From Nitrosopumilaceae archaeon (GTDB lineage: Archaea; Thermoproteota; Nitrososphaeria; Nitrososphaerales; Nitrosopumilaceae), in contig OZ242376.1 of assembly GCA_965209085.1 (NCBI GenBank), forward strand, positions 1,629,555-1,693,554: a stretch of 64,000 nucleotides of DNA. The letters run 5' to 3'. The notes under the pieces were generated by a model. It had not been told where the DNA came from, did not search any database, and saw only the letters and a program-made list of their open reading frames with translations. Of this stretch, positions 1 through 64,000 are shown piece after piece. The position numbers and the translations under genes were made by a program. Position 1 is the stretch's first letter; each line of letters starts with the position of its first letter.

Positions 1-1255
1 CGTGTACGTTGTGCGAGAGGGAATCAAGCAGTCCGTCAAGCAAAGAGCTGCGCAATACAGTATTTGCTGCAACTTTGAGATTTTTTTTGCCATCCCCCTC
101 TACGAGTGCGGAATTTTTCGCCTCTGTACATCCAAGTCCCACCATGGCATATCCTAGCGCGCCGGTCATATCGGATGCGGCACTAAGAGAACCGATGAAT
201 GGGTGCGGCGAGAGCTTTGGAGTTATGTTTTGCACCCCATACCCCAGTATTGCCTCCTCTACAAGATCCATCGGACCGAATATGTCAAAACGGTGCCGCA
301 GTATGTGGCACACCAGGTTTGCACCAGAAACTGTAGAGTAAATTCCGCTCTTGGCCAGCGAAGAACGGACTTGTTTTGCACCCATGTCCAATCCCAATGT
401 ATCAGATACCAGTTTGATGGGCAGTTTTTGCACTACAGGCAAAAGCTTTGCAGTAGAATTTCCCGCACCAGATACTCCAACCTCGTATATGGTAAATCCC
501 ATCTCCGATAAAGTGGCAGATACTATGGAGAGCGCATCTTCGGCATTGCGCCTCTCTGTTCCGGTAACTTCGACAAATATGCCATCCACTCCGGCAGTTA
601 ACGCCGTAGAGGCGGCGTTTATTATCGGAGGTAAGGATATGACAGAATCTGTCGAATCCTTCAAAAGAGGCACTCTTGCAAAACCTTGTAGCAGATTCCC
701 GTATAATGCGCCAATTGGGGTTTTTTTCAAAATATCGGCAACGGACATTTCATGAACAGAGCCCAAGGGTACAAACTTTTCGGATAATTCAGCCGTACCG
801 TAGGAGAGCGGAAAGGATACTGCCCCAAGATTGTGCACTCCGATGGAGGATTTTTTCCTGTTTCGGCACAGTCCCATATGCAGATCCTCCTGCATTGCCA
901 TGAGCATTTTTATCTCAGAATTGCCCAGTTTTTTACCGCGTGCTATAATTCCTACAATGTACGGGCGCACTTTGCTAACGGCTGAATCAACCCTGATGCG
1001 GTTTAATTTAGTGCCTGATTTTAGCGGGAATTTTGGAGCAGGTTTTGATTTACCCCCCATGTAGCGCAGTCCTGCGGCAATTCCGTATACTGTGGAATAG
1101 TCTGGCCTGTTTGGACTGTATTCTACCCGCACCGTGTGCGCATCCTCGCCCTCTATGTCAAGTCCAAGATACGGCAGCATTTGTAGCAGTTTTTTTGTAT
1201 TTTTTATTCCCACAAGTTTGGACAGCTGTGCAAATTCCAGCTCGACTACCGGCAT
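1..1255 (-). CDS. pheT: Phenylalanine--tRNA ligase beta subunit (runs off the window start)
   Basis: The minus-strand frame starts MPVVELEF..LPYLGLDIE at ATG 1255, overlapping the pheS stop, and contains the B3/4 motif LPPIINA. It is absent from the ORF track because its stop lies outside the window. Confidence 0.92.
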   Translation of the reverse strand, partial: MPVVELEFAQLSKLVGIKNTKKLLQMLPYLGLDIEGEDAHTVRVEYSPNRPDYSTVYGIAAGLRYMGGKSKPAPKFPLKSGTKLNRIRVDSAVSKVRPYIVGIIARGKKLGNSEIKMLMAMQEDLHMGLCRNRKKSSIGVHNLGAVSFPLSYGTAELSEKFVPLGSVHEMSVADILKKTPIGALYGNLLQGFARVPLLKDSTDSVISLPPIINAASTALTAGVDGIFVEVTGTERRNAEDALSIVSATLSEMGFTIYEVGVSGAGNSTAKLLPVVQKLPIKLVSDTLGLDMGAKQVRSSLAKSGIYSTVSGANLVCHILRHRFDIFGPMDLVEEAILGYGVQNITPKLSPHPFIGSLSAASDMTGALGYAMVGLGCTEAKNSALVEGDGKKNLKVAANTVLRSSLLDGLLDSLSHNVH

Positions 1256-2667
1256 TTTGAAACCTCTCTGAGCCATTTTATGTCATTATTGTAAAATTCC
1301 CGCACGTCAGATACGCCATACTTTAGCATTGCAATGCGTTCAATTCCGCCGCCCCATGCAAGCACGGGACCTGGAATTGCAAGCGGTCGTATAACTTCGG
1401 GCCGGAATATTCCCATTCCAAACATTTCCACCCATTTTCCAAGATTTTCATTATACACCATTGTCTGTAAAGACGGCTCAGTGTATGGAAAGAATGTGGG
1501 CCAAAACCGAACTTTACCCAATCCTATGCGCCGGTAAAATTCCCCCTGTATTCCCATAAGATCCCGCAGCGTGGCATCCGGGCCTGAGAGCACGCCCTCT
1601 ACCTGGTGGAATTCTGCTAGGTGCTTGTAGCTCTGTTTTTCGTTGCGAAAAACACTCCCTAATGAAAAGATGCGCGCTTTTTTTGGACGCGTTTTTGCAA
1701 GATGGTTTACCGTAACGCACGTAGTATGCGTACGCAGCACCATACGGGAAGATTCTGTCCTGTTCCATGTATATTTCCAGTTTTTTTCATGAGCTGCTGC
1801 CACCTTTGAGAATTGATCCTTTGATGCAAATCTGGAGGATTTTGCCCCCTCGATGTAAAACGTATCCTGCATTTCCCGCGCCGGATGATCCTGCGGCGTA
1901 AAGAGTGCATCAAAATTCCAAAATCCAGGCTGTGCCAAATTTCCGTCAATCTCCTCAAAGCCAAGAGCCACAAACGCCTCCCTTACCTCGCGTATTGTTT
2001 CAGTTAGTGGATGGCGCCGTGAAGCGTACATCACCGGAACGTCTGCATCAACATCGATGGCTCCCGCATGTATGTTTTTTGAAAAATCAAGTGCTAGACC
2101 TTCATCGGTAAGTGATATTTGCTGTCTGTTGGTTTTTTTGATTTTAAAAAAATCCGGACGCTCCATCAAATGTATGCATCCTGGATCTGTCTTTGCTTGA
2201 CTTTCGGCAATTTCCCTTCCAGGGTCGGCCATCCCCGCGCTCTTGAACATTTCCAAAACTTTTTCTCCAGGCAAAAGTTTTGGCGCAGATTTTTCCAAAC
2301 GTAAAATTCCGTCCCTGACGGATACAAATTTGCCATCCCGGGCCTCTTTTATTGCAGAACCAAACGCTCCGCCAAGCATGCCGGATGCTTCTGCCATACT
2401 CATCTCTTTTGATTTTAAAAGTTTCAGCAGCCTTCTCTCCGGAAGCCCATGTTCTGCAGCCTCGAGTCCGTTTTTTCCAAGCAAGAGTACAATCGAGGTC
2501 TGTGTGTTTACATTTGCAAGTTTTTTCAGCCGAAGCCATTCGGTTCCGCGTCTAATCTGATCCTCGCCAAGATCCGTCCGGGTCAAAAGTTTTGTCATAT
2601 CAGATGTGCCATACTCTTTTAACGCTTTGATTATTTTTTCCTCTATTGCGTGTAATACCTGCGCCAT
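1246..2667 (-). CDS. pheS: Phenylalanine--tRNA ligase alpha subunit
   Basis: WNFDALFTPQDHPAREMQDTFY, LRTHTT, FPYTEPS and GIERIAM motifs. Confidence 0.97.
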   Translation of the reverse strand: MAQVLHAIEEKIIKALKEYGTSDMTKLLTRTDLGEDQIRRGTEWLRLKKLANVNTQTSIVLLLGKNGLEAAEHGLPERRLLKLLKSKEMSMAEASGMLGGAFGSAIKEARDGKFVSVRDGILRLEKSAPKLLPGEKVLEMFKSAGMADPGREIAESQAKTDPGCIHLMERPDFFKIKKTNRQQISLTDEGLALDFSKNIHAGAIDVDADVPVMYASRRHPLTETIREVREAFVALGFEEIDGNLAQPGFWNFDALFTPQDHPAREMQDTFYIEGAKSSRFASKDQFSKVAAAHEKNWKYTWNRTESSRMVLRTHTTCVTVNHLAKTRPKKARIFSLGSVFRNEKQSYKHLAEFHQVEGVLSGPDATLRDLMGIQGEFYRRIGLGKVRFWPTFFPYTEPSLQTMVYNENLGKWVEMFGMGIFRPEVIRPLAIPGPVLAWGGGIERIAMLKYGVSDVREFYNNDIKWLREVSKCR

Positions 2668-2711
2668 TTGGAAAAAATATCTAAAAAGACTTTTTAAACC
2701 TTGAGACAGAT

Positions 2712-3833
2712 TTGAAAGAGATGTCAGCGGATGATTTTACGGTAACCCCGTGGAACGTCAGCGGCAAAATTGATTACGAGAAACTCATAAAACGCTTTGG
2801 CACTGAAAAGATGACCGAAAAGATGCTCGAAAAGATGCGCGCGGTTGCAGGTGAAGATCATTTTATGCTGCGCAGAGGTATTTTTTTCTCGCATCGGGAT
2901 TTGGGGGAAGTGCTTGATGCGTACAAAAAAGGCGAAAAATTTTTCATGTATACCGGAAGAGGTCCGTCCGGCCATACACACATAGGCCATCTGCTTCCGT
3001 GGGTTTTTGCAAAATGGCTGCAGGACAGATTTGGCGCCAAAATGTACTTTCAGATTACCGATGATGAAAAATTTTATACAAAACAAAACCTTACTTTGGA
3101 GGAGACCTCCAAATATGCAATTGAAAACGCACTTGACTTTATCGCTCTTGGATTTGATCCCAAAAAAACAAAGATCATAATAAATACAAAAGACATTGCA
3201 GATTTGTATCCCATTGCAGCGCAGGTTGCAAAAAAGATAAATTTTTCAAACACAAAGGCGGTCTTTGGATTTAACGGTAAGACAAACATCGGAACCATAT
3301 TTTATACGGCTCTCCAGTCCGCGCCGTGTTTTATCGAAAATAAACGCGTACTCATCCCGTTGGGCGTTGATCAGGATCCGCACTTTAGACTCACGCGCGA
3401 TGTTGCACCAAAACTTGGCAGGCCAAAGCCGGCGCTGATACACAATGTAATGCTTCCAGCTCTTGAAGGTCCAGGGGGGAAAATGTCCGCATCCTCAGAT
3501 ACTGGAACGATATACACAACAGACGATCCCGTACAGGTAAAGAAAAAAATAACAAAATATGCATTTTCAGGCGGCCAGCCGGACATCAAAATGCACCGCC
3601 AGATGGGCGGCAATACGGACATTGACGTATCTTTCCAGTATCTGAAAATGTTCTTCGAGCCAGATGATGCAAAACTTGAAGATATACGCAAGAAGTACAG
3701 TTCTGGCAGCATGCTGACCGGCGAATTAAAGGCAATATTGGTTGAAAAAGTAAACGAATTTTTATCAGAACATCAGAAAAAACGTATGGAGGCAAAGAAC
3801 CGTCTTGACGAGTTTCTTTATTCGAGGAAATGA
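2712..3833 (+). CDS. trpS: Tryptophan--tRNA ligase
   Basis: VTPW, YTGRGPS-HIGH, DQDPHFR and KMSAS motifs. Confidence 0.97.
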   Translation: MKEMSADDFTVTPWNVSGKIDYEKLIKRFGTEKMTEKMLEKMRAVAGEDHFMLRRGIFFSHRDLGEVLDAYKKGEKFFMYTGRGPSGHTHIGHLLPWVFAKWLQDRFGAKMYFQITDDEKFYTKQNLTLEETSKYAIENALDFIALGFDPKKTKIIINTKDIADLYPIAAQVAKKINFSNTKAVFGFNGKTNIGTIFYTALQSAPCFIENKRVLIPLGVDQDPHFRLTRDVAPKLGRPKPALIHNVMLPALEGPGGKMSASSDTGTIYTTDDPVQVKKKITKYAFSGGQPDIKMHRQMGGNTDIDVSFQYLKMFFEPDDAKLEDIRKKYSSGSMLTGELKAILVEKVNEFLSEHQKKRMEAKNRLDEFLYSRK

Positions 3834-4117
3834 ACAAAACACGCGTACAGTGTCAGGACAAATATGAGGCTCAAAAACTTGCCAGCATTATATATCGGCA
3901 GGAAAAAGGCGAGACGTTTTTGCATGCAGTAATCGGGGTATACGAGCAGGAGGTTGTCCTAGCATTAAAGGACAAGTCAGCGCACAGCGTCATCATGGCA
4001 GATTCGAATAACGCTGAAACGTTTGTTGATTTTGTCCAGTCAGTCATAGACGGAAGCGCCCAGATGCTTGGAACCAGTACGACCGGCTCTCAGGTAGAGA
4101 TGATAAAGTCAGATTAG
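3830..4117 (+). CDS. Hypothetical protein
   Basis: 95-aa ORF coupled to trpS by an ATGA overlap. Confidence 0.7.
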   Translation: MNKTRVQCQDKYEAQKLASIIYRQEKGETFLHAVIGVYEQEVVLALKDKSAHSVIMADSNNAETFVDFVQSVIDGSAQMLGTSTTGSQVEMIKSD

Positions 4118-4435
4118 CGGTTTTGATACTTCCGAGTCTAGCTCTTCTTGTACGCGAAGAAAATACATTGCCGTCGTATACGGCATCGCATCTATGTTCG
4201 AATCCGCCGCCATGACAAAATAACGTACTGCACGCTTTGATATGTCCAGATTGAATTTTTGGGGCAAAATTGGATCCTGTTTTACAGCAATTTTATCCTG
4301 CAGCCACGGAGGTGCCATCTCTATTGCATCAGCTATGATTTTCTCATACCAAGAGGCCAAAAGTTCAGGCTGTAGTCCATCCTGCATATTTTTTACATCC
4401 GATCCCAGTTTCTTTGCCAAATTCTGTATTATCAT
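4109..4435 (-). CDS. Hypothetical protein
   Basis: 108-aa ORF with protein-like composition, convergent with the previous gene. Confidence 0.7.
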   Translation of the reverse strand: MIIQNLAKKLGSDVKNMQDGLQPELLASWYEKIIADAIEMAPPWLQDKIAVKQDPILPQKFNLDISKRAVRYFVMAADSNIDAMPYTTAMYFLRVQEELDSEVSKPLI

Positions 4436-4500
4436 GCCATAATGTGGCAGTTTTTGGTATTACAGTATATGATCAAAATTCTAAAGCTGCATGTCAAATT

Positions 4501-4965
4501 TTAGAGTCTGTGACCTTCAGAATCCACTTCTCCGTTTCTCATGCGCGTGCTAGATATCGGCTTCCCGTCATACGCATTTACCATCGGCACTCTCACAATA
4601 TCCACCGCCGGCAATTTTCTTTTTGCTCTTTTGGCGTTTAATTCCTTGCCCCTGTACGAGGTCTCCTCGCTTGCAATCAGCGCGTCCACATCTCCTTGCA
4701 GTACCGCCGGACCAAAGTCATCCTCCAAAGGACTTGTGGAATATTTTGCGCTAGGAAAGTTTTTTTCCAGTGCTTTGCGGAGATTCGCCAGTCTCTTATC
4801 GTACGTGTTACGCAATTTTTTTCCTTTTTTACTGGCCATATTGTCCGTACATATGCCTATGATCACACTTTCTGAAATTTCAAAGGATGCGGCAAATATG
4901 GCCATATGTCCCTTGTGAAGTATGTCAAATGTGCCGCCCGTAGCTGAAATTTTGAATCGTTTCAT
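4501..4965 (-). CDS. coaD: Phosphopantetheine adenylyltransferase (archaeal type)
   Basis: GGTFDILHKGH nucleotidyltransferase motif; DDFGPA, SEET and PISSTRMR. Confidence 0.9.
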   Translation of the reverse strand: MKRFKISATGGTFDILHKGHMAIFAASFEISESVIIGICTDNMASKKGKKLRNTYDKRLANLRKALEKNFPSAKYSTSPLEDDFGPAVLQGDVDALIASEETSYRGKELNAKRAKRKLPAVDIVRVPMVNAYDGKPISSTRMRNGEVDSEGHRL

Positions 4966-4996
4966 GAAATTTTTTACGACATCTCCAAAAATAAAC

Positions 4997-5434
4997 CTAG
5001 TTTATCAGTACAAGTAAAACTGGTCCAGGACTCGTCAGTGCCTCCATTCCGTCCCACACATATGTCTCAACATAATAAAGTCCCGCCTTCTCCGGAGTCC
5101 ACATTATCCATGCGATTGTCGTTCCGTCAGTATCAAGCACTCCCTCGTACACTCCGACATATTCTACATGTGGATCTTTTTCTGCAACTTTGATTTGAGC
5201 ATAATACGTATACTCTTGCATGTTATTATCATATCCGACCACTTTGTTTATTGTAATAGGAGACTGGATCAATACGAGTTCTCCTAACTGTCCGCTTCCT
5301 ATGAGAGAACCTTCATTGTCGCGAATTTGCACGCCATCAATTGTAGCCCTAAATACATCTCCGGTTTCAGGGAAAGCTGCATGTGGAATCATCAGTATGG
5401 CGAAGATTAGCAATGCCGTTACCGCATAGCGCAT
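4997..5434 (-). CDS. Secreted protein with an S-layer C-terminal-like domain
   Basis: Signal peptide; YYAQI..WTP..G.Y.VETYVW resembles the C-terminus of the S-layer protein at 59779. Confidence 0.65.
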   Translation of the reverse strand: MRYAVTALLIFAILMIPHAAFPETGDVFRATIDGVQIRDNEGSLIGSGQLGELVLIQSPITINKVVGYDNNMQEYTYYAQIKVAEKDPHVEYVGVYEGVLDTDGTTIAWIMWTPEKAGLYYVETYVWDGMEALTSPGPVLLVLIN

Positions 5435-5552
5435 GGATAATCTACATGAAGGATCGTTAAATCAGCATCATACGATCTAATCAAACAAGGTGGTTAGCGG
5501 TATTTACCCTAGAGCATACGCTAGGAGTAATAAAAAAGAGTGTAAATGTCGT

Positions 5553-5660
5553 TTAACGACGTTTTTTCATACCAGTGATTACTATCCAGTAAACTAGACC
5601 TGGAGCTAAACCAACTATAAGAGGTATCCATACTGGCCAACCATCTTCTACATTTGCCAT
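5553..5660 (-). CDS. Small 35-aa membrane protein MANVEDGWPVWIPLIVGLAPGLVYWIVITGMKKRR
   Basis: ATG..TAA read by eye; one hydrophobic helix plus basic tail; TTTAAATA box ~25-30 nt upstream; T-rich tract downstream. Confidence 0.7.
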   Translation of the reverse strand: MANVEDGWPVWIPLIVGLAPGLVYWIVITGMKKRR

Positions 5661-5760
5661 GTACGATAACAAAAAGGCATTATATTTAAACCCATCTCAT
5701 AACGTGCTCGGATATGATTTTGAAAATGTGGTAAAATAGAATTGTGTCATGATGAAAAGG

Positions 5761-5834
5761 TGGACCGAAGGGGATTTGAACCCCTGACCCCCCGCGTGCA
5801 AGGCGGGTATACTACCAGGCTATACTATCGGCCC
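5761..5834 (-). tRNA. tRNA-Ala(TGC)
   Basis: Reverse complement GGGCCGATAG...CCGCC TTGCAC GCGG...GGTTCAAATCCCCTTCGGTCCA forms a cloverleaf. Confidence 0.95.
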
Positions 5835-5956
5835 CTGTCAAGATACCGCATCAAGTGATTTTAATTGTTATTGTTTGCATGCATATGGCGTATTTATGCC
5901 AAATGTTGCCCCGTATGCGGGTCAAAGATTTTATTTGCATAAAATTTGGTGTGTTT

Positions 5957-6511
5957 ATGGTTCTTTTAGAGTCAAATCAGGGTTTAAAAACCGGTCAAAA
6001 AGCGCCTGATTTTGATCTTCCCGGAATTGACGGTTCAAATCATTCCCTGTCAAGCTATGACAGCTATGAAGGTGTTCTAGTAATATTCATGTGCAATCAC
6101 TGTCCGTACGTAAAGGCAAAAGTTGAGGCTATAAAAGAAATCCACCAGACATATGGCAAACGCGTGGCAATAATAGGAATAAACAGCAATGATGCCGTAA
6201 AGTATCCAGATGACAGCTTTGATAGTATGAAATCAGTGGCAGCTGAAAAAGGTATAAAATTCGACTATCTGTACGATGAATTCCAACAGGTGGCAAAGTC
6301 GTACGGTGCAATGTGCACTCCGGATCCGTTTTTGTTTGATTCAAAAGGCAAACTGGCCTTTCATGGAAGAATTGACAACGCCATGAAACCAGAGGATACT
6401 GCCACAGAAAAGACCATGATGGACAATATTGGCTTGCTGCTTGACGGCGGGAAAATCGAAAAAGACTTTGATCCGTCCATTGGATGCTCCATAAAATGGA
6501 AACAATCCTAA
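5957..6511 (+). CDS. Thioredoxin/AhpC-TSA family redoxin
   Basis: APDF.L, CNHCPYV, TPDPFLFD and GCSIKW motifs; start moved to ATG 5957. Confidence 0.9.
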   Translation: MVLLESNQGLKTGQKAPDFDLPGIDGSNHSLSSYDSYEGVLVIFMCNHCPYVKAKVEAIKEIHQTYGKRVAIIGINSNDAVKYPDDSFDSMKSVAAEKGIKFDYLYDEFQQVAKSYGAMCTPDPFLFDSKGKLAFHGRIDNAMKPEDTATEKTMMDNIGLLLDGGKIEKDFDPSIGCSIKWKQS

Positions 6512-6575
6512 CCGATAAACGCACTTTACAAACAAACGATAAACCTAAAATGTCCTTCTGATTCTGCATATGCAT

Positions 6576-6663
6576 GGGCCGGTAGCTCAGCTTGGCTGGA
6601 GCGTTCGACTGATATGGTTTCTCAGAAATCGAAAGGTCGTGAGTTCGAATCTCACTCGGCCCA
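6576..6663 (+). tRNA. tRNA-Ile(GAT) with a 13-nt intron at 37/38
   Basis: GGGCCGGTAGCTCAG...TTCGA CTGATA [TGGTTTCTCAGAA] A TCGAA...GTTCGAATC; CTGA/TCAG bulge-helix-bulge helix. Confidence 0.92.
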
Positions 6664-6670
6664 TTTGTTT

Positions 6671-7561
6671 TTAGCCCAAGACGGTTTCGTATGAAGTCTG
6701 AAACCACTGGATTGCATGCGTGAAATCTTTTGTGGCAAGATCCGCCCTAGAGGAGGCATCTTTGGAGTCTGAACCAAACAACAGCAGTCTGATTTTTCTA
6801 GTATGCAATTTTTTCACAACCGCTACTGCGGCCTCCGAGAAGAGTCCAAGTCCCTCGCCGGTTCCGGAGAAAATAGCAATTATCATCACGCCTTGTTTTT
6901 TTGACCATACACGGCGCAACAATTTGTGCAGATCCAAATCAAGCATTGTATCGGCCGAATTTGACATGTCTCCAACGCATGAAACCGTCCATCCGCCGTT
7001 TTGCAGTATCGATGATGCAGCACTGCACATGATTGAGCCGGTAGCATCAGATGCTAACAGTACGGCGTTTTTATCATCATCTAGAGTCGCATTCCCATCA
7101 TATGCAAACCGTGTAGAATCCTGCAGGGTGTTTTGCAACAAATGTAGTTCCACGCTTCCGATGTTACCCTCCGCGTACGCATGCAGTACAGAGTCAAAAG
7201 CGGGCAGTACCACCTCTGTGATTATTTTTTCGGATGATGCCCCCATGTGCAGGCAATTGCGTATTACATGGTGTGCCGCTTTGGAAGAATTTACAAGCAA
7301 CAGATCCAGATATTTTTTTGCAGCAACGTCGTAATCTTCTGGAAATGAAAATGAATCGGTCCCTTCGTGAACAAACCACACTATGGCATTTCCCACGTGT
7401 TTTTGTCCGATAATTCCCTCAGCAGAGAGTATTCCAAGATATTTTGAGAGCGTAACGCGATTCATTCCAATAGCTTTTGATATTTCAAGTCCAGAGAGTC
7501 CCATCTTGGATTTTCCAAGCTTGTCCACTATTTTGTGCCGGATTTCATCTACATCAGCCAT
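6671..7561 (-). CDS. HTH transcriptional regulator with B12-binding-like cap and Rossmann domains
   Basis: N-terminal wHTH (EISKAIGMNRVTLSKYL); helical cap (ITEVVLPA..VELHL); C-terminal alpha/beta domain. Confidence 0.7.
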   Translation of the reverse strand: MADVDEIRHKIVDKLGKSKMGLSGLEISKAIGMNRVTLSKYLGILSAEGIIGQKHVGNAIVWFVHEGTDSFSFPEDYDVAAKKYLDLLLVNSSKAAHHVIRNCLHMGASSEKIITEVVLPAFDSVLHAYAEGNIGSVELHLLQNTLQDSTRFAYDGNATLDDDKNAVLLASDATGSIMCSAASSILQNGGWTVSCVGDMSNSADTMLDLDLHKLLRRVWSKKQGVMIIAIFSGTGEGLGLFSEAAVAVVKKLHTRKIRLLLFGSDSKDASSRADLATKDFTHAIQWFQTSYETVLG

Positions 7562-7730
7562 GAATTATGCACCGCACGGTGTCGTATAAAGTATAATTTC
7601 AATTCGCACAGGTTTGCATAAAAAATATTGGGTTACATTATGCGTTATTGACTAATTTGTTAGTCATGAGGTAACCTCGTACTAGAAAAACATGCCAAGT
7701 TTTATATAGTAATATACCATAAAGTACGGT

Positions 7731-8117
7731 ATGCCAAAAGCAGGATTCAAATCAATAACAGTCTCAGAAGCAGTCTATGAAAAATTCTACGACACTTATG
7801 AGGAAAGCAAAACGGATCTTGCCGTAAAGGGCGTTCGCAGTTTTTCCGGCTATGTCACATACATGCTAGAGGAGATGATGCAAAAGGACAAAATTTTTGC
7901 AAGATATGCCCCGAAACTTGAGAAATTATCAATTGACGATGACAGGGTCGTCATTAAAGACAACATCAAAAATAGAATAGCAGAAGTTGCCATACAAAAA
8001 GGCGAATTGTACTGTCAATTGTGCGAATCCAAAAACTGCGTACACGTAGGGTACGTATTTTCCCTGCCAGACGTCTATTTGATTTTAAATTCCCATGGAG
8101 TAAAACGCCCGCGTTAA
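7731..8117 (+). CDS. Conserved hypothetical protein (RHH-like N-terminus, Cys/His Zn motif)
   Basis: FKSITVSEAVY N-terminus; CQLCESKNCVH; TTTATATA box upstream. Confidence 0.75.
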   Translation: MPKAGFKSITVSEAVYEKFYDTYEESKTDLAVKGVRSFSGYVTYMLEEMMQKDKIFARYAPKLEKLSIDDDRVVIKDNIKNRIAEVAIQKGELYCQLCESKNCVHVGYVFSLPDVYLILNSHGVKRPR

Positions 8118-8236
8118 TGGAGGAGGTGGGATTCGAACCCACGAACCCCTAAGAGACGGGATCGCCCATTTTAGATCTTAAGTCCCGCGTGTCCAAGGAT
8201 TATACATCCTCTTTGGCCAGGCTTGACTACTCCTCC
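8118..8236 (-). tRNA. tRNA-Leu(TAA) with two introns
   Basis: Reverse complement GGAGGAGTAGTCAAGCCTGGCCAAAGA[~20 nt]CGCGGGACTTAAGAT[~14 nt]CCCG-variable arm-GTGGGTTCGAATCCCACCTCCTCCA. Confidence 0.88.
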
Positions 8237-8359
8237 ATGGTTATACTGCCATATGTGTAAGATTTAACGGTTATTGAAAGATGTATTATAATGGAATTTT
8301 ACATCATGCTGGTTTGGATCATAAAAGAGTTATAAGGATTTTAGAAATATTTAGTATAT

Positions 8360-8433
8360 GCTTCGATAGCTCAGTCTGGTAGAGCGTTACCTTGGTAAGG
8401 TAAAGGTCGCGGGTTCGGATCCCGCTCGAAGCT
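8360..8433 (+). tRNA. tRNA-Thr(GGT)
   Basis: GCTTCGATAGCTCAG...TTACC TTGGTAA GGTAA...GGTTCGGATCCCGCTCGAAGC cloverleaf. Confidence 0.95.
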
Positions 8434-9291
8434 CTAATAATTTTTCAGTAGCAGTTCCTTATGCCCGGTACGCCTGCTTGCATTGGAGTTTATTGCCCTG
8501 TTTACTGCCACATGATGCATCTTCCATCCGGATCCAAAGATTTTTGCAACTTCGGGCAGATCAGAATTCGTGGTCATGACATTGCATCCTTTTTTTGTCA
8601 GATTATTGCACAATGATGCAAGACGTTCAAGTTCTGCATCTCCAAAACTTTTAGCTGAATAGCTGGTAAAGCTGGCAGTTTCACTTACCGGTTTGTATGG
8701 GGGATCAAAATAGATAAAATCTCCTTTTGTAGCATCTAACACGGTATTTTCAAAATCGGCATACATTATTTTGATATTAGAAGAACGCAGCAACGAGCTT
8801 GCCGCACGTATGTTTTCCTCGTTTACGATGTTTGGTTTTATATAACTTCCAATTGGTACGTTGAATTTTCCTCGTTTGTTTACTCGGTACAGGCCGTTAA
8901 AACATGTACGGTTCAAAAAGATCAGTCTAGATGATTTTGCCACTTCGCTTCTAGGTGCCGAAGCCCTTACCATTCCATAATATGTATGGCGGTCTTGGTC
9001 ATACTCTCGTGCATGCCGTTTTAATGACGTAATGAGCTCTTCGGGTCTGTCCCGTACTGTGGCATATGTAAGAACAAGGTCCGCATTGATGTCAGATACG
9101 ATGCAACGTTGGGACGGATTTTGCTCAAGTATGTGGAATAAAAATGCCCCCCCACCTAGAAACGGTTCATAGTATGTTCCATATTTTTCAGGCATGTTTT
9201 CAGATAATGCTCCAATAAGCTGGCGTTTTCCCCCTGCCCATTTTACAAACGGTTTTGCACCTTGAATGAGCCTGGCATACTGTAGCGTCAT
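8434..9291 (-). CDS. dam: Dam-family DNA adenine methyltransferase
   Basis: KWAGGK, YYEPFLGGG, FNGLYRVN and YFDPPY motifs. Confidence 0.9.
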   Translation of the reverse strand: MTLQYARLIQGAKPFVKWAGGKRQLIGALSENMPEKYGTYYEPFLGGGAFLFHILEQNPSQRCIVSDINADLVLTYATVRDRPEELITSLKRHAREYDQDRHTYYGMVRASAPRSEVAKSSRLIFLNRTCFNGLYRVNKRGKFNVPIGSYIKPNIVNEENIRAASSLLRSSNIKIMYADFENTVLDATKGDFIYFDPPYKPVSETASFTSYSAKSFGDAELERLASLCNNLTKKGCNVMTTNSDLPEVAKIFGSGWKMHHVAVNRAINSNASRRTGHKELLLKNY

Positions 9292-9428
9292 ATGGTTACC
9301 TGTTAATCTTGTTTGAAGTTAGTAAAAGACAATAAACGATCACAATTTGTGTAATTTTTTTAGTTAAAATGCATGAACAGGCACCATTAAGGAATGAAAA
9401 ATAAAAAGAGGATTAGTGTATTTCCGAT

Positions 9429-10079
9429 TTAGTCCCACTTTGACCAAGCGGCCATCCACCTGTATGTCCAGGTGTTCAGCTTCACACCCAATGCCGCCAT
9501 CGTTACCGATAGCACTGCTCCGGCACCAGCACCTAACGCGACAGGACTATTGTAGAACTTTCCTACCTGCGGTTCGATTGGTGTCATGTATGGAGGCAAC
9601 GTTGGTCTTGGGTACTTGAACGCAGTCTCAAGTGGGTCTGCCACGGTAATTAGATTGACCATGTTGAACAGTGGTAAAGACATTCCAACCAGTACGCCAC
9701 CGAATAGTATCAGTGAGTGCTTGTTGCGTTTTGTTGCCCAGTATGCCAAATCCAACAGCATTGCTGATGGGAGCCAAACTGGAGTAACAATGAAGTCATA
9801 TGGATAACCAAGTGCAAACCATGCGCCCTTGGCAATCCACGTATACACTGTCATAATCAATGCGTAATACGTAGCTGTTCCTGGAACGCCAGTAAAGGTG
9901 AGATAATATGTCGCACCTACAACTAACATCAAAGTTTGCGATATTGAAAATATCGTAAACGATGTCCAAGCCCAGTCAGTATAGAAGATATAATCTCCCG
10001 CATTGATTGTCAATAGAGTCGAATTTACCGCAACTACAATTATGAAGAGGTAGTGGGTACATCGTCTAAGCCAGACCAT
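9429..10079 (-). CDS. amoA: Archaeal ammonia monooxygenase subunit A (216 aa)
   Basis: Canonical archaeal AmoA, MVWLRRCTHYLF...YRWMAAWSKWD; true start at ATG 10079. Confidence 0.99.
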   Translation of the reverse strand: MVWLRRCTHYLFIIVVAVNSTLLTINAGDYIFYTDWAWTSFTIFSISQTLMLVVGATYYLTFTGVPGTATYYALIMTVYTWIAKGAWFALGYPYDFIVTPVWLPSAMLLDLAYWATKRNKHSLILFGGVLVGMSLPLFNMVNLITVADPLETAFKYPRPTLPPYMTPIEPQVGKFYNSPVALGAGAGAVLSVTMAALGVKLNTWTYRWMAAWSKWD

Positions 10080-10514
10080 TGTTAGATTAACAATAAGGTT
10101 AGTATATAAAATTATAGCAAGATATGGACGCATGTAGCCAGTCACAGGCGTAAAAAAGACAATATTGCCAAAAATCGCCGATTTTACTGATGCTTATTTG
10201 GTAAATATCGATATTTCAGGCATTATCCACACCTTTGGCATCCATGGTCATAATCCATGAGATCTGCCTGATCGACCATATTGCCAAAAGTGATCTGTTT
10301 GAATCAAGAATTTAAAGAACGATTGCCTAGTTGGGTATACAGTCAGAATCTAATTCATGGGGCAATTATGTAGATATCAAGAGACAAACGCGGCCGCAAC
10401 TCTTGTTTACTTGCATCCAAAAGTATGATTTGTTCAATATATGGCTGAACGTGAAAAATATCGTATCATGTACAATAGATCAGAATCTAATTTGAATTGC
10501 AGTATGCATTACAT

Positions 10515-10593
10515 TAGACCATATGTATGATTGGCCAAATTCACAATTTTTACAAATAAAATGACTGATTTGAACGATTATGCATACGGTGTT
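10515..10593. repeat. MITE family B, decayed copy
   Basis: TAGACCATATGTATG...CCAAATTCACAATTTTTACAAATAAAATGACTGATTTG...ATTATGCATACGG is reverse-complement similar to 49607-49686. Confidence 0.75.
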
Positions 10594-10826
10594 ATACCCA
10601 TTTGACCATTTCGTATATCTGAAAATGGAACATATGTTTTGCATGAAATTATGATCAGATGATCAGAATATGAAATCAGACGTATGATGTAGCAAAAAAT
10701 ATCCAAATGTATAGTCGGTTATGTTGGACGCGATATGAGCGTACGTAAATACGGTTTTTTAGAATTTAATTCCCGCCACCATAATACGGCATGGTAATTC
10801 ACTGCATGTGTAATTCTAATGTACAA

Positions 10827-10904
10827 TAGATATTTGCGTAATCATTCAAATTAGTTATTTTATTTGTAAAAATTGTGTATCTGATCCATTATGCATACGA
10901 TCCA
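10827..10904. repeat. MITE family B, decayed copy (opposite orientation to 10515)
   Basis: TAATCATTCAAATTAGTTATTTTATTTGTAAAAATTGTG...TCCATTATGCATACGATC is similar to 49607-49686. Confidence 0.65.
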
Positions 10905-11070
10905 ATAGAAATTAATGAACCTGTACGTATAACCACGACATTGTAATTGATTTGAAGATCATACAGTTTCATAAATATCAATAAACAAACATTACAGTTG
11001 GCAGGTTGATAGAAAAATAAAATCTACAAACAACACTAGGAAGTATTCAAAAATGAAAAAAAATTGCTAT

Positions 11071-11433
11071 CTAGTGTCCTACGAACAATGAAATTAATAC
11101 TGTACCTACTGCTACTGCGCCAAGTGTAACAGCAATGAGTTTGTTGCTGTTTTTAGATGAACCCTCTTCGCATACTTTGACGGAAAATAGGTAGGCAATT
11201 GACTCGACAATAGTCAAGACAATAAATGCATAGTGTCCGCTAGGTGTGGGGTAAGCCCAAGGATAATAGAAATATCCTGCTGCAGTACCTCCGAACGTGG
11301 CTAGCCATGCTGCAATGAAAGAAAGCGTGATAATGCCAGTCATGTTTTCTACACGACGACCAATCATTTTTTCTACATCAGCTGCACCGACACCGCCGCC
11401 GCCACCTGAACCAAATCCTTTTGGTAGAGTCAT
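11071..11433 (-). CDS. amoX: Ammonia monooxygenase subunit X
   Basis: MTLPKGFGSGGG..MIGRRVENM..YFYYPWAYPTPSGHYAF; located upstream of amoA. Confidence 0.92.
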   Translation of the reverse strand: MTLPKGFGSGGGGGVGAADVEKMIGRRVENMTGIITLSFIAAWLATFGGTAAGYFYYPWAYPTPSGHYAFIVLTIVESIAYLFSVKVCEEGSSKNSNKLIAVTLGAVAVGTVLISLFVGH

Positions 11434-11524
11434 TTGAACTAATGAGATATTGAATCCTTTTAAGTCTTTTTAATTAAATAGTATGCGCTGTGTCTGAAAA
11501 TCACCAATATTCCATAAAGATGGA

Positions 11525-11605
11525 GTATGAGGTCACATCATGCCTAGAATTTATGCAATAAATGAAGATGTATGCACAAAATAGCACGAGGTGCTGACCT
11601 CATAC
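11525..11605. mobile_element. MITE family A (81 bp)
   Basis: TIR GTATGAGGTCA / TGACCTCATAC; near-identical inverted copies at 16592-16672 and 44285-44365. Confidence 0.85.
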
Positions 11606-11812
11606 AAGATGGGCTATTCACAGGCATTGTAGAGTTTCTGAGTGTGAAAATACATGTATGCACTATAGATCCGTGAACTAGAGTTGGCCGTAATTCACGT
11701 AAAATTGTATACAAACTATGGCCTGTCATATATCTAATAATTTGCCTTGAATGTTTGAACTTTTGTAACCGTCTAAAGTTTCAAAGTTGTATGCATATTT
11801 GATCAAACACAA

Positions 11813-13005
11813 TAGACCTCATACATAATTAACCAAAAAATCAATTTTGGCAAATCGAAAGATCTATGATCTAGTATCAGGTGCGCATAGCATATGCCAA
11901 TCAGACAAACGCATGATCTCTAAACTGAAAAAGACGATCTTAAAGATGGGAAAGAAGAGTTCCATGCAGGAAAAAAGAATTTCCAATCAAAAAGAAAGAA
12001 TTTCCAAGCTGGAAGCAAAGAATCAACGCTACAAAAAAACGACTCTGAGCATCAATGATGACAAAAGACAGCATGTCGACAAATATTTGAACAAGGGAAT
12101 TGGGAATGATGTTCATCCATATGAAATGACAGGAATGAACCGTGAAGAATTTGAATGGATTCTAGAACGGTTCTGAAAAACCGTGGAAGATTCGTCAGAG
12201 ACTTCCCGCTTTTCAGAATATGTGGACAATCCTGAAAACATCTATATCCTTACCGTAAAGCAAGTTTTGTTTATCGTAGTGCCGCAAACGCAATAATCTC
12301 AAACCGGGAGCACTTGCGTTCATTGCAAACGTTGATCAGAGCACCATTAGCAGATATCTGACCTTTTCTGATGAGCAGTTGATGGATGTTCTTCCAACGG
12401 CTAAGAATATTGGTGCTGCAATACGGACAATACGTACAAGCGAGTTGTTTAAAAAATTCGTACCTGGCAGGGGCGGCGGCGAGATGTATCTTGATGCCAC
12501 GTTTGTACAGGTTCAAAGGCCGCAGGAGAATCCAGAGGCAGTATACTCTGGAAAACGCAAGAGGCACGTCTACAGCGTACCGATAGCCTCCAACAAAGAT
12601 GGAGTGGTAAATGACATTGGCGGTCCAGAAGAGGGCTCAGTACACGACATGGAGGTACTGCGGCGTAATCTGCCAAATTTTGGCAAATGGACCGATGGTA
12701 TGAAAAATCCGGACACGAAAAAAGAGCGCCAAATTATGCTATATACTGACAAGGGATATCTGTCCGTGGAAAAAGACTATCCTGGAATTATCTCAAAACA
12801 ACCGTACAAAAAACCAAAGGGCAGGGGATTGACAGAGGCAGAACGCGAATACAGCAAGAGGATCAGTCGTAAGCGCATAAAAATAGAGCATGCCATAAAC
12901 TGACTCAAATGGTTCCGTAGAATGAGTGCTGTATATGATGATACAATGGATGCGTTTTATACAGAAATCCAAGTGGTTACAGGACTGACCAATCTGCACA
13001 TGTCC
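11813..13005 (+). mobile_element. Decayed IS5-like (DDE_Tnp_4/ISL2-type) element with transposase pseudogene
   Basis: Left TIR TAGACCTCATACATAAT at 11813; fragments LDAT..QRP, YSGKRKRH, DKGY and RIKIEHAI; stops at 12174 and 12901 plus frameshifts. Confidence 0.85.
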
Positions 13006-13367
13006 AATTTGCATCAGAGAGTAACATTTCTGAATTTTACCGGCGTCTTGCAAAAAAGAGAGGATCATCCAAGGCCAAAGTTGCAGCAGCGGCCAAGATG
13101 CTTGATGTCATATTTGGTATGCTAAAGGATAGGAGTGAATTTGAAATACATCATAGTTAAAGCAACAAACCGCGGGTTAGACTTTGGAGATGTTACCCCG
13201 GTTGCATAACTGCGGTAAGCTTTAACATGTGGATAAAGATGGTTGTGGGATTAAATCCCGAATGGATAGATGTCTTTTCATCTTTTGGTTGGAAACAGAC
13301 ACATGGCGAAAGCCATACCGCATGACACAAAAAAGCAAGAAACCTTTAAAAAATATTCACATGAATA
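12999..13367 (+). mobile_element. IS110/IS1111-type relic: transposase C-terminus plus non-coding right end
   Basis: LAKKRGSSKAKVAAAAKMLDVIFGMLKDRSEF with stop at 13160; highly similar to 52233-52599; followed by the TIR remnant TGGTCTA at 13368-13374. Confidence 0.85.
13161..13330 (+). ncRNA. Putative bridge/seek RNA, copy 1
   Basis: Same two-loop architecture and guide segments as 52395-52560. Confidence 0.7.
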
Positions 13368-13621
13368 TGGTCTAATCATCATATTCTAGATGTGGAACTT
13401 TGGACAGATGTGAATTTTTTTTTGAATTGTATCTTGTAGGTGTCACTTGCAGTTTTCAATATTTTCCAATATGTGCTGCAAATGATTTCCGCATAAAGTA
13501 CAAACAGCATTGAAGAATATTTTCTAGTTTATCATATGAGAAAACGTTTTCTGTAAAAATACATGTGGAAAAAATCTAGCAGACAGCGTCTGCTGGTATG
13601 TTGAAAAATGAGATAAGTTTA

Positions 13622-14191
13622 CTAGATTACTTGCCAAGGTCTTGTAGCGAATGTTATTACATATCCGACGCCAATTATGATTGACTGGTATGCAATGTTT
13701 GTGTAAGGTATCTCTTTGAGAATGTAAGAACCTTCGACTACGACTGTTTGTCCCGGACCAAGACCTGGACCAACGGTTGCCACGTTGAGTTGTGTGTGTA
13801 CATGGTATACACCAGGCTCTAAAGCCTTTGCGCAGATTTTGTATGGGACAAGATCGTTTCCTTCAATGTCAAAGACGTTTCCAGGAGGATCTCTAGATTG
13901 TATCTCCCATCTGTTTCCTGCATTAGTTGATTCTGAGAATATTGAAACCCATGCTCTCAGATCTCTTTCTACAAGACTTTGTAGTTCGCCTTCAAGACAA
14001 AGTTGTTCACCAGTATTAAATGACTGTCCGTTAAAGGTTTCATCTTGGATCTTTACGAAACGACTTTGTAGTTGTGCTTGAACTCCGTGTGCTTCTGCAG
14101 TAGGCAGTATGGTATCAACCCAGTTGAAACCGAGGCTACCTAGTGCCAAAACTGCACCAAGTCCAATTACAAGAATTGTGTTGTTTTTCAT
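13622..14191 (-). CDS. amoB: Ammonia monooxygenase subunit B
   Basis: AEAHGVQAQLQSRF, YHVHTQLN and TFATRPWQVI. Confidence 0.98.
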   Translation of the reverse strand: MKNNTILVIGLGAVLALGSLGFNWVDTILPTAEAHGVQAQLQSRFVKIQDETFNGQSFNTGEQLCLEGELQSLVERDLRAWVSIFSESTNAGNRWEIQSRDPPGNVFDIEGNDLVPYKICAKALEPGVYHVHTQLNVATVGPGLGPGQTVVVEGSYILKEIPYTNIAYQSIIIGVGYVITFATRPWQVI

Positions 14192-14432
14192 ATCTGTTAA
14201 CTTGCATCAAACTACACATGGTTATATGTTTTATCTTATCATACGTGAGTTGGATATTGTTTAATGGCTATGATTAACATAGTTTTAATATCTGTAAATA
14301 ATGAATAATAGCAATTTTTTATCAAAATATTCAAAATTATCGCATACATTTTAGCAATATTTATGTTAATTTTCATGCATTTACGTATATTTGATACTAT
14401 TGCTTTATATCAGATGAAGTGGTAATATCAGT

Positions 14433-14996
14433 ATGACACAAATGCCGGCACTGATCCCAAAAGAAGTCGAAATCCAAAGATTGAAAAAGATTTGGCTCAT
14501 CATAATAGCCATGGGTTCTGTTGCTGCATCCGTCGAAGTAGACAACTTCGTCGACGGATCTCTGCACCAAACATCTATCAGAGATAGCGCATTTACTCCA
14601 GCACACTGGTGGCTATATTCCCACTTTGTGGCGCTACCACTCGGTTGGGGTTCTGTAGCAATCTATGACAGAAAGGTGCCCATACTTCGTGGACCAAACA
14701 ACTCGATGAACACGGGACTCAAAATGACCATTCTTGGTTATCTTGCAACCATGTTTACGATTGGTATAAATGAAATGTGGCACTTTTGGTTTGTAGAAGA
14801 GATATTTGCAGTACCGAACCACTGGATGTTCAACATGGGTGTTGTTGTGGCCTTTATGGGCGCTCTAGCTTACGTAGTTAGAGTGTACGCAAGGCTCGTC
14901 GAACTTGGCGCAGAAACGCCTGGTGAGAACCCCTATATCGCCGAGATGTACAAGATGGCTTTAGAGGGCAAACTATACAGCAGATCCATACCCTAG
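14433..14996 (+). CDS. amoC: Ammonia monooxygenase subunit C
   Basis: MPALIPKEVEIQRL, DGSLHQT.IRDSAFTPAH and NEMWHFWFVEE. Confidence 0.98.
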   Translation: MTQMPALIPKEVEIQRLKKIWLIIIAMGSVAASVEVDNFVDGSLHQTSIRDSAFTPAHWWLYSHFVALPLGWGSVAIYDRKVPILRGPNNSMNTGLKMTILGYLATMFTIGINEMWHFWFVEEIFAVPNHWMFNMGVVVAFMGALAYVVRVYARLVELGAETPGENPYIAEMYKMALEGKLYSRSIP

Positions 14997-15207
14997 ATGC
15001 AACGCACCAATTTTTTTATTTTTATTTCACCATCAGCGAATGCTGTACAACAGTTTGCACCCAATTTTTCAGAGGCTATTATTCCAGGTTCCGGCAGCCG
15101 CTTCCACCTATGCCTAAAACGAGGTTATTTTGCAGGCAATTATACCCATATATCGCATATAAGGCAATTTGAGAAATGTATATATCATACACAAATAACC
15201 TGAATTC

Positions 15208-15477
15208 ATGCTACCTGTATTAGGAATGTTCCTGAATATCATATCAGCACTGACTGGACAGCTTGGACCAAACTATGATCCATTGTTCTACGATGTGATG
15301 GTCTACATCTTTGGCACAATAATGTTTACGGTTTTCCTGCTATCAATCATAGCTTACTGGCTACGTGTACACGGCTGGGGCTACAAAGACAACCGCGAAC
15401 GCTGGATTGACGAATTAGACAGACATTTTGAAAGAGAAGGTATCGGTCTCATTCCAGACAACGGAAAGTACTGGTAA
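15208..15477 (+). CDS. Small single-pass membrane protein downstream of amoC
   Basis: 89 aa with one clear TM helix; own TATA-like box (ATGTATATA ~15176); poly-T terminator after the stop. Confidence 0.75.
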   Translation: MLPVLGMFLNIISALTGQLGPNYDPLFYDVMVYIFGTIMFTVFLLSIIAYWLRVHGWGYKDNRERWIDELDRHFEREGIGLIPDNGKYW

Positions 15478-15582
15478 TCTTTTTTTATATTTTTATTTTT
15501 CAAACCCACAGGGTTGGAATTTGCAGCTTGCCGCAAAACACGTTAGAAAAACTATGAAAAGTCAGATTTAATTTTTCGCAAG

Positions 15583-16119
15583 TTATTGGATTGGGTCTAC
15601 TGGTAAAAAGTCACGATCCTTTACATCATCATATTCTTTTGTCATAAACTTTGCAACATAATGCTCTTTGTCCACAAACGGCACTCGGATAAAGCTGTTT
15701 ACAGGTTTGCCGTCTACCAGTACTGTCGATCTGCTTTCATCCATGTCCCGCAGTGGAAAGTCCCACATCCATAGAAAATGTCCCAGCTCAAACGGCCACT
15801 CTTCTTCCCATGTTGCATATATTTTGCCATCATCTGCAAGCGTGTACATTGTTCTTTTACATCCATCATCAAATCCCACGTTGGCAGGAATATCCGCTTT
15901 TTGTCCGTCAACATACAGTTCCAGTGTTGCAGAAATTTCATACGGAGTGTACCTGTTGTTGATGCACACTTTGAGAGGATTGTCCACGTTAAGCTGGGTT
16001 TGTACTGCAGTGCTAGCTGCTGCAACTGATATTGCAATCACCGCCGTAATTATGAGGAATTTTAACGTCTGTTTTCTTTTGGCTGGATCACCCATGCCGG
16101 GCCAGTTCATGACATACAC
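15583..16119 (-). CDS. Membrane-anchored hypothetical protein (start may be the downstream MGDP)
   Basis: N-terminal TM helix; IPANVG..GC..MYT motif. Confidence 0.75.
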   Translation of the reverse strand: MYVMNWPGMGDPAKRKQTLKFLIITAVIAISVAAASTAVQTQLNVDNPLKVCINNRYTPYEISATLELYVDGQKADIPANVGFDDGCKRTMYTLADDGKIYATWEEEWPFELGHFLWMWDFPLRDMDESRSTVLVDGKPVNSFIRVPFVDKEHYVAKFMTKEYDDVKDRDFLPVDPIQ

Positions 16120-16213
16120 ACAAGTAAGATTCCTTAAAGTCTTTTCTAAAAACCAGTATTATTCAAAACATACCTTGCGGTAAGTGTCAAACAATAAAAA
16201 TAGAAAACAGGGA

Positions 16214-16543
16214 TTAGCCTCTACCTTGTGCTGCGTATTTGCCTTTGCGACTACGTATCATAAATACGCCTGCAATGCTGCCAAAGATGGCACCAGATAT
16301 CACAGAAGCACCCAAGACGCTGCTTGCGTCAATATACGGAGTTCCCGAGCCAGCACCTGGATTATTTTTTACAGCTAAAACACGTGCATGTTGGAGTTTT
16401 AGAGCCTCTTCCAAGGTAAATCTACCAGTTTCGCCTTCAGAGCCAACGTTACCACCATAGTATTGTGCTGAAGCACTGGTAATACCAAGGCTTACAACAA
16501 GTACTGAAGCGAGAATACCAGATAAGAGTAGTGTTGTATTCAT
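16214..16543 (-). CDS. Exported membrane-anchored hypothetical protein
   Basis: Signal peptide MNTTLLL..ASAQ; GSGTPY; C-terminal TM plus basic tail; start moved to 16543. Confidence 0.75.
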   Translation of the reverse strand: MNTTLLLSGILASVLVVSLGITSASAQYYGGNVGSEGETGRFTLEEALKLQHARVLAVKNNPGAGSGTPYIDASSVLGASVISGAIFGSIAGVFMIRSRKGKYAAQGRG

Positions 16544-16591
16544 GTATGTTTTAAACAACCAAGAGTATTTAACTTTACCTTTATTTTTGGT

Positions 16592-16672
16592 GTATAAGGT
16601 CAGCATCTCGTGCTATTTTGTGCCTACATCTTCATTTATTGCATAAATTCTAGGCATGACGTGACCTCATAC
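16592..16672. mobile_element. MITE family A (81 bp), inverted relative to 11525
   Basis: GTATAAGGTCAGC...GTGACCTCATAC. Confidence 0.85.
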
Positions 16673-16727
16673 TTTTTGGTCATCTCAAAGGCAAAGGTTA
16701 ATCTTGAAACAAATATGCCACGTTTAC

Positions 16728-17177
16728 ATGGGCAGACTACATTCGCATAGGCACGGCAAATCCCACTCTACTAGACCGATAACTGCGGTAATTCCAAAAT
16801 GGGTCACGCAGGATACGGCCGAGATAGAAGATATGATTGAAAAATATGCCAAAGATGGCATGAGTCCAAGTCAGATAGGGATAAAGCTGCGCGATCAACA
16901 CTCCATACCACTTACAAAATCCATTACGGGTAAGACAATATCGGAGATACTTGTAGAGCACAAACTGCTCCCCGATCTGCCGGAAGATTTGGACAACATG
17001 GTCAAAAAGGCAGTAGGTTTGCAAAGACACCTCAAAGTAAACAAGGGCGATCGGCGTAACGTCAGATCCTTGGAGCTCATAGAGGCCAAAGTTCACAGAC
17101 TTACCGTATATTACAAGCGCATAGAGCGCATTCCGAAAAACTGGAAATATAAGTCAGTCATTGCCCAATTAGAATAA
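16728..17177 (+). CDS. rps15: 30S ribosomal protein S15 (uS15)
   Basis: MGRLHSHRHGKS, PSQIGIKLRDQH and LELIEAKVHRL. Confidence 0.96.
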   Translation: MGRLHSHRHGKSHSTRPITAVIPKWVTQDTAEIEDMIEKYAKDGMSPSQIGIKLRDQHSIPLTKSITGKTISEILVEHKLLPDLPEDLDNMVKKAVGLQRHLKVNKGDRRNVRSLELIEAKVHRLTVYYKRIERIPKNWKYKSVIAQLE

Positions 17178-17178
17178 C

Positions 17179-18591
17179 ATGCAAAAAGACCTTGGAGAAT
17201 CGCTTTCGTATTTTGCAGATACTATACACGATGCGATCAAAACCGGAAAAACATTTTCTGTTACGACCCATTCAGACTGTGACGGATTAGTTTCAGGATC
17301 CATACTCTCCTCGGCACTTGACAGGGCGGGTGCAAAATTTACCATTAGAACCATACAGGGGTTTGAAGTGGATTCTGTAAAATCCCTCGAACGCGACGTA
17401 AATCTGATAACCGATCTTGGCAGTAATAACGCATCCGAGATTGAATCAAAGATTGGCGGCGAGTGGTTTGTTTTGGATCACCACAGTGCGTCAGATTCAG
17501 AGTTGGAAAATCAAAGAGTGATAAACTCTTGGAAGTTTGGAATCGATGGCGGTACTGAGGCATGCAGTGGTACAATGGCATATCTTGCTTCAGTTGCGCT
17601 TGATTCGGATAATTCGGATCTTTCAAAATTAGCTTTGGTTGCGGCAATAGGGGACAGGCAGGACAAAGGCGAGAGAAAAACAATGCTAGGAGAGAATGCA
17701 AAAGTGCTAAAAACTGCCATAGATGCCGGACTTGTCGAATCACATCAGGATCTGCTTTTGGTTGGAAGGGAAACGCGCCCGCTTGCAGACGCGATGGCAT
17801 TTACTGCAAGACCGTTTATCGAGGGGGTTACGTGGAATCATAAAGCATGCATGGAGATTTTAAAATTATGCAACATTCCGCTAAAAAACGGAGGCAGATG
17901 GCGCGTTCCCGCAGAGCTCTCAAAGGAAGAAAAAGATTCCATTTTAAAATCACTAGTAGAGCATGCACACGGTGAGAATGCCTCAGCGGTAATCCACGAG
18001 ATGATTGGCAGTGCGTACATTTTGAGTATGGAAGAATATGGAAGCTGCACGCGCGATGCCAGGGAATTTTCCACAATGTTAAATTCCTGTGGGCGCATCG
18101 GCATGCCAGGTATTGGCATCGCAGTGTGCATGGGAGAACGCGGTACAATGCTCAAAGAAGCAGACGGGATGCTCGTACAGTACCGTTCTATGATTAAAGA
18201 ATACATGAATGTGCTCTCCGGCGAGAGATGGAGAACTAGCAGCAGTGGCAAATGTATAATGGTTGACGGAAGCGGACTTGTTCCAGAATATATGACCGGT
18301 ACTGTATCCTCGGTTATAGCAGGAGCGCCAAAAAACGCCGGAAAGATTGTCATTTTGAGAACCAACAGCGGCGGAGATTCTGTGAAATTCTCCTCGCGCA
18401 AATCATCCAAATTTGCCGGTAAAATCAGCCTCAGCGATGTTATGCACAATGGAGCGAAAAAATTTGACGGTATGGGCGGAGGCCACGATGGGGCTGCAAG
18501 TGCCCGCATAACTAGAGACAAATTAGACGGTTTTCTTGACTATCTTGAGGCAAATGTCGCTAACGTGCAAGATCAGGATAATAATCCGTGA
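17179..18591 (+). CDS. DHH/RecJ-like phosphoesterase
   Basis: HSDCDG, TDLG, LDHH and GGGHDGAA motifs. Confidence 0.9.
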   Translation: MQKDLGESLSYFADTIHDAIKTGKTFSVTTHSDCDGLVSGSILSSALDRAGAKFTIRTIQGFEVDSVKSLERDVNLITDLGSNNASEIESKIGGEWFVLDHHSASDSELENQRVINSWKFGIDGGTEACSGTMAYLASVALDSDNSDLSKLALVAAIGDRQDKGERKTMLGENAKVLKTAIDAGLVESHQDLLLVGRETRPLADAMAFTARPFIEGVTWNHKACMEILKLCNIPLKNGGRWRVPAELSKEEKDSILKSLVEHAHGENASAVIHEMIGSAYILSMEEYGSCTRDAREFSTMLNSCGRIGMPGIGIAVCMGERGTMLKEADGMLVQYRSMIKEYMNVLSGERWRTSSSGKCIMVDGSGLVPEYMTGTVSSVIAGAPKNAGKIVILRTNSGGDSVKFSSRKSSKFAGKISLSDVMHNGAKKFDGMGGGHDGAASARITRDKLDGFLDYLEANVANVQDQDNNP

Positions 18592-18799
18592 AATGACCAA
18601 AGAGAAGATCAAGACTGTTTGTGAATCACTAGAACCGGACAATGTTGATTTTCCAAAAGGCCTGTCCATGAGCATAAAACATGAATCAACGGTACTGTTT
18701 TTGGATTTTGAAGGAACCGGCAGGGCTGTGGCATCTCTTTCTCCTACAATAGACGAGGTGCTCGGACACGTGCAGACATCGCTTGGAGTTATAAAATAA
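18554..18799 (+). CDS. KEOPS Pcc1-like protein
   Basis: SLEPDN motif, small size, and position between the DHH gene and serS. Confidence 0.65.
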   Translation: MSLTCKIRIIIREMTKEKIKTVCESLEPDNVDFPKGLSMSIKHESTVLFLDFEGTGRAVASLSPTIDEVLGHVQTSLGVIK

Positions 18800-18800
18800 A

Positions 18801-20063
18801 ATGCTGGATCCGGACATACTGCGCGAAAAACCACAAGAGGTCCGGCGCATGCTGCAAAAACGTGGTGTGGAATTTGACATTGAAGGACTGCTTGCTGTAA
18901 ACGAGACAAGACTCAAAGATATGGCATCAAGTGATGCACTGCGTCATGAAAGAAACAAAATGGGCAAGATGATCTCGGATGCAAAAAAATCCGGCAATGA
19001 TCCGGCAGATCTGTTCAAAAAAATGACCGAAATCTCAGAGCAGATTACAAGAGCCGAAGAGGCTAGCATGGAATCGGAAAAAAAATACCGCCGTCTAGCG
19101 TTTACAATGCCCAACATGTTGGATGAGACAGTCCCGACAGGTCCGGATGAATCAGCAAACAAGCTTGTCCGCAAATGGGGCGATAATACAAATGCTGAAT
19201 TTGAGTCAAAAAACCATCTAGACGTTGCAGCATCTTCGAATATGATAGACATGGAAAGAGCTGCAAAGACTGCCGGTTCCAGATTTTATTATCTGCGCGA
19301 CGGGCTAGTGCGGCTCAACCAGGCAATCATATCTTACTCGTTGGATTTTCTCTCAGGCAAAGGCTACGGTCTAGTGCAGCCTCCATACATGATAAACCGT
19401 GCCGCAATGGAGGGGGCAATCATAACCGAGGACTTTGAGGATGTCATATACAAAATAGAGGATGAGGATTTGTACCTCATAGGCACCTCCGAGCATGCAA
19501 TGGCTGCCATGCATTCAAAAGAGATCATAGAGGGGGCAGATATTCCCAAAAGATACGCAGGAGTCAGCCCGTGCTTTAGAAAAGAAGCCGGAGCGCACGG
19601 CAGAGATCAAAAAGGAATATTCCGCGTGCATCAGTTTGAAAAAATAGAACAGTTTGTCTTTACAAGACCTGAAGAATCACGTCAAGAGCACGAAAAGATG
19701 CTTGAGATTGCAGAAGAATTTTATCAGAATTTGGAGATACCCTACAGGGTCATGCTGCTATGTACCGGGGATATTGGTAAAGTCTCGGCCAAAACATACG
19801 ACATTGAAGCGTGGATGCCGGCCCAAAAGGCGTATAGGGAAATTGTCTCATGTTCCAACTGTCTTGACTATCAGACCCGCAGGCTCTTAATCCGGTACAG
19901 AGAGCGCACAAACGAGCAAACATCCTATCCTCATACGCTAAACTCAACTTTGGCGGCAACCACAAGGGTCATGGTTGCAATTTTGGAGAATTTTCAGACA
20001 AAGGACGGACATGTCGCCGTTCCAAACCCCCTCAGGGCATACATGGGCAGGGAAATTCTCTGA
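18801..20063 (+). CDS. serS: Serine--tRNA ligase
   Basis: LIGTSEH, CFRKEAG, FRVHQFEK, REIVSCSNC and HTLNST. Confidence 0.97.
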   Translation: MLDPDILREKPQEVRRMLQKRGVEFDIEGLLAVNETRLKDMASSDALRHERNKMGKMISDAKKSGNDPADLFKKMTEISEQITRAEEASMESEKKYRRLAFTMPNMLDETVPTGPDESANKLVRKWGDNTNAEFESKNHLDVAASSNMIDMERAAKTAGSRFYYLRDGLVRLNQAIISYSLDFLSGKGYGLVQPPYMINRAAMEGAIITEDFEDVIYKIEDEDLYLIGTSEHAMAAMHSKEIIEGADIPKRYAGVSPCFRKEAGAHGRDQKGIFRVHQFEKIEQFVFTRPEESRQEHEKMLEIAEEFYQNLEIPYRVMLLCTGDIGKVSAKTYDIEAWMPAQKAYREIVSCSNCLDYQTRRLLIRYRERTNEQTSYPHTLNSTLAATTRVMVAILENFQTKDGHVAVPNPLRAYMGREIL

Positions 20064-20099
20064 CGTACCCTTATATTTTGGACTAGGAGCACATGGCTA

Positions 20100-20714
20100 T
20101 TGGCTCGGAGAAAAACCAGGGTAAAAGACAAGTGGCGTGAGAAAAAATGGGTTACGGTTCACGCCCCAGAATCCTTTGGCAGTGTACCCCTAGCATACAT
20201 TCCAATAACAGACATCAAAAAAATCGGTGGCAGGGTCGTAGAGGTTACCCTCTTTGATGTCCTAAAGGGCGATCCTTCACAGCACCAGTATAAAATTTAC
20301 TTTCAATTGGATAAAATAAATGATGATGGAACGGCAAGCAGTATATTCAAAAGATACCAGTATGCGACAGAATATCTGCGCAGTCTCGTCCGCCGCGGCT
20401 CTTCAAAAATTACATTCATCATAGACTCACAGACAAAGGACGGCTATGTATTCAGAATTAAAGTAATTGCCCTGACGCACCGCCCGTTAAACACTTCCCG
20501 CAAACATGCACTCCGTTTGATAGCGCGCGATATAATAACAAAATCAGTTCCAAACATGAACATTGACGAGTTTGTCCAGACCGCCTGTTACGGCAAGCTA
20601 AACTCGGACATTATGGCACAGGCCAAAAAAATTATACGTCTCAGACACGTCGGACTTGAAAACGTAAAACTGATCAAGACGGCAAAGGAACAGATTACAC
20701 TCCTAGAGGCATAA
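20100..20714 (+). CDS. rps3ae: 30S ribosomal protein S3Ae (eS1)
   Basis: KDKWREKKW, GRVVEVTL and SLVRRGSSK. Confidence 0.93.
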   Translation: MARRKTRVKDKWREKKWVTVHAPESFGSVPLAYIPITDIKKIGGRVVEVTLFDVLKGDPSQHQYKIYFQLDKINDDGTASSIFKRYQYATEYLRSLVRRGSSKITFIIDSQTKDGYVFRIKVIALTHRPLNTSRKHALRLIARDIITKSVPNMNIDEFVQTACYGKLNSDIMAQAKKIIRLRHVGLENVKLIKTAKEQITLLEA

Positions 20715-20723
20715 CAGGAGAAA

Positions 20724-21134
20724 ATGGCTGTACAGGCCTCCATTGAGATAATACTGCACGCAACAGAGGATGTGCCAAAGTTTTACAAAGCGGTAAAAGA
20801 TATCTTTGACTTTGATGATGAAAATATTTCAGAAACGCGCACCACCGGCCATTATGGCAACGAGATCAGGATTTTGCACATGAGTGCAAAAAAACACAAA
20901 GCTGAGAAAATTATTCATGCCATATCAAAAGGCCTGCACGACTCAGTTAATGACATCCCCGGCGAGATTGCCCAGAGGCTTTCAGATTCAGGATTATACA
21001 TAAGACTTGACAAACAGGAATTCGTGCAGGGTAAGATTACACTGCAGGATGGAGGGTCAGTAAGGGTCCGCATATACACTCCCGTATACGTAAAAAAGAA
21101 CGCCGAATCCGAATATATCGCGCTCTTCCAATAA
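20724..21134 (+). CDS. DUF54-type RNA-binding protein
   Basis: HATED, GHYGNEI and YIRLDKQ motifs. Confidence 0.85.
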   Translation: MAVQASIEIILHATEDVPKFYKAVKDIFDFDDENISETRTTGHYGNEIRILHMSAKKHKAEKIIHAISKGLHDSVNDIPGEIAQRLSDSGLYIRLDKQEFVQGKITLQDGGSVRVRIYTPVYVKKNAESEYIALFQ

Positions 21135-21165
21135 GAGATATACGCCCTCACATGTGCCATAATGC

Positions 21166-21233
21166 GGGTATGAGGAGATAACAGCCGCTCCAGTCTGAGC
21201 GAAAGCGTTGAAGATGCCGCGACGAACCGACCC
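21166..21233 (+). ncRNA. Candidate box C/D sRNA
   Basis: GGGT-ATGAGGA(C)-guide-CTGA(D')-GC GAAA GC-TTGAAGA(C')-guide-CCGA(D)-CCC, in an intergenic GC-rich patch. Confidence 0.5.
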
Positions 21234-21270
21234 AAATTCTCAAAATGTATAAGGCACTATTTTGTAAACC

Positions 21271-23064
21271 ATGTATTACATGACTCACAGAGTGGCCGTT
21301 TTGGATGATGATTTATGCCAGCCCAAAAAATGCGGTTTAGAATGCATAAAGTACTGTCCGGTAAACAAATCCGGAGCAGATTGCATTGTTTTGAACGAAG
21401 AGATCGGCAAGGCCCGCATAGACGAGGATATTTGCAACGGGTGCGGCATATGCGTAAAGGTGTGCCCCTTTGATGCAATTACTATTGTAAATCTGGCCTC
21501 AGAGCTCTCCGCTGAAAAGATTCACCAGTATGGAGAAAATTCCTTTAGGCTCTACAGACTGCCGACTCCAAAGAGCGGCGAGGTTGTGGGACTGTTGGGA
21601 AGAAACGGAATGGGAAAGAGCACCATTGTAGGATTGTTGTCTGGAACACTCAAACCGAATCTTGGCAATTATGAAAATCCCCCCGAATGGGACGAGATTT
21701 TAAAATATTATGCGGGAACGGAAATGAAGAAACATTTTGAGATGATACGCGATGGAAATCTTCGTGCCGCAATAAAACCCCAGCAGATATCTCACATTGC
21801 CGGCGCGTTTAAAGGAACAGCATCAGAGCTGCTTGAAAAATACGACGAGCGCGGAGCTGCGGGCCACCTTGTAAAAGATTTGGGTCTTGAGAATGCCATG
21901 CAGAAAAATCTTGAAGAGTTAAGCGGCGGGGAGATGCAGCGTCTTGCCACAGCTGCTGTTGCCGCACGCGATGTTGATTTTTATTTTTTTGACGAGCCAT
22001 CCTCGTACAACGATGTCTACCAAAGGGCAGGCGTTGCACGTGTCATACACGCGCTGGCCGATTCTGGAAAAAGCGTCATGGTGGTCGAGCACGATCTGAC
22101 GCTGCTTGACTATCTTAGCGACTATATCGAGCTTGTATACGGCGAACCGGCAGCATATGGCATTGTTTCAGGCATACTCTCGACAAAGGTCGGCATTAAC
22201 GTATTTCTTGACGGATACCTGCCAAGCGAGAACGTCCGATTCCGGGATAAAGCATTTTCTTTTGACGTTTCAACCTCGGAGGATAGTTTTACATCAGATG
22301 TAACGGTAATCGAGTATCCAAAACTTGTAAAAAACTATCCGTCATTTTCCATAGAGGTTGAGGCAGGCAGCGTTAAAAAAGGGCAGGTGCTAGGCATAGT
22401 CGGCGCCAATGCGCTGGGTAAAACTACGTTTATGAAGATGATATCGGGGGTTTTACAGCCAGATTCCGGAGAGATTAAAAAAGAAATCAAGATAGCCTAC
22501 AAACCCCAGTATCTAAAATCAGATACGGATGCAGAAACAATCAGCGTCCTGGAGCGCGCAGCAGGTTGCAGGCTTGAAGGGAGTGAGTCAGAGGAGCGCA
22601 TCATAAACCCGCTTCGGATTAAAAAACTCTACAACAAGAGTATCTCAAAGCTCTCCGGCGGTGAGCTGCAAAAAGTGGCGGTTGCATCATGTCTGATGCA
22701 AAAAGCCGACCTGTATGCGCTCGATGAGCCTTCGGCATTTTTGGACGTAGAGGACCGCATTGCGGTGGCAAAGTTTCTGCAAAAATTTGTCCGCTCCTAC
22801 GGCCTCTCTGCTGTGGTAATTGATCATGACATACAAATGATGGATTTAATCTCCGATACGATGGTGCTCTTTGAGGGCGTCTCCGGAGTAAGGGGTACTG
22901 CCACAGCACCTCTTGCAAAAGCTGATGCCATGAACCGTTTTCTGCGCTCGCTTGGAATATCCTTCCGGCGTGATGAAAAATCCCGCCGGCCGCGCGTAAA
23001 CAAGGCAATGAGCAGGCTAGATAAGGAGCAAAAATCTTCTGGTAATTTTTACTATCGCAACTGA
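21271..23064 (+). CDS. rli: ABCE1/RLI ribosome recycling ATPase
   Basis: N-terminal 4Fe-4S Cys motifs and two ABC domains (GRNGMGKST, LSGGE, DEPS). Confidence 0.96.
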   Translation: MYYMTHRVAVLDDDLCQPKKCGLECIKYCPVNKSGADCIVLNEEIGKARIDEDICNGCGICVKVCPFDAITIVNLASELSAEKIHQYGENSFRLYRLPTPKSGEVVGLLGRNGMGKSTIVGLLSGTLKPNLGNYENPPEWDEILKYYAGTEMKKHFEMIRDGNLRAAIKPQQISHIAGAFKGTASELLEKYDERGAAGHLVKDLGLENAMQKNLEELSGGEMQRLATAAVAARDVDFYFFDEPSSYNDVYQRAGVARVIHALADSGKSVMVVEHDLTLLDYLSDYIELVYGEPAAYGIVSGILSTKVGINVFLDGYLPSENVRFRDKAFSFDVSTSEDSFTSDVTVIEYPKLVKNYPSFSIEVEAGSVKKGQVLGIVGANALGKTTFMKMISGVLQPDSGEIKKEIKIAYKPQYLKSDTDAETISVLERAAGCRLEGSESEERIINPLRIKKLYNKSISKLSGGELQKVAVASCLMQKADLYALDEPSAFLDVEDRIAVAKFLQKFVRSYGLSAVVIDHDIQMMDLISDTMVLFEGVSGVRGTATAPLAKADAMNRFLRSLGISFRRDEKSRRPRVNKAMSRLDKEQKSSGNFYYRN

Positions 23065-23096
23065 AAATAAATGACCCATATACTGACACACCGCGT

Positions 23097-23936
23097 ATGA
23101 CAAGGATGCTCAGGCGCGCTTTGGAAGGGGTATTATCAGAGGATGAATCATCGTATCTGTACTCGGCATTTGATCAGGTAGGGGACGTGATTATAGTAAG
23201 AATTCCTAAACAGTTAATGTCCAAAAAAGACCGCATTGGAGAGGCACTCTTGGCAAATGTAAAGGTCTCAAGGGCAGTATTCTGCCAGAAAACTGACATA
23301 GCCGGCGATCACCGTACGCGCAGCTTGGAGCTGATTGCAGGGGAGGGTACGACTCGTACAGAATACAAGGAGAGTGGCTGCAGGTTTGCAGTGGACGTTG
23401 AAAAGGCGTTTTTCTCGCCCAGATTATCCACGGAGAGATCCCGTATTGCAGGGCTTGTACAAAACGGACAGACCCTGCTGAATATGTTTGCCGGCGTGGG
23501 CATGTTTTCAATTCTTGCCGCATCAAAATGCAAATGCACCGCATACAGCGTGGATTTAAATCCGGTTGCATCCTTTTTGTGCGAGCAGAGCATCAGGATG
23601 AACAAGCTTGCCGGAGAGGTCATATCCATCAATGGTGACATATCCAAAGTAATACGGGAACAAAATTTGGCCGACCGCTCAGATCATACCCTCATGCTTT
23701 TGCCTGAAAGATCCGACGAGTTTGTAGATGATGCCATATATGCAACAAAGAGCGGCGGAATTATACACTATTACGCCCACGTTCATGCTGATAAAAAATC
23801 CCTTATTGCAGAGGCGATAAACGAACGCTGGGTTAGGGTAAGCGGGATAAAATCTGAGATTATCGAATCAAAGCTTGTACGTGCCGTAGGTCCAAGATAC
23901 TATCAGGCAGTAGCTGACGTTAAAATTACCAAATGA
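23097..23936 (+). CDS. Trm5/TYW2-family tRNA-modifying SAM-dependent transferase
   Basis: FFSPRLSTER, NMFAGVG and GGIIHYY. Confidence 0.85.
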   Translation: MTRMLRRALEGVLSEDESSYLYSAFDQVGDVIIVRIPKQLMSKKDRIGEALLANVKVSRAVFCQKTDIAGDHRTRSLELIAGEGTTRTEYKESGCRFAVDVEKAFFSPRLSTERSRIAGLVQNGQTLLNMFAGVGMFSILAASKCKCTAYSVDLNPVASFLCEQSIRMNKLAGEVISINGDISKVIREQNLADRSDHTLMLLPERSDEFVDDAIYATKSGGIIHYYAHVHADKKSLIAEAINERWVRVSGIKSEIIESKLVRAVGPRYYQAVADVKITK

Positions 23937-23939
23937 GAT

Positions 23940-24155
23940 TTATTCGTCAGTTATCATTGATTGTTTTGGTTTTACGGTAATCATTGAATATCCGACCCAG
24001 GAGATTGCGCTCAAAATTCCCCCCACGATCATCAGAATTGATATGTGCAATACGTGCTGGCTCCAGTCGGAAAGTATGAGAAGATATGCGTATGCAAAAA
24101 ACGCCCCTATGCATCCGACAAAAATAAGAGCTCCTGCAATCTGCCTTTTGGTCAT
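23940..24155 (-). CDS. Small two-TM membrane protein
   Basis: 71 aa with two hydrophobic helices. Confidence 0.7.
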   Translation of the reverse strand: MTKRQIAGALIFVGCIGAFFAYAYLLILSDWSQHVLHISILMIVGGILSAISWVGYSMITVKPKQSMITDE

Positions 24156-24182
24156 ATTTGTGCGCCGTACCCCATTTCATTA

Positions 24183-24680
24183 TCACCCAAGCTCTATGGA
24201 CATCAAGTATGCATCCTCGCCGTCCCTGTAATATGAACCGAGCCTATTGCGGATTTGAAAATTCATTTTTTGATACATTTCGACTGCCTCGTTGTTGCTG
24301 CACCTAACCTCCAGGTACAGTTCCATGCATTTGTATGTGCGCGCCCCGTTAATGACCCCGCTTAACATGGCAGATCCCATTCCTTTGCGGCGGTGCTCAT
24401 CCAAGACGGCAATTGAGACTAGGTGGCATTTTTTTACAAATCCAAGTTTTTTAAAATTTGAAAATCCGTGCTCGCATTTGCACATTACATATCCCACATC
24501 GCGGCCGGCAGATTCTACCACCATGAATGTTTCAGGAAATTCCGAGAGCAGACTTTCGTAGAAAAAATCAGAATAATGTTCCGGCAGTGTCTTTAGATTT
24601 ACTTCCATTATAGGTATCAGATCCCCCAGTTGTGCCCGGCGTATTGTATAATCATCCCTCTGGCGTACTGCAACCTGCAT
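24183..24680 (-). CDS. Ard1/RimI-family N-acetyltransferase
   Basis: LPEHY, SIAV..HRRKGMG, LEVRCSN and YYRDGEDA. Confidence 0.92.
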   Translation of the reverse strand: MQVAVRQRDDYTIRRAQLGDLIPIMEVNLKTLPEHYSDFFYESLLSEFPETFMVVESAGRDVGYVMCKCEHGFSNFKKLGFVKKCHLVSIAVLDEHRRKGMGSAMLSGVINGARTYKCMELYLEVRCSNNEAVEMYQKMNFQIRNRLGSYYRDGEDAYLMSIELG

Positions 24681-24731
24681 GGTTTTTCTTCCCCGTGTCA
24701 GATATTTAATAGTAAGCGTGCCGCGTACTGC

Positions 24732-25817
24732 ATGTATACGATGGAAGAATGGCAGGTGCAGAGTGCGACAGGTGTAATATCATCGGCATTTAAGATTATA
24801 GAATACACCACAGCTCCCAAAGCCGTACGGTATGAGATTGCAGGTGGAAATTTACGCGAGGATTTTCCCAAAATCGTGCGCAAATTGGAGGCAATGGACA
24901 TGGGGGCAAGTGCTGAATATCTCAAAGGAAGCCTTGTAATACTAGTATATGATGCTGGGGTAAAAAAAGTTGGTTGGGCATCCTCTGTACACATACCAAG
25001 AATTCTCTTTGCGGTAGCTGTTGTGCTTGTCATGGTTGACGGATATTACCGCACCGGTATTGCAAACAATATAGTAAACATCGGGGATCCGTTTTACACC
25101 GCAGCAGTATACACTTTGGCTCTGCTTGGCATACTGGGCGTGCATGAGTTGGGACATCTTGTAGCATCCCGCATGCACAAAGTAAAGACAAGTTGGCCGT
25201 ATTTTATTCCAGGACTGCCAATATACGGTGTGCCCACTTTTGGAGCTTTTATCCGCTCCCGCAGCAGTACGCCAAACCGCATAATACTCTTTGACATTGC
25301 CATAGCCGGTCCGATTGCAGGACTGGCTGTCGCAATAATTGTTTCACTATATGCTGCATACGATGCCCCGTTTGTTCCCGAATATGCGCAAAATAATTTC
25401 CTGGTTGAAGAGTGGGGTAGCGGCGAATCCATTCTGATGAAGGCCACGCTGATAATATTCGACAAGGATACGGATGAAAAACCCGTACTGATGACCCCGC
25501 TGCTGTTTGCCGCATGGGTGGGATTTTTGCTTACGTTTTTGAACCTGCTTCCCGCGTGGCAGTTGGACGGCGGACACATGGCCCGAACCGTATTCGGTAA
25601 AAAGACGCATACGTATGCAACGTATGCAAGTCTTGGCGTTCTAGTGCTGCTCGGATACTGGGTTATGGCCGCGTTAATATTTATGCTCAGCCGCCGCAAC
25701 GAAGGAGCCCGTCCGGCAGACGATGTGACAAAACTTGACGGAAAAAGAAAAGCTGCATATGTTGTAACGCTTGTTCTTGCGATCCTATGTGCGCCTATTC
25801 AGGCCGGAGTACTGTAG
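24732..25817 (+). CDS. Site-2 protease (M50)
   Basis: HELGH, IAIAGP and NLLPAWQLDGGH. Confidence 0.92.
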   Translation: MYTMEEWQVQSATGVISSAFKIIEYTTAPKAVRYEIAGGNLREDFPKIVRKLEAMDMGASAEYLKGSLVILVYDAGVKKVGWASSVHIPRILFAVAVVLVMVDGYYRTGIANNIVNIGDPFYTAAVYTLALLGILGVHELGHLVASRMHKVKTSWPYFIPGLPIYGVPTFGAFIRSRSSTPNRIILFDIAIAGPIAGLAVAIIVSLYAAYDAPFVPEYAQNNFLVEEWGSGESILMKATLIIFDKDTDEKPVLMTPLLFAAWVGFLLTFLNLLPAWQLDGGHMARTVFGKKTHTYATYASLGVLVLLGYWVMAALIFMLSRRNEGARPADDVTKLDGKRKAAYVVTLVLAILCAPIQAGVL

Positions 25818-26904
25818 ATTCCTGACGAAGAAGAACTCTTGAACCGTCCGATACAACGGTGATTTTTTGCCGTTGCCCGCGGGTTTTCAGCATATATTCA
25901 AGTGCTTTTTTTGACGAATCCAAATGTACAAGATCCAGTTTTTTTGTATACATCTCCGGCAGTACTGATACTAGGCCAATCTGAATTCGTTTCTTTATCT
26001 CTCCAAGATACAGCAGATCCTCCATGCCCTGGACGTATTTTGACGGGCTTTTTAGACGGTCTGCATTCATTCGCCCCTCTACGAATTGCTGCAGTGCGTG
26101 CGAGCCCATGCCTTCGGCACACTCGGCCAACAATACTGCGACTCCCCCATTTTTTACCGCCGTATGTGCTGACCATATGGAATGCAGCGCCTGTGAGAGC
26201 GTCCGGTTGCTTGATGATTTTCCCGTACTGACCACCAGTGCTCCTGTTTCCTGCGCTTCAATGCTTGATGCAGGTTCAAGTTTTTTGCTCATCTGTGAGG
26301 TTTTTGAAGGATGTCCGATTTCCACGTCCAGTATGCCCTGGGCGTTTGCCACAATCTCAACTGACTGGATTTCAAATTTATCCGCAAAACTGTTTGCCAC
26401 CTCTGCACATTTGGTCGACTGTCCTGGAACCGGCATGTTTCCTGCGCGTTTTGTATATGCGGAAAGCATTTCCTCCTCGCCGAATTTTCTAAGCAGTTTA
26501 ACAGCAGATGTAGAAAATCCAAAAAGACCGTCAAGATCCAGTTCAGATATGAATACCAAATTTGCAGCGTCAATGGATATTGTATCCATTCTTGACACGG
26601 CGCTGCCCTCTGGCAGAAAATCTTTTATTGATGCGACAGTTTTGGAGTCAGCTATGATGCGCGGTATGGGTTTTGATTTTTGCTCGCATATGGAACATAT
26701 TGCCGCAATGGTTTCTCGTACGGCCGGCGTATCATGCAGTACTGCCAGCTCTGTGCCTTTGCTTGTGTCAATTGTTCCGAGTTTTTCTGCCAGTTTTGAT
26801 CCATTAATTGTCTCACCTTGCGATGTAATATGCTCGCCGAGATTTTCTGCACTCACATCCACGACAAGATCGGTAGGACCATAATTTAGCCAAATTTCCG
26901 TCAT
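25795..26904 (-). CDS. LarA/DUF2088-like protein
   Basis: N-terminal WLNYG; AVKNGG..VLLAECAEGMGS C-terminal LarA-like motif. Confidence 0.6.
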   Translation of the reverse strand: MTEIWLNYGPTDLVVDVSAENLGEHITSQGETINGSKLAEKLGTIDTSKGTELAVLHDTPAVRETIAAICSICEQKSKPIPRIIADSKTVASIKDFLPEGSAVSRMDTISIDAANLVFISELDLDGLFGFSTSAVKLLRKFGEEEMLSAYTKRAGNMPVPGQSTKCAEVANSFADKFEIQSVEIVANAQGILDVEIGHPSKTSQMSKKLEPASSIEAQETGALVVSTGKSSSNRTLSQALHSIWSAHTAVKNGGVAVLLAECAEGMGSHALQQFVEGRMNADRLKSPSKYVQGMEDLLYLGEIKKRIQIGLVSVLPEMYTKKLDLVHLDSSKKALEYMLKTRGQRQKITVVSDGSRVLLRQESTVLRPE

Positions 26905-27162
26905 TACATATCATATATGATGTTGGAAAATAAACTGTTTGGATTGCCTTTACAGGGGGCATGATTGGTTAGCAGCTCAGACAAATGCCTTTTCGTCATA
27001 ATTTCCGTTTTAACTCTGATTCTTCATTGCGGCCGCTCTGATGTGGTTTCAGCCGTATTTATTTAATTGGCACGCTATCCGTGTTGTAAGATAGCAGTCC
27101 CCACCTCACGCTGCATTGTGCATCCAGCGTACAGCAGATAGATGGTCAGGTGTGCTCTATCT

Positions 27163-30100
27163 TTAACCACGTTTAAAGACGTTCCGGTCTATCTCTCTTT
27201 CTGCGGTATTGCCAGAAAAGTCCTGTATGTTTGAGAGGAGGGTGATCTGGACTACTGTAGAAGTGAACTGGTTTATGGATATTAACACAGTATTTGAGCC
27301 GATCTTTGTAACGTCCTGGATCTCTATTCCTATTATTGCATAGTTTATCGCATTATCAGATGGCGCAGTTATCGGTTCGCTAAACGTGAGGATTATTTCA
27401 GTTGTGGTTGTTGAAATGGCAGATACTAGTACAGGAGGTGCCAAATCCTGCGTACTAGTGCGAGTTAGATTTACACTATCACCAAGAATGTTAAGAATAT
27501 CGCCGGATTGTTCTATAAATGGGGTTGTGCCGGTTCCAAATGGAGATGTCATTGTGAGTGTAACTGTAGTGTCGTCATTTGAGAGTGCAATCGAATCGAT
27601 GGTTGCATCCACGATCAAACCATATGATACTGTATAATCAGAAATGTCCAATGTTGCAGGATTTATGGTCATATTATACTGTATGACTATTGTCCTATCG
27701 TTGGAAATGTACGGACCCATAGAGTGAGTATTGTTTGTCAAAATAGAGCTAGCTGTAAAGCTGTTTCCGCTTGTATCTTCGATATTGGGGCTAGTTCCTA
27801 TAAAACTAATGTTCAATACCGCATCAGAAAACGACGATAGGAATGTGGATATGCTCAGGGTGTTTCCAAAGATGCTACTAGAGATGAGGGTTGTAGATCC
27901 GTCGATATCAAGTAATTGGAGAGGTGCTGTTCCGGGTATAAATTGAACATTTTCGTCAAAATACACCTCTATTAGATTAGAGGATACTACAGTGGCGCTT
28001 TTCATCGACGGTTTTATTCCATCAGATGCGGTAATGGTTGTAAATGATAGACTGTTTCCTGCAAGATCTGTAAGCTCGCCAAAGTTTGAAGAGATGTCAA
28101 ATTGGATCTCTGGCTGAGAATTTGATTCAAACGGGGTTGAAGGAGCAATTGTAATTTCAAGTATACTCTTTGGTATTGCAGACCCGTCTTTTACGTTAAA
28201 TGATGTCAGGGAATATCCCGTAATTTTCAGAACAAAGTCTATATCCGCAGTAATTGCAATGGATTCATCAAATGCGACAGAAACCAGATACGGGGTGAGG
28301 GTTGTAGACGAGATTATCTGCGGGGGTATTCCATCCGTGGCGGTGACACCATGTGATTGTATACTAAAACCAGATAGATCCTGTATCATACCCACATATG
28401 CGATGTACGGGGTGGCACCTGAGGAAAATAGAGTATTTGTGGTCAATGTTACAACATTATCATATACGATAGTTCCGATAGGTTGTATGCCGTTTATTAA
28501 AAAGTCAGTGGAATCTACGCTACTCGCATTTATTGTTCTGCTAAATGTCGCGTTTACTGTCGATGTATTTATCGTGTGAGCGGATTCAAGTACGGTATTC
28601 AACGCGGATGCAACCGTACTTGTACCATCAGATACTGTATCTCCGTCTACTGTAAGATTTGATTGGGTATTTTCATTGTATGTTACTAACGGTGTCTGAT
28701 CTGGATCTTGTATTTCCGATGTTGTAATCTGCAGATGATCACCATAATACAAGAATAAGACGGTTCCAGTATCAATGCCTTTGGCATAGCTGGAAAACGG
28801 CGTGCCTACGGCAAGAGCCGTACCTTCATCTGAGATTATACCCGTATATGCCAAAGACATACCAAATCCGTAATTAAAACTCACACCAGTTGAAAATACG
28901 ACATTGTCGGCCTTTGGATGCAGCGTGTACACTATACCATGATATTGCTCCAACGCTACAGCGGCAAATTCGGATCTGCCGTCGCCGTCTATATCGTTCA
29001 TAACGGACAAGGCATATCCAAAACCAGTATTGTCAGGATCAAATATTTTGATCGTGTTCTTTACCGTGCCGTTGGAATAAAGGTATGCTATATGCACCGC
29101 ACCTGAACCGTTGCCATCTCCTGGAGCGCCTATGGCAAGATCCGGCACTCCGTCACCATCAAAGTCTCCTGCCGCAAGCGATGTACCGAATGTATCTATA
29201 ATGCTGAGATTAAAGTCTGTCAATTTTATCGTCGAGCTTACCGTACCGTTGGAATAAAGGTATGCTATATGCACCGCACCTGAACCGTTGCCGTCTCCCG
29301 GAGCGCCTATGGCAAGATCCGGCACTCCGTCACCATCAAAGTCTTCTGCCGCAAGCGATGTACCGAATGTATCTACAATACTAAGATTAAAGCCTGTCAA
29401 TTTTATCGTCGAGCTTACCGTACCGTTGGAATAAAGGTATGCTATATGCACCGCACCTGAACCGTTGCCATCTCCCGGATCGCCTATGGCAAGATCCGGC
29501 ACCCCATCACCATCAAAGTCTTCTGCCGCAAGCGATGTACCGAATGTATCAAAATTAAAATTATTAAATTCAAAGTAATCTAATGTGTGGGATGTATTTG
29601 CAGAACCGTCAGGGTTCATGTATACGATAGATATGAATCCAGTTCCATTACCTAGTGCGCCAACTGCAAGATCTTTTGTCCCATCGTTGTCAAAATCAGC
29701 TGATGCAAGCGATGTTCCAAAGTGATCATGATCCTCAAGATTCAATTCCGGTAGACCTTGATTGATTACATAGCCTTTTTCGGTGTAATAAGGAACTATA
29801 TCCCAGGATAAAATTTCTGCAAAAGGATCCGTGATCGAAAAAGTGTCAGTGTTGTACGATGCAACATCCAAGTCTATTACATCATATCCATATAGAGTAA
29901 AGCTTAGCTCTATCGTTGAAGTATCTATGCGTTCGGCTGTAAATATTGCAGAAAGTGAATTCAAGCTCCCTCTAAATTCTATCGGGATGTTTTGCAGGGC
30001 CAAATTTCCGGATAAATCTTCCACCGTGCCGTTTATTGAAACGGACAGGAGATCGTCACGTTCAAAAGGATCTGTGATCAATTCGATATAGTTATCCTGA

Positions 30101-33100
30101 GATGAGATAGTGACGGATTTAACGCCTATGCCGGTTATTTCAAAATCTGAAGGTTGGAGAGGACTCTTGATGGATTCATCAAATTCCACTATAATGGTTT
30201 GTTCATCATACGGGTATGCATCTATCATCAAAGGCCGCACCCCATCTTCAGTATAGTAATATCCATCTAAAGTCAACAGATTACCTGCAAGATCGCCCAA
30301 CATACCATCTATGAAAATTCCAATTACCGCATCTGAAGAAAATCCTGTAGTTTTCATGTTTACTGTATTCTCTACAGACGTTACACCGATAAGATTTGCG
30401 CCATCTATGATAAATTTACTACCGGAAACGGATGCAGCATCCAACACTTCGCTAAAATCCAATGCTATTATTCCATTTGATGCCGTTTTTACAGACAGCA
30501 TTTCAGGCGATATTGTATCCACTATGACATTGCGTGTTGTAAGATTTTCCTGTGTTATCTGCAGGGTGTTATTTTGTTCATCATATGCAAACAAGGTAAA
30601 ATTTACCAGACCCTGTACATCATCGGATGTTACGTTGAGCTCAAATGTCACATGATTTCCCGAAATTACAGGCTGTATTGATCTGCCAAGCATTGTGGCA
30701 TTGGCAGACGATGCAGTCTCGTCCGTTGTAAGATTTACCGTAATGGTATCATTTGCTTTTGCAAGGGTTGTATTTGGATTGCTGCTGTACGCTTCTAGAG
30801 AGACAAATTTTGGAGCTATGGTATCTGTTGCATCAAATCCTACCACAGTCGGAATGGAAACTCCGGATATGCTGTTTCCTGCCAAATCTTCCACGGATCC
30901 GGACAGATTTAAACTTGGCAGGGAGGAAATATTCAAGGCGGATGTAACAAGATTAACCATATCATATGATACAGTATGCCCCATTATGACCGCATTATTC
31001 ATTGTAAAATCATCAGAGGATACTGATTCTGCACGAATGCCTTCACTAAATACAACAGTTACAGAATTTGACGAAGAAGCATATGATGATTCCATATTCG
31101 GAGCTATTGTATCCACTTGGATGCTAGAGCCTGTTAGAGTCTGCGGTGTGGCAGTTACAAGATTTCCGTCCACGTCAACTATGTTTAATGAAAAATCAGC
31201 AAAACCCTGTGTGTCATTTTCCAACACCATTACAGTGGCGTTTGCAGTGTTTCCCGAATGGCTTACTGGCACAGAACGGCCAAATATCGTGGCACTAACA
31301 GAAGAGATGGTGTTGTTTGCAGACACATATACGGTTGCCAGATCTCCGGCTTTAACATACGGATGGTTTACCCCTCCAGATACGGTAACGGTTGGAAGCA
31401 GTTCTGCTGCATCATGTAAAGACATGATTCCAGATCCGCATCCGTTAGGACCAGGTTCTGCTGAGGTTTCAATGCTGCGCTGTATCTCATCTGCAGTTGC
31501 AGATGGATTTGCATCTAACAAGAGTGCGGCCATTCCAGCCACGTGTGGCGCTGATGCCGAAGTTCCAGAAAATGTTGAGCCTAAATTTTTAACGCCATCA
31601 TATCCGCATATCTCCGGTTTTTCACGTCCATCATCAGTCGGACCCCTAGAGCTGAATGATTCTAGATTCTTGGTGGAATAATGCACTGCGCCAACACTCA
31701 CAGCTCCACGTGCATCAGCTGGCGTTCCTATTGAACCTGCGGGCGTACTTGGAGTCAAAGAAGCATCTGATGCATAAATATGTAAATTATGATTCTGTAC
31801 AGAAGATTTAGAGGCTACAACTAGGCATTTGTTTCCAGATATGTCAGGCGATATTATCTCTTCCAACGGTAAGTATCCAATGGGCTGCCAATATGTAGAA
31901 TAAGCATGCAGTTCTGACATATCACTGCTAAATAGAAAAAGATCATAATCATCGCTTACAGAATTTTGATCCCATGCATCCCATGCAAGAATGATAAGTT
32001 CCTTTTGACTATTAGTGGAAAAACATGCTTTTTGAAGACCCGACGCTGATGGATTCACTTCCAGAATGCTCTGGTATGAATCAAGTTGCGGAATTAATTC
32101 AGGGGTAACAGTAGAGCTTGAAATGTATATTCCACTCCAATGCTCATTAGCCGAGTTACCGGATGAGACTGTAACCAGTATTCCATTTTCCCGTGCTCTA
32201 TCTACTGCCTGTGCTACGCTGCTTGTTCCATCACGATAATGTTTTGTGCTTCCATCTCCGCCCAGTCCTGGAACGCTAAGCGATATTGTCAATACGTCCG
32301 CTTTTCCTCTTGAGATTATGTGGGATATGGCCTCTTCAATGCCAATATTGTTACTTACGGCATACAGTTCCAAATTGGCATCAGGTGCCATGTCAGCTAC
32401 TATGTGCGATACGCGGGTTCCGTGATGACTGCTGTATCCGCATGATAAATCACTGCAGGATCTAAACAGTGCCGAATATGAAACGCGCGGGGATATTGCA
32501 GCATCATTTGGATTAAAAGAGGTATCTATAATTGCAACCGTAATGTTCTTGCCAGTTATCCCCATACTATGGAGAGTATCAGCCTGTGATACTGAAACAC
32601 CCTCGCTTATAGACGATCCGGCCGTGGGTACAATCGTATGAGGCAGTCGGATTGACCGTACCTGATCGTGTTCTGCAAGATCTCGTATGCGGGATTCAGG
32701 GATCACCGCTAGAATGATTTTATCAAGCTGTGTTACGATCTCATCCTCGTTCAAAGGCACTAGGGAATTATTTGAGATTAGGTTTATGTAAACCTGGATT
32801 TTTTTATCCGAATTCTCAAACAGGGCGTATACGTTTGGCGATATTTTGAATTGGTTTGTTTTTGATTTTAATTCGTCCTGTACACGCACGTATTCGGCCG
32901 TACCATTTTGCAGCATTTCAAGAGTCTGATGCACATTTGAGCTGGTTTGGGCTGCAAAAGCGCCAAATATGCCAAAACCCTGCTGGGTGCGTGCATTATC
33001 TAGTACGGTTGCGGCCAAATCCGCAAGTGTCCTGTTCAGCTGGTGGGATGTACGGTTTAGATCCACATATTCATACCGCACATCCATGAACATATCGTGT

Positions 33101-33345
33101 GCCAAATTTGTTGCAGTTGTATTTGCCCTGCCTGTAATATTTGGTATTTTGGCAAAAATTTCATTATACGCCATAAACGTATCCGACAATTTTATACCGG
33201 TCGAATTTTGTACTGGTGCAGCAGTGGGAGGACCTGGCATGGTTTTGTTTGTCTGGGCATACACGCCCCCATACCATGGAGATACAAATGGAAGAGGTGA
33301 TAAGAGTGCTAGAAAAATTATCAAAACAAAAAAAGTGTGAACCAT
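27163..33345 (-). CDS. Giant secreted S8 subtilase (2060 aa) with Ig-like and FG-GAP repeats
   Basis: Signal peptide; catalytic triad AIIDTS / HHGT / GTSASAPH; D.AGN Ig-like repeats; DFDGDGVPDLAIGAP FG-GAP repeats. Confidence 0.9.
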   Translation of the reverse strand: MVHTFFVLIIFLALLSPLPFVSPWYGGVYAQTNKTMPGPPTAAPVQNSTGIKLSDTFMAYNEIFAKIPNITGRANTTATNLAHDMFMDVRYEYVDLNRTSHQLNRTLADLAATVLDNARTQQGFGIFGAFAAQTSSNVHQTLEMLQNGTAEYVRVQDELKSKTNQFKISPNVYALFENSDKKIQVYINLISNNSLVPLNEDEIVTQLDKIILAVIPESRIRDLAEHDQVRSIRLPHTIVPTAGSSISEGVSVSQADTLHSMGITGKNITVAIIDTSFNPNDAAISPRVSYSALFRSCSDLSCGYSSHHGTRVSHIVADMAPDANLELYAVSNNIGIEEAISHIISRGKADVLTISLSVPGLGGDGSTKHYRDGTSSVAQAVDRARENGILVTVSSGNSANEHWSGIYISSSTVTPELIPQLDSYQSILEVNPSASGLQKACFSTNSQKELIILAWDAWDQNSVSDDYDLFLFSSDMSELHAYSTYWQPIGYLPLEEIISPDISGNKCLVVASKSSVQNHNLHIYASDASLTPSTPAGSIGTPADARGAVSVGAVHYSTKNLESFSSRGPTDDGREKPEICGYDGVKNLGSTFSGTSASAPHVAGMAALLLDANPSATADEIQRSIETSAEPGPNGCGSGIMSLHDAAELLPTVTVSGGVNHPYVKAGDLATVYVSANNTISSVSATIFGRSVPVSHSGNTANATVMVLENDTQGFADFSLNIVDVDGNLVTATPQTLTGSSIQVDTIAPNMESSYASSSNSVTVVFSEGIRAESVSSDDFTMNNAVIMGHTVSYDMVNLVTSALNISSLPSLNLSGSVEDLAGNSISGVSIPTVVGFDATDTIAPKFVSLEAYSSNPNTTLAKANDTITVNLTTDETASSANATMLGRSIQPVISGNHVTFELNVTSDDVQGLVNFTLFAYDEQNNTLQITQENLTTRNVIVDTISPEMLSVKTASNGIIALDFSEVLDAASVSGSKFIIDGANLIGVTSVENTVNMKTTGFSSDAVIGIFIDGMLGDLAGNLLTLDGYYYTEDGVRPLMIDAYPYDEQTIIVEFDESIKSPLQPSDFEITGIGVKSVTISSQDNYIELITDPFERDDLLSVSINGTVEDLSGNLALQNIPIEFRGSLNSLSAIFTAERIDTSTIELSFTLYGYDVIDLDVASYNTDTFSITDPFAEILSWDIVPYYTEKGYVINQGLPELNLEDHDHFGTSLASADFDNDGTKDLAVGALGNGTGFISIVYMNPDGSANTSHTLDYFEFNNFNFDTFGTSLAAEDFDGDGVPDLAIGDPGDGNGSGAVHIAYLYSNGTVSSTIKLTGFNLSIVDTFGTSLAAEDFDGDGVPDLAIGAPGDGNGSGAVHIAYLYSNGTVSSTIKLTDFNLSIIDTFGTSLAAGDFDGDGVPDLAIGAPGDGNGSGAVHIAYLYSNGTVKNTIKIFDPDNTGFGYALSVMNDIDGDGRSEFAAVALEQYHGIVYTLHPKADNVVFSTGVSFNYGFGMSLAYTGIISDEGTALAVGTPFSSYAKGIDTGTVLFLYYGDHLQITTSEIQDPDQTPLVTYNENTQSNLTVDGDTVSDGTSTVASALNTVLESAHTINTSTVNATFSRTINASSVDSTDFLINGIQPIGTIVYDNVVTLTTNTLFSSGATPYIAYVGMIQDLSGFSIQSHGVTATDGIPPQIISSTTLTPYLVSVAFDESIAITADIDFVLKITGYSLTSFNVKDGSAIPKSILEITIAPSTPFESNSQPEIQFDISSNFGELTDLAGNSLSFTTITASDGIKPSMKSATVVSSNLIEVYFDENVQFIPGTAPLQLLDIDGSTTLISSSIFGNTLSISTFLSSFSDAVLNISFIGTSPNIEDTSGNSFTASSILTNNTHSMGPYISNDRTIVIQYNMTINPATLDISDYTVSYGLIVDATIDSIALSNDDTTVTLTMTSPFGTGTTPFIEQSGDILNILGDSVNLTRTSTQDLAPPVLVSAISTTTTEIILTFSEPITAPSDNAINYAIIGIEIQDVTKIGSNTVLISINQFTSTVVQITLLSNIQDFSGNTAEREIDRNVFKRG
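29060..29551. repeat. Intragenic tandem repeat, ~3 x 177 bp (FG-GAP units)
   Basis: GTTGGAATAAAGGTATGCTATATGCACCGCACC recurs at 29071, 29248 and 29425. Confidence 0.9.
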
Positions 33346-33398
33346 ATCAGTAGTTTATTGTGAAATTCCACATATAAAAAGAAGCGATATGTAACTGA

Positions 33399-33492
33399 TA
33401 TAGTGACACGCCAAAGTTCATGAGCGTTTGACCGTCCATGTACTATCGAATTGAGACTATTTTTAGCTCACGAACTTTTGCGTGTGACTATA
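33399..33492. mobile_element. MITE family C (94 bp)
   Basis: TIR TATAGTGACACGC / GCGTGTGACTATA; diverged inverted copy at 43990-44083. Confidence 0.7.
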
Positions 33493-33520
33493 TGTATTTG
33501 CAAATGCTCGAGGTATTAAT

Positions 33521-34744
33521 TTATCTGAAAAAAAAATCATGTGACTGTTTTGAGATATTGTTATAATAATTCATGAAATCATCTGCCCAGTCATCATCAG
33601 GGATAAAGTTATATGCAAATGATCTAGGATCAGTGAGATTAACTGCATCCATAGATTCTGCCATATATGGAAATTCCGTACTAGGCATTATGCGATATCC
33701 TATAGATGGCAAATTTGTAACGTTTTTACCATCGACTAGTTGGCATGTAGTTTGATTATTTAGAATTGTATTCATTTCATCCTGAGATAAAAGACTCCAG
33801 AAATATTCGTTAATGCAACTAGGTCTTGGATCTGCCATTGGTTTTTGTGCTTGGGTCGCGTTCTGAGTTGGAATATTTGTACCATTATTTACATTTGATG
33901 TATGTTCAGCATCACAGGGATTTACAGAAGTTGTAAGGTCTTTTGGATTTATTTCATTTACGGTTATAGTACCGTTTCCATTACTTGTCGCATTAAATAG
34001 AGTGATGGAACCATCAATAAAAAATAGTGCCATAGATAATTTACCGTGGTAGGTTGGAATTTCTTTGAATTTTAATGAAAAGTTCCCAGTTCTACCTTCA
34101 TCATTAATCGATTCAGAATTAATACTTCCTGTGACATATGTAACACACACAGCGGTACGAGGTGTCTGTGTGACATCTACAAACTCTAAATCCTGAGATA
34201 TTACAAAAAAAACTATATTTGATGTATTTGCAGTTTCAGCACAAAATGACTCAAATTTTACACTATCACACGCTACAATATATCTAGCAGGGGTATCAGA
34301 CATATTTCGCATCCATGTATATTCAAGAACAAATGTTTCATTTACTAGAACAGAATTTGGAAATGTGTTGGAAAAGGATCCTTTACTTGTAGGAAAATAA
34401 GATGTTTGAGATAATCTAGTTTTATCAGGAACAATATTTTTTGATAAAGTGTTTTGTACGGACGTAGTATTTATTTCAGAATTGACTAGTTTAGAATACG
34501 GTTTTTCAATTAAATTCCAATTCGTGTTTTGAATTGAAGTTTCTTTAATACATGCAATTTTACCTGTGCCACGATCTACCAAAACAAGACCGTCTCTGCA
34601 AATCACATCATACGGTGCAACTCAACTGTCAATCTGTTTTTTTGGACTAGGAATTTGCTCTGAAAATTGCGCGTATGAAATACCGGTCATAATGGCTATG
34701 GATATAGCTAGTAGAATTATGATAAAAAATTTATGATTTGACAT
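33521..34744 (-). pseudogene. Secreted protein with SPxKQ...C domain, in-frame TGA at codon 41
   Basis: ATG 34744 gives signal peptide-PSPKKQIDS*VAPYDVICRDGLVLV, in frame with ORF 33521-34606. Confidence 0.75.
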
Positions 34745-34935
34745 GTGCATATCATGTTGTTTGCATATTAAAACTTGTCTTACTAAATTGGGTATGAGCT
34801 GACCTTATACTAAATTTTATAGATCAGCACTTGTGCCATCTTTTTATTGTGTAAATTCTAGGCACTATATGATCATAACCATATTTTATTTACGCCCGTA
34901 TGAGGGGAGATTGATAAAAAAATAAAAAAATACGG

Positions 34936-35589
34936 TTATTCGTACGCTGTTTTTGGAAGTTCTGAGGAAATTCCAGATGATGTTGGAACAGATGGGAATT
35001 TTTCTCCGACCTGCTGTTCTGCAACAGCCGATGCTTCCTGGAGTATTTTGTCTGTTTCTGCGTTGGATGCATCAGATTCCATGTTAAATGCGTCGCCGGA
35101 CGTTAGTGAATCACTCATTAATCCGCCCAATGTGTCCGTCATGGATTTTAGCTCCGTATCAGCCTCTGGCATGAATTTGCCCAAGGATGATTTAAGGCCC
35201 CTCATGGTATTCATGGTAGGTCCAATTTCCACCATTGCATCTCCCAGATCATGTATTGTTGTCAGCCGCAGCTGGACCTGTTCAATCGACATTCTGGCGC
35301 CGGATAAAACTTTGGTTACTTTGCGCACTTCGGCCAGCTCGTTGGATAGCACTCTGCTTGCATTGGTGTCATGCTGCTGCATGACAGTAACAATGCGCTG
35401 GAATAGCTGTCTGTCTCTCATCTGAAGCTTTCCTAGCATGGCGTCCATTTTGGAAATTTGCACCTGGAGTTTGTTGACCGCATTTTGTATGCGGGGTTTC
35501 AAGGCTCCCTGGGGCTTTACTGCTTCACGAACTTTGCCGGTCATGCTTTGTGTCTCTTGCCGGGTCCATGTCTTGTCAAAATTTGGCAT
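34936..35589 (-). CDS. cdvB: ESCRT-III/Snf7 CdvB-family cell division protein
   Basis: Coiled-coil; LSNELAEVRK, EQVQLRLTT.HDLGD and KILQEAS; which paralog is not determined. Confidence 0.85.
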   Translation of the reverse strand: MPNFDKTWTRQETQSMTGKVREAVKPQGALKPRIQNAVNKLQVQISKMDAMLGKLQMRDRQLFQRIVTVMQQHDTNASRVLSNELAEVRKVTKVLSGARMSIEQVQLRLTTIHDLGDAMVEIGPTMNTMRGLKSSLGKFMPEADTELKSMTDTLGGLMSDSLTSGDAFNMESDASNAETDKILQEASAVAEQQVGEKFPSVPTSSGISSELPKTAYE

Positions 35590-35723
35590 GAGTTACGTTA
35601 TTGGGTTTTGTTCTTAATCAGCCTTGTATATTTAGATCAACTTTTGCATAAATTTAACTAACAATTTCCACTCCACATAGGACACGCATAGGAATAATTG
35701 CCCGGTGATGCTCTCTAAGGGGT

Positions 35724-36485
35724 GTGGGCAGGATAGTAGTCTTTGATTCAGGGCTTGGTTCTCTCTCGATAATAAATGCCATCAGGGAGGCTACTTTATC
35801 CAATATGACATATTTTGCAGATCAGCGATATTTCCCATACGGTACCCGGTCTGTTGCAGATTTGCGCAAAATTATAACAGGGCGCATCGCAATGCTTGAA
35901 GAGAGGTTTAAGCCCGATATGATAGTTGTAGGATCAAACACCCCTACCTTATTGCTTGGCAAATTTTCAGGTAAAAATACACTCGGCGTTTTGCCTCCGC
36001 TTGCAGAGGCTGCAGCTGCTACAAAAACCGGCAATGTTGCAGTTCTTGCAACGCACTCGGTTTGGCGCAGCAGACATCTTTTAAAATACGTGCATGATTC
36101 AGGAGTTGAGAAAAACGGCACAAGAGTTAGCAGAATAGACTGCTCTGCGCTGGTAAATCTTGTAGAATCCGGCAAGTTTGCAACAAGTGGGGAAAAATGC
36201 GCGCGCATTGTTCGAAAAACTTTGCGCGCCAAATTTGAAAAAAACCGCATAGACTCGGCCACACTCTCAAGCACACATTTGCCTTTTTTACTTCCAATTT
36301 TGCACAAAGAATTTCCCAATGTTAAATTTTTTGATCCTGCAAAAGATCTTGCACGTACAATAAAAAAACGCATTGCCCCCTCTTTACGCAACAGACTATC
36401 AGTATACACCTCATCTGATGTAAAAACTATGCAGGAAAAACTTGTAATGCTCGGAATTAAACGGCGCGTTTCTTTTTTAGACTGA
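35724..36485 (+). CDS. murI: Glutamate racemase-like protein (Cys-to-Ser active-site variant)
   Basis: VFDSGLGSLSI, D..FPYGTR, VGSNT and LSSTHLPFL. Confidence 0.75.
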   Translation: MGRIVVFDSGLGSLSIINAIREATLSNMTYFADQRYFPYGTRSVADLRKIITGRIAMLEERFKPDMIVVGSNTPTLLLGKFSGKNTLGVLPPLAEAAAATKTGNVAVLATHSVWRSRHLLKYVHDSGVEKNGTRVSRIDCSALVNLVESGKFATSGEKCARIVRKTLRAKFEKNRIDSATLSSTHLPFLLPILHKEFPNVKFFDPAKDLARTIKKRIAPSLRNRLSVYTSSDVKTMQEKLVMLGIKRRVSFLD

Positions 36486-37239
36486 CACTAGCCTTTCTAT
36501 ACCCGTGGCTAAAGCTCTTATCATACAGTTTTGAAAATTCGTATTCGTGCGGATCAATTACTCCGCCGATAATTATAATTGCAGTCCGTGTAATTTTTGC
36601 TTTTTTTACCTTTGATGCGATTGTCGCCAAAGTTCCACGGACTATCTTTTGATCCTGCCAGCTTGCCCTGTATACGACTGCCGCAGGCGTGTCTTTCCCA
36701 TATGCGCCTTTTAGCGCCTCTTTTACTATCCCATCTAATAGGTGCACGCTCAGATAAAACACCATTGTAGCTCCATGCTGTGCTAGTTTTGCAACCGCCT
36801 CTTTTTCTGATACTTTGGTACGTTTTTCCGCACGCGTAATGATGATTGTCTGCGTGACTCCCGGAAGCGTCAGTTGAGCTCCAAGGGCAGCAGCTGATGC
36901 CAAAAACGAGGTCACGCCCGGAATTATCTCTGATGTTATTTTCATTTTTTTCAGCGAGTCCATCTGCTCCCTGATTGCACCGTATATTGACGGATCGCCA
37001 TCGTGCAGTCTCACCGTGGTTTTGCCAGCTAGTGCGCTATCGGAGAGTATCTTTGTAATCTCTTCGCGCACCATTCCGGATGCATCATGCATGTTTGTCT
37101 TGCACATTTTTAGAATTTTCGGCGGTATCAGTGAACCTGAATATACCACCGTATGGGCCTTTTGCAGCAGTTTTTTTGCCTTTACCGTTACAAGATCCGG
37201 ATCGCCCGGACCGCATCCTACAAAATACACCTTATGCAC
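36457..37239 (-). CDS. cbiF: Cobalt-precorrin-4 C11-methyltransferase
   Basis: VGCGPGDPDL, RLHDGDPSIYGAIREQ, PGVTQTIIITR and SKLYD. Confidence 0.93.
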   Translation of the reverse strand: MHKVYFVGCGPGDPDLVTVKAKKLLQKAHTVVYSGSLIPPKILKMCKTNMHDASGMVREEITKILSDSALAGKTTVRLHDGDPSIYGAIREQMDSLKKMKITSEIIPGVTSFLASAAALGAQLTLPGVTQTIIITRAEKRTKVSEKEAVAKLAQHGATMVFYLSVHLLDGIVKEALKGAYGKDTPAAVVYRASWQDQKIVRGTLATIASKVKKAKITRTAIIIIGGVIDPHEYEFSKLYDKSFSHGYRKASVSLKKKRAV

Positions 37240-37948
37240 GTTTTACCACCATTATTGAGAAATATTTTGTGGTAAGCGTTTTTTCGTTTACATCTCCGAG
37301 TTTGAGTTTTCTTACGATTTCATGATCCGTGTCCAAATCCTGGCCCACTGCAAACATGGACGTGGGGGGAAATCCGGCCTCGCGTAACAGATCTATTACC
37401 TTGTCAAAATATCTTCCATCCTTGAGAAATACCATCGTATCAGAATTTTGGGCCAGTTTTTTTACCTGTTCTAGATCATAACACGAAGGGATGATGGATA
37501 TTTTTTCTGCCCCCTCACCTATGCTGACCCCAATCTTTGAGGCAAAAGTAAACATTGAGACGATTCCTGGCACGACTGTAATTGTAATTTCCGGATGGTT
37601 TTCTGTAATGAGTCTGTTCATGTATATCCACGTGCTGTAAAGATACGGATCGCCCACCGTTATGTACACGGCGTTCTCGCATGAAAGCGTCTCTTTTGCC
37701 ATAATCTCGGCATTTCTCTCCCATGTCTGCTCTAGTACATCCTTGTCTTTTGTCATCGGAAAGACCATCTCTACTATGCGCGTCTTTTTGTTCACAAGTT
37801 TGGAGACTACCGAGAGGGCGATGCTTGGCCTATCATCCTTTGATTTTGGGCATAAAATAACATCAGCTGCATGTATTGCATTTACCGCTTTTACCGTAAG
37901 AAGATCCGGATCGCCTGGACCGCAACCTACGGCTGTGAGCCTTGGCAT
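37232..37948 (-). CDS. cbiL: Cobalt-precorrin-2 C20-methyltransferase
   Basis: GPGDPDLLTVKA, FPMTKD, GDPYLYST and YFS. Confidence 0.92.
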   Translation of the reverse strand: MPRLTAVGCGPGDPDLLTVKAVNAIHAADVILCPKSKDDRPSIALSVVSKLVNKKTRIVEMVFPMTKDKDVLEQTWERNAEIMAKETLSCENAVYITVGDPYLYSTWIYMNRLITENHPEITITVVPGIVSMFTFASKIGVSIGEGAEKISIIPSCYDLEQVKKLAQNSDTMVFLKDGRYFDKVIDLLREAGFPPTSMFAVGQDLDTDHEIVRKLKLGDVNEKTLTTKYFSIMVVKRA

Positions 37949-37979
37949 GTACGGGATTTTGAAATTTCCTTATTAAAAT

Positions 37980-38591
37980 CTAAGGCATGCTTGTGGGTTT
38001 TTCTGCAGATATTATAGTAACGGGATTGCGCGCTAGCATCATTGTCCCGGTACTGGTTTTTCTGCTCTTTGATACGGTAATCTGCGTAATATCAGTCTCA
38101 TATCCAATTTCCTCAAAGGTTTTGATCGCAGCAAAAAGCGTTTCAATTAGTATGACGCCCACCACCATTCTCCCTCCGGGCAGGAGTTTTTTGGCACATT
38201 TTGTAATGATTGTACCAGTATCCCCGCCGGTACCGCCGATAAAAATAGCGTTAGCTTTTGGCAGCTTGTCTGTTGCATCTTTGCCGTCCGCGTGTATGAG
38301 GGTGGTATTTTTTATGTTAAATTTTGCAAGATTTTCCTTTGAGAGTGATACTGCATTCTCATCCTTGTCTACTGCGTATATTTTTCCTGATTCGCCCACC
38401 TGTATTGCAGCCTCTACGGTTATCGAACCGCTGCCGCATCCGATATCATACACAGAATCACCCTCGCACAGCCTAGCTTTGCTTATCTGAATTGCACGAA
38501 CCTCTTCTTTTGTTATTGGCACTTTATCTTTTTTTAAAAATTCAGAGTCGGGAATTCCCGGCGTTTTGTATTTCCACGTCACAATGTCCAC
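37980..38591 (-). CDS. cbiT: Cobalt-precorrin-6B C15-methyltransferase (decarboxylating)
   Basis: PGIPD.EF, ITKEEVRA, DIGCGSGS and ARNPV. Confidence 0.92.
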   Translation of the reverse strand: MDIVTWKYKTPGIPDSEFLKKDKVPITKEEVRAIQISKARLCEGDSVYDIGCGSGSITVEAAIQVGESGKIYAVDKDENAVSLSKENLAKFNIKNTTLIHADGKDATDKLPKANAIFIGGTGGDTGTIITKCAKKLLPGGRMVVGVILIETLFAAIKTFEEIGYETDITQITVSKSRKTSTGTMMLARNPVTIISAEKPTSMP

Positions 38592-39047
38592 CTATGGTAA
38601 CGGTGCCCTTCCAAGATCAAGTCCGGATGAGGTAATATTTACCAGGGTATAGGATACGATCCACATAAACAGATAGATGAATACAAAACTTCCTATGGCC
38701 TGTGTTATGATTTTTTTCCTGTCCGATGATGGAAGCTGCATCTTCATGCCTTTTGCAATTACGATTGTAACTAAAAATACTGCAATCATGAATATAATCG
38801 AGGCCCACCTTCGCTCCTCGCCTTCAATGCCGTCAAATGCAAACGTTGCAATAACACCTGATGCTGCGGCAAGTATTATCCGCATCCAGTACAGGTTGTC
38901 GAGTTTTTTGGTGTATGATGTCGGATCCGATACGGGTATATTCGGGGCTTTTTCCGGGATTTTGACAATTTCAGGAGTCTCCACCGGAGGCACTGTATTT
39001 TCAGATTCCGGCATGGGCTCGAATTTTTTCTTTTTGAATTTTACCAA
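38592..39047 (-). CDS. Three-TM membrane protein (possibly EMC6-like)
   Basis: LYWMR..G..A first helix; W..SYTL C-terminal helix. Confidence 0.6.
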   Translation of the reverse strand: MVKFKKKKFEPMPESENTVPPVETPEIVKIPEKAPNIPVSDPTSYTKKLDNLYWMRIILAAASGVIATFAFDGIEGEERRWASIIFMIAVFLVTIVIAKGMKMQLPSSDRKKIITQAIGSFVFIYLFMWIVSYTLVNITSSGLDLGRAPLP

Positions 39048-39114
39048 TTAAATTTCAAACGTGGTTTTTTCCAACCTCGTTTAAAGTCTTTGTAGGGAAA
39101 AATCCAGTCCGTGC

Positions 39115-40245
39115 TTATTCCACAAACGGCTTTTCGTGATCCATTATTACCTTTGAGACTTCAGGACGCAGTACATACTCGTTGGGACTTTGACCCGCCT
39201 GCAGCATCTCGCGCAGTTTGGTGCCGCTTATCTGCACTCTTGCGTCCGCATCATGGGGGCACGCGTTTGGAGAGGTAAATGTGAGGCATTTTTTACAGTA
39301 AAAAAACGGCGGGAAGAATATCGGCTTTATCAAGAGATCCTCATAATCGGAGAATATCTCATGCGCTGCAAACGGCTCGTAATATTTTCCCACGCCCGCA
39401 TGATCGCGTCCAATGATAATGTGGGTGCATCCGTAGTTTTGCCTCATGATGGCATGGTGTATTGCCTCTTTGGGTCCGGCATACCGCATCTCCGTATGCA
39501 GTGTGGCAAGCATACACCTGTTCTTTGGATAATAATTTTCAATCATGACCTCGTAAGCTTTGACAATTACCTCATCAGTAAAGTCTCCGGGTTTTTTCTT
39601 TCCCACAAGCGGGTTTACAAACACCCCGTCGCGGGTGATAGCAGCTGCCTTTTGAAGCATTTCATGTGCAACATGCGGGGGGTTTCTGGTTTGAAACGCC
39701 GCTATGCTCTTCCATCCGGCTTTATCAAATGCTTCGCGCGTCATTATGGGAGTCATGCGGTGTTTTCTGATTGGCGCATCTTTGGGTTTTTGCACCAAAT
39801 GTATTTTGCCAGATACCAGTGTATCTGCCATGGCGTTTACCCTTGCAACACCGGGATGTTTTTCATCGCTTGTTCCGAAAACACCTGTGGACATTTTCTT
39901 TTTATCATAGGAGAATGTTTCATCAACATCAAGTATTGCTGCAATGTCTGGACCGCGCAAAAGCACCGAGCCGGCATTTTTTGCCTTTGCTGCATCCTCG
40001 GAGTTGAGATCCAATACAATTGGAATGGTCCATGCCATTCCGTTGCCAAGTCTGCCAGAAGATACGACTGATTCAAAATCTTCACGTCCCAAAAATCCCT
40101 CAAGCGGACTGAATATGCCATCTGCAATATTTTCAATGTCACTCTGAGATGATGCCAGAATTTGAATTTCCACCATTTTGGAAAAATCCCTTGTAGAATG
40201 TCTGTTTACAAGCGTGCCGCCGTGCGGTTTTGGAATATTGTCCAT
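39115..40245 (-). CDS. sat: Sulfate adenylyltransferase
   Basis: [33 protein letters not shown] and GRDHAG. Confidence 0.96.
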
Positions 40246-40973
40246 CAGTTTCCCTCTTTTACATAATTCATGTGCAGTCCGCATTCACTATTCCCTTCGC
40301 TCTCCCACCACCATCTGCCGGCCCGCAAATCTTCGCCAGGTTTTGTGGCGCGGGTACACGGGGCGCATCCGATGCTAGAGTAATTTTGATTCAAAAGTGT
40401 GTTGTATGGTACCTGATGCTCTTTGATGTATTCCATGACCTGCTCCAAGCTCCAGTCAATTATAGGGTTTATCTTCAAAATGCCCCCGTGCTGCTCGTCA
40501 ATTTGAAACATTTGTGTCTGATTCCTGTTCTTTGAGTGATCTTTTCTTATTCCAGTTATCCAGCCATCAAGCGTCTGTAAAATGCGGTTTGTCGGGTTTA
40601 CCTTGCGCACTTTACAGCAGAGTATGCGGTTCTCGACGCTCTCGTAAAACAAATTCTGACCCTTTGCGTTTACCATCTCTTCAACCTCTGCTGTATCAGG
40701 GCAGAGAACCTGCAGGTGCATTGAATATTTTTTTCGCAGTTTATCCATTATCTCATGCGTCTCTTTTGGGAGGCGTCCTGTATCAAGGGTAAAGAACCGG
40801 AATTTTGGATTTATCTTTGTCATCATATCTATTGATACTGAATCTTCTGCTCCAAAGCTTGATGCTTTTGCAACCGCAGGATGCAAATTATCAGATGCCC
40901 ATCTTAACGCATCCTCAGCTGTGGTAATTTTCTCGTTTAGCTCATCCACCTGTATCTGTGTAAATCTCTTCAT
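40245..40973 (-). CDS. cysH: APS/PAPS reductase
   Basis: [29 protein letters not shown] and ECGLH. Confidence 0.94.
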
Positions 40974-41054
40974 GGCGTATGTAGGGCAAATCCGCTTATA
41001 ATAATGATCGCGGTTTTAACCCTAAATTATAAGCTAGGGGCAAATACATCACGC

Positions 41055-42134
41055 ATGGACTCGTACGTGGTGGTATTTCCGTCCGCATTTGCCCGCAATA
41101 CAGGTGCCCTTCTTGCATCCAACGTCAAAAAGATCCTCAAAGTAAAGGGACTCCCATACGATCGTATATGGCGCGATGAGAGGATAATAGTGGTAGATGC
41201 AAAAGATCCCGTTTTTGCATCCTCTGCAATAGGACTCTTGTACGGTATAGAGAGAATTGCCATTGCAAAAAAAGTTGGAAACGGTTTTGATGAAACCGTA
41301 AAAGAGATGGCAAAGGTCGGCTCCAGTCTTCTGCTAAAGGGGGACAGGTTTTTCATCAAAGTTGGCGGAGTGCCTCTTGGAGCAACCGCCGGCGATTTGG
41401 AGCTTGCCGCAACTTCTGCTGTAATAGAGGCATCCTCTGCGTCAGGTGCTCTGCCAGGAACTGTAAACGATCACAACAGACTGCTGTACACGTATGTTAC
41501 AAAAAACGGCTCGTATGTGTGCATATTTTTGGACAAAGGGTTGGGAGGGCTCCCCCAGGGAATGCACAAGGGTGCGGTTTTATGCTGCATATACGATGAG
41601 CTCTCAGCTCTTGCATGCCTTGAAACCATAAAATGCGGATTTGATGTAAAAATAATCATATGCCACAAAGGAGGTGCAAATCTGCGCAAACTTGCAAAGA
41701 TGACAAATTCCATACTCGCCCGCGTTCCCGATCCCAGACATACCTTGGAATTTTTCAGGACAAACGCATCATCATCGCAGATGCCGGACATATCCATGCA
41801 GATTATACACGGTGTGGCAAAAAAATCCCGCATATCCCGCATCTGCATTCCATCCACTCCCATGGTTTTTTCTGCAGAACAGATTGACCGGTGGGTAAGC
41901 GGCGCACTCAAAGACGGACTTGTTCCATATACGCCGCTTGGCGGTCTTGAAAAAGAGCTGTATGCAAACGCCAAAGAGGCCGGCATTTGGGAATTTTTAC
42001 CCGCGCGCCAGACTCCAAAGAAAAGTCCCGGTACTGCAAAAAAGGTAATTGCTGAGGGCAAAAAAATAGTCATAGAGACCGGCGTTAACGGCGTGCATGC
42101 CATGCTTGATGCGTTAAAAGCCAAAGAGGGTTAA
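41055..42134 (+). CDS. THUMP-domain ThiI-like protein (degenerate PP-loop)
   Basis: N-terminal THUMP-like region; GLGGLP motif; no SGGxDS motif. Confidence 0.65.
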   Translation: MDSYVVVFPSAFARNTGALLASNVKKILKVKGLPYDRIWRDERIIVVDAKDPVFASSAIGLLYGIERIAIAKKVGNGFDETVKEMAKVGSSLLLKGDRFFIKVGGVPLGATAGDLELAATSAVIEASSASGALPGTVNDHNRLLYTYVTKNGSYVCIFLDKGLGGLPQGMHKGAVLCCIYDELSALACLETIKCGFDVKIIICHKGGANLRKLAKMTNSILARVPDPRHTLEFFRTNASSSQMPDISMQIIHGVAKKSRISRICIPSTPMVFSAEQIDRWVSGALKDGLVPYTPLGGLEKELYANAKEAGIWEFLPARQTPKKSPGTAKKVIAEGKKIVIETGVNGVHAMLDALKAKEG

Positions 42135-42159
42135 AAGAGAGGTCCCATGGACGCATGAT

Positions 42160-43392
42160 ATGCCAAAGATAGGTAATTTTGTATATCCGTGGGGAAATGG
42201 CCATTATTCACGCATGATGCGGCTGCATGATGACATGATTGCAGCCATAGACGGGGCACAAATGCACTATATCAGCAAACCGCCAATTTATGAAAAACTG
42301 CAAAAAAAGTTTCCCGAACATTTGGATAGAATCCACAAGGTCAGCGTGCCCACCCCGATAGACGGCAAATTTGGACCAAGTCTCAAGCTCTCGATGCTAA
42401 ACGTGACCCTTCCGGCGGCTGGAAATCCCCCACTCATCAAACAGATTGCCGACTATCTTCGCGAAGAGAGGGCAATATACAACAGGGAAAAATTTGATTT
42501 GGTGGTAAATGATGGAGATATGGGATCAAACGTTTTGGCGAAAAAACGCAACATACCCAGCCTCTTTGTGACAAACCAGTTCCGGCCAAAACTCTGGAAG
42601 AGCAGGGTGTATCTGTATCCGGGACTGTTTTACATATCAAAACAGATTGCAAAAGCCTCAAAGATTCTTGTTGCAGATTCAGCTCCCCCCCATACCATAT
42701 GCGAATACAATTTGAATTTTTCTGACGATGTAAAGGACAAAGTGCTGTATGTGGGACATTTTACGCCAAAAGTTGCACAATTTACGGGTAAAAAATCGGA
42801 TCTTGAATTGCTGGTAAATGGTGCAGATTACGGATACTGGATGCGTACCGGCAACAGGGTTACAAACGAGGGAACGGGTGAAAAATACAGAAAAGTATTT
42901 TCCAAATCAGAAATGTCAAAAGAGAGGCGCATCATCTCTCATGCACAAAATGATCCACGAATTGATGCAGTTCTCGGATTTGATGGTAAAAAATATTCCA
43001 TAGTGGAAGCGTATGAAAAAAAAATAGACTGGCTGCAAATTGACGTGGGATTTTTGTCAGAGCGGCAAAAGGAAACCGTACTTGAAGGCTGCAAGTATGC
43101 CGTAGTAAATGGCTCACATACTGTAATGGGCGAGATACTTGGAGGCAAGGCAAAATCGGTGATAGGCATGCCAGTATACGATGAGCATGAAAACAACATA
43201 CGGTGGGCGCAGGAGAAGAATTTGGGCATGATGGCTAAAAATGCAAAAGAGACAGTTTTAGCTATAGCCAAAATCAGGGAGAATGCATCCATGTTTGATG
43301 GCGCCCTGAGAGAGTTTTCCCGCAATTTTGATAGCGGCGGGGCGCAAAGGACTGCCAAAGAGGCGGCAATTACGCTTGAAAATAAAAGATAA
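42160..43392 (+). CDS. GT-B glycosyltransferase
   Basis: WGNGHYSR, DLVVNDGD and GSHTVMGE..P..DEH. Confidence 0.8.
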   Translation: MPKIGNFVYPWGNGHYSRMMRLHDDMIAAIDGAQMHYISKPPIYEKLQKKFPEHLDRIHKVSVPTPIDGKFGPSLKLSMLNVTLPAAGNPPLIKQIADYLREERAIYNREKFDLVVNDGDMGSNVLAKKRNIPSLFVTNQFRPKLWKSRVYLYPGLFYISKQIAKASKILVADSAPPHTICEYNLNFSDDVKDKVLYVGHFTPKVAQFTGKKSDLELLVNGADYGYWMRTGNRVTNEGTGEKYRKVFSKSEMSKERRIISHAQNDPRIDAVLGFDGKKYSIVEAYEKKIDWLQIDVGFLSERQKETVLEGCKYAVVNGSHTVMGEILGGKAKSVIGMPVYDEHENNIRWAQEKNLGMMAKNAKETVLAIAKIRENASMFDGALREFSRNFDSGGAQRTAKEAAITLENKR

Positions 43393-43420
43393 TAGGCGTG
43401 CGTTGAGGTTTGATTTTTGA

Positions 43421-43487
43421 TCTGGCGCGCGGCAACTTCGATGGGCGAACGGACCGAAAGGTATGACGAGATAGACCGCGCGTTGGA
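43421..43487 (+). ncRNA. Candidate kink-turn-containing structured RNA
   Basis: 12-bp stem TCTGGCGCGCGG/CCGCGCGTTGGA (G-U pairs on the + strand) enclosing CG-GA-CC-GAAA-GG-TAT-GA-CG. Confidence 0.45.
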
Positions 43488-43599
43488 TTATACGATATAT
43501 TATACACGGTAGATAATATGGGTATTAATGATAAACCAAATATTAAATATTTTTTCCAACATGTAATCATATCTTAAAACATAGTATCAAACAAGTCAA

Positions 43600-43673
43600 T
43601 TGATCATATGTGTAATTGCCAAATTTACAATTTTTACAAATAAAAATGACTGATTTGAACTGCATACGATCTA
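43600..43673. repeat. MITE family B, decayed copy
   Basis: CCAAATTTACAATTTTTACAAATAAAAATGACTGATTTGAAC..GCATACGATCTA. Confidence 0.7.
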
Positions 43674-43989
43674 ATATTTAATATTTAATAACATCATTAT
43701 CGATAGATCTGATTTGCCTTTTTGATTTCACCCGTAATGTATGCATTAATTCTATTGCATCATTATGTGAAGGTATGGTGGTGGTTGTTACAAATGTTCG
43801 CAAATTCCTTGTGCATCGACAACACATTTTGGAAATTTTTTATCCAATATTTTTTTGTTAAATGACAGCAGTTTTCAGGAATTGTTATGCAGTTTACTTT
43901 GATTTTTATTTCCATTCATAATACCTAGATGAATTTTCTCAAATAAAGTCAATGTGAAAATCGTTGTTTTTATGATTTATTACATATAC

Positions 43990-44083
43990 TATACCTATAC
44001 GAAAAAGTTTGTGAGCTAAAAATAGTCCCAATCCAATAGTACAGAGATGGTTAGACGCTCATGAACATTGGCATATCGCCATA
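43990..44083. repeat. MITE family C, diverged copy
   Basis: AAAAGTTTGTGAGCTAAAAATAGTC..CGCTCATGAAC is the reverse complement of the 33399-33492 core. Confidence 0.7.
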
Positions 44084-44284
44084 ATTATCAATAATTATTT
44101 AGGCTATATTCTGATGCTGTTTATGCCAGATACGATTCTAGCATATGCTGTGCTCTAAAATCCAATATCGGCAATACCAGCTAAACGGGCGGATCTTGAC
44201 AATGTGGGATTGGCGGACATGTTGCGTAATTTTGAATGAATTTTATCAGATTTGTACAAAAAATATTCATGAAGAGCCACACAT

Positions 44285-44365
44285 GTAAGAGGTCAGCACC
44301 TCGTGCTAATTTGTGCCTACATCTTCATTTATTGCATAAATTCTAGGCATGAGGTGACCTCATAC
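44285..44365. mobile_element. MITE family A (81 bp)
   Basis: GTAAGAGGTCAGCACCTCGTGC...GGTGACCTCATAC. Confidence 0.85.
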
Positions 44366-44413
44366 CCATGCATAGGGTATAGGCTTTTATGTGAAAAATC
44401 GCCGACTTTGAAT

Positions 44414-44698
44414 ATGCCTAATTGCCCCGAATGCGTACTCAAAAAAAGAAACGTAATCATAGAAGATCACAAAGAGGATGAGAACGTTAATCTGACCCAA
44501 TTGCTAGACGAGGTAGAGGTTCTCATGAAATTTGATCCGGTTACAAAACACTTTATCTGCAAAAGATGCGGCCTGTATGCTACAAGAGAACAGGTGGGGG
44601 ATATCCGCGAACGCATGAACCACAAGGAATCAACGCGCGAGGACAAACAGTACGACTATCTTAGCTGGTGGCAAAAAAGCAAAAAGGATAAAATGTAA
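44414..44698 (+). CDS. Zn-ribbon hypothetical protein
   Basis: MPNCPEC...CKRCG...YLSWW; start at ATG 44414. Confidence 0.75.
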   Translation: MPNCPECVLKKRNVIIEDHKEDENVNLTQLLDEVEVLMKFDPVTKHFICKRCGLYATREQVGDIRERMNHKESTREDKQYDYLSWWQKSKKDKM

Positions 44699-44700
44699 AA

Positions 44701-45063
44701 ATGGTCAAAAACAATGCTCTTCCAAAATGGGTAGTAGACGGAATTAAAAATGTCAAATTTGCAAAACCAAAAATATGCAAATCATCCGGAACCCTGCTTG
44801 AAATATATGCTGAGGATCTAAAGGTGGACGTACAGCTGGATGATACAGTAGAAGATGGAAGACACATTATTACAATGGATCTTCCAAAAAAAGTGGATTT
44901 GAATGCATTAGAGCGCGGTGTCGCCTATGAATTTTCATTTGAAGAATCAAAGGGGAAGATTGATGCCAAAATCATCAAATACCTGAAAGAAACAAAAGAA
45001 GTTGAAATGGAATCCTTGTACCAGTTTATTATAACAGATCTAACCAAAGTTAAAACAGATTAG
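44701..45063 (+). CDS. Hypothetical protein
   Basis: 120-aa ORF directly following the Zn-ribbon gene. Confidence 0.7.
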   Translation: MVKNNALPKWVVDGIKNVKFAKPKICKSSGTLLEIYAEDLKVDVQLDDTVEDGRHIITMDLPKKVDLNALERGVAYEFSFEESKGKIDAKIIKYLKETKEVEMESLYQFIITDLTKVKTD

Positions 45064-45863
45064 CGTTCTTTTTTTACCCTATCAAACTGTTTATTGAATA
45101 TTCTGCCAATGTACGGCACTAAAACATGTGGAAACGTCTGTCTTGCCCATATGGCATAGCGGGCAGCTTTTGGCACGGTTATCTCTAGACGTTTGGAATT
45201 AACGCCCGCCTCAACTGCCTTTGCAACTTTGTGTGCGCTCACGGAAATGGAATTGCGCTGCCCCATTTTACCAAACGAGCTGTGCTTGAAAAAATTCGTC
45301 CTAGTCATTATCGGGCTTATTACGGTCACATTCACACCCGTTTTTTGCAGCTCATGATGCAAGGATTCAGAAAATCCTAAAATTGCAAATTTTGAGGCAC
45401 AGTATGGACCAAGTCCGGGCACGCCGATGCTAGCTCCTACTGAGGCAATATTGATTATTTTGCCGTATTTGCGCTCAAGCATGCCGGGTAAAAACGCCTT
45501 TGTGCAGTGTACGGTTCCCATATAGTTTACAGACATTTGTGATTTTATCTGCTTTTCACTCTGATCCATTACCCTATCATATACTGCAAATCCGGCATTA
45601 TTCACCAAAATATCCACCCCTCCAAATTTCTCAATTACCTGTTTTGCCATGTTTTGTACCTGATCATAGTCTGAAACGTCGCATACGATGGCCGCTGTCC
45701 GGATGCCCTCATGAGATATTCCCCGCTCTGCATCCTGGAGTTTTTCCTCGTTTCTTGAGACCAAGATTACATGGGCGCCTTTTGAGGCAAATCTTTTTGC
45801 CGATGCTAGACCGATTCCATCTGATGCCCCCGTTATCAGTATGCGTTTTTTTTCAAGATTCAA
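45060..45863 (-). CDS. Short-chain dehydrogenase/reductase
   Basis: ITGASDGIG, NNAG and YCASK; start uncertain (TTG 45863). Confidence 0.9.
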   Translation of the reverse strand: MNLEKKRILITGASDGIGLASAKRFASKGAHVILVSRNEEKLQDAERGISHEGIRTAAIVCDVSDYDQVQNMAKQVIEKFGGVDILVNNAGFAVYDRVMDQSEKQIKSQMSVNYMGTVHCTKAFLPGMLERKYGKIINIASVGASIGVPGLGPYCASKFAILGFSESLHHELQKTGVNVTVISPIMTRTNFFKHSSFGKMGQRNSISVSAHKVAKAVEAGVNSKRLEITVPKAARYAIWARQTFPHVLVPYIGRIFNKQFDRVKKER

Positions 45864-45903
45864 CTGTACGATCAAAAACCGTGAACGATAAAGATGTATC
45901 GCA

Positions 45904-46563
45904 TTATATCCCCAAACCAAACCAGAGCATGGCTGTTACAAATACAAGCGAAAATGTAAGAGGAACCAGAAGCGGAACCGTTATGCCCACATACGTGTCA
46001 GCTCTGATTGGAATCTCATCTACATGTCTTGGGTTCCTTGCGGATAAAAACCACAGTGTTCGCCGGTTGTTTGAATTTTTCTCCCCACAATATGCATGAA
46101 TCTCTCCCAGCGTATATCGGTGTACGAGGAAAAATGCAAGAAATTTTCTTGGTGCAGAGTCTGCCAGCTCTGAGAATAATTTTGGATTTTTTCTGCGCGT
46201 GTTTAATACAGGATTTGCCACCAAAACCGCAAGCAGTGATAAAGCTGCGCTGCAGACTAGTACTGGCACCATTATCGGAACGCCGTTAAAGACCGGCAGT
46301 ATAAACGAGAGCGTCAATAACGCTTCAAAATCACCTGTAGCATACAATCCTGCAAGCCTTCCTGCAAGTGCCACAATGGCTCCAAGCCCGATTATCCATA
46401 CAGTGCCATATGTTGGAGGGTCCAGGGCGTATATTGGAATGGCGATAATTCCAAATATCAGCCAGAGTTTTTCTGAAATCATGCCGGTTTTCCAGTCATA
46501 ATACGCCCCAAAGGAAAACATTCCTATTACAAGTGCAAGGCGAATGATCTCGGATATTTCCAC
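45904..46563 (-). CDS. A24-family prepilin/preflagellin peptidase-like protein
   Basis: AYYDWK.G.I, GD motif (ATGDFEAL), C-terminal VPLLVPL; multiple TM helices. Confidence 0.75.
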   Translation of the reverse strand: MEISEIIRLALVIGMFSFGAYYDWKTGMISEKLWLIFGIIAIPIYALDPPTYGTVWIIGLGAIVALAGRLAGLYATGDFEALLTLSFILPVFNGVPIMVPVLVCSAALSLLAVLVANPVLNTRRKNPKLFSELADSAPRKFLAFFLVHRYTLGEIHAYCGEKNSNNRRTLWFLSARNPRHVDEIPIRADTYVGITVPLLVPLTFSLVFVTAMLWFGLGI

Positions 46564-46568
46564 CTAGT

Positions 46569-47150
46569 TCAAGTCTCCATAAAAAACGCATTTGTTATGG
46601 CATTTTTACGCATATCCAGATTTTGCATGATTGATTCGTCTGCTGCATCCTGTGTTTTATCAAGCCAGTTTTTTAATGAAACCAGATCATGATCGTATCG
46701 TTTGTGCAGATTTTTAAAAAGAACAGGCCTTATTTTCCAAATATTTTTTTGCGTGCTGTATATGAACCCTTTTTGCGCCAACATTGAAATTGTGTTTGTC
46801 AGATATTTTGCAGAATAGTATAGCTCAAAACGTTCCATAAACTTTGGCGATACGGCAAATCCCGTAGCCTTTTGCATGCAGTAAAAATCCGCTAGTGCCG
46901 AAAGCGTGAAAAATGAAATGTGTAGACTGTACGCCATGGCAACCCATTTGCCTTTTTCCGTAAGTGATGCTTTAACTTCAATTAGACCGTGTTTTTGCAG
47001 ATATCCAAAAATTCCGTTGCTCAAAACGGGCGAAGTTTTGGGCTTTCCAGCGGATACAGTTGATGCAAGAAAATGTAGCTGTCTTGAATCATATTTTCCT
47101 GCAAAATTGGAACGTACATGTTTTTTGATTTCAGCAGGGATAAGATCCAA
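46569..47150 (-). CDS. Hypothetical protein with winged-helix-like elements
   Basis: LQKHGLI..LTEKG and ISMLAQKGFI wHTH-type signatures. Confidence 0.6.
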   Translation of the reverse strand: MDLIPAEIKKHVRSNFAGKYDSRQLHFLASTVSAGKPKTSPVLSNGIFGYLQKHGLIEVKASLTEKGKWVAMAYSLHISFFTLSALADFYCMQKATGFAVSPKFMERFELYYSAKYLTNTISMLAQKGFIYSTQKNIWKIRPVLFKNLHKRYDHDLVSLKNWLDKTQDAADESIMQNLDMRKNAITNAFFMET

Positions 47151-47157
47151 AATTTAA

Positions 47158-48246
47158 TCACATCCTTTGTTTTCCGCATATTAAAAATTTATCACGTGAC
47201 GGTTTGTTTGCCAGAAATTTTGCCAGGGATTTTGCAGTGGAAACTTTGAAAAAGACATCCTCACCCACTTCTGCGCCAAATTTTTCAACAATGGTGGGAG
47301 GTATGGTCGCAATGGGCGCATTCAAACCGGATTCTATTGCAATGACGTTGTCTTTTACCTTGATTTCTGACATTGAACGTGTCTTTATGTTGACTTTGTA
47401 TATGATGCCGCATCTGCACGGCAAAATTGCCTCATCACGCGAGCCCCGCATATGCGAATACAGATCACGCCCAAGTCCGGCAAACTTGTCTAGTTTTTTA
47501 TCCGGCTGTTTTACATTTTCATTTGGTTTATCCAAATCCTTGAATTCCCGATCGTCTAGATCAAAAATCACAGGTTCTGAGACATCTTTTGGTTTTGCCT
47601 CAGATATGAGTGCGTCAAGCTGTCCGGCCGAAGGAAAAGAGAATCTTGCCCGCGTACAATCCAAGCTCATATGGTGTATGATGTTTTCAACCGCCCGTTT
47701 TTGCGCCTCTGTATTTAATTTGCACAGCATGGCAATCATGTACATTGGATACGAAACGCGAGAGAATTTCTGCATCATTTTTTTCAAATGATCCTCTAAT
47801 AATTTTCTAGCCTGTGAATCCAATTCGTGGGTTGCAATGTATTTTTGCATGGGATCAAACCAAAGCATTTGAAGAATATTTTGTGATGCAAAACCGGAAT
47901 TTTTTAAATAATTGTACGCATCAATCAACCCCAACGGATTTGTCGGACTTGATTGGTGCAATCGTACGTGTAAAATTACCACTTCTGCCGTGTTTCCGAC
48001 ATTGTGAACGTATGCCTCTATTGTTTTGATTTTGCGCCTTTTTATTTCATTTACCCGCAGTTGTCCGTCAACGATGTACACCTGCCCGTCTGCTGTTCTT
48101 GCCGTGTGTATGGGTATCATTGCGTTTTTTGATTCAAGATCCGCCGCTTGCAGGCTTTTTTGAATGTCAATTGAATGACTTGATACTGAAATAGGACACT
48201 GCTTTAACGTCTCTACTCTTGCCGGTCCGTGTATAAGATGGCTCAA
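47158..48246 (-). CDS. ParB/Sulfiredoxin N-terminal domain protein
   Basis: IPIHTART..GQVYIVDGQLR..IEAYV, followed by an HTH-like segment. Confidence 0.75.
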   Translation of the reverse strand: MSHLIHGPARVETLKQCPISVSSHSIDIQKSLQAADLESKNAMIPIHTARTADGQVYIVDGQLRVNEIKRRKIKTIEAYVHNVGNTAEVVILHVRLHQSSPTNPLGLIDAYNYLKNSGFASQNILQMLWFDPMQKYIATHELDSQARKLLEDHLKKMMQKFSRVSYPMYMIAMLCKLNTEAQKRAVENIIHHMSLDCTRARFSFPSAGQLDALISEAKPKDVSEPVIFDLDDREFKDLDKPNENVKQPDKKLDKFAGLGRDLYSHMRGSRDEAILPCRCGIIYKVNIKTRSMSEIKVKDNVIAIESGLNAPIATIPPTIVEKFGAEVGEDVFFKVSTAKSLAKFLANKPSRDKFLICGKQRM

Positions 48247-48998
48247 GCGTGCAGGCCCCCCATGACGAATTTTATGGCTTTTTTGACGCTTGTATCCTTG
48301 TTGCTGCTAAAACCGTCCGCATCCAATTTTTGCTTTACCATGATACGTATTTTTGCAGTGTCAATGTTTGGATATTTTTTGTCCAGTGCCTTGAAATGCA
48401 AATTTAGATAATAATTTAACGTGTTTTTTGGATCTTGTTGGCTATCCTGCATGAGGGGTTTTAAATCAGAACAGATTTTTGCAAAAGAACGGATGCGTTT
48501 TCTTCCCATTTCCTGCCGGACATAATGTGAAATTTTAGCTTCGGTTCTAGGTATTGAATTATTCTGACATGAGCGCATCAATGCAAAGAGGGCCGCATCG
48601 GCTTTGACGCATTTTTTTGCATTGGATGTTTTTTTGTACAACATCCACGCTTCCTGGGATACGTGCGAGGGCAGCTCCAACCACTGGCATATGGTTGAAA
48701 ATGTAGACAGCTCTGGCCGGTTTATGTAAAAACGTTTTAAGCTTGAAAAATTTGATTTCATTCCCGATGGAAGTAATTTTTGATAATCACCTACCAGATT
48801 TATTGATAAATTTACAGACGATTCTGGAATGTTTTCAGAGCTGAAAACGGGTTCGAGTTGCTCGTATAGTACTGTTCCACAAAAAATGCATACAGTTTCA
48901 TGATCTGCGTTCATTTGTTCTGATGATTTTAATATTTTTTTACATGTAGGGCATGAAATTTTGCCTCTTTGCGTTGATTGTAATTCTACACCTTGCAA
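48243..48998 (-). CDS. Divergent TFIIB/TFB-like protein (Zn ribbon plus one cyclin-like repeat)
   Basis: CPTC..CIFCGTV Zn ribbon; ICQWLELPSHVSQEAW.LYKK..AALF..C...IPRT. Confidence 0.7.
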   Translation of the reverse strand: MQGVELQSTQRGKISCPTCKKILKSSEQMNADHETVCIFCGTVLYEQLEPVFSSENIPESSVNLSINLVGDYQKLLPSGMKSNFSSLKRFYINRPELSTFSTICQWLELPSHVSQEAWMLYKKTSNAKKCVKADAALFALMRSCQNNSIPRTEAKISHYVRQEMGRKRIRSFAKICSDLKPLMQDSQQDPKNTLNYYLNLHFKALDKKYPNIDTAKIRIMVKQKLDADGFSSNKDTSVKKAIKFVMGGLHA

Positions 48999-49361
48999 CA
49001 GGTTGCCTTATATCATTTTTCGTATAAAAGAATAACTCTGATCCATTACATCTTGTTGTAAATTGTAGCGTAAATTATCTGATCGAATATGTGAAAAATT
49101 CAATTATAATTATGTGCCATAAAAATTTAGTATACTAAAATTTGTTACATACAGGTATGATTTTGATCCGTTGTGCGTATTGACATCCTAAAGAGGAGTG
49201 ATTCGATACAATTATGCGCAGATCGGTTGTTGCAATGGTGAGAATTGTGCGTAAATATTTAGATCGCTGTTGTACAAAAGGCGATTTTTGTTAAATATTG
49301 TAAAAATGGTGGTATACCAAATGGAAAAATATTAGGTAATTATAAATTTAATTCCCCCAAC

Positions 49362-49470
49362 CATCAATGGCAAGTTTGAGCCAAATGAGGCGTATTTTGG
49401 CAGAAAACGTAAGGGAAATCGTGGTCGTGGAGCAAAAAACAAGACCATAGTTTTTGGCATACTTGAAGAA
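49362..49470 (+). pseudogene. IS1595-family transposase fragment
   Basis: Reads GKFEPNEAYFGRKRKGNRGRGAKNKTIVFGILE, like the IS1595 E.DE.YFGG..KRGRG...K..VFG motif. Confidence 0.7.
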
Positions 49471-49606
49471 AGAAAATGTACGGTCATATAACAACAAGGA
49501 CAAGAATAAATTCAATATTTTGGTGGATTAGCTGCTTGAAAAATCGCGCATGTGATTAACTTACGAATTATTGTTTGGTGGAATCTGGTTTATAATCACC
49601 AAATAT

Positions 49607-49686
49607 TAGACCTCATGCATAATCATTAAAATCAGTCATTTTTATTCGTAAAAATTGTGAATTTGGTCCATTATGCATGAAGTCTA
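49607..49686. mobile_element. MITE family B, intact 80-bp copy (empty target site)
   Basis: TIR TAGACCTCATGCATAAT / ATTATGCATGAAGTCTA; matches the IS5-like left end at 11813 in 16 of 17 nt. Confidence 0.85.
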
Positions 49687-49695
49687 TTATACTGT

Positions 49696-49742
49696 ATGGC
49701 TATTAATTCTCAAATTGAATGGATAAAAGCTACCTTTGATCC
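49696..49742 (+). pseudogene. Truncated duplicate of the DUF5131 5' end
   Basis: MAINSQIEWIKATFDP versus MAIDSQIEWTESTWNP at 52615. Confidence 0.7.
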
Positions 49743-49817
49743 TTGTTTTCCTTCTAGTTGGAATACGTACAATAAAATCCAAAATATTAATAATGAACAA
49801 TACTAATAACCGTCATC

Positions 49818-50045
49818 ATGCAAAAACGTGATCAAGACAATTGGGATTTCGCAGAAAAGTTACGCGTTGGAGATACAAAATATGACGGACAGTGGATCAT
49901 GGTAAAAAATTCCAAAGTAGTTGCACATGGAAATGATCCAGAAATTTTTACAAAATGCCAGGACAAATATCCAAACGATGTAATGTTGTTAGTAAAAATC
50001 CCAAATGAGGATGATTTAAAACCTAGAATATTATATAGCAATTAG
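49818..50045 (+). CDS. DUF5678-like small protein
   Basis: KY.GQWI.V....VVAHG.D..KIP pattern. Confidence 0.7.
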   Translation: MQKRDQDNWDFAEKLRVGDTKYDGQWIMVKNSKVVAHGNDPEIFTKCQDKYPNDVMLLVKIPNEDDLKPRILYSN

Positions 50046-50371
50046 TTGAAATTTAAATATAGACCAATTATGAAAAAAATAGAGGGGTAAAATATCAACC
50101 AATAATCCCAATATGTATTATGATAAATTAATTTATGAAGCAATTATTGATACTGGTGCAGAAGTTCTATACATCCCATATGTTATTGCTAAAACCATAT
50201 TGAAAACAGAAATTATGCCACATAAAATTACCGAAGGTGTTATTAATGGAGTTACTGGTTCACAGAAATCTTGGATAACACATGTTAGTAGCATTGAAAT
50301 TCCAGATCTAATAACAATTCGTAATGTTCCTGTAACCATGTCTGCTGTACCAGATAACAATCAGAATATTT

Positions 50372-51871
50372 GTAACTGTCTAGAGTTTTGAAGTTAAATT
50401 GGATAGATATTCTTCCAAATAATCATGAAAGTTCAGATTCCTCAACCTGCACGTCTCCTTTATGCTCATCAATATCTTGTGAGCTTTGGCACCATCCTCT
50501 GAGCGATGACCATTTGTAATTTTACGTATTACGACATTTGGTCGAATCCCCCTCTCGGCGGTATTGTTGTGCCAGTCAGTACCCGTTTTTAGAAACGTAA
50601 AGAGCATATCTTTTTCTCGCCTGATTCTTTTTACAAATCTGATACAGTTTTTCTCCTTGTACGGCTTTGAGATCAGTCTGTCAATTCTTACCTCTAGATT
50701 TTTCTTGATTTTAAGCCTCTTGATCTTGCTTTGTATCTTTGCAGCATCCTGTGAGTCGTAGAGTATTTTTTGCAGACGTTTTGCAAATGGTTCAAACTCT
50801 TTGCCGGGGTTTTTATGATCTATTGTACCCAGGATCTCTCTTTTATAGTGAACATGGCAACGCTGATGTGTTTTACCAGCATAATTCCATGCTGGCCATG
50901 AATCGCTTGTAACGTTTCCCTCGTATCCTTTTAGTATTTTTTTTGGTACCTCGCGTCCACGTGATTTGTCAATTTCATATATGATGGTCCATTTTCCAAC
51001 AAACACCCACAACCAGTGGTTGATGCCATCAATCCGCCAGCTGGTCTCATCTCCGTGTATGTTTAATTCTTGTTTTAATTCATTTATCATCTGCTCGTAC
51101 AGCGAACCAAACGCTATCGCCATTTTTGTTATCACGTGGTTTATGGTGGAAGGTGTCACGTGTATCGAATACATTGTATTTACCAGTCGTGATATTTTTA
51201 CATATGAAATTCCCAATAATTTGAGTGAGACGATAAACACTCCCAATCTGATCCCAAACCTACTGTTTGGAAGTGCGGTGTATATTTTTGGTGTGATTGT
51301 CTTTTTACAGTGTTTACAATATCTTCGATATATCGTATATTCTGTATTGTACGTCTTTGCTGGAATAATATCCTCCACCGTACGGGTGTATTTGTCGATG
51401 ATTTTTGAGAGCTTGTTTCCACATCCACTGCACATCTTTTGATCCACATTTGTTTTATTGTCGATTCTGATGGGTTTTTTTCTGCTGGTTCTTGTATGAT
51501 CAGAGTATTTTCTTTCTGTAAGAGTTTTGGAAATGTTGGGTTTTGCATGGATATTCTTTGCGACAAGTTCTTTTACTGCAAATTTTAGATCATCTATTTC
51601 TTTTTGTTGATCTGCAGATTTTTTTTCAAGCATGGAACATTTTTCCTCAGATGCAGAATATTTGCTTTTCAGATCTGTAATCTCGCTTTTCTGTCGTTTA
51701 TTGATACGTTGTAACTGCGCAATTTCTTGCGATACATAATGTGACCTTTGGTTGTGGTCATTTTGGTCACGTTCTGACAACAATTCGTTATGTTTGTGCC
51801 CGATCCATAAAGATCACGGTGGAAAATACTCGATCATATGATCAAATCGCTTCAAAACTCTAGACAGTTAC
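50372..51871 (-). mobile_element. IS66-family element, 1500 bp, single ORF
   Basis: Perfect 22-bp TIR GTAACTGTCTAGAGTTTTGAAG; 8-bp TSD GAATATTT at 50364-50371 and 51872-51879. Confidence 0.95.
50380..51783 (-). CDS. IS66 transposase (TnpC-type)
   Basis: Coiled-coil and Zn finger; HGDETSW, WLWVF, QRCHVH..R and NNTAERGIRP.V..RK. Confidence 0.95.
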   Translation of the reverse strand: MLSERDQNDHNQRSHYVSQEIAQLQRINKRQKSEITDLKSKYSASEEKCSMLEKKSADQQKEIDDLKFAVKELVAKNIHAKPNISKTLTERKYSDHTRTSRKKPIRIDNKTNVDQKMCSGCGNKLSKIIDKYTRTVEDIIPAKTYNTEYTIYRRYCKHCKKTITPKIYTALPNSRFGIRLGVFIVSLKLLGISYVKISRLVNTMYSIHVTPSTINHVITKMAIAFGSLYEQMINELKQELNIHGDETSWRIDGINHWLWVFVGKWTIIYEIDKSRGREVPKKILKGYEGNVTSDSWPAWNYAGKTHQRCHVHYKREILGTIDHKNPGKEFEPFAKRLQKILYDSQDAAKIQSKIKRLKIKKNLEVRIDRLISKPYKEKNCIRFVKRIRREKDMLFTFLKTGTDWHNNTAERGIRPNVVIRKITNGHRSEDGAKAHKILMSIKETCRLRNLNFHDYLEEYLSNLTSKL

Positions 51872-52083
51872 GAATATTTTAATTGGTCCAAATACCCAAA
51901 TGTTGAGAAATTATATCATATGTTTTGATACTAAAAATAGAAAATTGAACATTGATTAAATCAGATCTTCTCTATGATGATTTTAACTTGTTCGCTATCG
52001 TACTTTTCAATAGACCTTATGCATAATCATACAAATCCGTCATTTTTATTCGTAAAAATTATGAATTTAGTCCATTATGCATA

Positions 52084-52599
52084 ACCATATGTGAAAAGAG
52101 ATTCCAAGACCACAGATGGTTCTGGTCTTGCCCCATCGGTTCGTAATTTAGCAGATGTGGTCCATCACGGACATGTACCAAAAAGAGGAAAGCCGGATGA
52201 TGCGGTGGGCACTGGTGGAAGCTGTTACCGCCCATGTCCGATTTGCATCAGAGAGTAACATTTCTGAATTTTACTGACATCTTGCAAAAAAGAGAGGATC
52301 ATCCAAGGCCAAAGTTGCAGTAGCAGCCAAGATGTTTGATATCATATTTTGTATGCTAAAGGATAGGAGTGAATTTGAAATACATCATAGTTAAAGCAAC
52401 AAACCGCGGGTTAGACTTTGGGGATGTTACCCCGGATGCATAACTGCGGTAAGCTTTAACATGTGGGTAAAGATGGTTGTGGGATTAAATCCCGAATGGA
52501 TAGATGTCTTTTACCATTTGACTGAAAACAGACACATGGCGAAAGCCATATCGCATGACACAAAAAAGCAAGAAACTTTTAAAAGTATTCACATGGATA
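52084..52599 (+). mobile_element. Non-autonomous, internally deleted IS110/IS1111-type element
   Basis: Sub-terminal IR ATGTGAA/TTCACAT; TA core at both ends; transposase C-terminal relic GLAPSVRN.AD..HHG..KRG, MRWALVEAV, AKKRGSSKAKVA. Confidence 0.88.
52395..52560 (+). ncRNA. Putative bridge/seek RNA (target-binding loop plus donor-binding loop)
   Basis: Loop 1 guides TAGACTTTG and ATGCATA match the MITE TIR; loop 2 guides ATGGTTG and ATGGATA match the element's circle junction; 3' ATGGC GAAA GCCAT hairpin. Confidence 0.78.
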
Positions 52600-52614
52600 A
52601 GGTCTAATATAATT

Positions 52615-53490
52615 ATGGCTATTGATTCTCAAATTGAATGGACGGAATCTACGTGGAATCCATCTACAGGATGTTCTAAAATTTCTCCGGGTTGTGCCAA
52701 TTGTTATGCTGAAAAATTATCAAAGAGACTTCAATTAATGAAGGTAAATAAATATCGTAAAGGATTTCAATATGTAGAACATGATAATGAAATCAATACT
52801 CCGTTAAAATGGTCTAAACCTAGAAAAATTTTTGTAAATAGCATGTCAGATCTTTTTCACGAACGTGCAAGTATTAATTTTATAAGAAAATGTTTTATTG
52901 TCATGATAAAAGCAAATCAACATACATATCAAATTTTAACTAAAAGACCAAAAAAAATGAAAGATTTTTCATATTTATTTCATAAAGAATTTGAGCAAAA
53001 AATTCCGTCACATATTTGGATGGGTGTAAGTATTGAAAATCAAGAATCTGATTGGAGGGTTGATGAATTACGTGATATTGATTGCTCTACTAGATTCATA
53101 AGTTTTGAACCATTATTAGGTTCAATTAAAAATATCAATCTTAAAGGAATTAACTGGGCTATAATTGGAGGCGAAAGTGGCATCAAACACAGAGAAATTA
53201 AAAAAGAATGGGTTCTCAATTTAATTAGACAGTGTAAAAAACAAAACGTTCCTGTGTTTTTTAAACAATGGGGAGGTGTAAGACCCAAATCAGGCGGCAG
53301 AGAGATTGATGGGGAAAAATTTAGTGAATATCCTTTAATCAAAATTACAAAAAAATCCAAGAAACAATTGGACATTTTATTGGAAAAAATTAATACCATG
53401 GATCAAAATGTACCATATCAAATACCATCACAAATTCCAATCCCACCTAAATTGATTCCAATGAGAAACGCATTATCCAACCACTGTTAA
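52615..53490 (+). CDS. DUF5131 / phage Gp37-Gp68 family protein
   Basis: IEWTESTWNP.TGC.KISPGC.NCYA, IFVNSMSDLFH, ILTKRP, GGESG and FFKQWGG; start at ATG 52615. Confidence 0.92.
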   Translation: MAIDSQIEWTESTWNPSTGCSKISPGCANCYAEKLSKRLQLMKVNKYRKGFQYVEHDNEINTPLKWSKPRKIFVNSMSDLFHERASINFIRKCFIVMIKANQHTYQILTKRPKKMKDFSYLFHKEFEQKIPSHIWMGVSIENQESDWRVDELRDIDCSTRFISFEPLLGSIKNINLKGINWAIIGGESGIKHREIKKEWVLNLIRQCKKQNVPVFFKQWGGVRPKSGGREIDGEKFSEYPLIKITKKSKKQLDILLEKINTMDQNVPYQIPSQIPIPPKLIPMRNALSNHC

Positions 53491-53570
53491 GATTATCTAG
53501 GACAAATCTATACGATCAAAAGTTTCTAGACAGTAAATAATTTAAAAACCTCGCCTCATATTACAGTATA

Positions 53571-54104
53571 ATGTCATATGTGATAACCGGCAGTCCCGGA
53601 ACTGGAAAACATACTGTGGGTAAAATGCTGGCAGAGAAAACAAATCTAGAGATAACTGACATTAATTTATTGGCTAAAAAATCCGGACTGTGCAAAGAGA
53701 TGGATGGTGTTTCAGAGGTGGATACCAAAGCACTCTCCAAAATAATGGAAAATGCCTCCGGTATAATCATAGGCCATCTTGCCCCATACGTGGTAAAACA
53801 GGCAAAAACTGTCATCGTACTGCGTAAAAGCCCGTACGAGTTGGAAAAAGTATACGAGCAGAGAAATTACTCAAAAGAGAAAACGTTTGAAAACATCCAA
53901 GCTGAGATACTTGGCATTATAGCATATGATACACTGCAGATATTTCCGGATTTAATACAAATAGATGCCACAAACTGCAGTCCCGAGATGACACTCTCTC
54001 ATATGGAAAACCGCTCAAATCACACAGTCGACTGGCTGCATCTTGTATCAGAAAAAGGCGATTTGGGAAAGTTTTTTCCAAATGAAAAGACTGATTTGAT
54101 TTAA
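53571..54104 (+). CDS. Archaeal adenylate kinase (AK6/Fap7-like)
   Basis: ITGSPGTGK, GHL and R.Y..EK..EN..AE motifs. Confidence 0.85.
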   Translation: MSYVITGSPGTGKHTVGKMLAEKTNLEITDINLLAKKSGLCKEMDGVSEVDTKALSKIMENASGIIIGHLAPYVVKQAKTVIVLRKSPYELEKVYEQRNYSKEKTFENIQAEILGIIAYDTLQIFPDLIQIDATNCSPEMTLSHMENRSNHTVDWLHLVSEKGDLGKFFPNEKTDLI

Positions 54105-54129
54105 TAATGTGCCAGGGGTGCGGTAAAAA

Positions 54130-55644
54130 ATGCTCTTTGAGATATCAAAATGTGATTTGGCCGGTCGCATTGGAATGCTGGAAACAAACCACGGCAAAGT
54201 TCAGACTCCCGCGTTTGTTCCGGTAATACACCCGGTAAAACAGTCGATACCGGCATCAAAGCTGAAAAAAATGGGATTTGACATGGTCATAACAAACGCG
54301 TACATTACGATGAAAAATTACGGCGATAAAGCTGTGAAACGGGGCATACATGATGTAATAAAATACGACGGTTCTGTAATGACAGATTCCGGCGGATACC
54401 AGGTTTTAGAATACGGCAAGGTGGATGTAACGCCTGAGGCAATGGCTGCATTTGAATCCGGAATCGGCTCAGACATTGCAATACCGCTTGACAAACCTAC
54501 AGGATTTGGCATGCCGGAAAAAAAGGCAAAAGAATACGTGGATCACACGCTAAAGATCTGCAAACAGACACTTGATGCAGCACAAAGAAAAGGTCAGATT
54601 TGGGCCGGACCCATACAGGGCGGCGAGCATGAAAAACTGGTAAAGCATTCGGCCAAAAGTCTGGTAAAAATGGGATACGAGTTTTTGGCCCTTGGCAGTC
54701 CCGTTGAATTTATGGAATCCTACGAGTATACCAAGCTTGCAGAGATGATTATATCCGCAAGAAGCAGCATTCCGGATTCATCACCTTTGCACCTGTTTGG
54801 AGCTGGCCATCCGCTTACGATAGCATTGGCAGTAGCTCTTGGCTGTGATACGTTTGATTCAGCATCCTATATGCTGTATGCAAAACAGGACAGGTACATA
54901 ACAGAAGATCGGACAAGAAAAATCACAGACATGGAGTATTTCTCCTGCCCCTGCGAGGTCTGCTCAAAGAATACTCCAGCTGAAATAGTATCCATGGAGA
55001 AATTTGACAAAGTTGAGAATATTGCCCTCCACAACCTCTACTCGATAAAGGCTGAAGTGGATAGGACAAAAGAGGCCATATCTGATGGACGCCTCTGGGA
55101 GCATTTGATGAAAAAGATGCGATCCCATCCGAAACTATACGAGGCAAGGAGTACGGTTGCTACAGCACAGGATGTAATTGCTCCCTCTACACCGCAGTTT
55201 AAACAGGGCGCTGCATTTCTTTACGAACCAATAGATCAGTATCGTCCCGAAGTGCTCTCTTATCATGATACTGTGCGCAGATTTAAAACAAAAAGAAAAA
55301 TTCTCTGCATTAATGCTGATTCTTCAAGAAAGCCCGCATACCTTGCACCAGAGCAGTCAGAGCTTGAAAAATTATTTGACGATCCTGACAAGATACAATT
55401 TTGCAGATACAGCAAATATCTTGGATTGATGCCGTTGGAGATATCTGATTTGTATCCGGCAGCACACTATGTTGAAGCAAAAGGTATGGATTCTGCATCA
55501 TTATATCCGGAATTTACAAAAACCTGGGAGAAATTTTTCTCAAATAATTCATTTGATATTGTATATTATTCAAATGATGCATTTTTAGCACATCACATGC
55601 GTCATCTGCCAAAAGGCGTGCGCAAACGTAGGCTAGTAAAATAA
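54130..55644 (+). CDS. tgtA: Archaeosine tRNA-guanine(15) transglycosylase
   Basis: MTDSGGYQ, PIQGG, HLFGAGHP, DTFDSASY and CPCEVC..HNL. Confidence 0.93.
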   Translation: MLFEISKCDLAGRIGMLETNHGKVQTPAFVPVIHPVKQSIPASKLKKMGFDMVITNAYITMKNYGDKAVKRGIHDVIKYDGSVMTDSGGYQVLEYGKVDVTPEAMAAFESGIGSDIAIPLDKPTGFGMPEKKAKEYVDHTLKICKQTLDAAQRKGQIWAGPIQGGEHEKLVKHSAKSLVKMGYEFLALGSPVEFMESYEYTKLAEMIISARSSIPDSSPLHLFGAGHPLTIALAVALGCDTFDSASYMLYAKQDRYITEDRTRKITDMEYFSCPCEVCSKNTPAEIVSMEKFDKVENIALHNLYSIKAEVDRTKEAISDGRLWEHLMKKMRSHPKLYEARSTVATAQDVIAPSTPQFKQGAAFLYEPIDQYRPEVLSYHDTVRRFKTKRKILCINADSSRKPAYLAPEQSELEKLFDDPDKIQFCRYSKYLGLMPLEISDLYPAAHYVEAKGMDSASLYPEFTKTWEKFFSNNSFDIVYYSNDAFLAHHMRHLPKGVRKRRLVK

Positions 55645-55679
55645 AAAAAAAGTGTAATGGTTTGCAGAATTTGCCGCAC

Positions 55680-55982
55680 TTAGAGTGCTGCGTCTTCTGC
55701 CCAACCTTTGACGAATACACCGTTTTTGTGCAGTGGAACGGGTTGTCCGGCCGTATAATTCATGGGCCGCATCCAAAAGATGGATTTTGTCGGGCATACA
55801 CCTATGCATGCACCGTCAGAAATACATCTTTCTGGATAAAAGACAAACGCCTTTCCTCTTTTCCAGCCCTCTACAGGCTTTACACGGAGTACATCAGGAC
55901 CAAGAGTGGTGCATATTTCCACGCAAAGTGCGCAGCCTATGCATCGCTGTTCGTCGACGTCGGGAAGTATTGCTATTGGCAT
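55680..55982 (-). CDS. 4Fe-4S ferredoxin
   Basis: CIGCALCVEIC and CISDGACIGVCP. Confidence 0.93.
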   Translation of the reverse strand: MPIAILPDVDEQRCIGCALCVEICTTLGPDVLRVKPVEGWKRGKAFVFYPERCISDGACIGVCPTKSIFWMRPMNYTAGQPVPLHKNGVFVKGWAEDAAL

Positions 55983-56099
55983 CTATATCACTTGTATCCT
56001 GATGGGCATATCTGTATTTAAACCATAATCGATTTTCATAACGCGGTTATGTAGCATACGCTAGGTAGCGTATTCAAAAAACATGGCATTATGCAACGA

Positions 56100-56312
56100 C
56101 TATTTTCTCATTGAATCTATTTGGCCAGAAGTTACCCAATCGAGTAGTTCTGCCGAGGTCGGGTTTAATTCAGCTTTTTTGGCCATTAGATTTTGTACCC
56201 AAATCCAGTTTATCTGGTTTAAGAGGGGTTTGTTTGACTCATCACCAGCACGAACCTTGCTTACGACAGCTTGGTCTTGGCTGTTAATCCAGTCTTGGTA
56301 GGATCTTCCCAT
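56100..56312 (-). CDS. Small conserved hypothetical protein
   Basis: 70 aa, MGRSYQDWI..LLDWVTSGQI; TTTAATTA box upstream. Confidence 0.75.
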   Translation of the reverse strand: MGRSYQDWINSQDQAVVSKVRAGDESNKPLLNQINWIWVQNLMAKKAELNPTSAELLDWVTSGQIDSMRK

Positions 56313-56407
56313 ATTTGAACAAGATTAGCTAACACTAATTAAAGCTTTTCACGTTTGATTTTGATCGCTACTAAACCTATTAAGAGGCTAAAAATTATTA
56401 AAATATC

Positions 56408-57682
56408 TTGGATGTAAAAGTATTAGGAGCTGCCGGTCAGGTAGGCAGATCGGGATTTTTGGCCGATTGTGACGGGACACGTATTTTATTGGATTACGGG
56501 GTGCTCTTTGGACGCAGGGGTAAAAATCCAACCCCCCCTCAGTATCCGGATCATGTTAGACCAAAGGATGTTGATTCCATTGTTTTAACCCATGCACATC
56601 TTGATCATTCCGGATACATTCCCTCAATGTATGTGAGCGGAGGGCCTCCTGTATATGCCACTGCACCGACAATGGAGCTAAGTCAGATACTCGTGGAAGA
56701 TATGATAAAGATTGACAAAAATGCACACCCGTTTGGACAGCCTGAAATTGACAGCATGATGAATCATTCAAAATATATCCAATACAGGGAAAAGATAAGA
56801 CGCGGTGATGCAACAATTGAGCTGCGCGAATCCGGACACGTTATAGGCGGCAGTACCGTTTTACTTGAATCAAAAGGAAAACGTCTCTTTTACACAGGCG
56901 ATATACATGTTGGAGGATCCCGTATGCTGCGCGAAGCTGATTTGGACATTGGAGATATTGATTTATTGATTACAGAGAGTACGTATTCGCAGAAAAGTCA
57001 GATTCCAAGGGCAGAATCAGAATTAAAACTTGTAGAATTTGTACGCGAAATAATGGACCGCAAAGGAATAATGTTCATACCCTCGTTTTCAGTTGAGCGT
57101 TCACAGGAGATTGCATGCGTTCTGCAAAATGCAGGGATAGACGAGAGGGTCATAATGGACGGTATGGCATTAAAGGTAAACGATGTAATGTTTGATCATC
57201 CGGAATTTTTGCGCGATTACGATGCGTTTGCAAAGGCGATAAACCATGCAACTGAAATTCGCAGCCACCGCGAGAGGGAAAAAGCTTTGGTTGGTCCGTG
57301 CATAGTCATATCCCCTGCAGGAATGCTGGTAGGGGGTAATGCCGTATACTATTTACAGGCAATGGCATTTGATGAACGCAACGGAATCGCCCTTGTATCA
57401 TACCAGGGAGAGGGTACGCCGGGCAAAATGTTGCTTGATACTGGCAAAGTTATAACGCGTGGCAAGGAATTACAGGTAAAAGCAGAGGTAAAGCAGTTTC
57501 AGTTTTCCGGACACTCTGATAGGGAAGAGCTCTTTGGTATGATGGGACGCATAAAGGGGAATCCAAAAGTTATAACAGTTCACGGGGATTCACAGTCATG
57601 TCAGATGTTTGCCCAGCAGATTTCTGAAAAATTTGGTTTTGATGCACACGCTGCAGAGCCTGGCGAAATTGTCAGCGTTTAA
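56408..57682 (+). CDS. Beta-CASP metallo-beta-lactamase ribonuclease
   Basis: LTHAHLDHSG, GHVIG, YTGD, ESTY, FSGHSD and VHGD. Confidence 0.92.
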   Translation: MDVKVLGAAGQVGRSGFLADCDGTRILLDYGVLFGRRGKNPTPPQYPDHVRPKDVDSIVLTHAHLDHSGYIPSMYVSGGPPVYATAPTMELSQILVEDMIKIDKNAHPFGQPEIDSMMNHSKYIQYREKIRRGDATIELRESGHVIGGSTVLLESKGKRLFYTGDIHVGGSRMLREADLDIGDIDLLITESTYSQKSQIPRAESELKLVEFVREIMDRKGIMFIPSFSVERSQEIACVLQNAGIDERVIMDGMALKVNDVMFDHPEFLRDYDAFAKAINHATEIRSHREREKALVGPCIVISPAGMLVGGNAVYYLQAMAFDERNGIALVSYQGEGTPGKMLLDTGKVITRGKELQVKAEVKQFQFSGHSDREELFGMMGRIKGNPKVITVHGDSQSCQMFAQQISEKFGFDAHAAEPGEIVSV

Positions 57683-58517
57683 GCTAAACTTACAGAGTGC
57701 CCATGATACAATAAACAACGGTCAGGTGTTTTTGTGGGATAAATACGGTAATTCATGGTACGGTGTTGACGGATTTAATGTTATAAAGATCGCAGAATCC
57801 GGTCACATTTACTCGATAAAGGGCGGGCATTGCAGTTTTTTCCGTACAAGAGATAACATGCATAAGATTATCTCTGAGATATCAAAAGATAAAATTGTAG
57901 CCTCGGCGGTAAAAAAATCACCAAACATGAGGCTCTTGCGGCAGGATCCCTTCCAGTGCATGATTACCTTTGTAGTATCTTCAAATTCTGCCATACCAAA
58001 CATACGGCGATCTTTGCAAAAACTGTGTGCAAAGTACGGCAAACCAATATCATACGATGGTTTTGAATTTTCTCTCTTTCCGGAACCTGGCATACTAGCC
58101 GGCGCCACTATCGCCGGACTGCGTTCGTGCGGACTTGGATACAGGGTGCCGTATGTCAAGGCAGCAGCTGTTGCTGTAAATTCAGGCATGCTTGATTTAT
58201 CCTCCATGCGGCACCTCAAATATGAGACTGCAAGGGAGGCTCTGCTTGAGATTCCCGGAATCGGCGGCAAAGTGGCCGACTGTATAATGCTTTTTTCCCT
58301 TGACAAGCTTGATGCTGTACCGCTTGACAGATGGGTGATTCGCATATTGGAAAAATACTATCCTGGCAAATTTGATGTTAAAACCTCGCTGACGCCAAAG
58401 GCATACCTTACAATACGCGGGAAAATTTTGAAACATTTTGGCAAGTATGCTGGATTCTCACAGCAGTTTTTGTTCAAAGCTGAACGGGATGTTGCCGGGG
58501 GAAAATGGCTGCAATAA
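57669..58517 (+). CDS. ogg: 8-oxoguanine DNA glycosylase (Ogg1-type, HhH-GPD)
   Basis: GQVF.W, LLRQDPFQC, GLGYR, PGIGGKVADC and P.D.W; start uncertain. Confidence 0.85.
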   Translation: MSAFKLNLQSAHDTINNGQVFLWDKYGNSWYGVDGFNVIKIAESGHIYSIKGGHCSFFRTRDNMHKIISEISKDKIVASAVKKSPNMRLLRQDPFQCMITFVVSSNSAIPNIRRSLQKLCAKYGKPISYDGFEFSLFPEPGILAGATIAGLRSCGLGYRVPYVKAAAVAVNSGMLDLSSMRHLKYETAREALLEIPGIGGKVADCIMLFSLDKLDAVPLDRWVIRILEKYYPGKFDVKTSLTPKAYLTIRGKILKHFGKYAGFSQQFLFKAERDVAGGKWLQ

Positions 58518-58524
58518 TATAATT

Positions 58525-58791
58525 TTAGATACGGCTGAATTTAAAATCGCGTTTTGGCTGCTGCATTGAGATAAGCATTTGTTTTAGCTGCTCATCGCTT
58601 ACCTGTGTGATACGGCCCTGTGTTGCAAGTCCTAGGAGATAGTTTTCAACGTTTGCTGCAAGATCCGGTTTTACCATGCGTATGTTGGTTAATCTTGATC
58701 TTGCCTGCGGGTCTAGTAATTTTAACATTAGTGATTGTTTGTGTGTCTCATCTGCTTCTTGATCGTTTGGTTTCTCTTCAGGATAGCTCAT
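58525..58791 (-). CDS. PDCD5-like DNA-binding protein
   Basis: L.P.AR.RL.NI.MVKP..A..VE. Confidence 0.88.
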   Translation of the reverse strand: MSYPEEKPNDQEADETHKQSLMLKLLDPQARSRLTNIRMVKPDLAANVENYLLGLATQGRITQVSDEQLKQMLISMQQPKRDFKFSRI

Positions 58792-58800
58792 TTTTTCATC

Positions 58801-59253
58801 TCAAGTGTAGATTTTGAGACTCTTGTCTTTTGCTACCATTCCTTGCAGTATTTCTGTGGCCATGCCGTCCAGTTTTTTCATTCCTTTATTGGAGATCATT
58901 CTGCCTTTTTTTTCAACTTTGGTAAGATATCCGAGTTTTTCAAGCCCCTGAACTGCGTTGCGTATTATTGCACCGCTTGCATTCTTGTGGTGTGCCATTC
59001 CATATCCGTGCGGTTTTCCTCCCCCATACATTGAGCACAGCCCGTTAATTCCAACCGGTCCGTGTAAGTAAATTTTTCGTAATAGTGAGGCACATCTTGT
59101 ATGCCACCAGTCACTCTTTTGAGGAGGTTTGTTGGCATGCACGCCGGTTTTTACAAACGGGGTCCACTGCGGTGCCGGTATGTCTTCGGATTTGAGAGTA
59201 TCTGCAAGTTTTAAGATTAGCTGGTCTGCTGGTACATCATAGATCTTTGCCAT
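58801..59253 (-). CDS. rps19e: 30S ribosomal protein S19e
   Basis: MAKIYDVP, FVKTG and WW..RCASLLRKIY; start moved to 59253. Confidence 0.95.
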   Translation of the reverse strand: MAKIYDVPADQLILKLADTLKSEDIPAPQWTPFVKTGVHANKPPQKSDWWHTRCASLLRKIYLHGPVGINGLCSMYGGGKPHGYGMAHHKNASGAIIRNAVQGLEKLGYLTKVEKKGRMISNKGMKKLDGMATEILQGMVAKDKSLKIYT

Positions 59254-59369
59254 AATTAGATTGGTTGATTTCGGGTTAATAAATCGATCAGTATGACTAG
59301 ATGGGAATTTGGCCGGATTTTTCCAAGTTTCCCTGAAAATTAATCTAGGATGGCGTTTCACGTACAGTC

Positions 59370-59669
59370 ATGAAAAGGTATATGGCTATTGCCGAAGAGA
59401 GAATGCAGATATTATTTGAATCAGCGCTCTATAATGCAAAAATCAATCCCCGCATGGCACAACATAGTGCCATGATACTGCGCCGCATATCCTCAAAATA
59501 CCGCCTGCCGCTGCCTCCCCATATGAGGCAGTCGTTTTGTAAAAAATGCAAAATGTTCATAGTTGCAGGCATTGACAGTAAAGTGCGCATAAATGATTCA
59601 AACGTATGCACTACCTGTATGTATTGCGGGCATACGTACAGAAAGATCACAAAAATTGGTAAAAATTAA
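59370..59669 (+). CDS. rnp4: RNase P protein Rpp21
   Basis: IAEERM.IL, FCKKC and TCMYCG. Confidence 0.9.
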   Translation: MKRYMAIAEERMQILFESALYNAKINPRMAQHSAMILRRISSKYRLPLPPHMRQSFCKKCKMFIVAGIDSKVRINDSNVCTTCMYCGHTYRKITKIGKN

Positions 59670-59778
59670 ACCAGTTTGTACATGAAATATTTTATTCTCT
59701 AAATTATGATCATGTATAGCCTCCGCTGGGGAGTGTTCAAAAAAAGAAAAAGAGAAAATTTAAATTTTTAGCTTACTT

Positions 59779-62700
59779 CTAAGATACCTGTATTGTAACT
59801 GTGTCAGATGCTGACAATGCAGTCGGATTGGTGATAGATTCCCACACAAAGACCGTTGCAGTATAGTCGCCACCCACCGTCGGAGTCCAAGACTGAGACG
59901 GTGAAGAGGCAGAACCTGCTGTTAGCGTACTGGTGATCCAAGAGAGCGAAACGGTTACACCGTCTGCGTCCTGAATTTGTACCAAGTATGCATAATCTTG
60001 ATCTTTGTCTTGACCGCTTCTAAGATCTGCGGACACTAGAACCTGCTGATCAACTGAAACAGATGATAGCGTTTGTCCTTGGGTGTCTACAATTCTTGCG
60101 TTTGATACCGGTGCGCGCTCTAGAGGAGCGACAATGGATCCAATAATGGCCGTTGACAAGATGTCAAGGTCATCAGAGGTATCATACGGGTCAGGTAGTG
60201 TGTGATCTTCATATTCAACTGTTATTGTATCGCCTTCTGCTACGCGGAGTCTGTGACCGGACGATTCATCAGTAGTGGTAAAGGAAACTTGTCCCTCAAA
60301 CACTCCAGTTGCCTCGTTGGTCTCCGTTACGGTCAGGGATATTCCACCCGGATCCGAGTCGGACCAAACATCTACGTCAAAGTTATCTACTGACTCTGGG
60401 TTGAGGTTTAGATCAGGATCTGTTATACGGACAAGTCCGTTTCCAGATGCCGAATAACTAGCCTCTGCCCATTCTATTTCACCAATGTTCCAGCGTATGA
60501 TAGCTGAACCAATGACAGTTTCGTCATCAGAAACCTCAAATGATACGGTTATACCGTCATCATCTTCAGCTTCTAGGTAACCGTCTGTAGGTCCAGCGGG
60601 ATTAGTACGAGTATCATAACTTGTAGTTGGTTGAGTTGGTGCATCAAATCCTCTTTTACCGTCTGCATCGTGTTCAAATCCGGTTAGGATTACTTCGCCT
60701 GTAAAGATACCAGTATCAGTACCAGTCTCTACTAGACGATAGTAGTTAATGCGGTTTTCACGAGTAGAAACCTTTATGGGGTTGTCATCTTCGGGGTCAC
60801 CAATTTGGTCGATTAGATCGCTGTCAAAGTTGTGATCAGGTGCTGTGATTGTGATATACACCTTGTCAGTCCAAGTGTACACTTTTTGATCAAGTGATAT
60901 TGTAGCGCCAAAGTTTGATGTGAATATTGTTAGTTCAATGTCCTCATCGTCAGTACCGACATAATCGGCGCCTGCTGGGCCATAATCTACGTATTCAAGA
61001 TCAATTTGTTCGCCACGTTCTAGTGTATTAGTACCCAATTTGGATGGAACTTCGATGACAACCTGGAATATACCAGTGCTGTCGCCAGTCTCACGTAGTA
61101 CAGATGGTTCTGGGTCAAAGTTTAGTGATTCTCCCAGTGCCAGTATTCCTGCGTCAGAATCCCATTCGATTAGGTTGAGTGGATATGACTCCGTCTGATC
61201 GCTATCCAAATCAAAGTCCGGCTCTATCAGAGTGAGGATCATATCCCCACCTACGATGTAAGCGGTTTCATCGGTTTGAAGAACTGCATTGCGCAGATCG
61301 AATGTTGCAGAATCTGTTACAGTGTTTATGCTACCAGATGCATCAGTTTTATCAGTATATTCTACTGTGATGATATCACCTTGTCGAATGTTAATTGTTC
61401 CATTTGGTACACCTAGAGCGATAAAGTTACAATAGTTGTCGTTGGTTGTAGCAATATTCCTAGTCGAATCGGTTGGATTAGTGTTGTCACAAAAGAATGT
61501 GGCACCTAGTTCTAGATCTAACTCGAATACACCAGCACTCTGTGAAATCTCTTTGATGAGTGTAGTATCTGTAGCCAAGTTGTTACTTTTCAGTGAACCA
61601 CGAACGAGTTTTACTTTTATCGTATCAGCTGGTAGAGTATCAGAACCGAAACCAGATGTATCATAATCAGGATCATTGACCCTAACATGAAGTACTGTAT
61701 TTCCAGTTATTGATGGATCTTCCTGAGCTAGAGTTCTACCGATATTCTGTGTAATGTATTCTGTAGGATCGAATGGTACTGGGTATACGGTTCGTTCAAA
61801 GGAGACCGAACCAGTGTTTGCCCGAATACCTGCACTATCGCCAACTTCAATCAATTCACCAGAAGCTTCTGAGTAGTCAACATAGTTGACTTCCAAGTCT
61901 TTTCCAGTGGTGGTTGAATTGGTAGTATCAGATGTACAATAGTTTGTAGGTATTTGGAATGTACCAGTGAATATACCAGATGTTGCAGTTGTCTCTGAGA
62001 GAACGAATCCGGTACTAGCCAGACCATTATCTCCAGATATTCCACAGTCCATTAAGGACCATGTTGCATCATCAAATGTAATATCAACTAGACGTCCAAT
62101 ATGAGCATCTTCTGAATTGGTTTGATTACTTTGTGTACCTACTCTATCACCATTATCATCTACTGTAGAAGTGTATACTTCTTTCGTATCGGAATTTGTG
62201 TTGAGGTCTGCGTCAGTCAGGGTTACGGTCACGGTGTCTGCAACTTTATAGTTTGCAGCATCAAATGACACGACACCTGAATGCGTCGGAGCACCAACTT
62301 GAGCGCCGATTTGAGTTCTTAAGCCTTCACCGTCTGTGTCAAGATAGTCCACTCTGACAGCATCCTCGTCTGTGAGGTCTGTCGGGACTATGATTGTAAT
62401 CTCATCGTCAATGGTTGCAAGTCCGCTGTATGTGTTTGGATCACGAACATTGAGTTGGTTTAAGGCGGTGTACTCGATTGTACCTGTATACATTGCAGTG
62501 TTATCACCAGTCTCTTCTAGGAGCATACGGTAAATTGCATCTGCTTTTCTTGTAGTTGCGGCACTATCTATCTCATCTAAGGCTTGACCGAATCTAAAGA
62601 TATCAGCCACTAGGGTTAATGAACCATTAGCAATAGTACTACTTGTCGTATATGTATTTTCAGTAATAATATCACCAGTGATTTCAACTAATGGACCTAT

Positions 62701-64000
62701 TGTATTTAGATAGTAGAAGTATTTCGTAGTGTCAAAGTAATCCTCAGAGGTGAAAGTTATCCGAACATCATTGGGATCGATTGTAGTGGTGGTAGTTGTA
62801 TTAATACCAATAGCTGTTTCAATGACGACGGGAAATTCAGTCGAGAATGATTTGATCTCTGCTCTTTTTGAGAATATATCAATAGTCAAATCTGTGGATG
62901 GAAATTGTAGATTTACGGTATCATTACTGACCGGTGTTATGGAAGCATTAGCACTAAAATCAGTAGCATTTTGTGTAGTAACTATTGTAGTAACAGGAGT
63001 CCAAATTGCTGCATTTTCGAGTGTGAGTGGTGAACCTATTATAACGGTCGGAATCTTTTGATTCAAGATTTCAATTTTAATGTCTTGATCAAGTAGACTG
63101 TTCAAGTTGAGGTCACCATCGTCTAGTGTGACGGTGATTTCCTCTCCTCCATTCCATGTGCCTCCGATTCCAGTAACATCCATAGTAAGAGAACCAGGAT
63201 AGTTTCTTACTGAGACAGATATTGGACTGTCAGCAAAGTCGATTGTACCGGTAAGACCTCTTTTGGCAGTAGGTAGAACATAAATGTTCGAAGCATCTGC
63301 ATCATCAGTGGTTTTGAATATACCAGAGTTTGGTTGAGTTTCCAGTATGGTTACTGTTTGAGTAACATTTCTAATACCAAGTGCAGTTGCACCAGCATCA
63401 TCAGCGGTTTCGGTAAAGCCCAAAACGGTTGGACCGTTAGGGTTTGCCGTTATGGTAAACAATCCACTGTCATCAAAGTGTAGAGCACTAGTATCTATTA
63501 TCATGCTACGATTCGTACGACCGGAATCTCCACCAGTTTCATCAACGTATTGATAGTATGCAGTACCGTTTATTGTAAGATACGTCCATGAATCCTCGTC
63601 TGTCGGATCAATGTTGTGTGACAATGAGGTTATTGTTGCATGTACTGTAGCACCAGGTGGATATGAGTCACGATCTAGTGTAAGACTAGCATAATCGTCT
63701 GGATCATCCAAGTATGTCAATTGTACTGATTGTGGGTTGCCACCTTTGGAATATTTTATAGTGACAGATCCATCAACTGCAAAATCAAATGCTTGAATAA
63801 TAGGCCAATCATTAGTGGTATAATCACCTTCAAATCCAGTTGCAGAAGGGGCTCCAGTTTCAGAATGGGTTGCTATGAGTTTGTATTGCCTAACTACATC
63901 AGTAGCATTAGCGTAAACTGTATCATCAATGTTTGCGGTAAAAAGATCAGTAGTAGCATTATTTACACCAAAATCTATGCCTAGGGCTTCTGCTACTATT
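59779..64000 (-). CDS. slaA: S-layer protein (SlaA-like), 5' end outside the window
   Basis: Acidic, Thr-rich; repeated ETG..TG.F.G motifs; C-terminal VFVWES..NP.ALS; frame stays open to 64000. Confidence 0.88.
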   Translation of the reverse strand, partial: IVAEALGIDFGVNNATTDLFTANIDDTVYANATDVVRQYKLIATHSETGAPSATGFEGDYTTNDWPIIQAFDFAVDGSVTIKYSKGGNPQSVQLTYLDDPDDYASLTLDRDSYPPGATVHATITSLSHNIDPTDEDSWTYLTINGTAYYQYVDETGGDSGRTNRSMIIDTSALHFDDSGLFTITANPNGPTVLGFTETADDAGATALGIRNVTQTVTILETQPNSGIFKTTDDADASNIYVLPTAKRGLTGTIDFADSPISVSVRNYPGSLTMDVTGIGGTWNGGEEITVTLDDGDLNLNSLLDQDIKIEILNQKIPTVIIGSPLTLENAAIWTPVTTIVTTQNATDFSANASITPVSNDTVNLQFPSTDLTIDIFSKRAEIKSFSTEFPVVIETAIGINTTTTTTIDPNDVRITFTSEDYFDTTKYFYYLNTIGPLVEITGDIITENTYTTSSTIANGSLTLVADIFRFGQALDEIDSAATTRKADAIYRMLLEETGDNTAMYTGTIEYTALNQLNVRDPNTYSGLATIDDEITIIVPTDLTDEDAVRVDYLDTDGEGLRTQIGAQVGAPTHSGVVSFDAANYKVADTVTVTLTDADLNTNSDTKEVYTSTVDDNGDRVGTQSNQTNSEDAHIGRLVDITFDDATWSLMDCGISGDNGLASTGFVLSETTATSGIFTGTFQIPTNYCTSDTTNSTTTGKDLEVNYVDYSEASGELIEVGDSAGIRANTGSVSFERTVYPVPFDPTEYITQNIGRTLAQEDPSITGNTVLHVRVNDPDYDTSGFGSDTLPADTIKVKLVRGSLKSNNLATDTTLIKEISQSAGVFELDLELGATFFCDNTNPTDSTRNIATTNDNYCNFIALGVPNGTINIRQGDIITVEYTDKTDASGSINTVTDSATFDLRNAVLQTDETAYIVGGDMILTLIEPDFDLDSDQTESYPLNLIEWDSDAGILALGESLNFDPEPSVLRETGDSTGIFQVVIEVPSKLGTNTLERGEQIDLEYVDYGPAGADYVGTDDEDIELTIFTSNFGATISLDQKVYTWTDKVYITITAPDHNFDSDLIDQIGDPEDDNPIKVSTRENRINYYRLVETGTDTGIFTGEVILTGFEHDADGKRGFDAPTQPTTSYDTRTNPAGPTDGYLEAEDDDGITVSFEVSDDETVIGSAIIRWNIGEIEWAEASYSASGNGLVRITDPDLNLNPESVDNFDVDVWSDSDPGGISLTVTETNEATGVFEGQVSFTTTDESSGHRLRVAEGDTITVEYEDHTLPDPYDTSDDLDILSTAIIGSIVAPLERAPVSNARIVDTQGQTLSSVSVDQQVLVSADLRSGQDKDQDYAYLVQIQDADGVTVSLSWITSTLTAGSASSPSQSWTPTVGGDYTATVFVWESITNPTALSASDTVTIQVS

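What the first reader, a model, noticed from the sequence alone, without database searches (positions are those of the whole stretch)
52011..52606. Archaeal IS110-type bridge/seek RNA programmed against the terminal repeat of another transposon family
Seen in sequence: (1) An 80-bp MITE starting at 52011 (TAGACCTTATGCATAAT) is interrupted at ...TTATGCA-TA (52083). Its last 7 nt, AGGTCTA, reappear at 52600-52606, and rejoining gives a perfect 17-bp TIR and the same 80-bp length as the empty copy at 49607-49686. (2) The 516-bp insert is bounded by a TA core, has sub-terminal IRs ATGTGAA/TTCACAT, and carries an IS110 transposase C-terminal relic followed by ~200 nt of non-coding DNA. (3) That DNA folds into two loops. 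Loop 1 is stem ACCGCGGGTT/AACTGCGGT, left guide TAGACTTTG (52412-52420), hairpin GGG-ATGTTA-CCC and right guide ATGCATA (52436-52442). These match the target read on the bottom strand, TAGACCT-TA-TGCAT, with two wobble pairs. Loop 2 is stem GGTAAAGA/TCTTTTACC, left guide ATGGTTG (52473-52479), hairpin GGGAT-TAA-ATCCC and right guide ATGGATA (52496-52502). These match the predicted circle junction ATGGT-TA-TCCAT. Both left guides read the core TA as TG. Established knowledge: IS110-family recombinases use a bispecific bridge RNA; IS1111-group members encode it downstream of the transposase, and some (IS4321/IS5075) target other transposons' inverted repeats. Inference: this is a thaumarchaeal RNA-guided recombination system aimed at abundant IS5/MITE ends, with target, donor, guides and empty site all readable here.
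Basis: partly seen in the sequence, partly recalled or inferred. Interest (0 to 1): 0.95.

Follow-up and report, generated by a model that had tools for sequence, protein, structure and literature searches.

The report
Archaeal IS110 relic with bridge RNA
A broken copy of an RNA-guided jumping gene sits inside the end of another small transposon in an ammonia-oxidizing archaeon, and its guide RNA gene is written to find exactly that kind of end; the mechanism is of a known type, seen here in a new group of organisms.

Summary
An 80-bp MITE (52011-52083 plus 52600-52606) is split at a TA by a 516-bp insert. The insert is an internal-deletion derivative of a 1335-bp IS110-family element of the IS1111 type. 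That element has 7 full-length copies in this genome, 2 with an intact 373-aa transposase.

The 3' non-coding end carries a ~140-nt RNA gene with two internal loops. Twenty copies occur in this genome. The RNA lies beside transposase homologs in other Nitrososphaeria and has no Rfam family.

Stems are supported by covariation. The loop segments vary between elements and track each element's own flanks and ends: in 21 loci, 0 of 10,000 permutations reached the observed match.

In this genome, family A sits at one TA in the inverted repeat of an IS5-like element and its MITEs. Family B has the same ends but a different target loop, and sits at the end of an IS630-like element.

Caveats: this copy is defective; no RNA data exist; the "TA read as TG" detail is doubtful, because TG is an invariant hairpin base; the core register differs between families.

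This is a new archaeal member of a known kind (bridge/seek RNA; IS4321/IS5075-style targeting of transposon ends). Interest is moderate.

The parts
52011..52083 (.). Left 73 nt of the 80-bp MITE (derivative of an IS5-like element). It ends with the target half-site ...ATGCA and the core TA (52082-52083).
52600..52606 (.). Last 7 nt of the MITE (AGGTCTA), the other target half-site.
52084..52599 (+). Internal-deletion derivative of the 1335-bp IS110-family (IS1111-type) element 'A'. It keeps element positions 1-37 joined to 859-1335, and 52598-52599 is the second TA.
   Evidence: 92% identity over 1-37 and 93.5% over 859-1335.
52084..52121 (+). Retained left end, with the sub-terminal repeat CCATATGTGAA (ATGTGAA at 52089-52095). 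It also holds an inner site, AGATGGTT at 52114-52121, with the same sense as the 5' donor-loop segment. The deletion joint lies just after 52121.
52124..52394 (+). Frameshifted relic of the C-terminal part of the transposase (Transposase_20 region). The stop codon TAA is at 52392-52394, inside stem P1 of the RNA.
52384..52525 (+). Bridge/seek-RNA gene, matching covariance model R1 at 111.4 bits. P1 is 52390-52397 with 52453-52460; P2 is 52403-52409 with 52444-52450; the target-loop hairpin is 52419-52434; the donor-loop hairpin is 52480-52494.
52412..52418 (+). 5' target-loop guide TAGACTT, complementary to the top strand of the right flank AGGTCTA with one U-G wobble. The invariant TG follows at 52419-52420.
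52436..52442 (+). 3' target-loop guide ATGCATA, same sense as the left flank plus the core TA. The intact master copies read CTGCATA here.
52473..52479 (+). 5' donor-loop segment ATGGTTG. ATGGT is complementary to the left end ACCAT, and the segment is identical in sense to the inner left-end site.
52496..52502 (+). 3' donor-loop guide ATGGATA, same sense as the right end ...CACATGGA plus the core TA.
52588..52599 (+). Right end TTCACATGGATA: the sub-terminal repeat followed by the core TA.
49607..49686 (.). Uninterrupted paralogous 80-bp MITE. It reads TG, not TA, at the position that is occupied in the other copy.
12997..13367 (+). Second copy in the window: a 3' fragment of element A (positions 966-1335) with its RNA gene at 13150-13291. 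Its right flank is TGGTCTA.

Best explanation
The insert is a non-autonomous deletion derivative of an IS1111-type IS110-family insertion sequence of an ammonia-oxidizing archaeon.

The family's DEDD/serine recombinase is inferred to work with a ~140-nt RNA encoded between its stop codon and the right end. That RNA has two internal loops.

In the target loop, the 5' strand is complementary to the top strand of the right flank. The 3' strand has the sense of the left flank plus the core TA. In the donor loop, the 5' strand is complementary to the left end, and the 3' strand has the sense of the right end plus TA.

The RNA therefore bridges the joined ends of an excised circle to a TA inside the 17-bp inverted repeat of an IS5-like element and its 80-bp MITEs. 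This gives oriented, site-specific insertion.

Shown here: anatomy, copies, insertion sites, fold covariation, and guide/flank covariation. Inferred from the published bacterial systems: the RNA is made, binds the recombinase, and recombination goes through a circle. Whether this defective copy still supplies RNA or can be moved in trans is open.
For: Protein. The parent ORF scores 223.9 bits against NF033542 (cut-off 140) and carries PF01548 plus PF02371. D, E, D, D and S align with the solved ISCro4 transposase (9t56) in the alignment shown; IS621 (8wt6) was also hit, but its alignment was not displayed.

Sites. 11 of 12 left ends abut ATGCATA, and 14 of 17 right flanks read NNNTCTA. The target is the inverted repeat of a DDE_Tnp_4 element with about 25 copies, and there are 120 such repeat ends in the genome.

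RNA. 20 copies occur in this genome, all inside element copies. 95.4% of cells are paired against 32-45% for slid partners; 14 of 25 pairs change on both sides; 0 of 500 shuffles reach the observed value.

Guide covariation across 21 loci. The 3' target 7-mer matches its own left flank at 5.8/7, against 3.2/7 for other loci. The longest exact run of the 5' target loop is 6.2 for its own flank against 3.8. In each test, 0 of 10,000 permutations reach the observed value.

Family B in this genome. It has the same ends and donor loop but a different target loop. Its CGCAGTATA matches 9/9 the end of an IS630-like element that adjoins all 4 copies.

Within family A. All 4 of 4 copies with guide TAGAGTT lie at TAGAGTT-type flanks.

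Another genome (G100). 10 copies share one guide pair; their flanks read ATTACA in 8 and ATTATA in 2.

Guide order. The top-strand complement comes first, as published for IS1111 seekRNAs (passages of PMC11187229).
Against: - No expression or biochemical data exist for any member.
- The single-sequence minimum-energy fold of this copy pairs part of the guides with each other (GUU/AAC and CUUUGGGG/CCCCGG.A), so the loops are open only in the family consensus.
- The position of the core relative to the invariant TG differs by 0-3 nt between families.
- The 5' target loop matches poorly in 4 of 21 loci, with runs of 3-4 (L041, L042, L037, L054).
- The 3' guide is only 3-4/7 in 4 loci.
- Master copies of A have C, not A, at the first position of the 3' guide.
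- Ten C-variant copies lie at both C-type (6) and G-type (4) flanks, so discrimination at that position is loose.
- One copy (683412) lies at an unrelated left flank.
- This copy lacks 821 bp and its reading frame is broken.
Confidence: 0.85

Rival explanations
1. Fossil only. The family mechanism is as above, but this copy is inert debris. It was deleted in place after insertion, is neither transcribed into a working RNA nor mobilisable, and has no present role.
For: It is the only copy with this deletion. Its frame is broken. It differs by 6-8% from the intact copies. Many other 3' fragments of the element are plain truncations.
Against: Both ends, the inner left-end site and all RNA stems are intact. 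The RNA scores 111.4 bits, within the range of the intact copies at 112.5-115.4. Its guides fit its own site as well as or better than the masters' do. Family B suggests that coding-defective copies can spread.
Confidence: 0.45
2. Protein-directed targeting. The transposase or a host factor recognises the inverted repeat directly. The conserved downstream region would then be a 3' UTR, a terminator or a protein-binding end, and its matches to the flanks would be incidental.
For: No RNA or binding data exist here. The register of the 5' guide is inconsistent between families.
Against: Loop segments differ between closely related recombinases and follow each element's own flanks. Families A and B share ends and donor loops but differ in target loop and target. 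Stems show compensatory changes while the loops vary. Homologous bacterial systems were shown to be RNA-guided (passages read).
Confidence: 0.04
3. Chance or capture. The guide-like matches arise by chance in AT-rich DNA, or because the element picked up flank sequence by recombination.
For: The segments are short (7-9 nt) and AT-rich, and ATGCAT is a palindrome.
Against: 0 of 10,000 permutations reach the observed match for either guide. There are perfect 7/7 matches in 8 of 21 loci with unrelated sequences. The segments lie 150-190 nt inside the element at fixed structural positions.
Confidence: 0.02

Closest known systems
IS1111-group elements of the IS110 family with a seekRNA/bridge RNA in the right end (ISEc11, ISKpn4, ISPa11; Siddiquee et al. 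2024, PMC11187229; Durrant et al. 2024, PMC11208160)
   Same: DEDD transposase of about 330-370 aa. Sub-terminal inverted repeats. The longer non-coding region lies downstream of the gene. The RNA carries a top-strand complement 5' of a bottom-strand complement. Insertion is oriented and site-specific. Natural reprogramming occurs between relatives.
   Different: The host is archaeal (ammonia oxidizers). The RNA matches no Rfam family, and model R1 does not hit the two nearest non-class relatives tested, from a Halorubrum and a Rhizobium plasmid. The conserved Ser is followed by Ala where the papers describe SG/TG. A left-end inner site mirrors the 5' donor-loop segment; I do not know whether that is described elsewhere.
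[quoted passage not shown]
   Same: An IS110-family element whose preferred site is a fixed position, in one orientation, inside the terminal inverted repeat of another transposon family.
   Different: The targets here are IS5-like elements and MITEs, an IS630-like element, and in another genome the left end of another IS110 element. The host domain differs.
IS621 and ISCro4 bridge recombinases with solved structures (8wt6, 9t56)
   Same: Two-loop RNA logic with target and donor loops. Catalytic D, E, D, D and S align with ISCro4 in the alignment shown; IS621 was hit but its alignment was not displayed.
   Different: Sequence similarity is distant (E 8e-9 and 3e-6, C-terminal domain only). In those elements the RNA is in the left end and the guide order is reversed, according to passages read.
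ISPpu9 and its Ssr9 RNA in Pseudomonas putida (PMC12288879; abstract seen in a search listing only)
   Same: An IS110-family element inserted in repeated sequences, with an RNA gene downstream of the transposase and extra RNA-gene copies elsewhere in the genome.
   Different: A bacterial element that targets REP sequences. I did not read the paper.

Membership tests
IS110 family transposase (RNA-guided) | N-terminal DEDD RuvC-like domain plus a C-terminal Transposase_20 domain, with a whole-protein score above the curated cut-off | tested here: met
   For the intact copy L004:1707-2828(-): NF033542 scores 223.9 bits against a cut-off of 140. PF01548 scores 98.2 and PF02371 scores 81.3. The window copy keeps only the C-terminal relic.
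IS110 family transposase (RNA-guided) | Catalytic D, E, D, D and the C-terminal-domain Ser | tested here: met
   GMDVH, VMESS, KTDKRDA and GLAPSVRNSA align with the matching residues of ISCro4 (9t56). That these are the catalytic residues is recalled, not tested here.
IS1111 group | Sub-terminal inverted repeats of 7-17 bp | tested here: met
   CCATATGTGAA near the left end and TTCACATGG near the right end, set in from the TA. The 7-17 bp range comes from a passage of PMC11208160.
IS1111 group | The longer non-coding region, carrying the RNA, lies downstream of the transposase gene | tested here: met
   About 205 nt separate the stop codon from the right end. The left end to the ATG of MFVGMDVHKK is about 134 nt. 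The RNA model hits only the downstream region.
Bridge RNA / seekRNA | A structured RNA whose loop segments pair with both strands of the target and with the element ends, and co-vary with them | tested here: met
   The complementarity and covariation are computational; no RNA was observed.
Bridge RNA / seekRNA | The RNA is expressed, binds the recombinase and is required for transposition; a circular intermediate carries the joined ends | not testable with these tools
   No RNA run was listed for this stretch.
Any Rfam family | A match to a curated covariance model | tested here: not met
   cmscan of 51900-52700 at E up to 10 gave four chance-level matches, none on the RNA gene.
IS5 family (the target element and parent of the MITE) | A DDE transposase scoring above a curated IS5 model cut-off; short terminal inverted repeats | tested here: inconclusive
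   PF13359 DDE_Tnp_4 at 71 bits and PF01609 at 41.6 bits are above the Pfam cut-offs. The best NCBIfam IS5 model scores 60 bits against a cut-off of 140. Inverted repeats TAGAGTTCATGCATAAT and TAGACCTCATGCATAAT are present.

The most novel reading that the evidence does not exclude
A whole clade of IS1111-type elements in ammonia-oxidizing archaea lives by inserting into the ends of other transposons. The targets seen are IS5-like elements and MITEs, an IS630-like element, and even the left end of another IS110 element. Target loops are swapped while ends and donor loops stay the same, so coding-dead copies (family B, all 4 with one shared TAA) spread on a relative's recombinase.

The elements also carry a third guide-related feature that I did not see in the passages of the bridge/seek-RNA papers I read. 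A site 30-42 nt inside the left end has the same sense as the 5' donor-loop segment and co-varies with it more tightly than the terminal sequence does. This would point to an extra RNA-DNA contact, or a decoy, in donor recognition, excision or self-regulation.
Probability: 0.25. Interest if true: 0.7.

Novelty: new member of a known kind. Interest (0 to 1): 0.5.

Why it matters
This extends RNA-guided (bridge/seek RNA) recombination, by strong comparative evidence, to ammonia-oxidizing archaea.

It gives a ready covariance model and dozens of natural guide/target pairs, including pairs that differ only in the target loop. Those pairs are natural reprogramming experiments, and a source of small new recombinase/RNA orthologs to test.

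It also shows transposons using other transposons' ends as safe landing sites in small, streamlined genomes. That bears on how insertion sequences persist there.

The mechanism itself is not new.

Tried and rejected
**Rfam.** The scan of the region gave nothing relevant.

**Single-sequence folds.** The 216-nt fold does not reproduce loop 2. I relied on the family consensus instead.

**One fixed register for the core.** I tried to find a single register for the core relative to the invariant TG, and found none. A places N7 directly before TG. B and L032 have two more bases. L033, L038, L043 and L039 have one. G100 family 1 has three.

**Guide variant against flank type.** The Fisher test within family A gave p = 0.07 on the 4/0 versus 3/6 table. 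The tenth C-variant copy, read in the same call, makes it 4/0 versus 4/6; I did not recompute. The result is suggestive only, and the copies are not independent.

**RNA evidence.** No RNA holder was listed.

**Public contigs.** Laying the contigs of four runs on 51500-53100 showed no contig joining across the insert and no usable empty allele. The region is repetitive and the pieces are short.

**Relatives outside the class.** Model R1 gave no hit on the two nearest relatives tested, Halorubrum and Rhizobium plasmid loci. That is two loci only, so it says little.

**Named relatives.** The search for related loci in genome contigs returned 3 partial relatives, named Nitrososphaeraceae or Nitrosopolaris. 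I used them only for naming the group.

**Rows dropped before the 21-locus test.**
- L039 (both full copies), L055, L058 and L059: no left end found by my pattern.
- L047 and L051: no right end found with the 7-mer.
- L048: target loop deleted.
- L057: ends unclear.
- window:13150: a fragment without a left end.
- L044 and L060: no RNA hit. L060 is cut by the contig end.

**Rows not evaluated.** Two rows (L084, L086) had other guides and were not evaluated.

**Literature searches for a prior description in ammonia-oxidizing archaea.** None was found in the held library.

**Unpublished genome.** G282 is counted in the tally only.

Full report
**What is at the site.** TAGACCTTATGCATAAT begins at 52011. 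The MITE runs to ...ATTATGCATA at 52083. A 516-nt insert follows (52084-52599), and then AGGTCTA at 52600-52606. Removing the insert and one TA gives ATTATGCATAAGGTCTA, the exact reverse complement of the left 17-mer, and a length of 80 nt. The uninterrupted MITE at 49607-49686 is also 80 nt.

That second MITE is a paralog rather than an empty allele. Both MITEs lie just upstream of the start of a DUF5131 reading frame: MAI(N/D)SQIEW, with Pfam PF07505 for the complete one. At the position of the occupied TA, the paralog reads TG.

**What the insert is.** A search of the organism's own 1.69-Mb genome found 35 matching stretches. BLAST with a full-length copy shows a 1335-bp element, here called A.
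- 7 copies are full length.
- 2 copies are interrupted by other insertions.
- 1 copy is truncated, and 1 is a lone left end.
- 7 copies are 3' fragments.
- The window copy keeps element positions 1-37 and 859-1335.

Two of the 7 full-length copies have an open 375-codon frame. The 373-aa product scores 223.9 bits against NCBIfam NF033542, 'IS110 family RNA-guided transposase', whose cut-off is 140. It also carries DEDD_Tnp_IS110 and Transposase_20. Its nearest solved relatives are the ISCro4 and IS621 transposases. The D, E, D, D and Ser positions align with ISCro4 in the alignment shown.

The element has sub-terminal inverted repeats (CCATATGTGAA / TTCACATGG). About 205 nt of non-coding DNA follow the stop codon. 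Both features mark the IS1111 group in the passages I read.

The genome encodes archaeal AmoA. The relatives that carry names are Nitrososphaeraceae or Nitrosopolaris. So 'thaumarchaeal' is right.

**Where the copies sit.**
- Of 12 left ends, 11 are preceded by ...ATGCATA.
- Of 17 right ends, 14 are followed by NNNTCTA (AGGTCTA, CGGTCTA, AACTCTA, ACCTCTA, TGGTCTA). Three are followed by one-change variants.
- One copy (683412) has an unrelated left flank.

The site is one TA at positions 8-9 of the inverted repeat of a ~1.36-kb element with about 25 copies. The ORF of that element has DDE_Tnp_4 and DDE_Tnp_1 domains. It is IS5-like, but below the NCBIfam IS5 cut-offs. Its ends read TAGAGTTCATGCATAAT and TAGACCTCATGCATAAT.

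The genome holds 120 such ends within 3 mismatches: 66 with TA, 47 with CA, 6 with TG and 1 with AA at positions 8-9. Thirty-five unoccupied sites fit TGCATA-NNNTCTA.

**The RNA.** Transposase homologs occur in 78 of 401 sampled genomes of the class, counting this genome. Downstream of nearly all 29 loci fetched there is a conserved ~140-nt segment.

A MAFFT alignment of 22 of these gives a consensus fold with five helices:
- P1, which contains the stop codon.
- P2, which closes an internal loop holding a hairpin.
- A second stem, which closes a second internal loop holding a hairpin.

On this structure-blind alignment, 95.4% of cells pair, against 32-45% when partners are slid. Of 25 pairs, 14 change on both sides. 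No shuffle of 500 reaches the observed values.

A covariance model built from the alignment (R1) gave these results:
- 20 copies in this genome, all inside copies of A or B. Two of them lie in the window, at 52384-52525 and 13150-13291.
- The 7 fetched loci that were not in the seed.
- Matches in 20 of 151 sampled genomes of the class.

Rfam has no match. R1 does not hit the two nearest relatives outside the class that I tested.

I extracted them from the model alignment for every locus whose two ends I could place: 21 loci, with the dropped rows listed under Tried and rejected.
- The 7-mer of the 3' target-loop strand equals the element's own left flank plus TA at 5.8 of 7 positions on average: 7/7 in 8 loci and 6/7 in 6. 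Against other loci's flanks it scores 3.2 of 7.
- The 5' target-loop strand shares a longest exact run of 6.2 nt with the bottom strand of its own target, against 3.8 for other loci.
- No permutation of 10,000 reaches either sum.

Related loci are not independent, but their guides differ. The donor loop follows the ends in the same way. The one locus with different ends is L050 (TTTGTATATGGAC ... CATAAGGTAA). It has matching donor segments (ACAAA.., AAGGTAA) and AA instead of TA in both 3' strands.

Three further tests inside single genomes agree.

*First test.* This genome has a second family, B, 65% identical to A, with 4 copies. B has the same ends and the same donor-loop segments as A but a different target loop. 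All 4 copies abut the left inverted repeat of a 1.1-kb IS630-like element (DDE_3). The loop's CGCAGTATA matches that end plus TA at 9 of 9 positions. Its 3' guide fits the variable other flank only weakly (6/7, 4/7, 3/7).

*Second test.* Family A has two guide variants. All 4 copies with TAGAGTT lie at flanks whose complement is TAGAGTT: three match 7/7 and one is shifted by a base. The 10 copies with TAGACTT lie at TAGACC-type flanks in 6 cases and at TAGAG-type flanks in 4. The numbers are small (p = 0.07 as first counted).

*Third test.* In genome G100, 10 copies share the guides TTGTAATTAT and TCTAATA. Their right flanks read ATTACA in 8 and ATTATA in 2. Their left flanks read TCCAATA, TCTAATA or ATGAATA. 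A second G100 family, with guides TTTTCACAT and AAACTATA, sits inside the left end of the first (AACTA-TA-TGTGAA).

Landing in other transposons' ends is therefore common in this clade. The right flanks of L038 and L043, and both flanks of L042 and L050, in other genomes, also resemble TAGAC/TAGAG-type ends.

**What is doubtful.**
T and G at those two places are invariant in 22 of 22 sequences. In the donor loop they form a U-G pair and a G-C pair at the hairpin base in 22 of 22. The two bases between ATGGT and that TG vary among families (TG, AC, AT, GC, AG, AA, CC, CA) although the core is TA. A U-A plus G-T pairing with the core after the hairpin base opens is chemically possible, but it is not shown.
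- The core's position relative to the TG differs by 0-3 nt among families. I could not explain this.
- The minimum-energy fold of this one sequence pairs part of the two target guides with each other. Those pairs are not conserved.
- No RNA data exist.
- The window copy is defective and is the only copy with its deletion. It may have been deleted in place. Its RNA gene and both ends are intact.

**How it compares.** Both founding papers describe this arrangement for bacterial IS1111-type elements. I read passages; the papers are PMC11187229 with its preprint, and PMC11208160. They report an RNA in the right end, with the top-strand complement 5' of the bottom-strand match, and natural reprogramming. 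[quoted passage not shown] I saw that work only as a cited reference.

A preprint counts 662 archaeal IS110 recombinases but, in the passages I saw, does not treat their RNAs. My three searches found no description for ammonia-oxidizing archaea.

**Verdict.** The finding is a new archaeal member of a known kind, and interest is moderate.

The most unusual leftover is the left-end inner site. At 30-42 nt from the left end, a sequence (T[C/T]AGA plus 7 nt) has the same sense as the 5' donor-loop segment. It matches that segment 7/7 in 10 of 20 loci and at least 6/7 in 17 of 20; one of those 17, L050, matches elsewhere in the left end. No permutation of 10,000 reaches the observed sum. The terminal sequence itself often differs from the guide by one base. 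I have no tested explanation for this.

Noticed in passing
window 52114-52121; left ends of L032-L056 at element positions 30-42: An inner left-end site (T[C/T]AGA plus 7 nt) has the same sense as the 5' donor-loop segment of the RNA and co-varies with it: 7/7 in 10 of 20 loci and at least 6/7 in 17 of 20. It follows the guide more closely than the terminal ACCAT does, and it is an inverted copy of the terminal sequence. Its function is unknown.
   Followed up: partly
G000:C1 666.6k, 730.3k, 856.5k and 1172.2k (L018-L020, L022): A second IS110 family, B, has the same ends and donor loop as A but another target loop. All 4 copies lie at the TA beside the left inverted repeat of a 1.1-kb IS630-like (DDE_3) element. 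All 4 share one in-frame TAA (YIASL*AINDY). They probably spread after losing coding capacity, perhaps on A's transposase.
   Followed up: partly
L077, L079-L082, L087 (genome G100): One IS110 family is inserted in the left sub-terminal repeat (AACTA-TA-TGTGAA) of another IS110 family. Its guides match that site.
   Followed up: partly
L039:2739-2905; G000:C1:670232: A right end of an element is joined directly to the middle of an RNA gene, at ...TA|ACTGCAG, just after the 3' target guide. A fragment in this genome also starts at that point. The RNA gene itself contains a perfect half-site for its own 3' guide, which may cause self-directed rearrangements.
   Followed up: no
window 49607-49740 and 52011-52650: The MITE plus the first codons of a DUF5131 gene occur twice. 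The copy at 49696 is a short truncated frame, and the one at 52615-53490 is complete (PF07505, 295 bits).
   Followed up: partly
whole genome: Of 120 IS5-like/MITE inverted-repeat ends, 47 carry CA and 66 carry TA at the position used as core. The commonest uninterrupted variants are the CA ones. This could mean that CA ends are poor substrates, but I did not test it.
   Followed up: no
window 50380-51783 (-): An intact 467-aa IS66-family transposase (NF033517, 233 bits against a cut-off of 180) lies next to the MITE.
   Followed up: partly
window 9486-10034 (-): An archaeal ammonia monooxygenase subunit A gene (PF12942, 394.7 bits) lies in the window.
   Followed up: no
G000:C1:728323, 959195, 794907: Three 3' fragments of element A are preceded by the same ~70-nt sequence. 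Another repeated element has apparently inserted into A at positions 1067 (twice) and 1277. Two of these loci look like one duplicated segment.
   Followed up: no
transposase residues ~305-315 (GLAPSVRNSA): The conserved Ser is followed by Ala in families A and B, where the seekRNA paper describes an SG or TG motif. I did not check this across the clade.
   Followed up: no
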